Assembly (NCBI GenBank): GCA_964016885.1
Contig: OZ024743.1
Location: 73,284,001-73,348,000 of the forward strand
Reading direction: 5' to 3'
Length of the DNA: 64,000 nucleotides
DNA from: Eledone cirrhosa
Taxonomy: Eukaryota
The notes below the pieces were generated by a model. The model worked only from the letters and a program-made list of their open reading frames with translations. It did no database searches and was not told where the DNA came from. Shown here in pieces: positions 1-64,000 of this stretch. The translations under genes were made by a program, and so were the position numbers. Position 1 is the stretch's first letter. The number at the start of each line of letters is the position of its first letter.

Positions 1-1115
1 TCCCATAAATACGTACAGATGCCAGCACACACGTACACACACATATACACACATACAGACGCACAGTCACACACACACACAGTTACACACACACACACGC
101 ACAGTCACACAAACATAACACTACATACAGACAGTCACACACACAATCACACACAGTCACACACGCAGTCACACAAACCGTCACGCACACACAGTCACAC
201 ACAGTCACACACCACACACAGTCACACACAGAGTCACACACACAGTCACACACACAGTCACACACAGTCACACGCACAATCACACACACAGTCACACACA
301 CACATAATCACACACACAGTCACACACACACACAGTCACACACAGTCACACACACAGTCACACACACAGTCACACACAAACGTAATACTACATACACACA
401 GTCACATACACAGTCACACACAGTCACACACACAATCACACACACAGTCACACACCCAATCACACACACAGTCACACACACAGTCACACACACAGTCACA
501 AACACAGTCACACATAGTCACACACACAAAAACACACACAGTTACACACAGAGTCACACACACAAAAACACACACAGTCACACACACAATCACACACACA
601 GTCACACACACAGAATCACACATACAGTCACACAAACAGTCACACACACACAGTCACACACACAATCACACACACAGTCACATACACAGTCACACACACA
701 CAGTCACACACACAATCACACACACAGTCACACACAGTCACACACACAGTCACACAAACCGTCACACACACACAGTCACACACACAGAATCACACACACA
801 GTCACACACACAGTCACACACTCAGTCACACACACACAGTCACACAAACAGTCACACACACACATTCACACAAACATAACACTACATACACACAATCACA
901 CACACAGTCACACAGTCAAACACAATCACACACACAGTCACACACACACAGAATCACACGCACAATCACATACACAGTCACACACCACACACAGTCACAC
1001 ACACAATCACGCACACAGTCACACACACAATCACACACACAGTGACACACACAGTCACACAAACAGTCACACACACACAGTCACACAAGCATTCACACAC
1101 ACAAACATAACACTA
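1..1115. repeat. Degenerate (CA)n-derived minisatellite (CACACAGT / CACACAAT units)
   Basis: Continuous tandem cagtcacacaca units; explains the H/T/Q/S-rich 286-aa pseudo-ORF. Confidence 0.95.
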
Positions 1116-1551
1116 CATACAGAATCCTACGAAAAACAAAAAAATATTATTCAAAAATTTCACATGTTTCATTTCATGTATTGTTGTGTCGTCTTTTTTT
1201 CAATTTAATTTCAATAAAAAACATTTCTTTCATCAAACTCTCGTTAAAATATAGGAAACCATTTACTTTCAGAATGTATAACCTTTTGCTCTCGAGTGAA
1301 ATTAAACCTGAAATTAGAGACTACGAATTAGAATAGACAAGTGATCATGTTATAAAGACAATTGGCTCAGTTCAGTAATGGCGGCCAACTCCCGCTCGTA
1401 ACAGGAAATTAATGAGCTATCAGGAGCTTATTAGTAAAAATATGGTTTACGTTAAGCTTTCATAACAATGGATACAGAAATTGTGTTCGTATGAAATAAT
1501 TTCATGCATATGCAAGTGTCTGTGTTTGTGTATATGTATGTCTGCATGTGT

Positions 1552-1612
<61 letters not shown>

Positions 1613-1733
1613 TGTGTGTGTGAGAGAGAGAGACATTCTGTCTGTATGCAATTGTTTATGCATTTACGAGAGTCTCTCTCAGCGTTTATCTGTTTAATTC
1701 ATGGGTGTTAACTTATAATTATGCAAAGCTAAG

Positions 1734-1802
<69 letters not shown>

Positions 1803-2169
1803 TGTGTGTCTGTTTGTGTATGTATGTGTGTGTTACCAAAAATGTGACTGTTATCCTGTGCAACATTTTTACTTGATTTGTCTCATATATTCTCATAGGA
1901 CGTTCACAGCTCGTTGGAAACGAGAAAGTTTCTAAATGCATAATTTAATTGACGTTTCTAGATTTATAAAGTCACATTTGCTGTTATTTATAAATGTATT
2001 TATTTATTTAGTCGATTTAAACGTCCGTATAGAGCTAGTAACCATGACAGACAAGGGGAAATATCGATTACTCCTTACAGTTGGTAATCAAAAAGAGCTA
2101 GACAAGTCATTACAAAATTAAATTAAAATGGGGTAAAAAATAAGGAAAAAAAATAAACATTTGAAATAT

Positions 2170-2315
2170 TGGTTTTTTATATAGGCACAAGGCCAGCAAT
2201 TTGGGGGGGGGGGGGAGTCGATTAAATCGATCCCAGTGGGTGACTGGTACTTTATTTTATCGACCCCGTAAGGATGAAAGACAAAGTTAACCTCGGCGCG
2301 ATTTGAACTCAGATC
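2170..2315 (-). mobile_element. tRNA-derived SINE, 5'-truncated
   Basis: Shares the core actggtactttattttatcgaccccgtaaggatgaaag..aagttaacctcggcg.gatttgaactcag with at least 8 other copies in the window. Confidence 0.85.
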
Positions 2316-2576
2316 CTGCCCAGGTTAAATTTTTGAAGACCAATGGGGTTAGATTATGTCATAAGAAAACGAAAAAGAAAAGGAAAATAGGAAAGAAGGG
2401 AAGCTGTAAAACAGAAGTTTCTGTTGAATCTTTTCGTAGCTTCCAGGTACTCAAAGATTTTGATATATTTGGTAGACCTTTAATAATTTCCAATCTGTTT
2501 GTTTATTTCAACTACCTCTATTATTGTAGTCAGGTGTACTTAATGAAGTTTTACTCCCTCTCTCATAGTACTAAGG

Positions 2577-2900
2577 CAGTGGTTCTCAACCTTTTTTTCC
2601 CAACGGCACACCTTAGAACACATGAAAAATAGCGGCACACCTGGCTAAATATATATGAAAAATATTTGAATTTTACAAAATAAAAACATGGCCAGTCATA
2701 AGCGGCATACAACACAGACTAGTCATAGATACAGAATGACTCAAACTAAATAAAGAAATTAATAGCTATTACCTTACTTTATTGTAATGTTTCGAATTTC
2801 ATCAGTTCAATAGCTGGCTTCTTTAGTGAGAAATTTGTGCCGTTAAAAATTTCACGGCACACTTAGGAAGATCTCGCGGCACACTGATTGAGAATCACTG
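2577..2900. mobile_element. Non-autonomous hAT-type element (MITE)
   Basis: Terminal inverted repeats (TIRs) CAGTGGTTCTCAA / TTGAGAATCACTG; perfect 8-bp target-site duplication (TSD) TACTAAGG at 2569-2576 and 2901-2908. Confidence 0.92.
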
Positions 2901-3812
2901 TACTAAGGTGTTCTTTATAAAATATTATGCATTGTAATTTTATTGTTCAATTACATTCTATTTTGTTGTTATGTCAACTATATTTTACATACAGAACTTA
3001 TACAATGATGAAAATAAAGTGTGTGTGTGCTGGCCCAGTGTGTGTTTATGGGACTGCGTGTGTATGTGTGTGTTTGCTATCTGCCCCCTGTACGTATTTA
3101 TGGGAGTGTGTATATATATCCATATATATATATATACATGTGTGTTGTGTTGTTTGTGAGTGTGTGCACTATAGTAGACATTTGTAATTATATTGCACTG
3201 CTTTGTGTCTATGTTTTGAACTATATTAGGTTCTAACACAAACAGATATAAAGATTACTGAAATATATAAGAAAACAATATGATAGTTTAAAGATAGTGT
3301 TAATGTAACATACAATAGTTAAAAACACAAAGTTAATTAATAAAAACACAAAATCAATTAATGAAAAAAGGGGGTAGAAGTAAAGAAGTGCAGGTAAGGT
3401 TGTATAGGAAAGTAAAGGACTATAAATGTCATAAAAATTAGGAAAAAAGCTGACTTTCAAACCATAATTTGGCTTTATGACAACATAGGTTTCTATATTT
3501 TTTCATTCCTGCGTTTCTTTCTTTGGTCTCATTTATTAACTCTGTATTATTAGGTAGTAGACGTGCAGAGTATCAATAGTGGGGACAGAAAATCACACTT
3601 GGGCGTGCCTCTACATTTGAGGACACATATCTGAGGAGCTCCTGATTCAAGACTCAGGATCGAACATTAATTGATCGTTCCTAGAGCTGATCTGCAGGGA
3701 AACATAATTAGAAACAATTATTAATATTAGTATTATTAAGTATCGTTTTGGGCTTTGTGCCAAAAGTAGAAACAATTATCAAATATCGTTTTCTTTGTTA
3801 TATAACTGAGGA

Positions 3813-3926
<114 letters not shown>

Positions 3927-4210
3927 GAAAATGTGTGAGATCCTTGGTACAGTTAGGTTTATTTGAAAAAAAAAAGAATGACTTCACTTGTTTGACAATA
4001 GCCATCGCTACCGACAAATTCGAGAAAGTTCTCCAAGAAAGTAAACCAGGAATCTTTAAAAATTTTCCCACCGGAGTTGACAAAGAACTTACTAGATCTA
4101 CCAACTCATAATATTATAATATAAAATGAAATCAAATTATTTAGAACTGTAAGTGAAATCATTCTTTTCCTTTTTTTCAAATATATATATATATATATAT
4201 AAATGAAAGG

Positions 4211-4284
<74 letters not shown>

Positions 4285-4289
<5 letters not shown>

Positions 4290-4458
4290 GAGATGAAATC
4301 GAAAATGCAACTGGAGTCTTATTTTTTTTTTTTAATATATATATTTACTTGGTTCCTTCACCGGTTTCGCAGTTCTTCTGCTTTTCAAAAGGTGAGTTGA
4401 GATGGAGGGTCTGTGGTTTTTCTCACAGATGTGAGAAAAACCACAGACCCTCCATCTG
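4285..4458 (-). mobile_element. Short PLE-type module with variant hammerhead (4355-4392) and terminal hairpin
   Basis: Minus strand reads cctt-UUGAAAA-gcag/aagaa/ctgc-GAAA-ccgg-U; inverted repeat 4400-4457; (TA)n on both sides; second copy at ~13340-13465. Confidence 0.65.
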
Positions 4459-4464
4459 TATATA

Positions 4465-4536
<72 letters not shown>

Positions 4537-4540
<4 letters not shown>

Positions 4541-4883
4541 TAAAAGGAAAAGAAAGTGCTGACAAATTTTTCCCAGTGAAAAATAGTTTAATTAGGAATA
4601 AGTATAAATTAGTAATAAGTATTGGTTAGTATTCAGTTTTAGTTGTAAGTTCTTACCGGTTGCGCATTTCTAGTGCTTTTCAAAAATAATTTTGAGATAG
4701 AGCGCCCGTGATGTTTGCTCTCTATCTTAAAATTATTTTTGAAAAGCATTAGAAATGCGCAACCGGTAAAACTTAAAACCAAAACAGAATACTAACCAAT
4801 ACTATTACTAATTTTTGCTTATTCCTAATTAAACTATTTTTCACTGGGAACAATTTGTCAGCATTTTCTTTTCCTTTTACCAA
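4537..4883. mobile_element. Fold-back palindrome (~165-bp arms) carrying a variant hammerhead in each arm
   Basis: Arms are reverse complements around a short spacer at ~4703-4716; + arm core UUGAAAA-gcatt/aga/aatgc-GCAA-ccgg-UA (4736-4771); single-arm copy at ~49915-50098. Confidence 0.75.
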
Positions 4884-4918
4884 TATATCATAACTCGTGT
4901 GTTACACCTCTATTCTTT

Positions 4919-5011
<93 letters not shown>

Positions 5012-6992
5012 GTGTGTGGGTGTGGGAGAGTGAGTCACTGCCAATCGCAAATCGTCGCCCTCCGCTGATAAATTCAAACCATTTAGATCTTGTACAATCA
5101 ATTACAGTGAATCGTGAATGACTTTCCATTGGCTTAATTTGTATAAATTAATTGATTTTGTAAGTTATTTGGTGATAGACATGTCGTCGAACTTGATACC
5201 AGCCTATGAATGCAATATAAGTTCTCTCATGAATTAAAGTAACCAATTTATGGCGGCTTGTGTCTTCTACAAATGTGGGGGGAAGATTTTGATACTTTTC
5301 AACAACCTTTACCAAGTTGGAATGCTCAAAGGATAAAATGAAATATATTTTTATAAATAGGTATTTATGTATGTGTGTATATATGTGTGTGAATGTATGT
5401 GTGTATGCGTGTGTATATATGAGTGTATGTGTATGTATTTGCGTGCGTGTGGTTGTGAGATGTTTAATTTCTAGATCTGAATTTGTATTTGTTTTTCCTC
5501 TATTCACAATCCGATAACTTCCTCTTCATTACCTTATCACTTTCTATAGGTTACTAATGATTCATCTCACTAATTGTTGTTTAGATCTTCACCAAACCCG
5601 CAGATATTTATTTCGGAAAAAAATATTTTTTTTTACTTTGCATTTTTTCCTCATATCAGATGAATGAATATTTTAGTCTTATTTCGTTTCTTAAAACACT
5701 TTCGACTGAAAAAATATATATATAATCCGAAAACAAATAATCTCATTCATAAATGTTGTACTAAATATTTTTAGAATCATAATTATCAAAAGGTCGATGA
5801 ATTTGTACGTAACGAAGGAAGCTGTGTCTTGGGAACATAACTTTCAAAGCAAGCTTGGTGCGATATTTAATTAACGAAAAAAAAAAATTCATTTAATTTT
5901 TTTATAGCATTCTGTTGAGATTTTAGTATCTGCGGTATCTGCAAAACAAGTTATTAGGCGGATTCTGACAGTGGTGTAGTATATAGTTGTTCCTTGTCAT
6001 AAATGATGTCAGCAGAACTAATTAATTGGCTCGATTAAAATTAGTTCTGCTTTGAATTGGTTTAATGGAAACCATTTTGGATTAATGTCAAACTTTAGTA
6101 ACTCGTAGATTCTCCAAGTTCATTAGGGTCCGTTGTTATATTAATAAGATGAAACAAATTTAATATCCAAAATGTTCATTTCCTTCAAAATCTGATATTA
6201 TAGTTTTATTGACTAGGCACCAGGCCAGATTTTCAAGGAGGTTCATGTTTAACAATAATTGATATTTGTTTTATCAATCTCAGAAAAATAAAAAGTAGCA
6301 TCACAGCTCAGAACGTTGAAACAAACATATATGCTATAATTCTCCTTCAGTTTACTCTGCTCTTACTGCTAAATCTTGACCAATTCTCTTGCATCATATT
6401 AGGATCTTTAGACTAAGTATATGGCTATTTTCAGCAAAGCTCTGGTCGGGAATAATCAATGAAATCTACTCAGGCATTTACAGGTACAATTAAAAAGCAA
6501 TCGAAATTATATCGGCTTAAGATATGCGAAAATCAGAGCCGTTTCTAGCATGCTTAGTCTTCTACTAAAGACTGACATTTCTCGCAACTCCCAGCCACTT
6601 TCTGGACACTCTATCTGGTAAAGTTGGGGTTAACTGGTGGCGCCCATCTCCTCTCCAGGTCTGAATACAGCAGATTTATAGAAGTGAGAAAGATATAGAG
6701 GAAGAATTGACTCCAGTATTTGGCTGGTACTTTTTTATTTACCTGGAATGGATGAAACGCAAATTTGACCTCACATACTGATGTCTGAAATAAAGAAAAA
6801 GTACATTAGATAGTGTAGTCCTATCTATTAAAAAAAACTCATGATAATCACGGTTGGAATATACTTAATCTTAACAACAGCAACCTTTCTAAAAGGTTAA
6901 TGAAAGGGAAACGTGTTGGAGTAACTACTCTGCCTAAACTAGACAGCGGTACATCTAATATTCATATTGATTGGGTCCATATAAGTATAAAT

Positions 6993-7177
6993 AATTGTTT
7001 CTACTTTAGGCACAAGGCCAGCAATTACCCAGTGCATTACTGGTACTTTATTTTATCGACCCCGTAAGGATGAAAGGCAAAGTTAACCTCGGCGGGATTT
7101 GAACTCAGATCATAAATGGAGGTAACTCTATGCTTCAAAGCATGGCGCCCGACCCTCTACCAATACTGCCAATCCAC
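6993..7177 (-). mobile_element. tRNA-derived SINE, near full length
   Basis: Minus strand has A-box-like TGGCAGTATTGG, B-box GAGTTCAAATCC, a core resembling the Deu/Nin SINE domain, and an (ATT) tail. Confidence 0.9.
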
Positions 7178-7992
7178 AATGTAGAAATGTGTATATAAGT
7201 AAAGGAGCTGAGCACTCGTTAAAGCTATTAGACGTGACTTTAGCAATCACTTCTGCATCTCTATCACTAGCACAAGTAGCGCTAAGAGACGTAAACGTCA
7301 GAATGTATTACTATTAGCTCAAGAAAAGTGACTAAGTGGTCATGAGCAAGTCTCTCTATATAAGAGGAAATAGCGAATCAGAGCTTAATAGATGTATTCG
7401 ATATACAGAGTGAGGTAATTGTGGATAATGAGAGAATGTTGTAATTTGAGCTGTATTTTCCATAATAGATGTCTACCTCATTAGAAGGTAAGATGGTTTC
7501 TTTTGTAGTAAGTATAGCCGTGCAGTAAATTGTCACAGATTTGACAATGTGAATTGAACTGTTTGATAGAAACCTTGTCTGTATTACAGGAACTCCAAAC
7601 TAATGTAGATGTTATTCATGGCTGTATTTGAAAACAGAAATAAATAATAAATAATGAATTTATTAGATATAAGTCCTCGCTCTTTGTAAAATTGAACTAT
7701 AACTTCCCATGGTAAAACTGTAATGGAATATTAGCAGGTAAATGGAGAATTAAGTGCTTGTCTGTATTGACATTGATAGGATATGGTAGTAGGATGGTAT
7801 CTGGTGGACATGTGTAAGTATGTATATATGTATGTATTTGTGTGTGTATGTATGTGTGTATATATGTGTGTGTTTATGTATATATGTGAATGTATGTAAG
7901 CGTGTGGATATAAGTGTGTGTTAATGTGGATATGTACCTGTGTGTATGTAGGTGTGTATATATGTTTGTATGTGTGTGTGGTGTGTGTGTGC

Positions 7993-8036
<44 letters not shown>

Positions 8037-8098
8037 GTGTGTATGTGTTTGTGTGCATGTGTATGTGTGTGTGCGCGCGCGTGTGTGTGTGTGTGTGT

Positions 8099-8130
<32 letters not shown>

Positions 8131-11100
8131 TTGTGTGTATGTGTGTGTATGTGTGTGTGCGCGTGTGTATATGTATGTGTGTGTGTGTGTGTGTGTGTAC
8201 ATTGCTATGTATGAATGTATGTATGTAGAGATGTAAAGGTTATTTTACTGCTAGAATATATCAGTTCGATAATTGTAATTAAATGATATTAAACAAACGT
8301 GTATATTATATTTGTCATCTTTCTTTGTGTAAACATTTAAAACTCTTACAGAATATTATTGTCTCATATAATCATGTGTAGCTTATTAATTATGGAGCAA
8401 CGTTATTTCTTCAATAGTCAAAGTTCAAGCACACTTTCATCCATAGTGGTATATATCGTGTTTCTTCAAACATTACCGGAGAATTGACCGAGCAATCTTT
8501 TCTAGTGTTGGTCCGCATCAAGACCTCAATATACTCGGTCAACTGACAACCATTTTGCTCCAAAATATCAGGAGTGCAAGCCACATAGGTTAAGCGCCGA
8601 GTGGGGTGGAATGGCTGATGCAGTGAGAGGCACTGGTTGTTCACCTCGGCAATGCTTTCTCCATCTTGACCGTAGGGCGTAGCTATTTTATCTCACCTAG
8701 GCAAGTGTCTTGTTTGCCCCTCTCTTCCTTTTCCCTCTTTGTTCATTATTTGATTTTTTTTTCTCGTCATCCCATTTTTTCCACTTGTTTGGTTTATACT
8801 TTTAATTCATATTTGACTTCTTCTCTCATCGGACACTTCTGTTCAACAATAAATATGGAGAGATTAAAACAGAAACTCTGTTTGCTGGGGGAATTGAGAA
8901 TTCATTACACAAAAATAATAGGAGCTTCTTTCCTTTTCTTCTACTGCAGTGCAGGTTTATAGTACAAATTAACAGCTATGGTCATATAGTTACGAAATAC
9001 GTTACACTATCATGTGATTCCGGATCTTCTCTCTACGTGGCGGATTTTATATGTTTCTGCTATTACATCTCACATGTAGCTCCAGTTCATATGATGGAAA
9101 TTAGATAGAGAGTTTTGCGGAATTAGTTCATATTACCTGCATTTCATTTGGCGGCAGTAGACATAATATAACGCCTGGTATAAAACACAGGCTGCGTGAC
9201 CCCTGGGTGACTTTCGTGGTGTTCATTCTTTCGCAATCTATGTAGAAATAAGTCCCTTCTGAGAATAATTTCCTCACTTTCTATATCGATATTGGAGGCC
9301 CTGTAAAAGGTCATAAATGTTGCCCTGTTTCCAGTCAATATGCCATAAAATAAATCGATATCGGTTTGGACGTGTTCTAATTTGGTTGGGTTTATTCAAT
9401 TATCGGTTTTACCAATATTCCTTTGATAGAACCGTCTCAAAGTATTCGTTTCTATTGGTTGTTTTTGACAGAGTCCTTTCTACTTTATATCCAAATCTCT
9501 CTTGCGACATGTATGCGTATATATGAATAAGAATGTGTGTGTGTTTGTGTGTGTGTGCGTGTGTGTATGTGTGTGTGTATATGTATGTGGAAGTAAGTCT
9601 TGCAGCTAGTGGAAAGTGTGAGTATTGTCTTCTGTACATATTTACTATTATTCGGTATTGTTTTTAAATTGTGGCATAGATCGAATGAATGAATCGAATT
9701 TATATATTGAAAGTCAGTGTGTGTGTTTTTTTTATAAACTATCATATTATGTTGCACGTTAGTGTTAATCAATTGATTTGGTAAGAATTCCCAGCAATTA
9801 TTGTAATCAATGACCAGAAATCATTTGTTCCATGTTTATTTGAATGGAAACAGGAAGCAAAGAAACGTAAAGAAAACACTATTGTCTAAGCATTACTTGA
9901 ATTTAAAAGGTGTCAAAATTACACATTGAAGAAATTTCATAGTATCATGTATGCCAAATTGCCGCCCCTACATATATATTTTGTTTATATATGTGTAAGT
10001 ATGTGTGAAATAAATCTACTTCCTTGTATACATCGGTGGAATTTATTGCTTGATGAGATATATGTACTAGTAAAAAGCTGTAGTGAATTGGCAAATAGGA
10101 CAAACAATAGCCGCAAATGTCCAAGCCAAGCTACTCAAAACGATCAAGATGTTTGGAGCAATGGGTTTCGATGGTCTAAAAAAAATCGATTTGAACGTAC
10201 GCTATTGTATCTCTTGGAAAAAGTCCAGCTTTGGGATAAAACAAATCATCTGTATACTAATCTGTTCAAGTCCATCCACCAGCACCACTATCATCGATGT
10301 TATTTATTATTACTATTGATATTGTTGGTCTTAGTAGTGATAATATTGAATGTTGTTAGCATTGTGAATAAAGTTTAAACACTTTTGTTTTTATATGCCA
10401 ATGCCACACAGGTTCGGCGTCATAAATCTTGAGTAAGTGTTGTCTCTACACTATATATATATTATATATTGAAAGAAACAAAGAGAGAATTTTTAGATGT
10501 AGATTGATAATCTTTAAATGACATTCTGAAAATGTATCCTCTTTACGATAGTTCTTCGAAAAACACATTACATTTTTCCTCTCTTTTTGTTATTCAAACA
10601 TTCACACATCTTTCGACTTAACGATCTCACACAAAATAATATATAATTTTTCTCTAATTTAAATGGTCAACTAACAAAATTGGAGTTATTTTTCCTTTCT
10701 CAATCGTGTAAACATAAACATTCTTCTCAATCGTGCAAACTTAAGCATGTTACGTTTCATAATCTGTATAGCTTCGCTAAATTAACAATATTCTGAAAAC
10801 ATTCTCAATATTGAACAAATTTTTTGAATCCACAACTTGTTCTACTCTCACAACTTGAACCACCTATTTTTTAAGTAAAATACAAATTCAACATCCTTCG
10901 TAACTCATAATTGATATATAAACAACTAATACATACGCAATTTATTAATATATATATATAGATATCTATATACATATAACCTATCCTAATGTAATAAGAT
11001 AAAAATACTTACAATGATAATTATTCATATAATTTTAATAGATTATATATACAATGTTATAACTCATAATATAGGTAAATAAATCTTTACCCCCAAATTA

Positions 11101-11355
11101 ACGTAAATACTAGCCCTTCTTCCTTTCTCTTCTTTCCTACGCATACAATAACTTATGATAATAATTTAAGTTTTCCATAGCGTCTAAAATAACGTTTTTT
11201 TCAGCCCTTTTACATAAACCTCATTTGCATACTCATCTTAATAATTTGAAATATCTGACTTTTCTTTCTTCTCTTCCCTTCACTATCCAGGGATAACTTG
11301 AACCGTTAAGGTATATTATCCTTGGTTATGTCAACATTTATAAAACACACTACGC

Positions 11356-11415
11356 ATTTAATCTGATGATAGCGTACCAAAATTGTTGGTACCCCTGAAA
11401 TATATATAATAGAAT
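11356..11415 (+). ncRNA. Type I hammerhead ribozyme (PLE-type)
   Basis: CUGAUGA 11363-11369; stem II gtaccaa/ttggtac; GAAA 11397-11400; stem III A-tatata-U; A17. Downstream ~130 bp is homologous to 36720-36850. Confidence 0.7.
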
Positions 11416-11554
11416 AAATATGGTTTTATAAATATAGTTTCCATTTATTTAATATCAGTGTATATTATACTCCAGAAAAACTGTTGAGTGCTCTGAATCA
11501 GTTATAAACATTTATATTTGTTGAATTACCAACAAATTGAATATCCCTTATACT

Positions 11555-11615
<61 letters not shown>

Positions 11616-11717
11616 GTGTAGGTGATTATAATAATGGAGTATTCCGTTATTACTTTTGGTAACGAGCGTAGAAATAAAAGAATGCGTTTAAGGTGTTAAC
11701 ATTGGTCTTCATTTTAA

Positions 11718-11778
<61 letters not shown>

Positions 11779-12039
11779 TACTGAAAGGGAGAGAATAAGA
11801 GACTATATGTGCGTGTTTGTGCGTGGGTATTATATATTATTGTGTTGAAATGATGGGATAGGCTTCTGAATTCGCCAGAATTTATTATATACAATCATAC
11901 GCAAGATTCAATCTCTTTCTGGTTAATGACCCTACATCCTGAGGTTGCTTTTTCCAAAGTTATTTTAAGATGCATCATCATCAATTGGGATTGATACTTT
12001 ATTTACGAAACACAACCCTTCCTTGAGATACTTACCAAA

Positions 12040-12290
12040 ATAACCGATTAGCTTATGTGGTTAGAATATCTCAGGAAAGAATCGCTGGACAGATTTTAAG
12101 GGCAAAACCAACCGGCAAGAAACCGATGGTTGGAAAACATCTATGAGCTTCGCTTGTCTCGCATGGGAATCCAACCGAATCAGTTGGAGACGGGTTGTTG
12201 TGACAGGACCCACTGGAAGGAGAGTTTGAGAACTCTTCCGCCACGCACCTTTAAGGAATAAGTGGGTGAAGATGAAGAAGGATAAGAAAA
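12040..12290 (+). mobile_element. Decayed 3' end of an RTE-clade LINE
   Basis: Translates to YVVRISQERIAGQILRAKPTGK...CDRTHWKESLRTLPPR, typical of an RTE C-terminus; ends in a (GAA/GAT)-rich tail. Confidence 0.55.
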
Positions 12291-12903
12291 AGTTTTGATT
12301 TCTGTGTGTACCTGGTTTGGCATTGCGCTGTGTGTGGGCACTTTAGCAATTTCTGGTATGTTTATACCAACTTCTTCTGTATTTCTTAAAGTTTGCATAA
12401 TTTCCAGTGTATGACACCCCAGAAACTGTCATGCCTTTTATGTTATCTCTCTGACTAGTGTTTGGTGAAGGGAGGGAATTAGCGGTCGAGTTGCTAGATT
12501 ATCGGATAGAATGCTTTAGAGAATTCCAGACGGTTCTCTGCGCTCTGAATTCAAAATCAAACGAGTTCATCTGTGCAATTCAACCCTTCGACGTCGATAA
12601 ATATTTACCCGGCTCAGTGAGGAGTGGGCCCTGCCAGATTCAAATGCACGAAATACGGCTATGATGACCACAAGAGGGTACTGTGGTCGGCTTTGCCCCG
12701 GCTTCTAGATTTAGTGCCAGTAATTGGCGTAGTTACTTACTTCCTTTTTCTGTTGCTTGTGTCTTGTCGCCCTCACCAGATTTTAGCTCGGGTCGCACAT
12801 ACGACCCGGAATTGTCTCGAAAGCTAGTTTCAAAACAATTCCAGATGAAAACTGTAAGCCGAATGCGATACCGACATTAAAACTAGAAACCGGGGCGGCC
12901 ATA

Positions 12904-12988
<85 letters not shown>

Positions 12989-13544
12989 CATCATAGTCGT
13001 TGCAGGCCCCTACAACTTCATGACGACGATAACCACTCGAAAATGGCGACAACAATAACGACAATGACGGTGATACTGTAAGAGGAATCACACTTAGCTT
13101 TGTGTTTTTTTATGTTTCTTCTTTTTTCTCTCTGTAATTTTACTCATACATTTATCTTGACAGCTAGATTATTGACGCTAATCTACCTTGTCCTCGGTTT
13201 AATGAATTTAATTGCTTAAATCAAGCATTAATTTGTGTTTTACACACACAAACACAAACACACACACCCAATAATTTCTAATATATATATATATATATAT
13301 TAGAAAATGAAGGGTTTCTTTTCAAAATGAAAAAAAACGAGATGTCCTAACATCGAAAATGCAACTGGAGTCTTTTTAAGAATATTTATTTGTTTCCTTT
13401 ATTGGTTTCACAGTTCTTATGCTTTTCAAAAGTAAAATTGAGATGAAGGGCTTGTGGTTTTTCATATATATATATATATGGGTGTGTGTGTATCTATGCA
13501 TGCATTTACATCTGCTATTCAAACCAAAGAATACAAGCTGTGGT

Positions 13545-14095
13545 AATAATTGTTTGTTCTTTTAGAACAAGGCCACCAATTACCCCAGTGCATTACTGGT
13601 ACTTTATTTTATCGACCCCGTAAGGATGGAAGGCAAAGTTGACCTCGGCAGGATTTGAACTCAGACCGTAAAGGAGCGTAACTATATGCTGCAACGCATG
13701 GTGTCCTACCCTCTACCGATACTGCCAACCCACTGCCACCAAGCTGTAGTAATAATTGGTTCTACTTTTGGCACAGGGCCAGCAATTACACAGTGTATTA
13801 CTGGTACTCGTTTTATGGACCCCGTAAGGATGAAAGGCAAAGTTAACATCGGCGGAATTTGAAGTCAGACCATAAAGGGGCGTAACTCTATCAATACTGC
13901 CAATAAATAATAATAATTGTTTCTACTTTTGGCACAAGGCCAGCAATTACCCACTGCATTACTGGTACTTTTTTATGGACCCCGTAAGGATGAAAGGCAA
14001 AGTTAACCTCGGCGGGATTTGAACTCGGAATGGCAAGGGCCGTAACTCTAGGCGTCAAAGCATGGCGTCCGACCCGCTACCGATACTGCCATAAT
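13545..14095 (-). mobile_element. Three head-to-tail SINE copies
   Basis: Copies at ~13545-13740, 13750-13905 and 13910-14092, each starting on the + strand with an aataat tail. Confidence 0.9.
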
Positions 14096-14580
14096 AATAA
14101 TTACTTATTTCATTGATACTTCTGCTGATTTAGATGAATGTGGCCATAATAATATAAAATACATCATAAATAAACTTCGGGAAAATTTTAAATATGGTGG
14201 AAATAATTCATTTCATTTTAATGGAAATATTTCACTTCATTTTCATGTTTTACAAATATGTCTTCCTTTTAAGACCTTTAACAAAATATGTCGGGATTGT
14301 GTGTATGTGAAAATTTATCGAGTGTTAAAGTAAAAATAAATTGACCTAATATATTATAGTGAACAATAGTTATTGGTTAATACTGTATTCTTTGTTAATA
14401 CGAGTATTTTATTTCTAAAACTGTTTTGTGTTTAAGCGTGTACCCATAGATGTTATTTGCTTCTAGTCAATAGAAATTTATACTTCGGATACATAGAACA
14501 TGAAAACGTATTTTAGATGATTATCGATCCTCCCAGTCCCAAGCTATGTTATGCCGATACACACAGATACACACACACAA

Positions 14581-14631
<51 letters not shown>

Positions 14632-14791
14632 TGTATGTATGTGATATTCATAAACATAACAACGAATATTACTTAATATACAATACGTAAATATATGTGT
14701 ATACCGCTATGTTGGAACAGGAGCACCAATTCAAATTATATAAATACATACGTATATATATATGGGTGTGTGTGTGTGCGTGTTTATGTGG

Positions 14792-14838
<47 letters not shown>

Positions 14839-15285
14839 AACTCATATATATGTGTGTATATACTTTTGGACATATATAAAACATTTTTATAACGGATTGA
14901 ATATTTATGTAGTTAAATAAAAATACATATATATATATATATATAAAAAACTTTGTATTTTTACTTAACTATATATTTTTATTTAACTATATAAAAAATA
15001 TATATATTTGTATATTATCTCTATTCGCTTCTCTCGCTCTTCTTCGGTCTTTCTTTCCCACCTCTTTTTACCTCCCTCTTTGTATTTTTTTCGTCGCTTT
15101 GGTCACTGCGGCTCGTCTATCCGTCGCTGTCTTCAATTTGCAAAGCTGTCTAAACGTAATGTTATAACTCTAAGGTAATATACCTTATTGAGTGCTTAGC
15201 TGCACACCATGACTGCATTCGTTAGCTTGGCTGCAACCACAGCTTCGATGATGCTGTACTAAATTTTGGATATATATATATATGA

Positions 15286-15331
<46 letters not shown>

Positions 15332-15628
15332 ATATATAAAATATATATATATAGAGAGAGAGAGAGAGGTAGATAGAGAGGGGGAAAGAGGCAGATAGAG
15401 ATAGAAAGAGAGAAGGACCTATATATATGTATAATAGGTAAGATAATAATATACTTTGAAAAAGCACAGAATGTGTTTTTATTTACTATATATATATATA
15501 TGTTGGGGGTGTAAAAGGTAAACAGAAGTAACAACACAATTGGTACAGTATATAGAAGGTATATATTAGGTTAACGCTTGAAATAACAGGAAGACGGTCT
15601 TAACGTTTCGGAAGCTAGTCCTTTAATC

Positions 15629-15676
<48 letters not shown>

Positions 15677-17085
15677 GACGTAAAATAAGAAAATTATAAA
15701 AATTATCTTACTTACTAAAATATATATGTTAGTAGATATACTAATTCTTTATAATTATCTCCAAATTATTTTGTTGAGCAAAAACTTGCCAAAACTCCTA
15801 CTATAGTTCATAGTAATGGTCCGGCTGCTGTCTTCTTAACACACCACTCCTCACTGATTAAGCTCGATGTCACGTGATTGATTCTTTTCAATTTGCCACC
15901 GACCGAGTAGGCAGTGATTTTTTCAATGTCTTGGAACTTAGTCCACACTTTGCTTTTTTCCATCCACTGAATTATTTTTGTATAAGTTCCCTGTGTCCAC
16001 GCATTGCCTGGGAACTTGGCTGAGAATAGACTTCCCTGATGACGAAAGGATTTCTCCGTGCATTTCTTCGGAAACCATGTTTATTCCCTTTCAGAAACTA
16101 ATTAGTTGGAGTGAAATTTTAGTAAGTAAGTTAATTTGTATAATTTTCTTATTTTACGTCTTTCATATTATTGTTCTGCATCCCCTTGCATTGAACCACA
16201 AAGTTATTAAGACAAAACCTATATATTTGCTGGCATAGGTATGCATCTGTATATATATGTTAGTAGATATACTAATTCTTTATATATATATATATATATA
16301 ACTACAATATTATAAAGCTGAGTGTCGTGTGTATGTATTATGTATGCATCCTACACACCTCCCTATAGTTTCTTAGCTTTACTCTCTCCGTCGCTCTTTC
16401 CTCTCTCTCTATAATAGATTATTCCCCCTCTCTATAATTTAACTGCTTTACTCTCTCTGTCACTCTTCACTCTCTAATATTATAAAGCTGAGCATCATCT
16501 CTCTTTCTCTCTTCCTCTTTCACCCTCTCTATAATTTAACTGCTTTACTCTCTGTCTCTCTTCACTCTCTATATGACAACACTCTTTTACTTTCCGAATC
16601 TACCTTCAATATATCAACATAGAGATGAGCGTCGCATGTATGTTTATTTCAAAAAGATAACCGCCTTCAAATTCGGGCAACACACAAGCAGGTAATACAT
16701 ACATCAAAAGGCAACCCTCTTAGAGAGACAAAGTGTAAAAACTACACACACACACACATCTAAAGAGAGAGAGGAGAGAGGAGAGAGAGAGACAGGGAAA
16801 GAGAAACTGAGGGACGGGCAAGCAGGTAATACATACATCTAAAATCATTTGGTTAAAAATATCATAATATAATGGTTGCAGAACGAAAATACAGACAAAT
16901 ATAATAATGTATGTATCCCACACACATTTTCTGTCGTCGCTCGCATAAGTAACACACACACACATCATATGATCCCAGTTCCTCAGTGAAATAACAACCC
17001 AACCAGGAACTGGGCATATCAGAGTATTGACAAAGTTATTCACCTCAACAACATGTGTTCTTGTCTCTACCATACTAATTCGGAA

Positions 17086-17136
17086 TGCCTGAAGAGGTCA
17101 CAGCCAAAGATGGCTGTCACCGAAATGTATATAGCA
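17086..17136 (+). ncRNA. Type I hammerhead ribozyme
   Basis: tgc-CUGAAGA-ggt(c)acagcca/aaga/tggctgt(c)acc-GAAA-tgtata-UA-gca; downstream tail repeated at ~52115-52222. Confidence 0.8.
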
Positions 17137-17280
17137 GTAATAAACGAAGCCAAATTTTAAACATTTGACTTATTTATTTTATTTTACTCCGGAGTAACCA
17201 AACCAACCTGCGCACTTCGTTGAGTGCTCCAATCTGCATACTGAGGTGTTGGTATACATCCAACATATACTCAAAAAAAA

Positions 17281-17406
<126 letters not shown>

Positions 17407-17492
17407 CATATATATATATATATATAACTTATGTATTTGCTAGCATTAGTGTACATCTGTACGCATATGTTGGTAGATATTCTAATTCTCTG

Positions 17493-17586
<94 letters not shown>

Positions 17587-17710
17587 TCTATTTATAGTAT
17601 ATTTGGCAATATACCGTATGTTTAATTAAAAATATGTATAAGACCATACGCTCTCAGCTTTAAAGTAGTGACTATGTCACTTACTTATTTTCAGCGAAAG
17701 AAGGAAGAGC

Positions 17711-17751
17711 AGCTGACAGTCTGTTTCACGCTGGTTGGCTTTCATCAGAGC
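17711..17751 (-). ncRNA. Type I hammerhead ribozyme in a ~200-bp repeat (17580-17780)
   Basis: Minus strand gct-CUGAUGA-aagc/caacca/gcgt-GAAA-cagactg-UC-agc; homologous copies at ~29059-29290 (+) and ~51120-51320 (-). Confidence 0.75.
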
Positions 17752-18031
17752 CACGTTCACTCCTGCCTTCGCCGAAAATTATAGCAGCTGGATCCTTATA
17801 GAATTCCAGTAATAATCAGGTGCTAACAAAATGTATATTTGCAACGGAGCGGTTGCACGTCGTATCGTTCCGGGCCCATGGAGTATAGCAAGCCACATCG
17901 AACACCGGAATAGTTCTTTTATTTTCCTTGGAAGATGAGATATTAATCTCGAAATATCAGAACATATGAATAAAATAAGGTAAAAAAAACTTCCCCCGTT
18001 TCTTACGAAGTGATAAGATTGATAATTTCTT

Positions 18032-18113
18032 CACCCGCTGATGAGCTTAGGACTTTAGTAATCCTTTTCACAAATAATATTGCGAAACAGTTTTTATCAA
18101 AACTGTCCGGGTG
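18032..18113 (+). ncRNA. Type I hammerhead ribozyme with stable stem III
   Basis: Stem I cacccg/cgggtg; CUGAUGA 18038-18044; GAAA 18084-18087; stem III Acagtttt/aaaactgU; GUC cleavage triplet at 18105-18107. Confidence 0.85.
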
Positions 18114-18289
18114 TTCGGTTGCTACCGCAATTATGGTTTGTATTTATTTTTCTTGATTTATTCTTAAATTGAGTCTGGCAAACCATATTGTCTGTAGTTA
18201 GTATTTTTTTTTCACCTTAGGGATTCTGGTCCACTACGATTTGAACACATATATGTAAATGCCTGTGTTCGTTTTTCTTTTTTGTTCAG

Positions 18290-18367
<78 letters not shown>

Positions 18368-18373
<6 letters not shown>

Positions 18374-18798
18374 TTAGTTAAGCAAAACAAGACCACAAAT
18401 TTCACAAGAAAGACATTATTAAAAGATTGTCAACATATTGTAGTTTGATGTAAGGAATGTAGAGAATAATAATAATATTAATAATAATAATGTCCGTTTA
18501 CAATTGTTTCGCTACTCCATATAATTCCTTATTTTAATTTATATTCCTTTTGAACTTCCGAGGAGCTGCTCTATTTTTACCTATGTTAATTATTTTCAAC
18601 TGAACAAGATCAATAATAATCTATAATCATTTGATGAGAAATATTATATGGAGTAGCGAATCAATTGTAAACGGACATTATTATTATTAATATTATTATT
18701 ATTATTCTCTACATTCCTTTCATCAAATATGTTGACAATATTTTAATAATGTCTTTCTTGTGAAATTTGTGGTCTTGTTTTGCTTAACTAATGAATAT
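18368..18798. repeat. Inverted repeat (~160-bp arms) next to (TA)n, PLE-type
   Basis: 18368-18525 is the reverse complement of ~18645-18798; arms contain the HHR 3' half GAAA-caattg-UA. Confidence 0.8.
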
Positions 18799-18978
18799 TT
18801 CCAGGTCTGTGCACCTAACCTCTGCATGAACCCAGCCTCCTAGCTGCCTTCCACTGCATATTGCACATTGAGCACATGCCTTTACGCTTTGGCTTCTAAC
18901 TAATTCACCAATCTCTCTTCTCCTCTCTTATTTCCTCTCCTATCTCCATCTCTCTCTTTAAGATTGGTTACTCTTGAA

Positions 18979-19051
<73 letters not shown>

Positions 19052-19286
19052 TGTGTGTGTATACAAACATTTAAGTCTGATAATCGAGATACATATATTT
19101 GTGTGTGTGTGTATATGTGTGTGTATGTCTGTTTGTGTGTGCTTGTATGTGGATGTTTGTGTGTGTGCGTGTGTTTGTGTGTGGGTGTTTGTGTGTGTGT
19201 GTTTGCGTGTGTCTGTGTGTAAATATTTGTGTGTATGTGTGTAAATATTTGTGTGTCTGTGTGTGCATGTTTTCTGTGTGTGCATG

Positions 19287-19413
<127 letters not shown>

Positions 19414-19979
19414 TGTTTGTGGGTGTGTTTGTGGATGTTTGTATATGTATTAACGCTTCTCTAACCTTGGAAATCATCGAATGTAAATATGTTAACACTT
19501 TTCGTATCATTGAAGTCGATGTTTAACTACTGTAAATATGACCAGAGATTAATCGCTCTTTCCCTTGCCTTTCATGCTTAGCTTTGGTAACCATAGTGTT
19601 GAACATATTTATAATTTTCTGCTCTGTTAGACATAGGCATTGAGTTATTATGACATTACCGTCTCATACTACGCATTATAGATACATACAAATTAAAATT
19701 ACTTTCCAGTCGGAATCTACAGCTACATCAAAAATATTTCTCTCACAATCTTTTTTAAGAAAGGAGTGGGCCTTTTTTTTTATTGTATCTTCCCCTGAAT
19801 ATTTCGAGTTTAACTTTGCAGGAAAATGTAGTTAAATGTCCCTTAAATTCCGGTGGAACCGTAAGGGTACCGGCCTGATACACCCCATTTCTTAGACATT
19901 ATATAACCATTAGTAGAACATTCATCTTCTGGTCGGACAACAGATGATTTCTTCTAGAAAAACATGAAGAGAGAAGTAA

Positions 19980-20105
19980 TTACAGTATTGGACTGGTACC
20001 ATTTTTATCGACCTTGCTAGGATAAACGCAAAGTTAACCTCGGCGGGATTTGAACTCAGATCTTAGTTAGCCAGAACTGACACCCCATCAGCTTTGCCAA
20101 ATCGC
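19980..20105 (-). mobile_element. tRNA-derived SINE, diverged
   Basis: actggtacc..tttatcgacc..aaagttaacctcggcgggatttgaactcag core. Confidence 0.75.
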
Positions 20106-22236
20106 CTTCTCGAAAAGGATGGATAGTTAAAGATGTAGATCTTGAAGAACTGCGATTATATTAAGTTTAAGTCACTTAATGTCACAAAACTTATTTTACC
20201 GAGATGATAACTTCAAACATCTCTCTATATAAATGCTCAAAATCTTAATTTGTCGTGGGTTTTTTTTTTCTTTTTGTCTCGCTTCATGTGAGCTCTGATG
20301 GATCAGAACTATGTTCAAAAGCCTTCCATCCATGATAAACCCATCTTTGTACGAGCAGTGTGTACCTTGTCTGGCAGTCTAATGCATTGTTGTTTTTTCA
20401 TGTGATAAAGTGTAATGTAGAATATATTCCTCTGCTATTTCTAGCAGGTCAAATAGCAACGTAGACATTTCCTTTCCAATTCAATGTGATAAAATAAGAC
20501 AGAATTATTGTATATCTTGTAATATAAAAGGCATAATTTTTAAGTAGCTTTGAGGAGAGGTCTGGAGACTAGTGTCGATACTCTGCTGTAATCGCTTTAT
20601 TTCATGTAAAACTTTGAGTCATAATTGACTATTTTATCATATTGCTAATTCTCGTGCTACGGTGAGATTTAGCCTCAGATCAATCATGGTCCAGCAGATA
20701 TAGGATCGAAAACTCTCTATCTAAGACCATTCTATCATTGCAGATGTGGCTTGGACTGCATTACATAGTATGGTCTTTCTTATTAAGACAGTGAGTTTTG
20801 AGTTAAGAGGAATTATTGCACCTACAGTGGTTCCAATTTAAACTCGTTCCTCACAGAATGTATAAGTGTAATGGATGTGGTATAGCTGATATCTCAAACA
20901 ATAAGGCTCAAGTGTAATAGGTTATGTTTGAACGAACAACAGAGAAATATAAACAATCAATTAAAAGCTACCTTTTACCGGTTTTTAAACTTTTAACTGA
21001 TACGCATAAGTTTTAGATGCGTTATACCTGAAATTCAACTTTCTGATATCACAACCATTTTCATCACAGTTATTGACTAACTACCAACTGAATCATATTT
21101 TACTGTATATTATAAATGTGATTTTTTTACATACTCTTATTTTCTTATTAATACGCCATTTTGTGGAGTTAGCACTTCAATCTGCGAAACAAATGCAGTG
21201 GAAAATGTTTTATCCTGAGATATAATACTATACATATGATAGGATTCGTTTTGATAAATTAATAATGAGTGTAGCTTAGCCTTTCGGCGGTATTCCCACT
21301 TCACAGTTGTCGTAAGAGACCCTGAGTGTTTTTGCCACTTTCAGATTAAAAAGGCGAAATATAAGTAGAAGATAGTTTGTTATTTAAATAACAGGATATG
21401 TGATTATATTCCTGAAGGCAGCCATTTTAAACAAGATATCATTCAACATAGAAATCAGACTATATGGCGCGGTGATAAGAGAAGGAAAGCCATAGCTTTA
21501 ATTGATTTCCGAAATTCTGATTTCCTATGAGGCGTGAATATTTCACCATTGTTACTGTTTTCAGTAAAAAAAAAAAGAATCAATTTGGTGAAAGAATTTT
21601 CTTTAAATGTAATAAGAAACTACATAAAATAAAATCTAATATCTAAGATTTCAAACAGATTTCTACATATCAATAGTTTCCTGAGTTTAAAATGTTTGAA
21701 TGGTGTATTTTATTCTGAAAATTAAAGAAACACAAAAAAAAACAGTAAAAATCTAAAATTAGATATAGACATTTAAAATTATTATGTATGTCTTCTTAAG
21801 AACTTGTGGTGTGATCATAACCTTTTAGCGGATAGAACCATGATTCCATTTCGATAATCATTGAATGTGTCTATGCAATACATCAAGACGGTTTGTTGTT
21901 TTATTCACACAATGTTATTCGTTGATCCTGAAAGAATAGAGCACTGGACTTAATATATTACAGTGGTTATTTTTATCATTGCCATCTAGAGATATTGCCA
22001 ATCCAGCACCCTTGAAAGAGGTAATGAATAATGCTATATTTTAACGTGAATAAATTGTGCTCATAACGTTCCATTTGCCTCGAAAACTAGTGTGATTAAT
22101 GTACTTGACGTTCAGCCTGAGCAAATGAAAGACAATTACTACAGGAGAAACTCGCATGAGGAAAATTTCTATACGTTTGCTATTCTCGTACACCCACGCA
22201 CACACACACACACATATATATATATATTTATATATA

Positions 22237-22316
<80 letters not shown>

Positions 22317-22496
22317 CAGTAAAGTTGGTGGTTCACCACTGAATAGATCTTTTTATTCTGTGTAGTTAACCGTGATACAATAGTATAAAAATCACTCAAC
22401 GTCACGCGATTCAATCATCTTTGGTGTAAGATTATGTTGGTGGTGCACGGACGGAGATAAAAATTATTGAATATGTATATGTATATATATATATAG

Positions 22497-22850
22497 ATAC
22501 TTGGGGAGGGTCATATTTGTGTAATAATATTGCCAGAATTAATAATAGGACACACTCACTGTTTGGTTGGTTTTCGCTTCTGTATCATTGATATCAGTTA
22601 ATTTAATTTACTCGGTCCGCAATGTTACCATTGACTGACCAACGGTCAAAAATACAGATATAATATAGACACAAACACATATATATAGTCTAACAAAGTT
22701 CTTTCGTTGCACATCTGAAACATCGTCAGCGGTGCTATTATGTTTCCTCCTGTGTATTGTATGTCTACGCCATCTTTATTTAATCCGTTTATTTATTTAT
22801 TTATTTATTTAATTATGTCTTCTTCTCTGCGCATGCGTTTGCGTGTGTGT
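22497..22850 (-). mobile_element. PLE pseudo-LTR fragment with hammerhead
   Basis: Homologous to 52351-52712; minus strand has CUGACGA...GAAAGAACUU. Confidence 0.75.
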
Positions 22851-23042
22851 AAACACAATATATATAGATACATACACACACACAGAGACCCTTTCCATAT
22901 ATATATGCGTGTGTGTGTGTGTGTGTGTTTGACCTCCATCAGTTCTGGCGGTGGATGTTCCAGTTGTTTGAACAACTACCCAGATATTAACGTATAACTG
23001 TTGGAGAATTCCACAGAAACGTGTACCTTGAAGAAAATTGCC

Positions 23043-23281
23043 TCTCTGAACTATAGCTACAGCTCATTTTGCCAGCTGATTTAAATCTCTGAACTACAGC
23101 TACATCTCATTTTGCCAGCTGATTTGAATCTCAGGACTACAGCTACAGATCATTTTGCCAGTTGATTTGAATCTCTGAACTATAGCTACAGCTTATATTG
23201 CCAGTTGATTTGAATCTCTGAACTACAGGTACAGCTCACTTTACCAGCTGATTTGAAGCTACAGCTTATATTGCCAGCTGC
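23043..23281. repeat. 43-bp minisatellite, ~5.5 copies
   Basis: Unit tctctgaactatagctacagctcattttgccagctgatttgaa. Confidence 0.9.
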
Positions 23282-23288
23282 TTTGCGT

Positions 23289-23520
23289 AACCATTAAACC
23301 AAACCATTAAATTTAACCATTAAACCAAACCACTAAACCTAACCACTAACCCTAACCTCTAACCCTAACCAGTAAACCTAACCACTAAACCTAACCCCTA
23401 AACCTAACCCCTAAGCAAAAACACTAACCCTAACCCCTAACTCTAACCCCTACTCTAACCACTACACCTAACTCCTAAACCGAAACACTGAACCTGACCA
23501 CGAAATATAACCACTAAGCC
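23289..23520. repeat. Degenerate telomere-like (CCCTAA) array with ~13-bp periodicity
   Basis: aaccactaaacct and aacccctaaccct units. Confidence 0.8.
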
Positions 23521-24304
23521 GTAGCATGTTTAATATGAAATGGCTTCTACAGGAATAGAACTGCTTTATTCCTAATGATTCCATTTGAATGCAAAAGTTT
23601 TAGTCCTGTAGAAGCCATCTCTATATAGAACATGATGTTTGCACTCTACTAATGTATATTCAGTACCTTACTTACTGTGACTAACCGCGATTGAACCCGG
23701 GACTCATATATATTTATGTGTGTGTGGGGGGTGAGAGAGAGAGTGTGTGTAGGTGTGGATGTATACAAATAAACAATGTTACAGCCACCTAGTTGGAATA
23801 TCAACGAATTTTCCTTAGTCTTGTAAACTGGAATGTTTATTCAATAAAACTTGCTGTCATCAAACTAGAGAGTTAGTTACCACGGTGACATAAATACTGA
23901 CATTCTAAACGATGTTGCTGGCAGACAAATCTATTTTAATGCTTTATTTTCTTCATCAGTCACATTTCTGTTGTGTGATGATAGATTTGATTTAGATATC
24001 AACACAGCTGTTACAAAAATAAAATTGTTTGCATTTTATACGTGTATTTCCTCCTAAAAATGATTTTTGCCGTTTCCTTATTTCCATATTCTCGACGATA
24101 TTTCTATTTTGACTTTTATTTCTCATTTTATCTACAGATGAAGTAGTAGCTTCCGAAACGTTAAGAATCTTTTTCCTACTATATCAAACATAGGACTGAT
24201 TAATATTTTCATTGAATTGTATCGTTCCCCGTCTTGATTTTCACTTACATTTCGTGTACGCGCATGCACACAGACACACACACACACACGCACGCACACA
24301 CACA

Positions 24305-24440
<136 letters not shown>

Positions 24441-24465
24441 CAGGCACACACACACATATATATAC

Positions 24466-24497
<32 letters not shown>

Positions 24498-26055
24498 ATA
24501 GTAGAACACTGGTGGGTTATATCCATAGTTGTAGAGCATTCAGTCCATGTGACGAGTTTGATAGAAGTAGTCCACAACAGTTAATTCACCATTCCCGAGG
24601 ACAATTGTTTCACCTTAGTCGGATCATCAGTTCGGTTAAAATGAGATTATACGGAAGAGGAAAAACAATTATACAAATACGGACTTCGACACGGACTTAT
24701 GCCACGACGATGGCCTAACACTATCGAGCCATAAAAGTGGTCACGATCTGAACCGTTTTCAAAAAGATTTAATTGCCACATTTAATGAGTTAGTATTTAG
24801 GACCACAATAGCAACTAACCTTACTAGCGTAGAATACTTAGACATATATTTAGATCTTCAAACACATACCTTTAGATCCTTCCATTCAATAAATAAAAAA
24901 ACTAAATTATATACACAGGATTCATGCCACCCACCTACAATTTTCAGAAACTCCGTGAAAAATATCAGCGCTAGAATCTCTAACCTCTCCTCTAATAAAA
25001 CAATCTTTTACAGAGCGGCACCCTACTACAAGGTGTTAGCTAACAGCGGCTTCTCGCAACCAATTACTTCTTCCTCTACTAATGCCAACAGCAATAGTTA
25101 AAGAAATCGTGCTGATAGAAAAATAATTTCTCACTCAACGTTAAAATTAATGTAGGTAAAATATTCTTAGCTCTCTTCGATAGACACTTCACCATAGGTC
25201 ACAAATACTGCTCCATCTTTAATAGACACAGGGTGAAACTAGGATACTCCTGTGCTAAGAATATGGAGGCCCACATCACCAACAACCCCACCAGGATGCT
25301 CTTGCCGAAAGCCTGAAGATTGTCCACTTCAACAACAGTGCAATACACCCGCTGTAATTTACCCAGCCGTTGTCACTTCTAACCGACCAAATCAACAACA
25401 AGAGGTCAAATCCTATGTAGATATTGTGAAGGGCCGGTTTAAAGAACGCTTCCTGAATTATTTGTCGAAATTCAGAAATCCGGACAAATGATTGTCCACT
25501 AAGCTCCTGAGCCACGTATGGTCCCTCAAGGATGCGGGCATGGACTACTCCATTCAAAGGAAAGTTATTACTAACTCTAAGCCATACGGAAATGATAATC
25601 CCTTTTGAGGGCTGTGCATTGAAGAAAGAATCAATATCCTGAAAAGTTTGCGTTATAGCGCTTGTCTAAATTGAAGGAATGAATTTTTCTCGCGCCGTCC
25701 ACACGTTTGGAAACAGCCATTACGTAAAGCTCCAGGCTGACTAACATGAATAATCTATTACATTCTGAACTGAATAACATGAATAACCATTATATTCTGA
25801 GTTTCCACAGTCGTCTCCCTACCAACGATATATCGTGGGTTTACCTCCCCTTGGGAAATGTCTGTTTCTGCACATGCGTATTCGTACAGTTGTTTTTCGT
25901 TTTCCGTACAACCTCATTTAAACCGAGCTGATGATCCGTCTAAGGTGAAACAATTGTTCTCGGTAATGGCGAACTAACTGTTTTGGAACTACTTCTACCA
26001 AACTCGTCCCATGGAATGAGTGCTCTACTGCTAAAGATATAACACACCAGTATTT

Positions 26056-26058
<3 letters not shown>
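24498..26058 (+). mobile_element. Decayed Penelope-like element (Naiad-like) with inverted 5' pseudo-LTR
   Basis: RT remnants DLCHDDGL (24694-24717), VEYLDIYLDL, HPPTIF; CxCx5C linker CSCRKPEDC; GIY-YIG remnant VIYPAVV...SYVDIVKGRFKER; 24500-24680 is the reverse complement of ~25880-26058; (TA)n on both sides. Confidence 0.85.
25922..25964 (+). ncRNA. Minimal hammerhead in the PLE 3' pseudo-LTR (mirror copy 24595-24635, -)
   Basis: accgag-CUGAUGA-tccgtctaaggt-GAAA-caattg-UU-ctcggt; the mirror copy has a GUC triplet. Confidence 0.85.
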
Positions 26059-26141
<83 letters not shown>

Positions 26142-26190
26142 TTATTTATTTATTTATGTAATAAACAACACAATATAATTATTCCATTAC

Positions 26191-26318
26191 CCAAGGTTTC
26201 ACGAAGTTAAACGATTCAAACAGAAACGTCTGATATCGCTCATCAGATAGAAAAGATTTCTATCTGATGAGCGATATCAGGCGTTTCTGTTAGAATCGTC
26301 TAACTTCTTGAAACCTTG
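26191..26318. repeat. Fold-back palindrome containing CUGAUGA...GAAAC
   Basis: Arms centred at ~26254; possible HHR with a long stem II (fold not confirmed). Confidence 0.7.
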
Positions 26319-26650
26319 TGTCGCCGTGTGGGTAGTTGTGGTGTATCTATGCATGCTTTATGTATGTATAGATTGGAGGTAGGATTTCGATCTCCTTTAC
26401 TTGAAAATTTAAAATATAAAAAAATATTTCTTTTAGAATAACAGTATATCTATAATTGTAATAAACGAAGCCAAAGTTTACATATTTGTCTTAATTATTT
26501 TACGTTACTCCGTAGTAAACAGTTACGAGAGATACTCAATACGTTAGTAGAGTTCAGTCATTGTATATAGAAATGGCTTTATAGGACTTGGAGTGTTTCA
26601 CTCGATGTACATCATCAGTCAACAGTCATAGATCGTAGCAAAAAGACACC

Positions 26651-26965
26651 CAGAAATCTAGTTATATATCCTATGAAACAGACAACCAAACAACAATTTC
26701 TGATATTCCTAGCCCGACAGACAACAGAAATCAACAGTTATATATCCAATGAAACAAACAACTAAACAACACAGCTGTGGTATTCCTAACCAGATAGACA
26801 ACAGAAATATACAGTTATATATCCTATGAACAGACAACCAAACAACACATCTCTGATATTCCTAGCCCGACAGACAACAGAAATCAACAGTTATATGTCC
26901 AATGAAACAGACAACTAAACAACACAGCTGTGATATTCCTAACCAGACAGACAACAGAAATCAAC
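26651..26965. repeat. ~77-bp minisatellite, 4 copies in alternating A/B variants
   Basis: cagaaat recurs at 26651, 26725, 26802, 26878 and 26955; cctagcccgacag alternates with cctaaccaga(c/t)ag. Confidence 0.9.
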
Positions 26966-27894
26966 CAGCCAGCAACATTACAATTCTGTCATAAACCTGT
27001 CCAGTCATAAACTCAACAATGTAAATAAGATCAGTGCTTGCATGCAGAACGAAGAGTGATGAGGTATGTTATCTATTTAAATTCACACACATATTGAGAA
27101 AAACTAATTAACAGCTTAAACTTTCAATTCCGGCGAAGAATGATAAGGAAAACAACAAAGCAATGAATTATATTATATTAACTAATAGTGGAATATCGTT
27201 AGTGCAATGAGGGGTGGGTTTGAACTGGAGTAGTACAGTGAGAACTCTGAAATTGTTGCGGTTTAAATGGAACTTTAAATGAAACGGCGTGTAATATCGA
27301 TAGTAACATATTTGATAGATTTGATATATTTGGGATGTTTTAGAGCAGAAAACAATAGATTGCTATTGAGTCCAGTTATCAGTTCATATAGGGTGGTTTC
27401 TAAAGTTAGTTGTGTAGCCAATCTGTTCAGATGTATCACTCTGCTGCTTCAAGCCATAAAATTCGACCAAACCATGGCCCCAAGGTGACCCCAAGAAATA
27501 AATAAAGAATATTCTATTATCTATTACGCTTGGTTAAGAATTAATTCTTTGTAATTTAGCAGCAGGGTTCAGTTTTAAGATATTGTAGAAATTGTATCCA
27601 TTTGTTTCCAATTCCACAGTAATATTTGAAAAATTTAGTATGAGACATTTACATCAAGAATCAATATACTAAAAATATTGATCCCAGATTCAGTCATCTC
27701 TCACAAAATATAATTCAGTTTGCTAATACATTTACATTTATTTCCAATTAACTATTATTTTACGGTCCCCCATTATTGTATGAATGATGAAAAATACGTC
27801 TATATATTTTGTAAAAGCATATATATGTATGCATGTATTTATGTAAGTATAACGTGTATATGTATGTACATTTATATGTATATATACATATATA

Positions 27895-27925
<31 letters not shown>

Positions 27926-27991
27926 CGCGTGTGTGTTTGTGCATACGTATATGTATGTATATATATATACGTGTGTGTGCATACGTATATG

Positions 27992-28026
<35 letters not shown>

Positions 28027-28261
28027 CAAATTAGTGAAGTATAACATTGATCGGCTTTACAATAGGGTTTATTCCAAGTATTAACAAATGTTTCATTACT
28101 CTGGTGTGTCTAAAAATCGTTGTTCGTAAAATGCAACGTCACTCGATTTTAATTACAGTTGATACCCGACCAAATCTTCAGAATATACTGATTTGTGTAC
28201 ATGATACAATGCGCTAGTATTTATAGATACATTAAAAACAACAAGAATAAAAGCAAGAATA

Positions 28262-28435
28262 ATAATAATTGTTTTTACTTTTGGCACAAGGCCAGCAATT
28301 ACTCAGTACATTACTGGTACTTTATTTTATCGACCCCATAAGGATGAAAGGCAAAGTTAACCTCAACGGGATTTGAACTCAGAATGGAAAGGGCCGTAAC
28401 GTCAAAGTATGGCGCCCGATACTGCCAATCCACCA
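28262..28435 (-). mobile_element. tRNA-derived SINE
   Basis: Same core, B-box and (ATT)n tail as the other copies. Confidence 0.88.
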
Positions 28436-29082
28436 TAGTGATAAAAATAACATGTAAAAAAGTGGTATGAAAAGATGATAGGATAAGTAAAACCATTCAA
28501 AAAAGTGAAAATAATTTGACAGTGTAATAAAATAGGATGAGATGAAACGAAACGAAAGGATAATGGCGACAGTGTAATAAAGTGGGGTAGGATGAATTAA
28601 AGAGATGAAACAACAAAATATAAAATAAATAGATAATGATAACAGATGGGTAATTAGGATTGGGGTATTTTGAAGACTGTTATCTTAAGTAAGGCTGAAG
28701 ATTGATGGTGATGCTGGCTATAGAGGGTGACTGGTGCCGTGTGTGAGGGAAGGGATTGGAAGGGGTGTGTCTATAAAGAAGGAATATTTAATCGCTGAGG
28801 GAGTGTCGGTTGTTCTTGCCTCCGATTGGTCCAAAGTTCATTATTTTGCTTTTTATTGGTAGGTGGTGAAAGTTAAGAAGTGGTGTAGGATGCTTTCGCC
28901 CGTACGTGATTAACTGTTAATCATGGCCGGGTGGTATAAAAGTGGTTCGCTGGCACCAGTATTATAGACGTTTTAAATCCGGGAAGTTGTGTTGTTATAT
29001 GGATAATGAGGTTGCTGTATCGAATCTTTTTTTATCTCATAATTTTATTATCACATAATTTTCAGCAAACAGGGAGAGTAGT

Positions 29083-29129
29083 GAGCTTTGATAAGTACCA
29101 ACAAGTACGAAACAGAGTTCTATCAGCTT
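29083..29129 (+). ncRNA. Hammerhead ribozyme, U3-A8 core variant, with extended stem I
   Basis: gagct-UUGAUAA-gtac/caacaa/gtac-GAAA-cagagttcta-UC-agctt; 29059-29078 can pair with 29131-29150. Confidence 0.75.
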
Positions 29130-29284
29130 ATCTCCCCTGTTTGCTGAAAATTTAAGTAAGTGATATTGTCACTACTTTAAAACAATAGCGTATGGTCTTC
29201 AAAATGCTTTTAATCAAGCATACAGTGTATTGCAGGATACACTATATATACATTCATATATATATCGCTATTTCAGAGCACCAA

Positions 29285-29370
<86 letters not shown>

Positions 29371-29458
29371 GGAAAAAATACAGTAGAAAATGCTGGAGGG
29401 GTTTTTTCAGTATAATATCAAAACATTTATTTATAAAGTAAGGATTTCCGCATTTAAT

Positions 29459-29497
29459 CGTATACGGGTTTCAGCTCTATATGCTTTTTCAACTACG
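29459..29497 (-). ncRNA. Minimal hammerhead, U3-A8 variant
   Basis: Minus strand cgta(g)-UUGAAAA-agc/atataga/gct-GAAA-cccg-UA-tacg. Confidence 0.6.
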
Positions 29498-29629
29498 GAA
29501 GTGTATAGTGCAGTCAAATTTCATATTTATACGAATAATAATAAAATCGAGAAAAATAATTTTTAGATGTTATATACATATTTAGAGAGGAAAGTTCATA
29601 TTTTTGTCCGAAGTTTTCTTTCGTTCTCT

Positions 29630-30630
29630 GTGAACAGAGTGTGCTGTTTTGCCTCCATCAAGTAAAGTAGCAGCAATACCACATGATGCAACAGCCAAAG
29701 CAATTTGCTTTCCCTGCCTTACTTTTGCCAATATGAGATTTATTATGAAGGTTTTACCGGTTCCTCATGGGGGATCCAAAAAATAAAGGCCTCCTTCATT
29801 CTGGTCGATACTTTTTCATAAGCAATTCTTTAATTTTCAATCATCTTTTCTTCATTTTCATTGACATATTGTGTAAGCTTGTTGATGTCATAATTCATCT
29901 CCTTTAATATATCCTGCGCAACAGAGTATGCAACTTTGTCCTCAGGTTCTAATAAACCGCAATCCTTAAGGAACCAGTCAATTTCATTCAGGTAGTTGTT
30001 AATTTCTGAAAGTGTTTCATTATAGAAAGGTGGAGAAAAATCTACATTAATACCAGTGTTTTGAAGTTTGATACTGTGTAATATATCTTCCGACAAGTCT
30101 TTCTTGTACCTTTCCCAGAGCCCCAAGGGATCTGAAATATTGCACGTAGTGAGCATTACATCGAAGAACTGTCAAAGCTTTTTAGGCATTTATGTGGCAG
30201 TTGCCTCTTCCAATGTCTTTTTCCCCATCTTCAAGTAGGCCAAGTAATTTACATGCTTCAGTATACGTTGCACAGGGACTTTCATGTACAATTTTGATAT
30301 TTTCAAATGATGTTAGCCCTCAGTGTGAAGGAGTAACCTCAAATGGAAACATTCCCTATGTCTAGGATGGACTGTGTAAACTATTTCTATTGCACCACTT
30401 ACTTTGATGTCTTGATAGCCATCCACATGATTATCTATCTTTCGACTGCTCCATTTCTTTTTAATCCATGTGTAGAATGTGGGAACCTCATGATAAAGCA
30501 AAGTTTTAACAAAGCCATCTTCTCCACAAAATTTTAAAAAAGCATTGAGCATTGTGTCTGGAGGAGACGCAGCAATCAATTGTGTATTATCTTCAGTGTA
30601 ATATATCTGACCATTTTCCAAATGGACTGC
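29630..30630 (-). mobile_element. Helitron Rep/helicase pseudogene fragment
   Basis: VHLENGQ, LLYHEVPTFYTW, VYTVHP...FHLRLLL, then PIF1 motifs FLDPP*GTGKTF and AVASCGIAATLLDGGKTAHS; stops and frameshifts present. Confidence 0.9.
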
Positions 30631-31019
30631 AATTAATTATTTACTTATTTACTTATTTACTTATAATATAAATTATAATTAATAATTATGGTAAACATTA
30701 GATGAAACAATAATATTATTAAATTATTAAATCATAAGCGTACATTTAACATATTCCTTAAGATACTAATTCTTAGAGTTATCTCCCCAAATATTTTTTT
30801 TGTTTACAATCAAAATTCATATATACGATATATTTCAACTTGCTTACTTAACTGTTTAAATATTATATTACTAACCATATACAATAATAAATTATACCTC
30901 AATACTGTACATTTTTACATTTTTACTTAAAAAATATAATTACATTCACATTCTTAAAATATATGTATAAAATACATATCTATAGTTACTTGATCACTCT
31001 TACGCTCACTTATAAATCT

Positions 31020-31105
<86 letters not shown>

Positions 31106-31833
31106 TTAAATATGATGTATATTCACGCATAATCATTTATGTACTAAATAATTATTTTTTTTAAATTAACGATATATAGTGATGTCTTATAATATACTAC
31201 AATACATTATATTTATAATTACATTTATAATATTAAAATATATGCTAATAAATAGATACACGCGTATATATAATTGTAAATACGATGTATGTTCATCACA
31301 TAACCACATAAATATTATATTGCTGTAATTGTTTTAAAGAATAATAGCTTATAATTTACTACAATACATTATAATTGTCATCTAAATATTACAAATACAT
31401 CCATATTCTTAAAATATATATTAAAAAATAAATATGTATAATTATGTGATTCCTTCTAAACTCATGTATATATCTTTGGGTGTATATATCTATAACTAAC
31501 TCTAAAATAACCCTACAATAATTTTTCTCCCTATAATAACAAACCCAAAAACAATTAAATAAGGATTTTTTTTAATTTATCATACCTCTAAATTTAACGG
31601 TTATTTTTTCAGGTTTAACGTATCCTCATTAACATATCCTTGAGTTTTGAATTTTTCAATCACTATCTTCATTGGGCTTATACCATTAAGTACACATGAA
31701 GATATGTCACTATCTTAACACCAAATATTAGAGTGCTTCTAATCTGTTGTAAAATTAACTTTGTTGAATAATCAACAAACCATATAACTCATTGTTTATC
31801 TATATACAGAGAGAGGGGAGGGAGAGAATTCTA

Positions 31834-31908
<75 letters not shown>

Positions 31909-33135
31909 TGTAATAAACAACATAAAATAATTATTTCATTTACCAGTGGTTTCTTGAAGGCAGATGTTATGTCTGTCTTCAGTCGTCAGAATGAATAAAT
32001 AACATGGTGTTTTTATTAAATATGGATTTGAAAACAAAATTTAGGAAATATATAAGTGAGGCTGAAAAGACGGGCAAAAAGGAATTAGGGGAAAAAATAT
32101 ATAAATATATATCCAGAACATAAACATACACGCACGCAACCACGCGCATGTACGTAGACGTATACATTCTCACATAAGCGTATATAACTAATAAGCTCTG
32201 TAGCCTACATAGAGCACTCTTTTATCCTGTATCTTTCCGACGGAAATACGCCATATATATATATATATATATAATTTTTTTATATTTCTGTAATGGCTCT
32301 TGGTGCACGGCTCTCCCCAAATAACTGACTTTGGAACTGTTTTTCATCTCATCTCATTCCGGAATTTTGTCAAAAGTAGTTATCCTTGAATATAAAATAT
32401 TCAAACTTTTATTCCTTTTCTAATTAAACGGTCAGATAGTTAGTCTGAATAACGATCCAAGCACAACTTTATGGTTTCTATTCCATAATCGGGAAAATGA
32501 TTTTATATAAAATTACTACATCAAAGGATACAATAAATATTTTTTCGTTGATCGTTTCCTGACGTTGATTTAAATTACCACTTATAACATATTTAATACG
32601 TTTAAGAAATTGTTTTAGTAAGATGTCTAAAAGGTTACTGGGATGGTGAGCTTCCCATTCTGGACTAGATACTACTGGGATTTATTATATAATGTCTTTG
32701 TAAAACATAAACATAATTTTGTAGATTCTTTGCAAGTTATACTTTACTATTTTATTTTTGTGAAATTTTGATAAGCCTTAGAAAAAGAAATCTAGTTTTA
32801 CATTGAAAATTCATTACATATTCCCTAACAATGTACTGTGTTTCATTAGATTCAGTTAATTTTAGATGTATTTTACATTAGTATAGTGCGTATTTTTTCT
32901 AGAATGGATAAATCAAGGATAGGTTTATTAAATTGATTTGTTCTTCCATGACCTTCATTGAGAGTCCAGTATGTGTCACATGACTAATGTTAACCAGTTG
33001 GCAGTGAGAAATATAAATAGAAGGACCTGCATGAATTCACTATTTCCTAACTTTTATTAAATTTGCAAACGAATTCAAAATGATTGTAAACATTTTTCAC
33101 TAAGCTACTATTGTAGGGAGACACATGTTCTATAA

Positions 33136-34487
33136 CACCGTGTAACATATTTTTTGTTCCCCGGTTCTAAGTATCATTTGTTATATCCCATTATTATTTA
33201 AAAAAACACTATTATTTAATCAGAAGTTTGGGTTTGTGATCAGAAGTTTGATATTTCGAAATATTCATATTTTTCAAGAAAAAACACATTTTTTTTTAGT
33301 TTATCAGTTCATATAATTAAATCAACAGAGTATATATTTATTTTATTACACAAGCTTATCAAAAGCAAACAAGTAAAAACAAATAACACTTATAAAGCAA
33401 CTTATACACGTCAGAAATGATTGGATTTCCTGGATTTGCGGTTGTAGTCCAGGTCGCATTTCCGCACTAGCCCCCAGATATAGTCCCCCGTCATTTTTTC
33501 ATTGTGCTGGCCCTGGTACCTCCGCTCTAGCTCTTTCACATCTTGGTAGAATCGTTCGCCTTGTTCTTCTGAGTAGGCACCCATATTGTCCTTTAATTTG
33601 TTCAAGTGAGCGTCCAGCATATGAAGTTTAAGCGACATCCTGCATCCCATGGCGTCAAAAGCCTTTATCGGATCCTGTACCAGTTGCTGGTAGTTTTCAG
33701 CTCTGTAGTTGCCGAGGAAGACCTTAATAACTGCCTTGAAACAGTTCCATGCTGTTCTCTCAATCCTATTGAGCTTATTGGAGAACTCGGTAGACTCAAA
33801 CACCTTCTTTATCTGAGGTCCAACATAAATTCCACCTTTGATTTTGGCCTCAGACACTGTAGTAATCTTCCTTCAGGCGGACTGAATGAGCTAGGGGCAG
33901 TGTCAGGAACTTGTTTCCATTGTGGAGGAGGACAGGCTTCAAGCTTGTGGTGGAGCTGTCTATAAATAGCCGCCACTCCTTGGGCACAAACGTCAAACAG
34001 TCCAGGCACGTCATGGCAGAAGCAGAGGCCATCCCTAAGAGTGTAAAAGCCTGAGAAAGGTTCGTGTCGACTTCTCTGACTTGTCACCTGCAGTTCCTCC
34101 TTGACCAAGTTCCACTGCTTCATCCTGGAGACGAATGCTTAAAACACAACTTACCCTTTATTCAGGGTGCGAAAATCCAGTATCAATAAATCTCTTTAAT
34201 CCACTTTATTGCACTTTTATAATTTTCTTTAGGTATTACTCTTTATTTTATAATTTTAATTCAACCTGAAACATATATTTAAAAAGTCATTTAACATAAG
34301 CAAATTAAACTTACATACAACGTAAAATCCAGCATACAAATAATTCTAGTGAATAGCTTAGAATTTTTACAAACCCCAACTTTTAACTGTTTAATAGCAC
34401 TTTTTTATTTATTTGGGACCTAAGCAACACAAAAAAAGTGATTACAAGCCAGGAACAGAGGAAAAAATTGTTTTTTGTTACACGGTG
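33136..34487 (-). mobile_element. Internally deleted Chapaev3-type (CMC) DNA transposon
   Basis: TIRs CACCGTGTAACA / TGTTACACGGTG; 3-bp TSD TAA; frameshifted transposase with EWRLFIDSS, VLLHNGN, MSLKLH and SEEQGERFYQD (33411-34130). Confidence 0.85.
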
Positions 34488-35114
34488 TAATGGATTAAGC
34501 TTTTATATTTCAAATATATTTGGATTGTGATATGATATGGGATATTTCTGGATGTCTGAATATGTAAATATATTGCAAAGATCTCATTATTGTGGTATAT
34601 TCAACACAAGTTATACAATGTTTATTTCATTACTATCCGCAAGCGAATCTTTAAGCACGATAGATTAATGTTATAGAAAGGCGAATATCATTAATATTAC
34701 TTTTATTAGCTGTTGTTTTTTTGTGTAAACTTGCTAAATTGATCAATTATTGAAAAAGCGGATCGTTTATCCCAATCTTGTATAACAGACATTATTACAT
34801 AAACAGTCGTTATTTACGTTGTTGATTCCTGAATGTGGATTGAATATATTCTCATTCCACATTGCTGATTATTAGAACCATATTTCCATACAAATTTCGA
34901 CAATTTTTCATGCTATGTTATGAAATATATAGTAATAATTATACACATAAGTATGACCATTTGGAGGCGAAGCAAGTAAAATTATAGGGTATATAAATAA
35001 CATTTTATATACACGGATAGATAAATTATATATGTATATATATCGAACAATAGACAAGTATATTTATCATAACCATACGAATATATTACGTTTATGTGGG
35101 ATCCCTATATAAAT

Positions 35115-35300
35115 TAATTGTTACTACTTTAGGCACAAGGCCAGCAATTACCCAGTGCATTACTGGTACATTATTTTATCGACCCCGTAAGGATGAAAGG
35201 CTAAGTCAACCTCGGCGGGATTTGAACTCAGATCGTAAAGGGACGTAACTATGCTGGAAAGCATGGCGTCCGACCCTCTACCGATACTGCCAATCCACCA
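35115..35300 (-). mobile_element. tRNA-derived SINE, full length
   Basis: A/B boxes and core present; ccctatataaattaat flanks both sides (~35103-35118 and 35301-35316), consistent with a TSD. Confidence 0.9.
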
Positions 35301-35334
35301 CCCTATATAAATTAATGTGCGTTTGAGCGTCTAC

Positions 35335-36283
<949 letters not shown>

Positions 36284-36353
36284 GTTATTCCGGGTTGAAT
36301 CGGAGGTAACCACAGTAAGTAAGGTACTCAATACTTTGCAGAGTATAAAAGTT

Positions 36354-36467
36354 TTAATATAGATGAGATTCTACAGGACTAGAACTGTTTCATTCTTTAG
36401 AAATCATCAGATTCCTGATGATTTCTAAAGAATGAAACAGTTCTAGTCCTGTAGAATCTCATCTATA

Positions 36468-36471
<4 letters not shown>
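36354..36471. repeat. Perfect palindrome with a hammerhead core in each arm
   Basis: 57-bp arms, 4-nt spacer attc directly 5' of CUGAUGA-tttc/taaa/gaat-GAAA-cag-UU; diverged relative at ~23525-23635. Confidence 0.85.
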
Positions 36472-36512
<41 letters not shown>

Positions 36513-36533
36513 CGCTCTCTCTCTCTCTCTCTC

Positions 36534-36579
<46 letters not shown>

Positions 36580-36660
36580 TACTACCAAATCAACTTTTCA
36601 AATGCAAGTCGAAGTTGAAAGGTATGTCGAATCTATTTATTTATAAGACTGTTTATATTG

Positions 36661-36726
36661 TATTTTGTCTGAAGAAGGCATAACATATTTTTAATATGTT
36701 ATCCCTGAAATATATATAATGAAATA
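36661..36726 (+). ncRNA. Type I hammerhead ribozyme
   Basis: tattttgt-CUGAAGA-agg(c)ataacatatt/aatatgttat(c)cct-GAAA-tatata-UA-atgaaata. Confidence 0.8.
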
Positions 36727-36856
36727 AATATGGTTTTATAAATATAATTTCCATTTATTTAATATCGTAAATATACTCCAAATACTTGTTGAGTGCTTTT
36801 ATATCAGTTATAAATATTTACTCGTTGTAACCCAACAATTTAAATATAACTTTCCA

Positions 36857-36917
<61 letters not shown>

Positions 36918-37346
36918 CGGTGTGTGGGGTGGGGTAGGGGTTAAATATACGCTGACTTACACAAATATGTATATATAGAGAGAAGTTGGGGGAGAAGAAA
37001 GTATTCTTTTACTCTCATTCACTACATTTCAACAATAGAAAAGTGGTTTGAAATTCTCTGCAGCAGATGGTAAATAAATCGCATACCCCCTTTCAAAAAT
37101 CAGCTGCTTTTTATCTCTAAATAGAATATAATCATCCTGTTTACATTTAATGCTTGATATATCAACCGATGGTCATGGAACATTTCATTTTTAAAGACGA
37201 TTTCTTAAAGACGATGTTTCACATGACGAAACGGAGAATATAACCACCAACCGTTATGTTTCCTTAACGAACATAGAATACGCTTCACTTAACACCGATA
37301 GAATGTGTTTTGGCTGCATATCCTTGTATACACACATACACATACT

Positions 37347-37382
<36 letters not shown>

Positions 37383-37523
37383 GAAATAGAATTTCGCTTC
37401 AAGCATAGCTTTATACAATATGTATACATATTTCGTATCTCCAAGAAAATACGGGTAACTCAGGCTATCATGAGTGCAATATCAGTAATATGATAAATGT
37501 ATATATATGTGTGTTGGTCTGTC

Positions 37524-37569
<46 letters not shown>

Positions 37570-37744
37570 TGTGTGTGGGGGGGGGGTGTTTAAAAGAATA
37601 TATACACGCCTGTATGTGGGTTGAGGTTCAGTTTCACTGTGTATCATGTTCGTGAGAGAAATTTAACAATTTGGTAGTTGGAAACTGCGAAGGCCCGTTG
37701 TATGCCTGGGTCTACGTTTACTGTTTCTGTACCATTACCTAAGA

Positions 37745-38098
37745 CAGATGTTCTCAAAGTGGGCGCACCGGCCACACCCTTGCAGAGTGTGGTTGAGAAA
37801 ACCCAGGGGGCGCTGGTTCCTAAGGGGCCGGTGAGGAGGAGGGCTTTAGAGATAATATAATAGTATATTAAATATCAAATGATACATATTATATATAAAT
37901 ATAGTAAAATAAAAAAGATTTAATATTTATTTATACATAGTATATGTTATATTATTTATTATATATAAATTAAGAATTTTATTTATTATGCATTATTTAC
38001 AATTTGCGTATAGACAAGTCTCTCTGGAAATAGGAGTGGAGGCTGAGGGTATTACGTGGCTATGGGGTGGGGGTGGCCCAAACGTTTGAGATCCTCTG
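37745..38098. mobile_element. Old hAT-like MITE
   Basis: Imperfect TIRs CAGATGTTCTCAAA / TTTGAGATCCTCTG; flanking 8-mers match only 5/8. Confidence 0.5.
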
Positions 38099-38374
38099 AT
38101 CTAGGGGTTTGAAAAGAGAAATCGATAAAAAAATCCGCTAGATTTGAAACAAGTCTTAAGATCGATAAGACCCGTCAGGTGGGTGGCACAGCAGAACTGC
38201 AGTCTAATGGCTGGGACCAGTACAATGATAAAATGATATCTAATGTTTCTGTTTAACACAGAACTGAAACACAAATATAAGATTGTATACTAAATATATA
38301 TATATATTAGTTATATATTTACTAAATATATATCACTCAATACGGAACTTAATTTACTAAGCACACACACATTA

Positions 38375-38469
<95 letters not shown>

Positions 38470-38680
38470 TATGTGTGTATATATATATATATATATTTAC
38501 ATGCATACAGAGTGGATATAACACTCGTTCTTAACCAAAATCTCAGAACTCTCGATGTATTAATTGTTTTTTGTATATATATATATATATATATACATTA
38601 CAAATAGTAGGAGTTTAAAGATATATTTCTCAACTAGGAACTTATTTTACTAAGCACACACACATTAATACACATATATA

Positions 38681-38721
<41 letters not shown>

Positions 38722-39229
38722 ATATATATATATATATAATTATATATACATGCATACATATATATGTGTGTGTGTGTGTATGTATGTATATAATATGTTA
38801 TATTATATTATATTACATTATATTCTTTATCAAATTATTAAAATGGTACAATTATATGAATTGTATTACTTAAATCAAATTATAACAAATTGATATTTAT
38901 ATTATCGAATATGTTTCAGATTATTAAAAGTTAAATTTATATGAATTATGTGAATTGTATTACTTAAAATAAATTAAATCAAATTCATAGTTGTGTTATG
39001 AAATATATTTTAAATTATTAAATTGATATTTGTCCTCTCCGGCTACTCCCAAGTTTATTGGCAACGTATGTGAAATGATATAACTTTAAATAAGATATCA
39101 ATTTTAAATTGCATTAATCAGTCGTCATCCCACGTTTATAAATTATTATTATAGGACACAAAATCTCTATTCTGATATATATATATATATATCAGAATAG
39201 AGATGTTGTGTCCTATAATAATGATTATG

Positions 39230-39287
<58 letters not shown>

Positions 39288-39546
39288 TTTCTTTATTAAC
39301 CACAAGGGTTTACATAAAGTAGACATTAAGGACAGTGCAGGACAATGCAGGACGGTACAAATGGGCATTTCTGCGTGTAAAAAACAAAAACAGAGGATGT
39401 AACAAAAATAACAATGAAAATAACAATGAAAAATTCCCCAATAGGGGGGAGACTTCGGAGGGACATTTGTGGTGAAAGCCCAGTAAAAAGCCACAATGAC
39501 CCTGACCACCTAGGCAAGTGCCCTCTCCCAGTTTTCCACCTTTAAT

Positions 39547-42500
39547 TTACAGATATATACTCAGAGTAGGCCCATTCACTCGGGCCATTCTTGCTTCTCT
39601 CACCCATCTTTCAACAAAATGCTGGGAAGAGAGCACTTCCCTCTCTACTCTGATTTTCCTTTTCAAATGAAATTTGAAAAAGTCAATCAGAGCATCACCG
39701 AAGAGGTAAGTGCTCGTCTTCAGCCCTTTCAAACGTGTCCACCATACTATCTCTTTCACCATGGCCACCAGGCAGATAAAAACTGCCTGCCCTTCCCGGC
39801 TAAAGGAGGAGGGCGGGGCAATCCTCACGATAGACTCAGATGATAGCTGGATCCGTCCTAAACGCGACAGCAGGTGTTCGACATAAACCCACAAGTCAGC
39901 AATTTTCGGACACTGGACGAGTGCGTGCAGGACGGTTTCGTCGCCCTGCGCGCATCTCGGACATGCCCGGCTGACGGCACCTCCATGCCTGTAGAGTTTA
40001 TCCCGAACTGGCAAGGCTCCTCGGTAGCACTGCCAGGCCAGAGATTTCTGGAAGTTGTCCATAGGCCCTGGCCCGAAAGTTCTTCCGAAGAGATTGGCTA
40101 GTTGATTTTCGTCGACGCCTAGAGTTTCCCCAAGTACGTCGTCGCTCTTCCCCTCCACTAATCCTCTATAGAACGCCGAGGTGGAGTTTCCACCGATCAC
40201 ATTGCCCGATTGGTCGAGGGCTGTGAGCGCCTGAAGACATTCCAGTCTCCAGGCGCTCCCTCTCGGTCTTCGCTTGACCCAGGACTGCAGCTCCGTCAAG
40301 GAAACGAGCTGGGGAAAAACGCGTCTAGCAAACGGCGACCACACCTGATCACCGTCGAGGAAGAGGTGGAGATGTCGTAGCCTGAGCGCGTGCCTGCGCA
40401 TCATCAGCCACGGCATGCCCAGCCCTCCACGTAGCGGGTGTTGACAACAGATGGACCGCCTGACCATCGGAGCACGTCCCTTCCACAAAAAGCGAAAGAG
40501 CAAACGCTCCAGCGCAGTCAGGCGAGGCTTAGGACAAGGTACGACGGTTAGGCGGTAGCAGATGACAGACGCGATGTACGCGTTAGCCACCTCCGCTCGA
40601 CCTTTCAGGGATAGCTTCCTCTCCGCCCATTTCTGGGTGAGAGAAGCCACCCTGCTCGTCACCTCGTCCCAGTTTTTGTCCGTCTGGAGGTCCGGACCGA
40701 ACCAGACCCCTAGCAATTTAACCGGTCCGTCCGTCCAGCGCCCGACGACGCTGTTGGACGGCATGGACCTGCCTCTCCAGGTGCCGAGCTGCAGGCCCAC
40801 TGACTTTTCCTGGTTGATCATTGCTCCTGTCACCGCTTCGTATTCTCTTAGTGTAGTGCCGATCGCCTCGATGTGTTTGGCGTTCGACACCACTACGGTG
40901 ACATCGTCCGCATATGCTGACACGGATCTTCCGCATCCTAGTTCGCGCGGGACTCCCCTCAACGTCTCCAGTTTGTGCAGTAATGGCTCGAGAGTCAATA
41001 CGTACAAGAGGGACGAGAGGGGACATCCTTGGCGGACCGAGCGCATGATGTTGAACGGTTCCGACAGGTGACCGTTCACTCTCACCACAGAGCAGATGTC
41101 GCTGTGCATGGCAGCGATCCAGCCTCTGAAGACGGGCCCAAAGCCAGCCGCCCTCAGGACTGCCGCTAGGTAACGATGGTCGACCCTATCGAAAGCTTTC
41201 GACTGATCTAAATTGATCAAGGACCCACCCGTGCCAGGTTCCCTAGCTACCCTCTCTACGATGTATCGCATGAGGTGGAGGTTGTCGTGGATGGATCTGT
41301 CGGGAATGGCGCATGTCTGCGCCTCTCCCACCAGACCACCAACGACAAGCGCCAACCTCTTTGCTAGCACCTTGGCCAAAATCTTAAACTCTGTGTTTAG
41401 CAGAGTTATGGGCCGGAAATTGTCTATGTTATCCCCCTTGTTCGGATCCTTTCTCAGCAGTGCCACCGCTCCTCGGCTCACAGAACTGGGAATTCTCCCG
41501 TTCTGTTGCCAGTTGCAGTAGACGTCCGCCAAGAGGCCTCCGAACAAGTCTGGCATCTGTACGTAAAGTTCATAGGGCAGACCATCCAAACCAGGCGATT
41601 TACCCCTTGTGCAGCCAGTCATTGCCTCCCGTACTTCAGCGGCTGTTATCGGCTTTTCGCAACACTTCGCCTCAGTGGCCGAGAGCCGCGGCAGTCCGTC
41701 GAGGTAGACACTAAAGTCCATCCCTCTACCCGGCCCCCCGCTGCCCCCGAACAGCTGAGCGAAGTGTCGCTGAAAAGCTTCACACATTTGCCCGGGATCG
41801 AGTAGCATGCGCCCGTCGTGGTCCACCAAAGACCGGATCGTGGCTTTGTTGCCACGACGCGCCTCCGCCACTCGGGCCCATTGAACGGCTTTCGTCCCCT
41901 CGTGTCTGAGAGCACGCACCCTAGCTCTGACAACGCAGCCTTCGTGCTTTGCATTGAAGAATTGGTCAAGGGCCAATTTCGCCGCAAGCACGTCGGTCGC
42001 AATGCCTTTGCTAAGCGCCTCGTCTAATTTTCTAACTAGTTCTCCCTCTGCTCTATTTTTCTCTATTGCTAAAGCCTTACTAAACCTAATCGATTCTATT
42101 CTAATCGCTCTTTTCAGAGCAAACCACCACTTGTTGTTGACGATGGCCCCCGTCAACGCCCGCTTAACTAGTTCGCTAATCCGGTCTCTGTAGGCCTTGC
42201 GCGCTGGTAAGGACGCGTTTAGCTTCCAGTAGCCGGGTCCTCGTCTATGAAGCCTATCTAAGTCAAGCACACAGATCACGAATTTGTGGTCCGTGTAGCT
42301 GACTATCTTGAATTGTGGACAGCCTATGCTAGACCTATCTATTTCCCTACAAAATACTCTATCTAGATATGATCTGGATGACCCTATGCGGTTTGTCCAA
42401 GTCCACATTGGCACATTCGGGAAATCCAATCGGTACCTGTCAGACAGTTCAAAACGCCTGAGCAGGTTGGTGAGGCTCTTGCACCCTCCACCCCTATCCG

Positions 42501-42966
42501 CTAATCCCACACAGTCCCAGCGTGCATCTAAGATCCCGTTCCAGTCGCCCACTAACACTAAAGAGCGGGACGTTCCAAGAAAGGTCTCCAGACGCCGGAA
42601 GAAATCAGGCCGCCCTGCTCCTGTCGGGGCATAGACGGCCACTAGCCTGAAAGCTTGCCCGTCTCCGCTGGTCACGTCCAGCACCACCAGCTTACCCTCT
42701 GGGTCCAGGAAGATGGCCCGTATGGCGAGATCCAAACCTCTCCGAAAAAGCACAGCAACTCCTCCACCCGATCCAGGACGGCTGGGAGATGCGTACACAT
42801 CGTAGCCGCCGAAGATCGGTGCGAAGGCCCGTGCTTCGGAGATTCTGGTCTCGCTGATGGCCACTACATCTATGTTTAGTGACCTGAGGTCGTTGAGCAG
42901 GTGACCCTGCTTCCATGACGACCCCAAGCCACGCGCATTTATGCTGCCTATTCTGAGTGAGGTCAT
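39547..42966 (-). CDS. ORF2: APE endonuclease, reverse transcriptase and C-terminal CCHC (Tx1-like)
   Basis: SINARGL, ISET, VYAP, GDWN, YLD, TDH; KSPGLDGL, FRPITLLN, KAFDRVDH, QGCPLS, SAYADD; CPRC...ETVLHALVQC; 1139 aa uninterrupted. Confidence 0.97.
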   Translation of the reverse strand: MTSLRIGSINARGLGSSWKQGHLLNDLRSLNIDVVAISETRISEARAFAPIFGGYDVYASPSRPGSGGGVAVLFRRGLDLAIRAIFLDPEGKLVVLDVTSGDGQAFRLVAVYAPTGAGRPDFFRRLETFLGTSRSLVLVGDWNGILDARWDCVGLADRGGGCKSLTNLLRRFELSDRYRLDFPNVPMWTWTNRIGSSRSYLDRVFCREIDRSSIGCPQFKIVSYTDHKFVICVLDLDRLHRRGPGYWKLNASLPARKAYRDRISELVKRALTGAIVNNKWWFALKRAIRIESIRFSKALAIEKNRAEGELVRKLDEALSKGIATDVLAAKLALDQFFNAKHEGCVVRARVRALRHEGTKAVQWARVAEARRGNKATIRSLVDHDGRMLLDPGQMCEAFQRHFAQLFGGSGGPGRGMDFSVYLDGLPRLSATEAKCCEKPITAAEVREAMTGCTRGKSPGLDGLPYELYVQMPDLFGGLLADVYCNWQQNGRIPSSVSRGAVALLRKDPNKGDNIDNFRPITLLNTEFKILAKVLAKRLALVVGGLVGEAQTCAIPDRSIHDNLHLMRYIVERVAREPGTGGSLINLDQSKAFDRVDHRYLAAVLRAAGFGPVFRGWIAAMHSDICSVVRVNGHLSEPFNIMRSVRQGCPLSSLLYVLTLEPLLHKLETLRGVPRELGCGRSVSAYADDVTVVVSNAKHIEAIGTTLREYEAVTGAMINQEKSVGLQLGTWRGRSMPSNSVVGRWTDGPVKLLGVWFGPDLQTDKNWDEVTSRVASLTQKWAERKLSLKGRAEVANAYIASVICYRLTVVPCPKPRLTALERLLFRFLWKGRAPMVRRSICCQHPLRGGLGMPWLMMRRHALRLRHLHLFLDGDQVWSPFARRVFPQLVSLTELQSWVKRRPRGSAWRLECLQALTALDQSGNVIGGNSTSAFYRGLVEGKSDDVLGETLGVDENQLANLFGRTFGPGPMDNFQKSLAWQCYRGALPVRDKLYRHGGAVSRACPRCAQGDETVLHALVQCPKIADLWVYVEHLLSRLGRIQLSSESIVRIAPPSSFSREGQAVFICLVAMVKEIVWWTRLKGLKTSTYLFGDALIDFFKFHLKRKIRVEREVLSSQHFVERWVREARMARVNGPTLSIYL

Positions 42967-43000
42967 GTTTAAATAGAGTGGAAAAGATGGGAAAGACCAC

Positions 43001-45097
43001 TTACCGTACTTTTGGTAGAGGAGGGATGGTTTTTACATCCCTTTTCACTTGATCGTCTGGTGAAGGGACCGTTGAATCGTCCCTTCGGCTGGTCGTCGGC
43101 TCTTCTAAGAGAATTTCTGAATATAATCTTCGATTGATGGTTCCTCCTAGGTCCCTGAAATCACCAACTGCGTTGGGGAATTTCGTTTTAATATTTGTGT
43201 ATTGTTTCTGTGCTATTTTTAGCAGTCTTATGTTAGTTGGCGTTTTGATTGGTGCTGGTATTATGTAGTCCTGTTGTGAAATGTCTGTGTGTTCAATTAT
43301 GTAAGTCATTAGTTTCTTGTTGTGTGTATTTATTGCCGTGCATTTGTTTTTCTGGGGGTGGGGTGTGGTTCTGCTATTTTCTTGTCGTTGTTGCTGGGTG
43401 TGTGTGTTTTGTTGTTGTGTTTGCGATGTTGGTGCTTGTGGTGGTGGTGTTGAAGGTGTTGTTGGCGGTGGGGTTGTCGCCGGTGGTGATGGTGGCGCTA
43501 GTGTGGGTGGTGATGGTGTTGGTGTTGTTGCTGCTGTGGGTCTCTTTGCAGTAGACTTTACCCTTTTCTCATTTCTTTCCTCCCTTTTCAAAGGCGACGA
43601 TGCGCTGCTTCTGCGTTTGTGCCTTCTTACGACCTTTTGCCATCTCTCTCCCACCTCACACTCCATGTCTGATTCTGTGAGGTCGGGGAGGGGTACCAAC
43701 TCCACTCTTTCACTTGTTGTTGTTGGTGATGTTTGCACTGGAGTCTCTGTTGCAGCTGCATTTGGTATTGCTGTTGTTGTTGTTAGTATTTCCACTGCTG
43801 CTGCTGTTTTTGATTTCCGTGGAGTGGGTATGGGTGCCACGGGCCTATCGTTCCTGGTTGACGCTTGTCCTGTTGCTGGTAGCCGTGGAGCCGGATTCGG
43901 AAGGAGGGGGGTTTTCTCCTTTCTCAGGGTCTTCTCGTTGCAGAAGGCCCTGAGGTGAGTCTTCGATCCACAGCGAAAGCATTTCGGGCGTTTGTCCTCA
44001 ACACTTATGGGCAGTTGAGTGCCGTTATCGAAGTCTATCACATCCGGGATAGCTTCGATGCACTCCTGGTTGGTTTGGATTAGCATCTCAATGGAGGAGC
44101 CGACCCAATCTTCTCTTACTTTTTTCTGTACTTGCAGTACAGTTGTTTTGTCCTCGATTCCGACGAGGACAGACGCGGCCAGCCAAGAAGGGGTCATTCC
44201 GGGGGGGACGTGGGTCAGTTTGACCCTCACAATTTTTTGCCCACAGTAGGAGGGCACCAACACCATTTCCTCGCTCCTTAGGGTCACTACTGATTGGGCC
44301 TTTGCCTCCTGGGGTGTGGCAAAAAGTACGTCTACGGTGGCATATTTTTTGCCTCGGGTGATGTGCGTTTTCCGCTGCCACACAGACCCCAAGGCTTTTT
44401 GTATTTGGGCCTCTGTGGCTCTTTCCACCCTACGGGATTTTGTACTTACTGTACGGTACGTGACCGTACAGTGCTCTTGGGTTTCGAAAAAATTTTTCGC
44501 TGCCTTGCAGATTGCTCGGTGTCCGTTCTTTGTCACCATCTTCTTCGCTTCCTCTAATTCCTCATTTGTTATGAGGATTGTTTCCAAGTTTTTCGCAATA
44601 CCTGCAAATGAGATTGGTTTTTCTCTGCTGTTGTTGTTGTCGTCAGAGCTGCTGCTACTTTTGTTGTTGTTGCAGGTACTACGACTACTGCCTCCGCCGC
44701 TGTTGCTGTAGTTGTTGTTGGTGTTGCTGCTGCTAATGCTGTTGTTGTTTATGCTGCTGGTGATGCTGTTGCGGCTGCTACTGTTGTTTTCATTGTCACT
44801 GTTGCTGTTGTTATTACGGCTGCTACTGCTATTATTCCTGACGTCAGACGAATGAACTGGGTTTTCGTATTTCCCGCACACCTGTTTCGTCGCTGTCGTC
44901 GTCGTCGTGGAGAAACCTTGCACGCTTTGCACGAGACTTTTCTTTTCATTCGTCACTTGCGAAAGAGAAGGGAGGGAGAGAGACACATTTAAAGAAGAGA
45001 GGGCGAGAGACAATCTTCTCTCTGCTGTAGTGATGATTGAGGAAGAAGAAGACGGAATGAGTGGGAGTGACGTATGAAATTTCTTTTTCGTAGCCAT
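43001..45097 (-). CDS. ORF1: gag-like nucleic-acid-binding protein
   Basis: Zinc knuckle CFRCGSKTHLRAFC; N/S-rich and P/T-rich low-complexity segments; 698 aa open, directly upstream of ORF2. Confidence 0.9.
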   Translation of the reverse strand: MATKKKFHTSLPLIPSSSSSIITTAERRLSLALSSLNVSLSLPSLSQVTNEKKSLVQSVQGFSTTTTTATKQVCGKYENPVHSSDVRNNSSSSRNNNSNSDNENNSSSRNSITSSINNNSISSSNTNNNYSNSGGGSSRSTCNNNKSSSSSDDNNNSREKPISFAGIAKNLETILITNEELEEAKKMVTKNGHRAICKAAKNFFETQEHCTVTYRTVSTKSRRVERATEAQIQKALGSVWQRKTHITRGKKYATVDVLFATPQEAKAQSVVTLRSEEMVLVPSYCGQKIVRVKLTHVPPGMTPSWLAASVLVGIEDKTTVLQVQKKVREDWVGSSIEMLIQTNQECIEAIPDVIDFDNGTQLPISVEDKRPKCFRCGSKTHLRAFCNEKTLRKEKTPLLPNPAPRLPATGQASTRNDRPVAPIPTPRKSKTAAAVEILTTTTAIPNAAATETPVQTSPTTTSERVELVPLPDLTESDMECEVGERWQKVVRRHKRRSSASSPLKREERNEKRVKSTAKRPTAATTPTPSPPTLAPPSPPATTPPPTTPSTPPPQAPTSQTQQQNTHTQQQRQENSRTTPHPQKNKCTAINTHNKKLMTYIIEHTDISQQDYIIPAPIKTPTNIRLLKIAQKQYTNIKTKFPNAVGDFRDLGGTINRRLYSEILLEEPTTSRRDDSTVPSPDDQVKRDVKTIPPLPKVR

Positions 45098-45335
45098 GTT
45101 GTTTTTTGTTTAAAATGAAATTTTGGGTACAAAACCCCAATAACTGATTATTTAACCCCGAAGGGCCAAATAACGGACAGAAAGACCCCTCTCACGAGGA
45201 GGAGGGTGTCTTTATCAACAATTTGGTTCAAGTTTTAAACAATTTACAATTGTTTTAACGGTTAAAAATTACTATACCTTACAGAGCCGAGCCTCCGTCA
45301 ACCATGGCATTCAATAATAATAATAATAATAATAA

Positions 45336-48300
45336 GAGTGTTTAAATATCGAACATAAACAGTTCGAATAACGGTGAAATGGAGACTAGAACGTCATGTG
45401 ACAGACTCTCACCCAACAGGTGCCCCCTGGCTCAGCAGCAGGAACCTGACTGTCAACCAAATACTGCTGATGTTGGAGGAAGAAGAAGAAGGAAAGGGGC
45501 CAGAACCAACTGGACGAAAGAATTGAATAGAACTGTTATGCAATGCTACCTGAAAAGTAACGCCAAGGAGAGGGGCTACAGGAGACGGATGCATAACATC
45601 TGGAACGAGATTGGTTTATTTAAATTAGATGAACAAAAATTGGCCGGGCAGGCTCGGGTAATAAGAACTAATGGGTGGATAAGCGAGCTGGAACTGGAGG
45701 AACTGAGCAGAGAGAATGGCTTGGAGATGGCGGGTGTAGTATGCCAGACAAGCGAGCCGGCGGGAAATGAAGGTGAGGAGGTCCTGAGAACGGAGGAACC
45801 ACCCGAAGCAGACAATGATCTGAATACTGAGATAAATAATACCTGGAACAGAGATACGGCCACTGAGGAGATGAATGCTGACGGGCTAGGACAAGATTCG
45901 GTTGACATCCTAAATTTAGTGGTAGATGAGTTGAACAATGATAGTGGGAGACCTATGAACCTAAGATTTGTAGACAGGAAAAAGTTAAAAGAAACAACAG
46001 CTAAGGTAAACAAAGTCATTCCATACCTTGAGGCGAGGAGTCTTCACCAGTGCAACAATATCCTCAAAGCAACAGCAAATACGGTGAGGAAACTACTTGG
46101 TATAAAAGCGAGAGGAAACAACAAACAAGAAAGAGCAGAGCCGTGGTGGAAGAAGCGACTGAGTGGGCAAATCGGGGAAATGAAAAATGACATAGGAAAG
46201 CTTGAGTCACTACTGAATGGGACACTAAAAAACATAGGCACTAAAAATAGACTGGAAATAAAATACAAAACTAGGAGTAAAAAGCTAAATATTATCATAG
46301 AGGAATTGAAGCAACGCATTGTAGCAAAGAGTGCCAAAATCAGGCGATACGAGAACAGAGTCAGTCAGTATAAACAGAACCGCATGTTCGACAACAACCA
46401 GAAGATGCTGTTTGGACAGCTTGAGGGGAAAGAAAGAGGCAACGACTTGATCCCTGGGGCGGAACAAGCTAAAACATTCTGGAGAGGAATATGGGAGCAG
46501 GATGTTAGACACAATGCCCAGGCAGGGTGGATTGAGACAGTACAGAGGGAGATCGGTGAGCAGGCACAACAACAGACTGATTTGAGTATCACAGTTGAAA
46601 CTCTTAAGGGGCAAGCCAAAAAACTAACCAACTGGAAATCACCAGGCCCAGATGGTGTGCAGGGGTATTGGATTAAACATTTAACATCCCTCCACCCGAA
46701 GCTGACGGCCATGTTCAATGACTGCTTGGTGTCGGGTGAGGTGCCAGAGTGGTTGACAAAAGGTACCACAGTTCTGATAATGAAAGACCGAATCAAGGGT
46801 AATGATGTTACCAACTATAGACCTATCACATGTCTGCCCGTAATGTGGAAACTGTTGACGAGCATTGTGTCTGAGGAAATCTACCATCACCTCCACACAA
46901 ACAACTTGTTACCGGACGAACAGAAAGGATGCCGAAAGAAGTCACGTGGTATAAAGGACCAGTTGCTTATTGATAAGATGGTAATGGGGAATTGCAGGAG
47001 GAGACACACTGATCTTGCCATGGGATGGATAGACTACAGAAAGGCATTTGACATGGTGCCTCATTCCTGGATCACCAAAAGCCTGGAGATCTTCAGGGTG
47101 GCAGATAACATCAGACAGTTGCTGGGCAGGAGTATGGGGTCCTGGGAGACAGAGTTGACATCAACTGGAGTATCCTTGGGAAGCGTGAAGATCAAGAGAG
47201 GTATCTTCCAGGGAGATAGCCTGTCCCCTCTGTTGTTTGTCCTTGCCCTGATACCCTTGACCATTATGCTGCGAAAAGTGAGAGCAGGATACAAGTTGGG
47301 AAGGGGAGAGCTTACCATCAATCACCTCCTCTTCATGGACGATCTTAAGCTCTTCGGGAAAAGTGAGAAGGAGTTGGATGTGCTTGTTGACACTGTCCGT
47401 ATTTTCAGCAGTGATATATGTATGCAGTTTGGTATTGGTAAATGTGGAGTCATTGTGATGAAGAGGGGTAGGTTGAGCAGAAGTAACGGGATCCAGATAC
47501 CAACAGGTGAGATGATAAAGGAAATTGACTCTGAGGAAGGATACAAGTATTTGGGCGTTCTGGAGGCTGATGGCATAAAGAACAAAAAAATGAAGGAATT
47601 GTTAAGAACTGAATACATTCGGAGAGTAAGGAGCGTATTGAAGTCACATCTGAACAGCAGAAATGCCATAAGCGCAGTAAATTCCCGAGCTGTGTCTATT
47701 ATTAGGTACAGTGCGGGAATTCTGAGATGGAATGTTGCTGAACAAAAAGAAATGGATAGGAAGACTAGGAAGCTATTGACTATCTACAACATGTTCCACA
47801 AGAGGAGTGATGTCGATAGACTCTACCTCAGGAGATCTGAGGGTGGAAGAGGTCTTATCAGCATAGAGGACTGTGTTCAGATGGAGAAAAACAACCTATA
47901 CAAATACGTGACCTATAGTAAGGAGCCAATGCTCAGAACTGTACTGAAGGAGGGGACAATAGGCCAGGGGATGTCCAAGGAGGAAATAACATCAAGGAGG
48001 AAGAGCAGCCTTAAGGGAAAATCCCTTCATAGTACCTTCTTTGAGAAAACTGAAATTAGAGATCCACAGACATGGAACTGGTTGAGAAGAGGAGACCTCA
48101 GAAAGGCTACAGAAGGAATGCTAATGGCTACGCAGGAGCAGGCCCTCAAAACGAAGTGGTTGAAGCACCATATCTACAAGGAGGAGGCTAGCCCACTGTG
48201 CAGGATCTGTGGAGAGAGAGAGGAGACTGTGGCTCACATTGTGTCCGAGTGTAAACACCTAGCCCAGACCCACTATAAGGGCTGGAGACACGATGTGATG

Positions 48301-48845
48301 GGCAGGGTGATCCACTGGCACCTGTGCAAAGTAAACAATCTACCACATTCTGAGAAATGGTATGAGCATAGGCCAGAGGCGGTGATGGAGAACAGTCAGG
48401 TGAAGGTGCTGTGGGATTTTAGGATACAGACGGACAAAAAACTGGAACACAATAGACCTGACCTGGTGGTTGTGGACAAAGAAAAAAGATCGTGCCTGAT
48501 TGTGGATGTGGCCTGCCCGTTCGACACGAGAGTGCAAGAGAAGGAGAGGGAGAAAATTAACCGATACCAGGACCTAAAGTGGGAGGTGAAAAGGATTTGG
48601 AACTGCCATGAAGTCAAAGTGATCCCGATTGTCATAGGCGCACTGGGGACTATCTCCAAAGGTTTCCAGGGATGGTTAAAGAAAATCGGCCCCTTCACGC
48701 TTTTTGGAACGCTTCAAAAGGCATGCTTGCTTGGAACAGCAAGAACCCTCCGATACGTCCTGAATATCTGAGGCTGCAGGTAGTGGCTTGATATTCAATC
48801 CAACGGACTTTCCAGTTAACCAACATCAATGACTGAGATTCAAGG
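45336..48845 (+). mobile_element. R4-clade (Dong-like) non-LTR retrotransposon in (TAA)n
   Basis: Single RT-REL ORF flanked by (AAT)n at 45313-45335 and 48846-48896; Dong elements are known TAA-repeat-specific R4 elements. Confidence 0.92.
45379..48771 (+). CDS. RT with CCHC and restriction-like endonuclease (R4/Dong)
   Basis: WKSPGPDG, NYRPITCL, EQKGC, IDYRKAFD, FQGDSLSP, LFMDD; CRIC...H...C, RHD, RPDLVVVD...VDVACP, EKINRY; 1130 aa uninterrupted. Confidence 0.97.
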   Translation: METRTSCDRLSPNRCPLAQQQEPDCQPNTADVGGRRRRKGARTNWTKELNRTVMQCYLKSNAKERGYRRRMHNIWNEIGLFKLDEQKLAGQARVIRTNGWISELELEELSRENGLEMAGVVCQTSEPAGNEGEEVLRTEEPPEADNDLNTEINNTWNRDTATEEMNADGLGQDSVDILNLVVDELNNDSGRPMNLRFVDRKKLKETTAKVNKVIPYLEARSLHQCNNILKATANTVRKLLGIKARGNNKQERAEPWWKKRLSGQIGEMKNDIGKLESLLNGTLKNIGTKNRLEIKYKTRSKKLNIIIEELKQRIVAKSAKIRRYENRVSQYKQNRMFDNNQKMLFGQLEGKERGNDLIPGAEQAKTFWRGIWEQDVRHNAQAGWIETVQREIGEQAQQQTDLSITVETLKGQAKKLTNWKSPGPDGVQGYWIKHLTSLHPKLTAMFNDCLVSGEVPEWLTKGTTVLIMKDRIKGNDVTNYRPITCLPVMWKLLTSIVSEEIYHHLHTNNLLPDEQKGCRKKSRGIKDQLLIDKMVMGNCRRRHTDLAMGWIDYRKAFDMVPHSWITKSLEIFRVADNIRQLLGRSMGSWETELTSTGVSLGSVKIKRGIFQGDSLSPLLFVLALIPLTIMLRKVRAGYKLGRGELTINHLLFMDDLKLFGKSEKELDVLVDTVRIFSSDICMQFGIGKCGVIVMKRGRLSRSNGIQIPTGEMIKEIDSEEGYKYLGVLEADGIKNKKMKELLRTEYIRRVRSVLKSHLNSRNAISAVNSRAVSIIRYSAGILRWNVAEQKEMDRKTRKLLTIYNMFHKRSDVDRLYLRRSEGGRGLISIEDCVQMEKNNLYKYVTYSKEPMLRTVLKEGTIGQGMSKEEITSRRKSSLKGKSLHSTFFEKTEIRDPQTWNWLRRGDLRKATEGMLMATQEQALKTKWLKHHIYKEEASPLCRICGEREETVAHIVSECKHLAQTHYKGWRHDVMGRVIHWHLCKVNNLPHSEKWYEHRPEAVMENSQVKVLWDFRIQTDKKLEHNRPDLVVVDKEKRSCLIVDVACPFDTRVQEKEREKINRYQDLKWEVKRIWNCHEVKVIPIVIGALGTISKGFQGWLKKIGPFTLFGTLQKACLLGTARTLRYVLNI

Positions 48846-48857
48846 AATAACAATAAC

Positions 48858-48897
<40 letters not shown>

Positions 48898-49046
48898 TAT
48901 ATATATATATATATCAAAGAAAGTGTGATAAGAAACCAGGTGTACCATAACGCACCAGGGTAGTAGAGTGGGTAATAGGAAAAGAGTCAGGGCGCCGACA
49001 GGTGAGCTCCAGTCATTTCGACAGCAGTCGGGGTCCTGACCCTTTT

Positions 49047-49148
<102 letters not shown>

Positions 49149-50098
49149 ATGTATATATATATATATATATCACATAAGAAACAGAGAATCAGTATTGCGA
49201 CGAATAAAATTTATTAGACATATTACAATCGTTTCTCTGGCGACCAGCTCGAGGCACGATTGATGTAATGATCGAACCTGACTCTGAAATATCAAGGTCC
49301 TCAGATATGTCCAGTTACACCCGTGGCCCTCACTCTGCAGCTTAGATCCTGTTGTTGTCATTCCGTGAGTGGCCACGAATTGTACACGTCATCGGTATTT
49401 TTGGCCACTCATGGCCGTCCTATATTTGGTTCCTTTCATTCACCACCTGTCAATCAAAGTTTTTTGTAAATCGGAATTACTACTGTAGGAGGTAAGGGGT
49501 TGTATGATTGAACCGCTGGCGCCCTGTCGCCGCCTTCTCAACCTGTCGGCTCCCTCACCCATGCCCATGTTTCGCGCAGGCGTGATACATACGGGCACTT
49601 ATACACCCACATCGATCACGTACACACCCGCAACTGTATTATATTCGACAATCCCATTAGATATTGAATGTGCAGCGAATACTTAGAAAGAATTTTTTTA
49701 AAAAGTAAAAACATTTAACAGGACGTTTCAGAAAAACAGCCTCAAAATACCTTAAAAAACACACATTTCAAAAAGAAAAACCCTGTGAAAAGAACGTTTT
49801 TAAAAGAATGCTTGAAATAGCCTTTCAAAAAAATTAATTTAAAGGTATTTTTTGATAAATATACTCATATCTACACACACACACTGTACTCGGGAAATAT
49901 ATATATATATATATTGGTAAACGGAAAAGAAAATGGTGACAAATTGTTCACAGTGAAAAAAAGTTTAATTAGGAATAAGTGAGAATTAGTAATAGTATTG
50001 GTTAGTATTCAGTTTTTGGTTTTAAGTTTTACCGGTTGCGCATTTCTAATGCTTTTCAAAAATAATTTTGAGATAGAGCGTCCGTGATGTTTGCTCTA

Positions 50099-50192
<94 letters not shown>

Positions 50193-50220
50193 ACACTAAA
50201 TATATTTTTTTGTTGGATCC

Positions 50221-50311
50221 CCAGTCTGAAGAGTAGAGCGATAATGGAGTCGGGCTCATTACCTTCTATTGGTGATCCTGAGCCAATCCTCTGCGAAACG
50301 CGCGTAACAGG
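50221..50311 (+). ncRNA. Hammerhead ribozyme with long stem II and palindromic stem III
   Basis: ccagt-CUGAAGA-gtagag...ggctca..tgagcc...ctctgc-GAAA-cgcgcg-UA-acagg, between (TA)n tracts. Confidence 0.8.
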
Positions 50312-50363
50312 TCGATACACAATAAGAATCTAAATACATGTAAACGAAACTTCATCGTCTTTA

Positions 50364-50417
<54 letters not shown>

Positions 50418-50809
50418 TTGTTGTGATGTATAAATTTACTTATATTTCGGGACACACTAGTGCGCATGTCACACTATTATACTGAGGAAAGCTGTTTAGA
50501 AATAAACCTTTAGATTTAACTAAAAGACTTTTATTGAACAGAATTTTTTGTGAAATAAAAATATTTCTTGCATATTAGATGTCTATTAACTATAATTAAT
50601 AAATTTTAAGGAGCAATGTAAAGAATTATGTTATTTGAAGAATATTAATATTCGTAATAATTATTCATTGTAATATACTTAATTATGTAAATATATTAAA
50701 TTATGTATATATATTTAAATATACTAAACTATGTATATATATTTAAATATACAACTACACGTATATAAGGCGTATGTATAGGATAAATATTCCGTTCATT
50801 AACGAGGCA

Positions 50810-51062
50810 AATAGGCAGAGTATTTAGAATATCGAGGAGAATACTGAGTGGTATTAGTTCCAATTCCTTACGTTCCTTGTTCTAATTCCGGCGAGGACAA
50901 CTTTACATTCATTTTTACATGATCGATAAAATATGGTACAAATCATCTACTAGCATCGATTTAATCGACTCCCCATTAAATATTGGTGACTTTGTGTCTA
51001 AATTGCACCGGTAATGCATTGGGATAATTGCTGGCCGTGTGCCAACAGTAGAAACTGTTATT
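50810..51062 (+). mobile_element. tRNA-derived SINE, diverged, with a duplicated 3' end
   Basis: ttctaattccggcgagg...gatcgataaaatatggtac...ttgctggccgtgtgccaacagtagaaac. Confidence 0.7.
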
Positions 51063-51436
51063 GTTGTTGTTATATTTATACCATCGGTTTATATGGCGCA
51101 GAGATATTTATATAACATATTTGTATTAGGATTGGTGCTCTGAAATAGCGATGTATACATGAATGTATGTATAGTATATTTGGCAATGTACCGCATGTTT
51201 AATTAAAAACATTTAGAAGACCATACGCTATCAGTTTTAAAGTAGTGACTAAGTCACTTACTTCTTTTCGGCGAAAGAAGGGAGAGAAGCTGACAGACTG
51301 TTTCACGCTGGCTGGTGTTCGCTGTTTTGGTTAAATAAATGGCGTCTTATACAGCGTAAAATGCTGTAACTTAAATTTTTCTCAAAAATTTGTTCTGTTT
51401 TATCTGTGGCTTCAAATGTATCTTGTTCTCTTTCAG

Positions 51437-51562
51437 GAGTATATCACCCATTTTCTTCGATGTTCCGGGATGTTATGAAAGACAGGAATGCTTCGACATA
51501 TCTTAAAATAACAGATATTTATCCTTCACAGAGAAACACAAATTATGAAGAGATAAACCAAA
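51437..51562 (+). CDS. Host exon (phase 1-1), probable iGluR amino-terminal domain
   Basis: Polypyrimidine tttcag acceptor and gtaagt donor; open frame xVYHPFSSMFRDVMKDRNASTYLKITDIYPSQRNTNYEEINQ; splices in frame to 54345. Confidence 0.7.
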
Positions 51563-52221
51563 GTAAGTTTTAACGAATGTTTTATTGTTTATCTCTTTCA
51601 AAATCGACCTAGTGCAGAATAGGAAACATAAACAGGGAGGACACAAACAGAGAAATTTTCAAGTATAATCATTAACACATGACAAACACAAAGACAGACG
51701 CACGTGCACAGAGGTAAATTCATGTGCAGACAGGAAAACGAACAACAGAAAGGCAAGATGGAGGAGAAAAAATAAGAGCAAAAAGAAGCTGAGGCACACA
51801 GGAATACAAATAGTCATTGAGTAGGTCACAGAATATCAGAATCTGTGACGAGAGTCCTTTGAAAAACTAACGGAAAACTAATAAAGCTAAATGAAAAGAA
51901 AAGAATGCGGGTGTTTTTATGTGCAATTTTGGTGATAAGACCATCACATATATATAAAAACTGCGGATCGGATGAAGTATTGATTCCAGTGTCGATACAG
52001 ATCTTACCTTGAGCTGATCAATCGTGAAACGCGGGTCACACCTGAATAAACGCAATAATGATACTTTGACACCTCATCCCTACTTATAATATATATATAT
52101 ATATATATATATAAAATAAAGTTTTACACTACTCCGGAGTAACCAAACCAACCTGCGAACTTCGTCGAGTGCTCCAGCCTGCATACTCAGGTGTTGGTAT
52201 ACAACCAACATAAACTCAAAA

Positions 52222-52304
<83 letters not shown>

Positions 52305-52350
52305 TTGCGAGGTTTTTGATATGAAATCGTGTGTTGAAATAGATATTGTT

Positions 52351-54067
52351 ATACTTGGGGAGGGTCATATTTGTGTAATATTGCCAGAATTAATAACAGA
52401 ACACACTCACTGTTTGGTTGGTTTTCGCTTTTCGCTTCTGTGTCTTTTATATCGGTAATCTAATTTATTCGGTCCTCAATGTTGCCATTGACTGACCAAC
52501 GGTCAAAAATAATACAGATACAATATAGACACAAACACATATATATAGTTTATCAAAGTTCTTTCGTTGCACATCTGCAACATCGTCAGTGGTGCTATTG
52601 TTTCCTCCCGTTGCATTGTATCTCCTACGCCATCTTTATTTAGTCTGTTTATATATTTATTTATTTGTTTATTTTTTATTTTTTTGTCTTCTTTGCGCAT
52701 GCGTTTGCGTGTGTGTATAGTGTTTTGTTTGATGTGTGTTCGTGATTGGGTGACTGTGTATTGGTTAATGTATTCTATCCTTACTAGTGTGTGTTTATAT
52801 GTGTTTGTTGTTATTGTGCTTGTGTATGTATTTATTTATTTATCTATTTATTTATTTATTTATACTTCTCTTAGGTCAGTGTTGTTGTTATTCCATTCAT
52901 TCTTTCTGTTTAGCCTTGGCCTTCTAAGTTCTATTTCACTGGCCTCTCTGATTTGCCTATCTGCTGGGTCATTTCTATGTTTAGATATTATTCTAATTTC
53001 TATGTTGTCTATGTTACCGTCATGTTGTTGTCTGGCATGTTCGTATAGTACTGACCCGTTTTTTCGTCCTTTTAGTTCCCCCCAGTGTTGGTCTATCCTT
53101 TCACCTATGCTACGAGCTGTCTCGCCTATGTATGTTGTTGTCATGTTTCTGCAAGTACCCTCTGTATATCTTATGCTATAGACTACGTTTCTAGTTTTAA
53201 AACTACAAACCTAGTCTATAGCATAAGATGTACAGAGGGTACTTGCAGAAACACGACAACAACATACATAGGCGAGACAGCTCGTAGCATAGGTGAAAGG
53301 ATAGACCAACACTGGGGGGAACTAAAAGGACGAAAAAACGGGTCAGTACTATACGAACATGCCAGACAACCACACGACGGTAAGATAGACAACATAGAAT
53401 TTAGAATAATATCTAAACATAGAAATGACCCAGCAGGTAGGCAAATCAGAGAGGCCAGTGAAATAGAACTTAGAAGGCCAAGGCTAAACAGAAAAAAATG
53501 AATGGAATAACAACAACACCCAAACAAAAAACACTGACCTAAGAGAAGTATAAATAAATAAATAAATAGATAAATAAATAAATACATACACAATCACAAT
53601 AACAACAAACACATATAAACACACACTAGTAAAGATAGAATACATTAACCAATACACAGCCACCCAATCACGAACACACATCAAACAAAACACTATGCAC
53701 ACACGCAAACGCATGCGCAAAGAAGACAAAAAAAAAACAAAAAATAAAAAATAAACAAATAAATAAATATATAAACAGACTAAATAAAGATGGCGTAGGA
53801 GATACAATGTAACGGGAGGAAACAATAGCACCACTGACGATGTTGCAGATGTGCAACGAAAGAACTTTGATAAACTATATATATGTTTGTGTCTATATTG
53901 TATCTGTATTATTTTTGACCGTTGGTCAGTCAATGGCAACATTGAGGACCGAATAAATTAAATTAACCGATATAAAAGACACAGAAGCGAAAAGCGAAAA
54001 CCAACCAAACAGTGAGTGTGTTCTGTTATTAATTCTGGCAATATTACACAAATATGACCCTCCCCAA

Positions 54068-54071
<4 letters not shown>
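52351..54071. mobile_element. 1.7-kb spacerless palindrome of a PLE 3' end (GIY-YIG plus pseudo-LTR with hammerhead)
   Basis: Centre 53198/53199; each arm encodes VYSIRC...YIGETARSIGERIDQH...EHARQ.H...REASEI...PRLN; HHR CUGACGA 53834-53840 ... GAAA 53858-53861 (+), mirror at ~52551-52592 (-). Confidence 0.93.
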
Positions 54072-54130
<59 letters not shown>

Positions 54131-54344
54131 AAAAGGTATTGACCACAAACCTTAGACAACAGAGGCCACGTACCGTTCCTCTCCGACAGATAACTTTCCC
54201 CCTCGGAAAAACCCCCAGTTGATGGATGCGAAATCCGAAATATAGGGACAATTAAATCTCTCCCAAAGTAACTCTATCTCGTGTTATTATGTTTATTTGT
54301 TACGTGATTCTAAACATGACTCTTTTTTCTTTCATAATTTGTAG

Positions 54345-54587
54345 CGATTTCATTCATGGAAATTCATGACCTCCACACCGTTGTTGGACCCTTTGACCCT
54401 GGTACCGTTATGGCGGCTGAGGAACTGGATATTCCTTTTCTTTCTACCAGTTCAGTCAACCGGGAGAATAGTAACAAGGTCACATTTCAGATGGTACCTG
54501 ATACAGAAGAAGTAAGCATGGCTATGCAGAGCCTGGTCGACGCTTATAAATGGGAACATGCAGGGATGTACTACGACAGCGATATAG
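54345..54587 (+). CDS. Host exon, LIVBP/ANF-receptor-like domain (ionotropic glutamate receptor-like)
   Basis: tttgtag acceptor and AG|GCAAGT GC-type donor; TISFMEIHDLHTVVGPF...ELDIPFLST...FQMVPD...AMQSLVDAYKWEHAGMYYDSDIG follows the xxGP...IP...P...W...YD spacing of iGluR amino-terminal domains. Confidence 0.75.
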
Positions 54588-55047
54588 GCAAGTGATCTGC
54601 TCAAGTCCTATTATCTCTATTTCTATTTGTTTATATATGTGTATGTATGTACATATATATATATATATGTATATATGTATGCTTGCCCACACACTCTTCA
54701 ACTTAAGTTCTCTTATCGCTGTGGTCTTGGATTTTCTTACCTTAAGTTGCTGGCACATTGCTCGGTTTGTTCTTGTTTTTTCGCTGTTTTCTCTTTTCTT
54801 CCCTTTTCCCTTCTATTTTCCTTCCCTCCCTCCTCCGTTTTTCCAATAACTTACCCAGCTATTGAACGCTCTGGGCGGTAGATATCTTGTCTTTAAAGAG
54901 TGGAAATACCCGAGACCACCAGTAGACAACTAATTAGGAAAACTCCCCCCTCCCCTCCCCTTCTTGCTTTCTTCTTATTCTCACACCATTTTCAGCTATA
55001 TATATACACACACACACAAACACACACACACAAACACACACACACAT

Positions 55048-55078
<31 letters not shown>

Positions 55079-55080
55079 GT

Positions 55081-55436
55081 ACCTTGGTCTTCCTCTTCCA
55101 GTGTGTCCATGTAGGGGCTCCCAAAGGAGCACGGAGTGCAATGTCAACTCTGGATGTCGGTGAGCATGTCCAGCCAACCTCAGTCTCCTCTGTGTCACTT
55201 TTGAGCTGACTTTTGGGAGGCTCCCATACAGCTCTGAGTTTTTCATCCGCAGTGTATACTGATTAATGTTCAGAGCCATCCTCAGCATTCTGGAAGAGGA
55301 AGACCAAGGTTAACATATGTTGATGCCCTAAGGACAGACACTGGTCTGTTGGAGACGCAGGACATGGCAGCGATAATGAGGGACAGAGACCGCTGGAGAG
55401 AACTCGTCCATGGATCTCGGGAATTTTACCCGCCTT
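55081..55436 (+). mobile_element. RTE 3' end with 5' inversion
   Basis: 55081-55290 antisense, 55289-55436 sense, then (TAGA)n; same family as 35651-36215. Confidence 0.88.
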
Positions 55437-56568
55437 AGATAGATAGATATATATAGTAATAATGATAAATTTGAAGACTAAAATCCAAAGAGGGCTCGAT
55501 AAGGATAAATATATATCAAATATATAAGAACCGTAGAGCAAATATTTTTTTGTATAGTTAAGTATATATTACCTCTATGTTTTGTGAAGGTACGTATACT
55601 TTCTCATACGTATATTTGCTTGTATAGGCGTATATATTATATATACTGGTACATGCGTATATGGTTATGTGTATACGTAAGTTTTGCGTTTGTGTGTGTA
55701 TGCGGGTTTGCACGTATGTATGGTGTGTGTATATGTGTACTTTGTGTTTTGGTTGACGTACGTTTAGCGAACATATGTGTATTTACATGTAGGTATGTGT
55801 GTGCGCGCGTTACATGCGTATTTATGTGTGTATATTTATATACGTTTATATAATTATATGTATACGTGCACACACGTACACACGCATATATATATATATT
55901 TATATATATATTTTTTATATATGTTTTATGTGTATTTGGTGTATACGTTCGTATGTCTCCGGGTACAGGCGTTGTGTGTGTTTTTGTATGTGTGCGCGTG
56001 TTTATGTGCACGTGCCTGTATTTGCATACACATGGCGGATGTTTTCGCGTATGCATGTATTTGTACGTTTACGGATGCGTGCATGTATATATTTAATTAT
56101 TGTTGATTTCAATAACCTCTGTAATTTATTTAGATTTTCTTAACTCTGAAGCCGAGAATCATTCGGTTTCCTAAATAGTATTTTAGTCTACGACTTCAGT
56201 TATACCATAAACGTGATTTTGTATTCGCGTGTAATTGTTCCCGCCGCTCCACATATGACGTATTATCTTTGTTCTTTCCGTTCATTGCCAGGGAACGTCT
56301 CCATGAACCATCTAATAGAATATTAGTCTACGACTTCATTTATACCATAAACATGGTTTTGTCCTTGCGTGTTCTCACCGCTCCAAATAATGACGTATCA
56401 TCTTCGTTTTTTTCCGTTCATTGCCAACACAAGAGTAAGAATTAAGTGTTCATTCTACTGACATGGTTATAAAATTGAGGCTTGTTTGCATAATTGCAAA
56501 CGAATCGAATGTTATTATTAATATCCGAAAAACTCAGATTACATTTATTATATATATATATATATATA

Positions 56569-56856
56569 TAATATAAAATCAAAAGATGATTAAAAGAGTT
56601 CCATGTATCTTATTATGCGCATTTCAAAAACAAATAGCATCATGGAATGATATTTGCGTTCTCATCAGATGAAATAGGGAGACAACATATGTTGATTTAA
56701 ACACTTCACTGCTTGCAAGTGTTTTTTAAGCTTCATATCATGTCTCCCTATTTTATCTGACGAGAACGCAAATATCATCCCATGATGATATTTGTTTTTG
56801 AAATGCGCATAATAAAATACATGGAACTCTTTTAACCATCTTTTGATTTTATATTA
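56569..56856. repeat. Fold-back palindrome with two complete hammerheads (56749-56819 +, 56606-56676 -)
   Basis: tattttat-CUGACGA-gaacgcaaatatcatc/ccat/gatgatatttgttttt-GAAA-tgcgca-UA-ataaaata; the mirror arm has CUGAUGA. Confidence 0.88.
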
Positions 56857-56953
56857 TTAATACTCCAGTCCTATAAACTGTTGAGTGCTACTTATCCGAT
56901 ATTTGCATTGCTTTATTGTGCTACAATAAAACTCACCTCCTACACACATATAA

Positions 56954-57098
<145 letters not shown>

Positions 57099-57457
57099 CA
57101 CACACACACACACCACCACCACCACCACCTCCACCACCACCATCATTTCAAATGTGTCTGAAACACGCATGCAATGCTAAGTTCGTTGAACCCAATATTA
57201 AATAAATGGTTAAATGTAATTAAGGTTATTATTCCGTCTCTGCTTACCTCTCAGTCTGCACTGAATGTCTCTGTATCTTAGTGTGTTTACAACATATATA
57301 TCTATGAGGAAAAATGCAATTGGATGTATGGTTTTAACTCTAATATCTAACTAATGGTGTACTTAAATATATTGGAATTAGTATTGAGAAATGAACATAT
57401 GCACGCAAGAATAGAAACACGCATTCACACACAAATACCCACCATACAAAATACATA

Positions 57458-57557
<100 letters not shown>

Positions 57558-57810
57558 GAGGGGGAGAGAGAGAGAGGGGGGGGAAGAGAGGGGGATTGGT
57601 AGATTGATACATACATACATACATATAAGTATATATACATACTATGTGTGTGTATTTGTAGATAGCGAGTTAAATCGGGAGTAATAAGTAATAAGTTACT
57701 CAGTTGTGTGGGAGCATCATATTAATAGAACAAGCTTTTACAGAACTAGGACTGTTTCATTCATATATATATATATATGTATATTTATTAGTCTTCAAAT
57801 TTATTATTAT

Positions 57811-57879
<69 letters not shown>

Positions 57880-57882
<3 letters not shown>

Positions 57883-58428
57883 TTATTAAAATAACAGATT
57901 AAAGTTTAAACATAAATCGCTGCTTTCACCCATAACGGTATCTTCTGAAACTAAATACATCAATCTGTGAACGCAGAAGTAAATGGTTCGAAAAACTCGT
58001 TGCAACCGAGGAAAAGAGGAAGACGATACTTTGGTTAGTGGAGACGTTCCCTGGCAGTGAACGGAAAAAAGCGAAGATAATACGTCATTATTTGGAACGG
58101 TGAAAACAATTACACGCAAAGACAAAACCACGTTTATGGTATAAATCAAGTCGTAGACTAATATTCTATTTAGAAACCTAATGATTCTCGGCTTCAGAGT
58201 TAAGAATAACGTAAATAAATTACAGAGGTTATTGAAATCAACAATAATTAAATATATACATACGCGCATCCATATACGTACATACACATGCATACGCGAA
58301 AACACCCGCCATGGTATGCATACACAAGCACGTACACATAAACACGCGCACACATACAAAAACCCCGGCGACACCTGTACCTGCACACATACGAACGTGT
58401 ACACCAAATATACATTAAAAATATATAT

Positions 58429-58501
<73 letters not shown>

Positions 58502-58503
58502 AA

Positions 58504-58536
<33 letters not shown>

Positions 58537-59112
58537 CGTGTATACATATAATTATATAAACGTCGCGCCGGTTTTGTATGTGCGCGCGTGTTTATGAGTA
58601 CGTGCTTGTATATATTTATACCATAAACGTGGTTTTGTCTTTGCGTGTAATTGTTCTCACGCTCCACATAATGACATATTATTTTTGCTTATTTTCCGCT
58701 CATTGCCAGGGAACGTCTCCACGAACCACCTAAATAGAATATTAGTCTACGACTTCATTTATACCATAAACTGGTTTTGTCTTTGCGTGTAATTGTTCTC
58801 ACCGCTCCAAATAATGACGTATTATGTTCGCTTTTTTCCGTTCACTGCCAGGGAACGTCTCCACGAACCAAAGTATCGTCTTATTGTTTTCCCTAGGTTG
58901 CAAGGTTTTTCGAAATATTTACTTCTGCATTCAGAGATTGGTGTTTTTAGTTTCAGGAGATTCCGTTAAGGGTGAAAGCAGCAATTCTTTGCTTAAAATT
59001 TAATCTGTTATTTTAATAAATATTTGCTCTACGGTTCTTATATATTTGATATATATGTATCCTTATCGAACCCTCTTTCGAATTTAGTCTTCAAATTTAT
59101 TATTATTACTAT
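57880..59112. mobile_element. Inverted-repeat element of an unclassified (PLE-like) family
   Basis: 57880-58175 is the reverse complement of ~58730-59022; further pieces at 55455-55545, 55800-56430 and 60428-60690. Confidence 0.75.
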
Positions 59113-59960
59113 GTATATATATATATATACATATATATATATACTAGCAGTGTATCCTGGCGTTACATGGGTAAGAATATTGTTAAAGCTCCTCCAATGA
59201 GAAACCTTTATTTGTGAGTGCCTATCAAGAACTCACGAATATACACCGACAGGAAACTTGTTTTATTTGGAGAAAATTAAGAAGCTGAAAGTACATTTTA
59301 GCTGTCTACGTGCATTGTTTATAGAAATATTGTTGAGCCCCTTTTTTTCATGTCTTTCAATGTGAAAGAGAAAGCAATAAGGCGTAGGCTACTTACCTCA
59401 AAAGTTCATTCGCACTCTTTCTCTCTATTCCTCTCGGTGCAGTCCCTTGCGAATTTCACGCGTAGACCTGGTGTAGATTTGCACCCGATGTACATGTCCG
59501 CTTTGTACGGCTTTTTGAGGAAGGAGTGACCAGCAGTACGTTGTTCGGTATTATTAGGAAAAGGTGTAGCAGAGAATCCCGCATGAACTAACAGCTCGGG
59601 AGGAAACTGCTTACCTCGAAGATTCATTCGCCATCGTTCTTGTAAACGCTCCGTTTACTTGGTATTTGTTGGTCTACAGTTAGATGAATGGCGCACAATG
59701 GGTCAATGTTTATTGGTAAGAAGTTATTGTAATAATAAAAGAGGGGTTAAAGTGACCTACAATGTATCTGTGTGTATATATACACGCAGATACATATATA
59801 TATGTATGTGTGTGCGTATGTATGCATTTATATATATATGTGTGTGTGTATATACATATAATTTTATGTGTATTTTTATATATATGTATATGTGCATATA
59901 TATATATATATATATGTATATATGTGTTTGTATATGTATATATATATATATGTATATGTG

Positions 59961-60058
<98 letters not shown>

Positions 60059-60370
60059 TGTGTGTGTGTGAATGTAGCGAAGATAATACGTCAGCAATGC
60101 CGTGTTCGTCAGAATGTCGTTATGCAGACAACCAGACATACATACAGATATTATAAGGGCACAAGGGAGATCGATAACCGGCGCCTAACACCCCTTTAAC
60201 AACAGAAAATTGAAAAATAAAAGCTGCAGTTAGTATCTTTAGACCGCAAGGAATATATATAAGTAGAAACGTGGATTTGTATAGATTTTCAAAAATGAGG
60301 ACACACACACACAAAGACACAACAGTTTTATATATAGATATATTAATATATGTGTGTATATATATATATA

Positions 60371-60427
<57 letters not shown>

Positions 60428-60717
60428 ACAGTAATAATAATAAATTTGAAGACTAAAATCCAAAGAGGGCTCGATAAGGATAAGTATATATCAAATATAT
60501 AAGAACCGTAGGGCAAATATTTATTAAAATAACAGATTAAAGTTTAAGCAAAGAATCGCTGCTTTCACCCTTAGCGGGATCTTCTGAAACTAACAAAGTC
60601 AATATGTGAACGCAGAAGTGAATATTTCAAAAAACGTTGCAACCGGAGGACGACAGGAAGCCGATACTTTGGTTCGTGGAAACGTTCCCATGAATAAATA
60701 TATATATATATATTATA

Positions 60718-61672
<955 letters not shown>

Positions 61673-61699
61673 CTATTGTCTAGGTAAATAATGTCTTTT

Positions 61700-63370
61700 T
61701 ACTGTTTTTTTTGTTTTGTTTTTTTGTTGCCGTTGCTTATATATAATGTTTACAATTTGTTAATGCCTTCTGTTCGCAGCTCTATCCAACTCAAATAATT
61801 AACTAATTGCTGCTGAGTTTTCCTTCCACTAATTCAGTTGTTATCATACATATACACGTAGTAATAGTTATTGACTATAAATATTGTGTTCATAGAATCC
61901 ATGTCGTACTTCGCCTTTGTAGTGGCTACTTTCGTACTCGTTGACGACCTCATATTCCTCGGTTCGCAGATCTGATGAACAAAAAGTAATTGTTTTACAA
62001 TATGAATTTGAGTCCATCAAAGATAAAATCTGTTTTAATGCGTGTGTGTAATTTAGATTGATGTGTGTCTAGCCAATATTCAATTGACATTATTCCATTG
62101 TCATAGGTTATGTCCGTATATAAGTTGACAAAAATTGTGTTCACTGTTTTTGGAAGATAATTCAGCGTGTCTAGGTCATCTCGTATTGTAGCACTTCACA
62201 TGTTTTAACTAGGGCTTTAAAAGTATGTCCAGGAAGTTACTCAGTGTGCGTGTTACACATGCAGGGCCTGCTATAACAGGCGTAAGGTATAATTGCCTGG
62301 GAGTGTTAACTGGAAATATTTGTTTTTCGAGGTTTTACGAGTGTCATTTATCAGTTTACATCTATGTATTTTCGGTGGGCCGTAAAATATGCTAGCTTTT
62401 TATTTGGTTAGACCGTTGCAATACTTATGTTAAAAGATGTTCCATTATTTGGTTATTGTTTGTTGTTGGCTTAATTATTGTCGTCTAATAATTTCAGTGC
62501 CAAATATTTATAGTAGTGTGTGTTTATGATGGCTACAGTGCTTTCTTTATCGACGTATTTATTAGTGATTTCAGTGTTTTCTTATAAATCGATTAGGTTT
62601 TTCCATTGATGTTTTGAGAAATTTGATTTGGTTTTTCTATTTACAATTTTTCAAAGGGAATTTTCATAATGTGTTCGCAATAGGATTCTAGTAGAATTCA
62701 TAATGTGTTCGCAGTAGGATTCTAGTCCTTTATTCCTTCCTTTCTTCGGGCAGAAATCACGTTTCTTCTTAGCTAGTGATTCATCTTCATTGTCATTGTT
62801 TTCTGAGAAACAAACCAGCTAATCTGAGCTTTTGACAACATTCCGTGATGGCGATTTTCATTTTGGGGATGTTTGATCTTTAGAGGTGGGTGTAAATTTC
62901 AGTCCCTTGTATATTATATCTATTTGCGTTTTTATAAATGTTTTCTTTGAGATGTTGATTCCCTTCGTTTTCTCGTGTTTGGAGGCCATCGACTGTCGTT
63001 GTATTTCTGTCATTGTGCTAAATACCATTATTTTCAGTGCAGCTGTTGTTTGTTGTTACTCTGTTTCGTGTTGGTCTGTGCAAATGATTGTAGAGTAGGG
63101 GTGATACCTTTTATAGTCGCGCTTGTGTAAGGGTTCTGTTGGAATTTCATGTAGTTTGCATGGATTTCCTTTGCAATTTGTAGGGCTTATGTTATGGAAT
63201 TGTCCATTGTCGTTTTGGAGTTTGGTTCTTTGGAAGATTTTTTTATTTTTGTAATCGTCATATCTGAAGAAGTGTCGGGATCCAATCACATGATCAAACC
63301 AAAGTTGTCGATATGGAAACAAATTGTAATATCTTATGAAATTTACAAAAAGCTTCAATTCTTATGGTCA
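61700..63370 (-). pseudogene. Decayed Penelope-like RT (N-terminal domain through RT motifs)
   Basis: INISKK...KGLKFTPT (~62885-62960), VDKESTV (DKG-like), RPVIAGPACVTRTLSNFLDILLK, IL*NNYFLF, MGFYE; many stops and frameshifts. Confidence 0.75.
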
Positions 63371-63394
63371 CTTTATATATCTATCTATCTATCT

Positions 63395-64000
63395 AGGGCG
63401 GCTAAAATTCGTGAGATCCATGGACGAGTTCTCTCCAGCGGTCTCTGTCCCTCATTATCGCTGCCATGTCCTGCGTCTCCAATAGACCAGTGTCTGTCCT
63501 TAGGGCATCAACATACATTAACCTTGGTCTTCCTCTTCCAGTGTGTCCATACAGGGGCTCCCACAGGAGCACTGAGTGCAGTGTCAACTCTGGATGTCGG
63601 TGAGCATGTCCAGCTAACCTCAATCTCCTCTGTGTCACTTTTGAGCTGAATTTTGGGTGGCTCCCATACAGCTCTGAGGAGAGGAAGGAGAATGTGGAAG
63701 TGATGAGGAAAGAACTCTGTACCAGAGAGACCAGAGAGGAGGCACTGATCGAGAAGATCAGAAGTGTGGAGAGAGCGGTTGGCAGGTCTGGATGTAAAGA
63801 GAGCTGGATGATCATCAACGAGATTACAGGGAGGAACAGAAGGTGTTCGAGTCAGATCCAGGGAACAGGGCCCGAGGATAGGAACGGGAAATGGCTAGAC
63901 CATTTCAGGACCCTACTAGGAGAGCCGCCCTCCACAGCCCAGAACACTGGGGAGATCAGGCGGCTGTTTGAAGAACTGGATATTGAGACAAAGCCCTTCA
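63395..64000 (-). mobile_element. RTE 3' end (-) joined to an inverted upstream segment (+) that runs off the window
   Basis: 63395-63678 matches the RTE C-terminus; 63678-64000 reads on + as ...ESWMIINEITGR...WLDHFRTLLGEPP...ETKPF, resembling an EN-RT linker. Confidence 0.85.

What the first reader, a model, noticed from the sequence alone, without database searches (positions are those of the whole stretch)
39220..48896. Two intact LINEs with different endonucleases, head-to-head inside one (AAT)n microsatellite
Seen: (AAT)n, then a Tx1-type element (-), 23 bp of (AAT)n (45313-45335), a Dong-type element (+), and (AAT)n again. All three ORFs are uninterrupted while every other transposon in the window is decayed, and the start codons are only ~280 bp apart and divergent. 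Established: Dong (R4 clade, REL endonuclease) targets TAA repeats. Inference: an APE-endonuclease and a REL-endonuclease element have converged on the same microsatellite in opposite orientations. The 43-bp Dong 5' UTR suggests it could borrow bidirectional promoter activity from its neighbour, giving a co-expressed pair.
Basis: partly seen in the sequence, partly recalled or inferred. Interest (0 to 1): 0.75.

Follow-up and report, generated by a model that had tools for sequence, protein, structure and literature searches.

The report
Chance pairing on shared AAT target
Two young, unrelated jumping-gene families both sit in AAT repeats facing opposite ways, so head-to-head pairs like this one are common in the genome, occur about as often as random sharing of the repeats predicts, and likely are not a co-expressed unit.

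Summary
The anatomy is real: a Tx1/L1-type element (-, ORFs of 698 and 1139 aa, APE-RT) and a Dong/R4-type element (+, 1130 aa, RT-RLE) meet head-to-head across 23 bp of (AAT)n. The shared target is real too: 68 of 70 full Tx1 heads follow 3 or more ATT units, and Dong uses the AAT strand. The pair itself is not special. Of 70 Tx1 heads, 19 face a Dong. Head-to-head and tail-to-tail pairs are equally common (11 vs 10 of 51 copies). Genome-wide, 44 of 1,359 full Dong heads face a Tx1 head; 32-49 are expected from random tract sharing. The '43-bp 5' UTR' is a 5' truncation: full copies carry about 1.07 kb. Of 7 copies with this breakpoint only this one has a Tx1 neighbour, and no descendants were seen. 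Intact ORFs fit youth (0.4-0.6% divergence; 20 of 51 Tx1 copies intact). Transcription could not be tested. What remains is an (ATT)n-seeking Tx1-like family sharing a microsatellite with Dong on the opposite strand, like TRAS/SART at telomeres. I did not find it in the papers searched, but this scan has already reported it at least 8 times on other DNA of this genome.

The parts
39215..39285 (.). (AAT)n tract: target remainder and 3' tail of the Tx1-type element (reads ATT on its strand)
39286..45312 (-). Full-length Tx1/L1-type LINE, 6.03 kb; member of a young family (1,604 exact 5' ends, 6,296 exact 3' ends); 0.60% from the majority of young copies
39292..39297 (-). AATAAA polyadenylation-like signal 6 nt before the element's 3' end (function inferred)
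   Evidence: sequence
39547..42966 (-). ORF2, 1139 aa: APE endonuclease (NARG, SET, GDWN, TDH), RT (YADD), C-terminal CCHC; best solved relative is LINE-1 ORF2p (E 3e-52)
43001..45097 (-). ORF1, 698 aa, one CX2CX4HX4C knuckle at aa 373, low-complexity N and C parts; no Pfam family above cut-off
45098..45312 (-). Tx1 5' UTR, 215 nt, with the same first bases in full-length copies; internal promoter inferred, not shown
45313..45335 (.). 23-bp (AAT)n between the two heads; typical of the tract left upstream of Tx1 heads (median 27 nt)
45336..48845 (+). Dong/R4-type LINE, 5'-truncated inside its 5' UTR at an internal AATAA microhomology; lacks about 1,030 nt of the full 5' UTR; family has 4,446 exact 3' ends and 1,359 exact full heads; 0.43% from the majority of young copies
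45379..48771 (+). Single ORF, 1130 aa: RT (FMDD), CCHC at aa 941, RHD at 970, RLE-like C-terminal region aligning to R2 protein; best solved relatives are R2 proteins (E 2e-30)
48846..48897 (.). Dong 3' tail (AATAAC-interrupted start, as in many family copies) plus (AAT)n target remainder

Best explanation
Two unrelated young LINE families sit in the same AAT microsatellites in opposite orientations throughout this genome, and this locus is most likely two independent insertions into one tract, the Dong copy having lost most of its 5' UTR, likely during integration. Shown: the Tx1-type family lies with (ATT)n on its sense strand at both ends, the Dong-type family with (AAT)n, so neighbours are opposite, head-to-head or tail-to-tail in equal measure. 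Inferred from established LINE biology (target-primed reverse transcription, endonuclease sets the site): the APE nicks the AAT strand and the RLE the ATT strand; each insertion leaves repeat on both sides, so elements stack; premature 5' joining at an internal AATAA that matches the target gave the 43-nt leader. The ORFs are likely intact because both copies are recent. The truncated Dong is likely silent or only passively read through. Which element came first is not determined.
For: Targeting: 68 of the first 70 exact Tx1 heads on contig C1 follow 3 or more ATT units; the others follow 2 units or a tract with one mismatch. 23 of 31 ORF-truncated Dong copies have (AAT)4 within 36 nt upstream. 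Polarity: at 70 Tx1 heads, Dong opposite 19, Dong same 0; at 30 Tx1 tails, Dong opposite 11, same 0; 50 sampled tracts gave only forward Dong and reverse Tx1 neighbours. No head bias: in 51 of 60 copies with both ends found, Dong lies at the head in 11 and at the tail in 10; discordant 9 vs 8, p=1.0. Chance level: 19 of 70 heads vs 9 of 50 random tracts with a Dong head, p=0.28. Genome-wide, 44 of 1,359 full Dong heads face a Tx1 head, expected 48.7 with 44,770 tracts (p=0.56). 8 of 50 Dong tails face a Tx1 tail, expected 7.0; head/tail rate ratio 0.79. Truncation: full heads start about 1.06-1.09 kb before the ATG, up to about 1.5 kb with internal duplications, and breakpoints are scattered among 30 copies. 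7 of 2,546 copies share this breakpoint and only the window copy has a Tx1 upstream. Independence: close junctions on C1, C3, C4 and C6 have four different Dong breakpoints; the C3, C4 and C6 pairs have different flanks, and no variants are shared only between the window and C6 copies. Youth: both Tx1 ORFs are intact in 20 of 51 copies; 5 of 11 head-to-head vs 15 of 40 others, p=0.73.
Against: With the largest tract count (68,249, which counts some tracts twice), head-to-head pairs are 1.4-fold in excess (p=0.04); tail-to-tail pairs are 1.7-fold in excess on the same count (p=0.13). The random-tract sample is small and comes from the first 10.5 Mb of C1 only (50 of the first 53 listed). An intact Dong ORF is uncommon (2 of 20), yet it is intact here, in the C6 close pair (all three ORFs intact; picked by similarity) and in 3 of 9 assessable unbiased head-to-head pairs (a tenth region cut the ORF off). 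Only 4 of 7 5'-truncated Tx1 copies have (ATT)n upstream, and 2 sit on (TTC)n, so part of the ATT at full-length heads may be copied with the RNA. Cleavage strand and site were not assayed. This junction was not checked with reads: no contig spanned it and the tool skipped the repeat.
Confidence: 0.85

Rival explanations
1. The pair is a functional unit: an antisense or bidirectional promoter in the Tx1 5' UTR drives the UTR-less but intact Dong ORF.
For: Start codons are 281 bp apart. All three ORFs are intact here and in the C6 close pair. Bombyx Dong self-cleaves from a co-transcript by an HDV-like ribozyme, so Dong-type elements can use outside transcription (PMC3774820 passages). Human L1 has an antisense promoter (recalled).
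Against: No excess of head-to-head over tail-to-tail pairs. 96.8% of full Dong heads have no exact Tx1 head within 100 nt. The Dong ORF is broken in the C3 and C1 close pairs. No descendants of the window copy were seen. The short UTR is a truncation.
Confidence: 0.07
2. The Tx1-type element is not strictly target-specific: it makes its own (ATT)n tail and co-copies upstream ATT, and lands in low-complexity pyrimidine-rich repeats generally.
For: Of 7 truncated copies, 2 sit on (TTC)n and 1 on non-repeat DNA; one short copy lies in (ACT)n (L168).
Against: Upstream of the ATT tract the neighbours are many unrelated sequences, including 19 Dong heads cut at different positions, so the tract was there independently of a donor Tx1. 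4 of 7 truncated copies still have ATT upstream. Polarity relative to Dong is strict.
Confidence: 0.1
3. The junction is an assembly join at the AAT tract.
For: No contig from four public runs spanned it, but the tool skips repeats.
Against: The tract is only 23 bp. 44 other head-to-head junctions with full Dong heads and several with truncated heads exist, with varied breakpoints, short 5' duplications and fixed polarity, which a mis-join would not give.
Confidence: 0.03

Closest known systems
TRAS and SART of Bombyx mori (telomeric (TTAGG)n; PMC7265360, passages read)
   Same: Two LINE families insert into one simple repeat in opposite orientations, each endonuclease selecting one strand.
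   Different: TRAS and SART both carry an APE endonuclease (R1 clade, recalled) and lie at telomeres. Here an APE element and an RLE element share dispersed (AAT)n tracts.
Dong (R4 clade; B. mori, Darwinula Dong1/2; PMC7998251 and PMC3774820 passages)
   Same: Single ORF with RT and C-terminal RLE, no N-terminal zinc finger detected, (TAA)n target as stated for most insects, molluscs and cnidarians; head-to-tail stacks.
   Different: The 5' UTR is about 1.07 kb. The HDV-like 5' ribozyme of Bombyx Dong was not detected (inconclusive). The window copy is 5'-truncated.
Microsatellite-specific Tx1-clade LINEs: Kibi (TC)n, Koshi (TTC)n, crocodilian (TTCC)n/(TTTC)n families (PMC4494074 passages)
   Same: APE-RT element with strong microsatellite preference, far above that paper's 20% criterion.
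   Different: The target is (ATT)n, not listed in the passages read; it is shared with an RLE element on the opposite strand.
Recently active Dong-R4 and L1-Tx1 families of Octopus vulgaris (PMC13282606 passages)
   Same: Both classes are listed there as recently active (5 families with 1,129 insertions; 13 families with 421). The host here is probably an octopod (my guess and earlier notes; not tested).
   Different: The passages returned say nothing on target sites, orientation or stacking.

Membership tests
Tx1 clade (L1 group) | Two ORFs; ORF1 with a gag-like CCHC knuckle | tested here: met
   ORF1 698 aa with CX2CX4HX4C at aa 373; ORF2 follows 34 nt after its stop
Tx1 clade (L1 group) | ORF2 = APE + RT + C-terminal CCHC, closer to L1 than to R2 | tested here: met
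   Pfam Exo_endo_phos, RVT_1, zf-RVT; PDB L1 ORF2p E 3e-52 over aa 5-854 vs R2 E 1e-21
Tx1 clade (L1 group) | Target preference for a repeat (over 20% of flanks, PMC4494074) | tested here: met
   68 of 70 heads after 3 or more ATT units; 4 of 7 truncated copies
Tx1 clade (L1 group) | RT phylogeny inside Tx1 rather than L1 proper | not testable with these tools
   None of the 33 homologs carried a name and no named Tx1 reference was obtained; the label Tx1 rests on architecture and targeting
R4/Dong clade | Single ORF with RT and C-terminal CCHC + RHD + PD-(D/E)xK-type endonuclease | tested here: met
   CCHC at 941, RHD at 970, EKINRY at 1058; aa 1018-1091 align to the R2 endonuclease region, weakly on their own (E 0.057), whole protein E 2e-30. 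My PD-D regex was too short and missed the site, which is visible in that alignment.
R4/Dong clade | (TAA)n target on the sense strand | tested here: met
   23 of 31 truncated copies with (AAT)4 upstream, 0 with the opposite strand; all 30 tails examined run into AAT
R4/Dong clade | No N-terminal zinc finger; divergent Myb/SANT-like domain (PMC7998251) | tested here: inconclusive
   Pfam found neither a zinc finger nor Myb at the N-terminus; no profile-profile search was run
R4/Dong clade | HDV-like self-cleaving ribozyme at the 5' end (shown for Bombyx Dong) | tested here: inconclusive
   No Rfam ribozyme at E<=1 in 4 loci; home-made descriptor fit 0 of 22 heads but had no positive control
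R4/Dong clade | RT phylogeny with Dong/R4 | not testable with these tools
   162 homologs, the 120 listed without informative names
Bidirectional-promoter pair | Head-to-head arrangement enriched over tail-to-tail and over chance | tested here: not met
   11 vs 10 of 51; 44 observed vs 32-49 expected; rate ratio 0.79
Bidirectional-promoter pair | Divergent transcription from the shared interval | not testable with these tools
   No RNA holder listed; only contigs could be laid

The most novel reading that the evidence does not exclude
The (AAT)n tracts host a self-feeding, strand-polarised guild of an APE LINE, an RLE LINE and short passengers. In it, the Tx1 5' UTR also fires antisense and supplies read-through transcription to a Dong that lacks its own promoter, so that the hundreds of head-to-head junctions that arise by chance become Dong's source loci: cross-clade promoter parasitism created by a shared target.
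Probability: 0.08. Interest if true: 0.65.

Novelty: new variant of a known kind. Interest (0 to 1): 0.33.

Why it matters
The locus itself is ordinary for this genome. The family-level result has modest value. An (ATT)n-seeking Tx1-like LINE adds a target to the known list. Its sharing of one microsatellite with an RLE element on the opposite strand is a dispersed, cross-clade version of TRAS/SART, and helps explain stacked LINE arrays and AAT tracts in this genome (14 of 50 sampled tracts follow a Dong tail). Both families have intact young copies, so their endonuclease specificities can be assayed. If antisense transcription from the Tx1 head drove Dong, it would be a new kind of dependence between unrelated transposons, but nothing found here points to it.

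Tried and rejected
(1) Expression: no RNA holder listed; this is no evidence either way. Contigs of 4 runs laid on the junction did not span it because the tool skipped the repeat. (2) Splicing idea: a canonical donor overlaps the ORF1 stop and an AG 52 nt on would fuse ORF1 to ORF2 in frame; the Dong 5' UTR also has donor- and acceptor-like sites. Short-gap pattern searches found 0 genomic copies for each, and no such joint appeared in contigs of 4 runs of unknown kind; left open. (3) Ribozyme: Rfam and a descriptor scan were negative, the latter without a positive control. (4) Co-mobilisation of the pair: rejected, as breakpoints and flanks differ and no private variants are shared. (6) Clade placement by named homologs failed. 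(7) One search mislabelled 3' neighbours because my reference was 2 nt short; redone, whose numbers are used. Neighbour labels depend on a two-sequence library, so older Dong subfamilies can be missed (L065 is a 20th head-to-head case seen). (8) Insertion order: tract lengths and divergence do not decide it. (9) Literature: seven searches listed no paper whose title or abstract start describes an (ATT)n-specific Tx1 or a Tx1-Dong shared target. Kojima and Fujiwara 2004, Repbase and all supplements were not seen and may bear on this.
Full report
Observation. The window shows (AAT)n at 39215-39285, a minus-strand element at 39286-45312, 23 bp of (AAT)n at 45313-45335, a plus-strand element at 45336-48845 and (AAT)n at 48846-48897. 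The minus element has ORF1 (698 aa, one CCHC knuckle) and ORF2 (1139 aa; APE, RT, zf-RVT; best PDB match LINE-1 ORF2p, E 3e-52). The plus element has one ORF of 1130 aa with RT, CCHC, RHD and a C-terminal region aligning to the R2 endonuclease (best PDB match R2, E 2e-30). The start codons are 281 bp apart. The names Tx1 and Dong rest on architecture and target; no tree with named references was possible. The window lies on contig C4 of a 3.0-Gb assembly. The host is probably an octopod, which is my guess and that of earlier notes and was not tested.

Both families are large and young. Exact pattern counts: 1,604 Tx1 heads, 6,296 Tx1 tails, 4,446 Dong tails, 2,546 Dong copies with the stretch just before the ATG and 1,359 full Dong heads. 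The window copies differ from the majority of young copies by 0.60% (Tx1) and 0.43% (Dong). Both Tx1 ORFs are intact in 20 of 51 full-length copies (60 fetched; 9 had no 3' end located), and the Dong ORF in 2 of 20. Intactness here is therefore expected for Tx1 and less common, but not rare, for Dong.

Shared target and polarity. Of the first 70 exact Tx1 heads on C1, 68 follow three or more ATT units directly. Beyond the tract lies a Dong in opposite orientation in 19, a Tx1-like tail in the same orientation within 150 nt in 26, neither in 25, and a same-orientation Dong in none. At 30 Tx1 tails a Dong tail faces the element in 11. At 30 Dong tails a Tx1-like tail was scored in 10 (one a weak 35-nt hit, one a 69% relative) and another Dong head in 7. 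5'-truncated Dong copies have (AAT)4 upstream in 23 of 31; truncated Tx1 copies have (ATT)4 in 4 of 7, with 2 on (TTC)n. The two families thus read opposite strands of one microsatellite, and any two neighbours are opposite.

Is head-to-head special? In the 51 copies with both ends, Dong lies at the head in 11 and at the tail in 10 (discordant 9 vs 8, p=1.0). In 50 AAT tracts (of the first 53 listed on C1; three lying within 250 bp of another were skipped), 9 carry a Dong head and 14 a Dong tail; 19 of 70 against 9 of 50 gives p=0.28. Genome-wide, 44 of 1,359 full Dong heads face an exact Tx1 head within 100 nt. With 44,770 tracts 48.7 are expected (p=0.56). With an upper count of 68,249, which counts some tracts twice, 31.9 are expected (p=0.04), but then tail-to-tail is in similar excess (8 of 50 vs 4.6). 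The head/tail rate ratio, which does not depend on the tract count, is 0.79. Tx1 intactness does not differ between head-to-head copies and others (5 of 11 vs 15 of 40, p=0.73). Against my reading, the Dong ORF was intact in 3 of 9 assessable unbiased head-to-head pairs versus 2 of 20 in general; the numbers are small, and in two of the three the Tx1 partner is a fragment or an old deleted copy.

The 43-bp UTR. Full Dong copies start about 1.06-1.09 kb upstream of the ATG at a fixed purine-rich head, up to about 1.5 kb where a 330-nt UTR segment is duplicated. Among 30 copies, at least 8 start at this head and most of the rest break at scattered UTR positions. The window copy breaks at an internal AATAA that matches the target. 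Seven copies share this breakpoint after (AAT)3, and only the window copy has a Tx1 upstream. Three junctions of the close type match an exact pattern (C3, C4 = window, C6), and a fourth with a variant Tx1 head lies on C1 (L318). All four have different Dong breakpoints, and the C3, C4 and C6 pairs have different flanks. The C6 pair also has all three ORFs intact; the C3 and C1 pairs have broken Dong ORFs. The window copies share no variants exclusively with the C6 copies, nor the Dong with any of 7 young copies compared. The pair was therefore not copied as a unit and shows no offspring among the copies examined.

Mechanism. Shown: strand-specific association, stacking, truncation and chance-level pairing. 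Established: target choice in these elements is set mainly by the endonuclease (PMC4494074, passages); TRAS and SART enter one repeat in opposite directions (PMC7265360, passages); Dong targets (TAA)n (PMC7998251, passages). Inferred: the APE nicks the AAT strand and the RLE the ATT strand; each insertion leaves repeat on both sides and so renews the target; two separate events hit this tract, in unknown order. Bombyx Dong is cut from a co-transcript by an HDV-like ribozyme (PMC3774820, passages and section 16), so outside promoters are plausible for Dong in general. I found no such ribozyme here (inconclusive), and the window copy has lost the region that would hold it or a promoter. No RNA run was listed, so divergent transcription is untested.

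Comparison and novelty. Known microsatellite-specific Tx1 families use (TC)n, (TTC)n, (TTCC)n or (TTTC)n. Dong-R4 and L1-Tx1 are listed as recently active in Octopus vulgaris (PMC13282606, passages), and a full-length Dong in O. bimaculoides showed no recent activity (PMC9115989, passages). PMC4640811 (passages) gave background only. Seven searches listed nothing on an (ATT)n Tx1 or a Tx1-Dong shared target; subscription papers, Repbase and supplements were not seen. This scan already holds at least 8 notes on the same family-level pattern in this genome and none holding all the promoter-related words. Verdict: a new variant of a known kind at family level; the head-to-head pair is a chance product, and the co-expression idea is unsupported though untested directly. 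Interest 0.33.

Noticed in passing
window 42951-43002 (-): A canonical 5' splice donor overlaps the Tx1 ORF1 stop codon, followed by a pyrimidine tract and an AG 14 nt into ORF2; removal would fuse ORF1 to ORF2 in frame. The donor-like motif is present in nearly all of 36 distinct junctions, including a sister family at 68% protein identity. No spliced genomic copy and no joint in contigs.
   Followed up: partly
L006, L034, L084 and other full Dong heads: The full Dong 5' UTR has a donor-like site about 47 nt from the start and a T-rich tract ending in AG about 130 nt before the ATG; no spliced copy found. A 330-nt UTR segment is tandemly repeated up to four times (L357).
   Followed up: partly
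G000:C3:316.82-316.86 Mb (L021-L025, L043-L046); C4:336.76 Mb; C1:118.96 Mb: Head-to-tail arrays of full-length Tx1 copies at about 6.06-kb spacing, at least six in a row on C3, separated by short ATT tracts.
   Followed up: partly
many loci, e.g. L214, L232, L059: Three other repeats share these tracts: two whose ends run into AAT in Dong's orientation (14 of 14 and 10 of 12 distinct ends) and one ending in ATT in Tx1's orientation (35 of 58 with three perfect units). Earlier notes call the last a SINE; I did not classify them.
   Followed up: partly
L174, L177/L056, L168, L038, L244: Truncated or older Tx1-like copies on (TTC)n and (ACT)n, and sister families at 63-76% identity, suggest relaxed or shifted targets.
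   Followed up: no
window 39140-39225: An inverted repeat with arms of about 33 nt around a (TA)n run lies directly left of the first AAT tract; no match among the loci fetched.
   Followed up: partly
window 45290-45298 (-) and full Dong heads: The young Tx1 and young Dong heads share a 9-nt word within their first 30 nt; it is absent from older Dong heads, so probably chance.
   Followed up: no
window 29830-30156, 35331-36008, 53216-53587, 63402-63815: Short decayed ORF remnants that look like Helitron, RTE and (on the other strand) Penelope pieces; labels recalled, not tested.
   Followed up: no
window 42700-45300, runs X7, X10, X16: Contigs filed under three other coded organisms hold this Tx1 family, up to about 99% identity (X7: 7 differences in 930 nt), so it is shared with other species or samples.
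   Followed up: no
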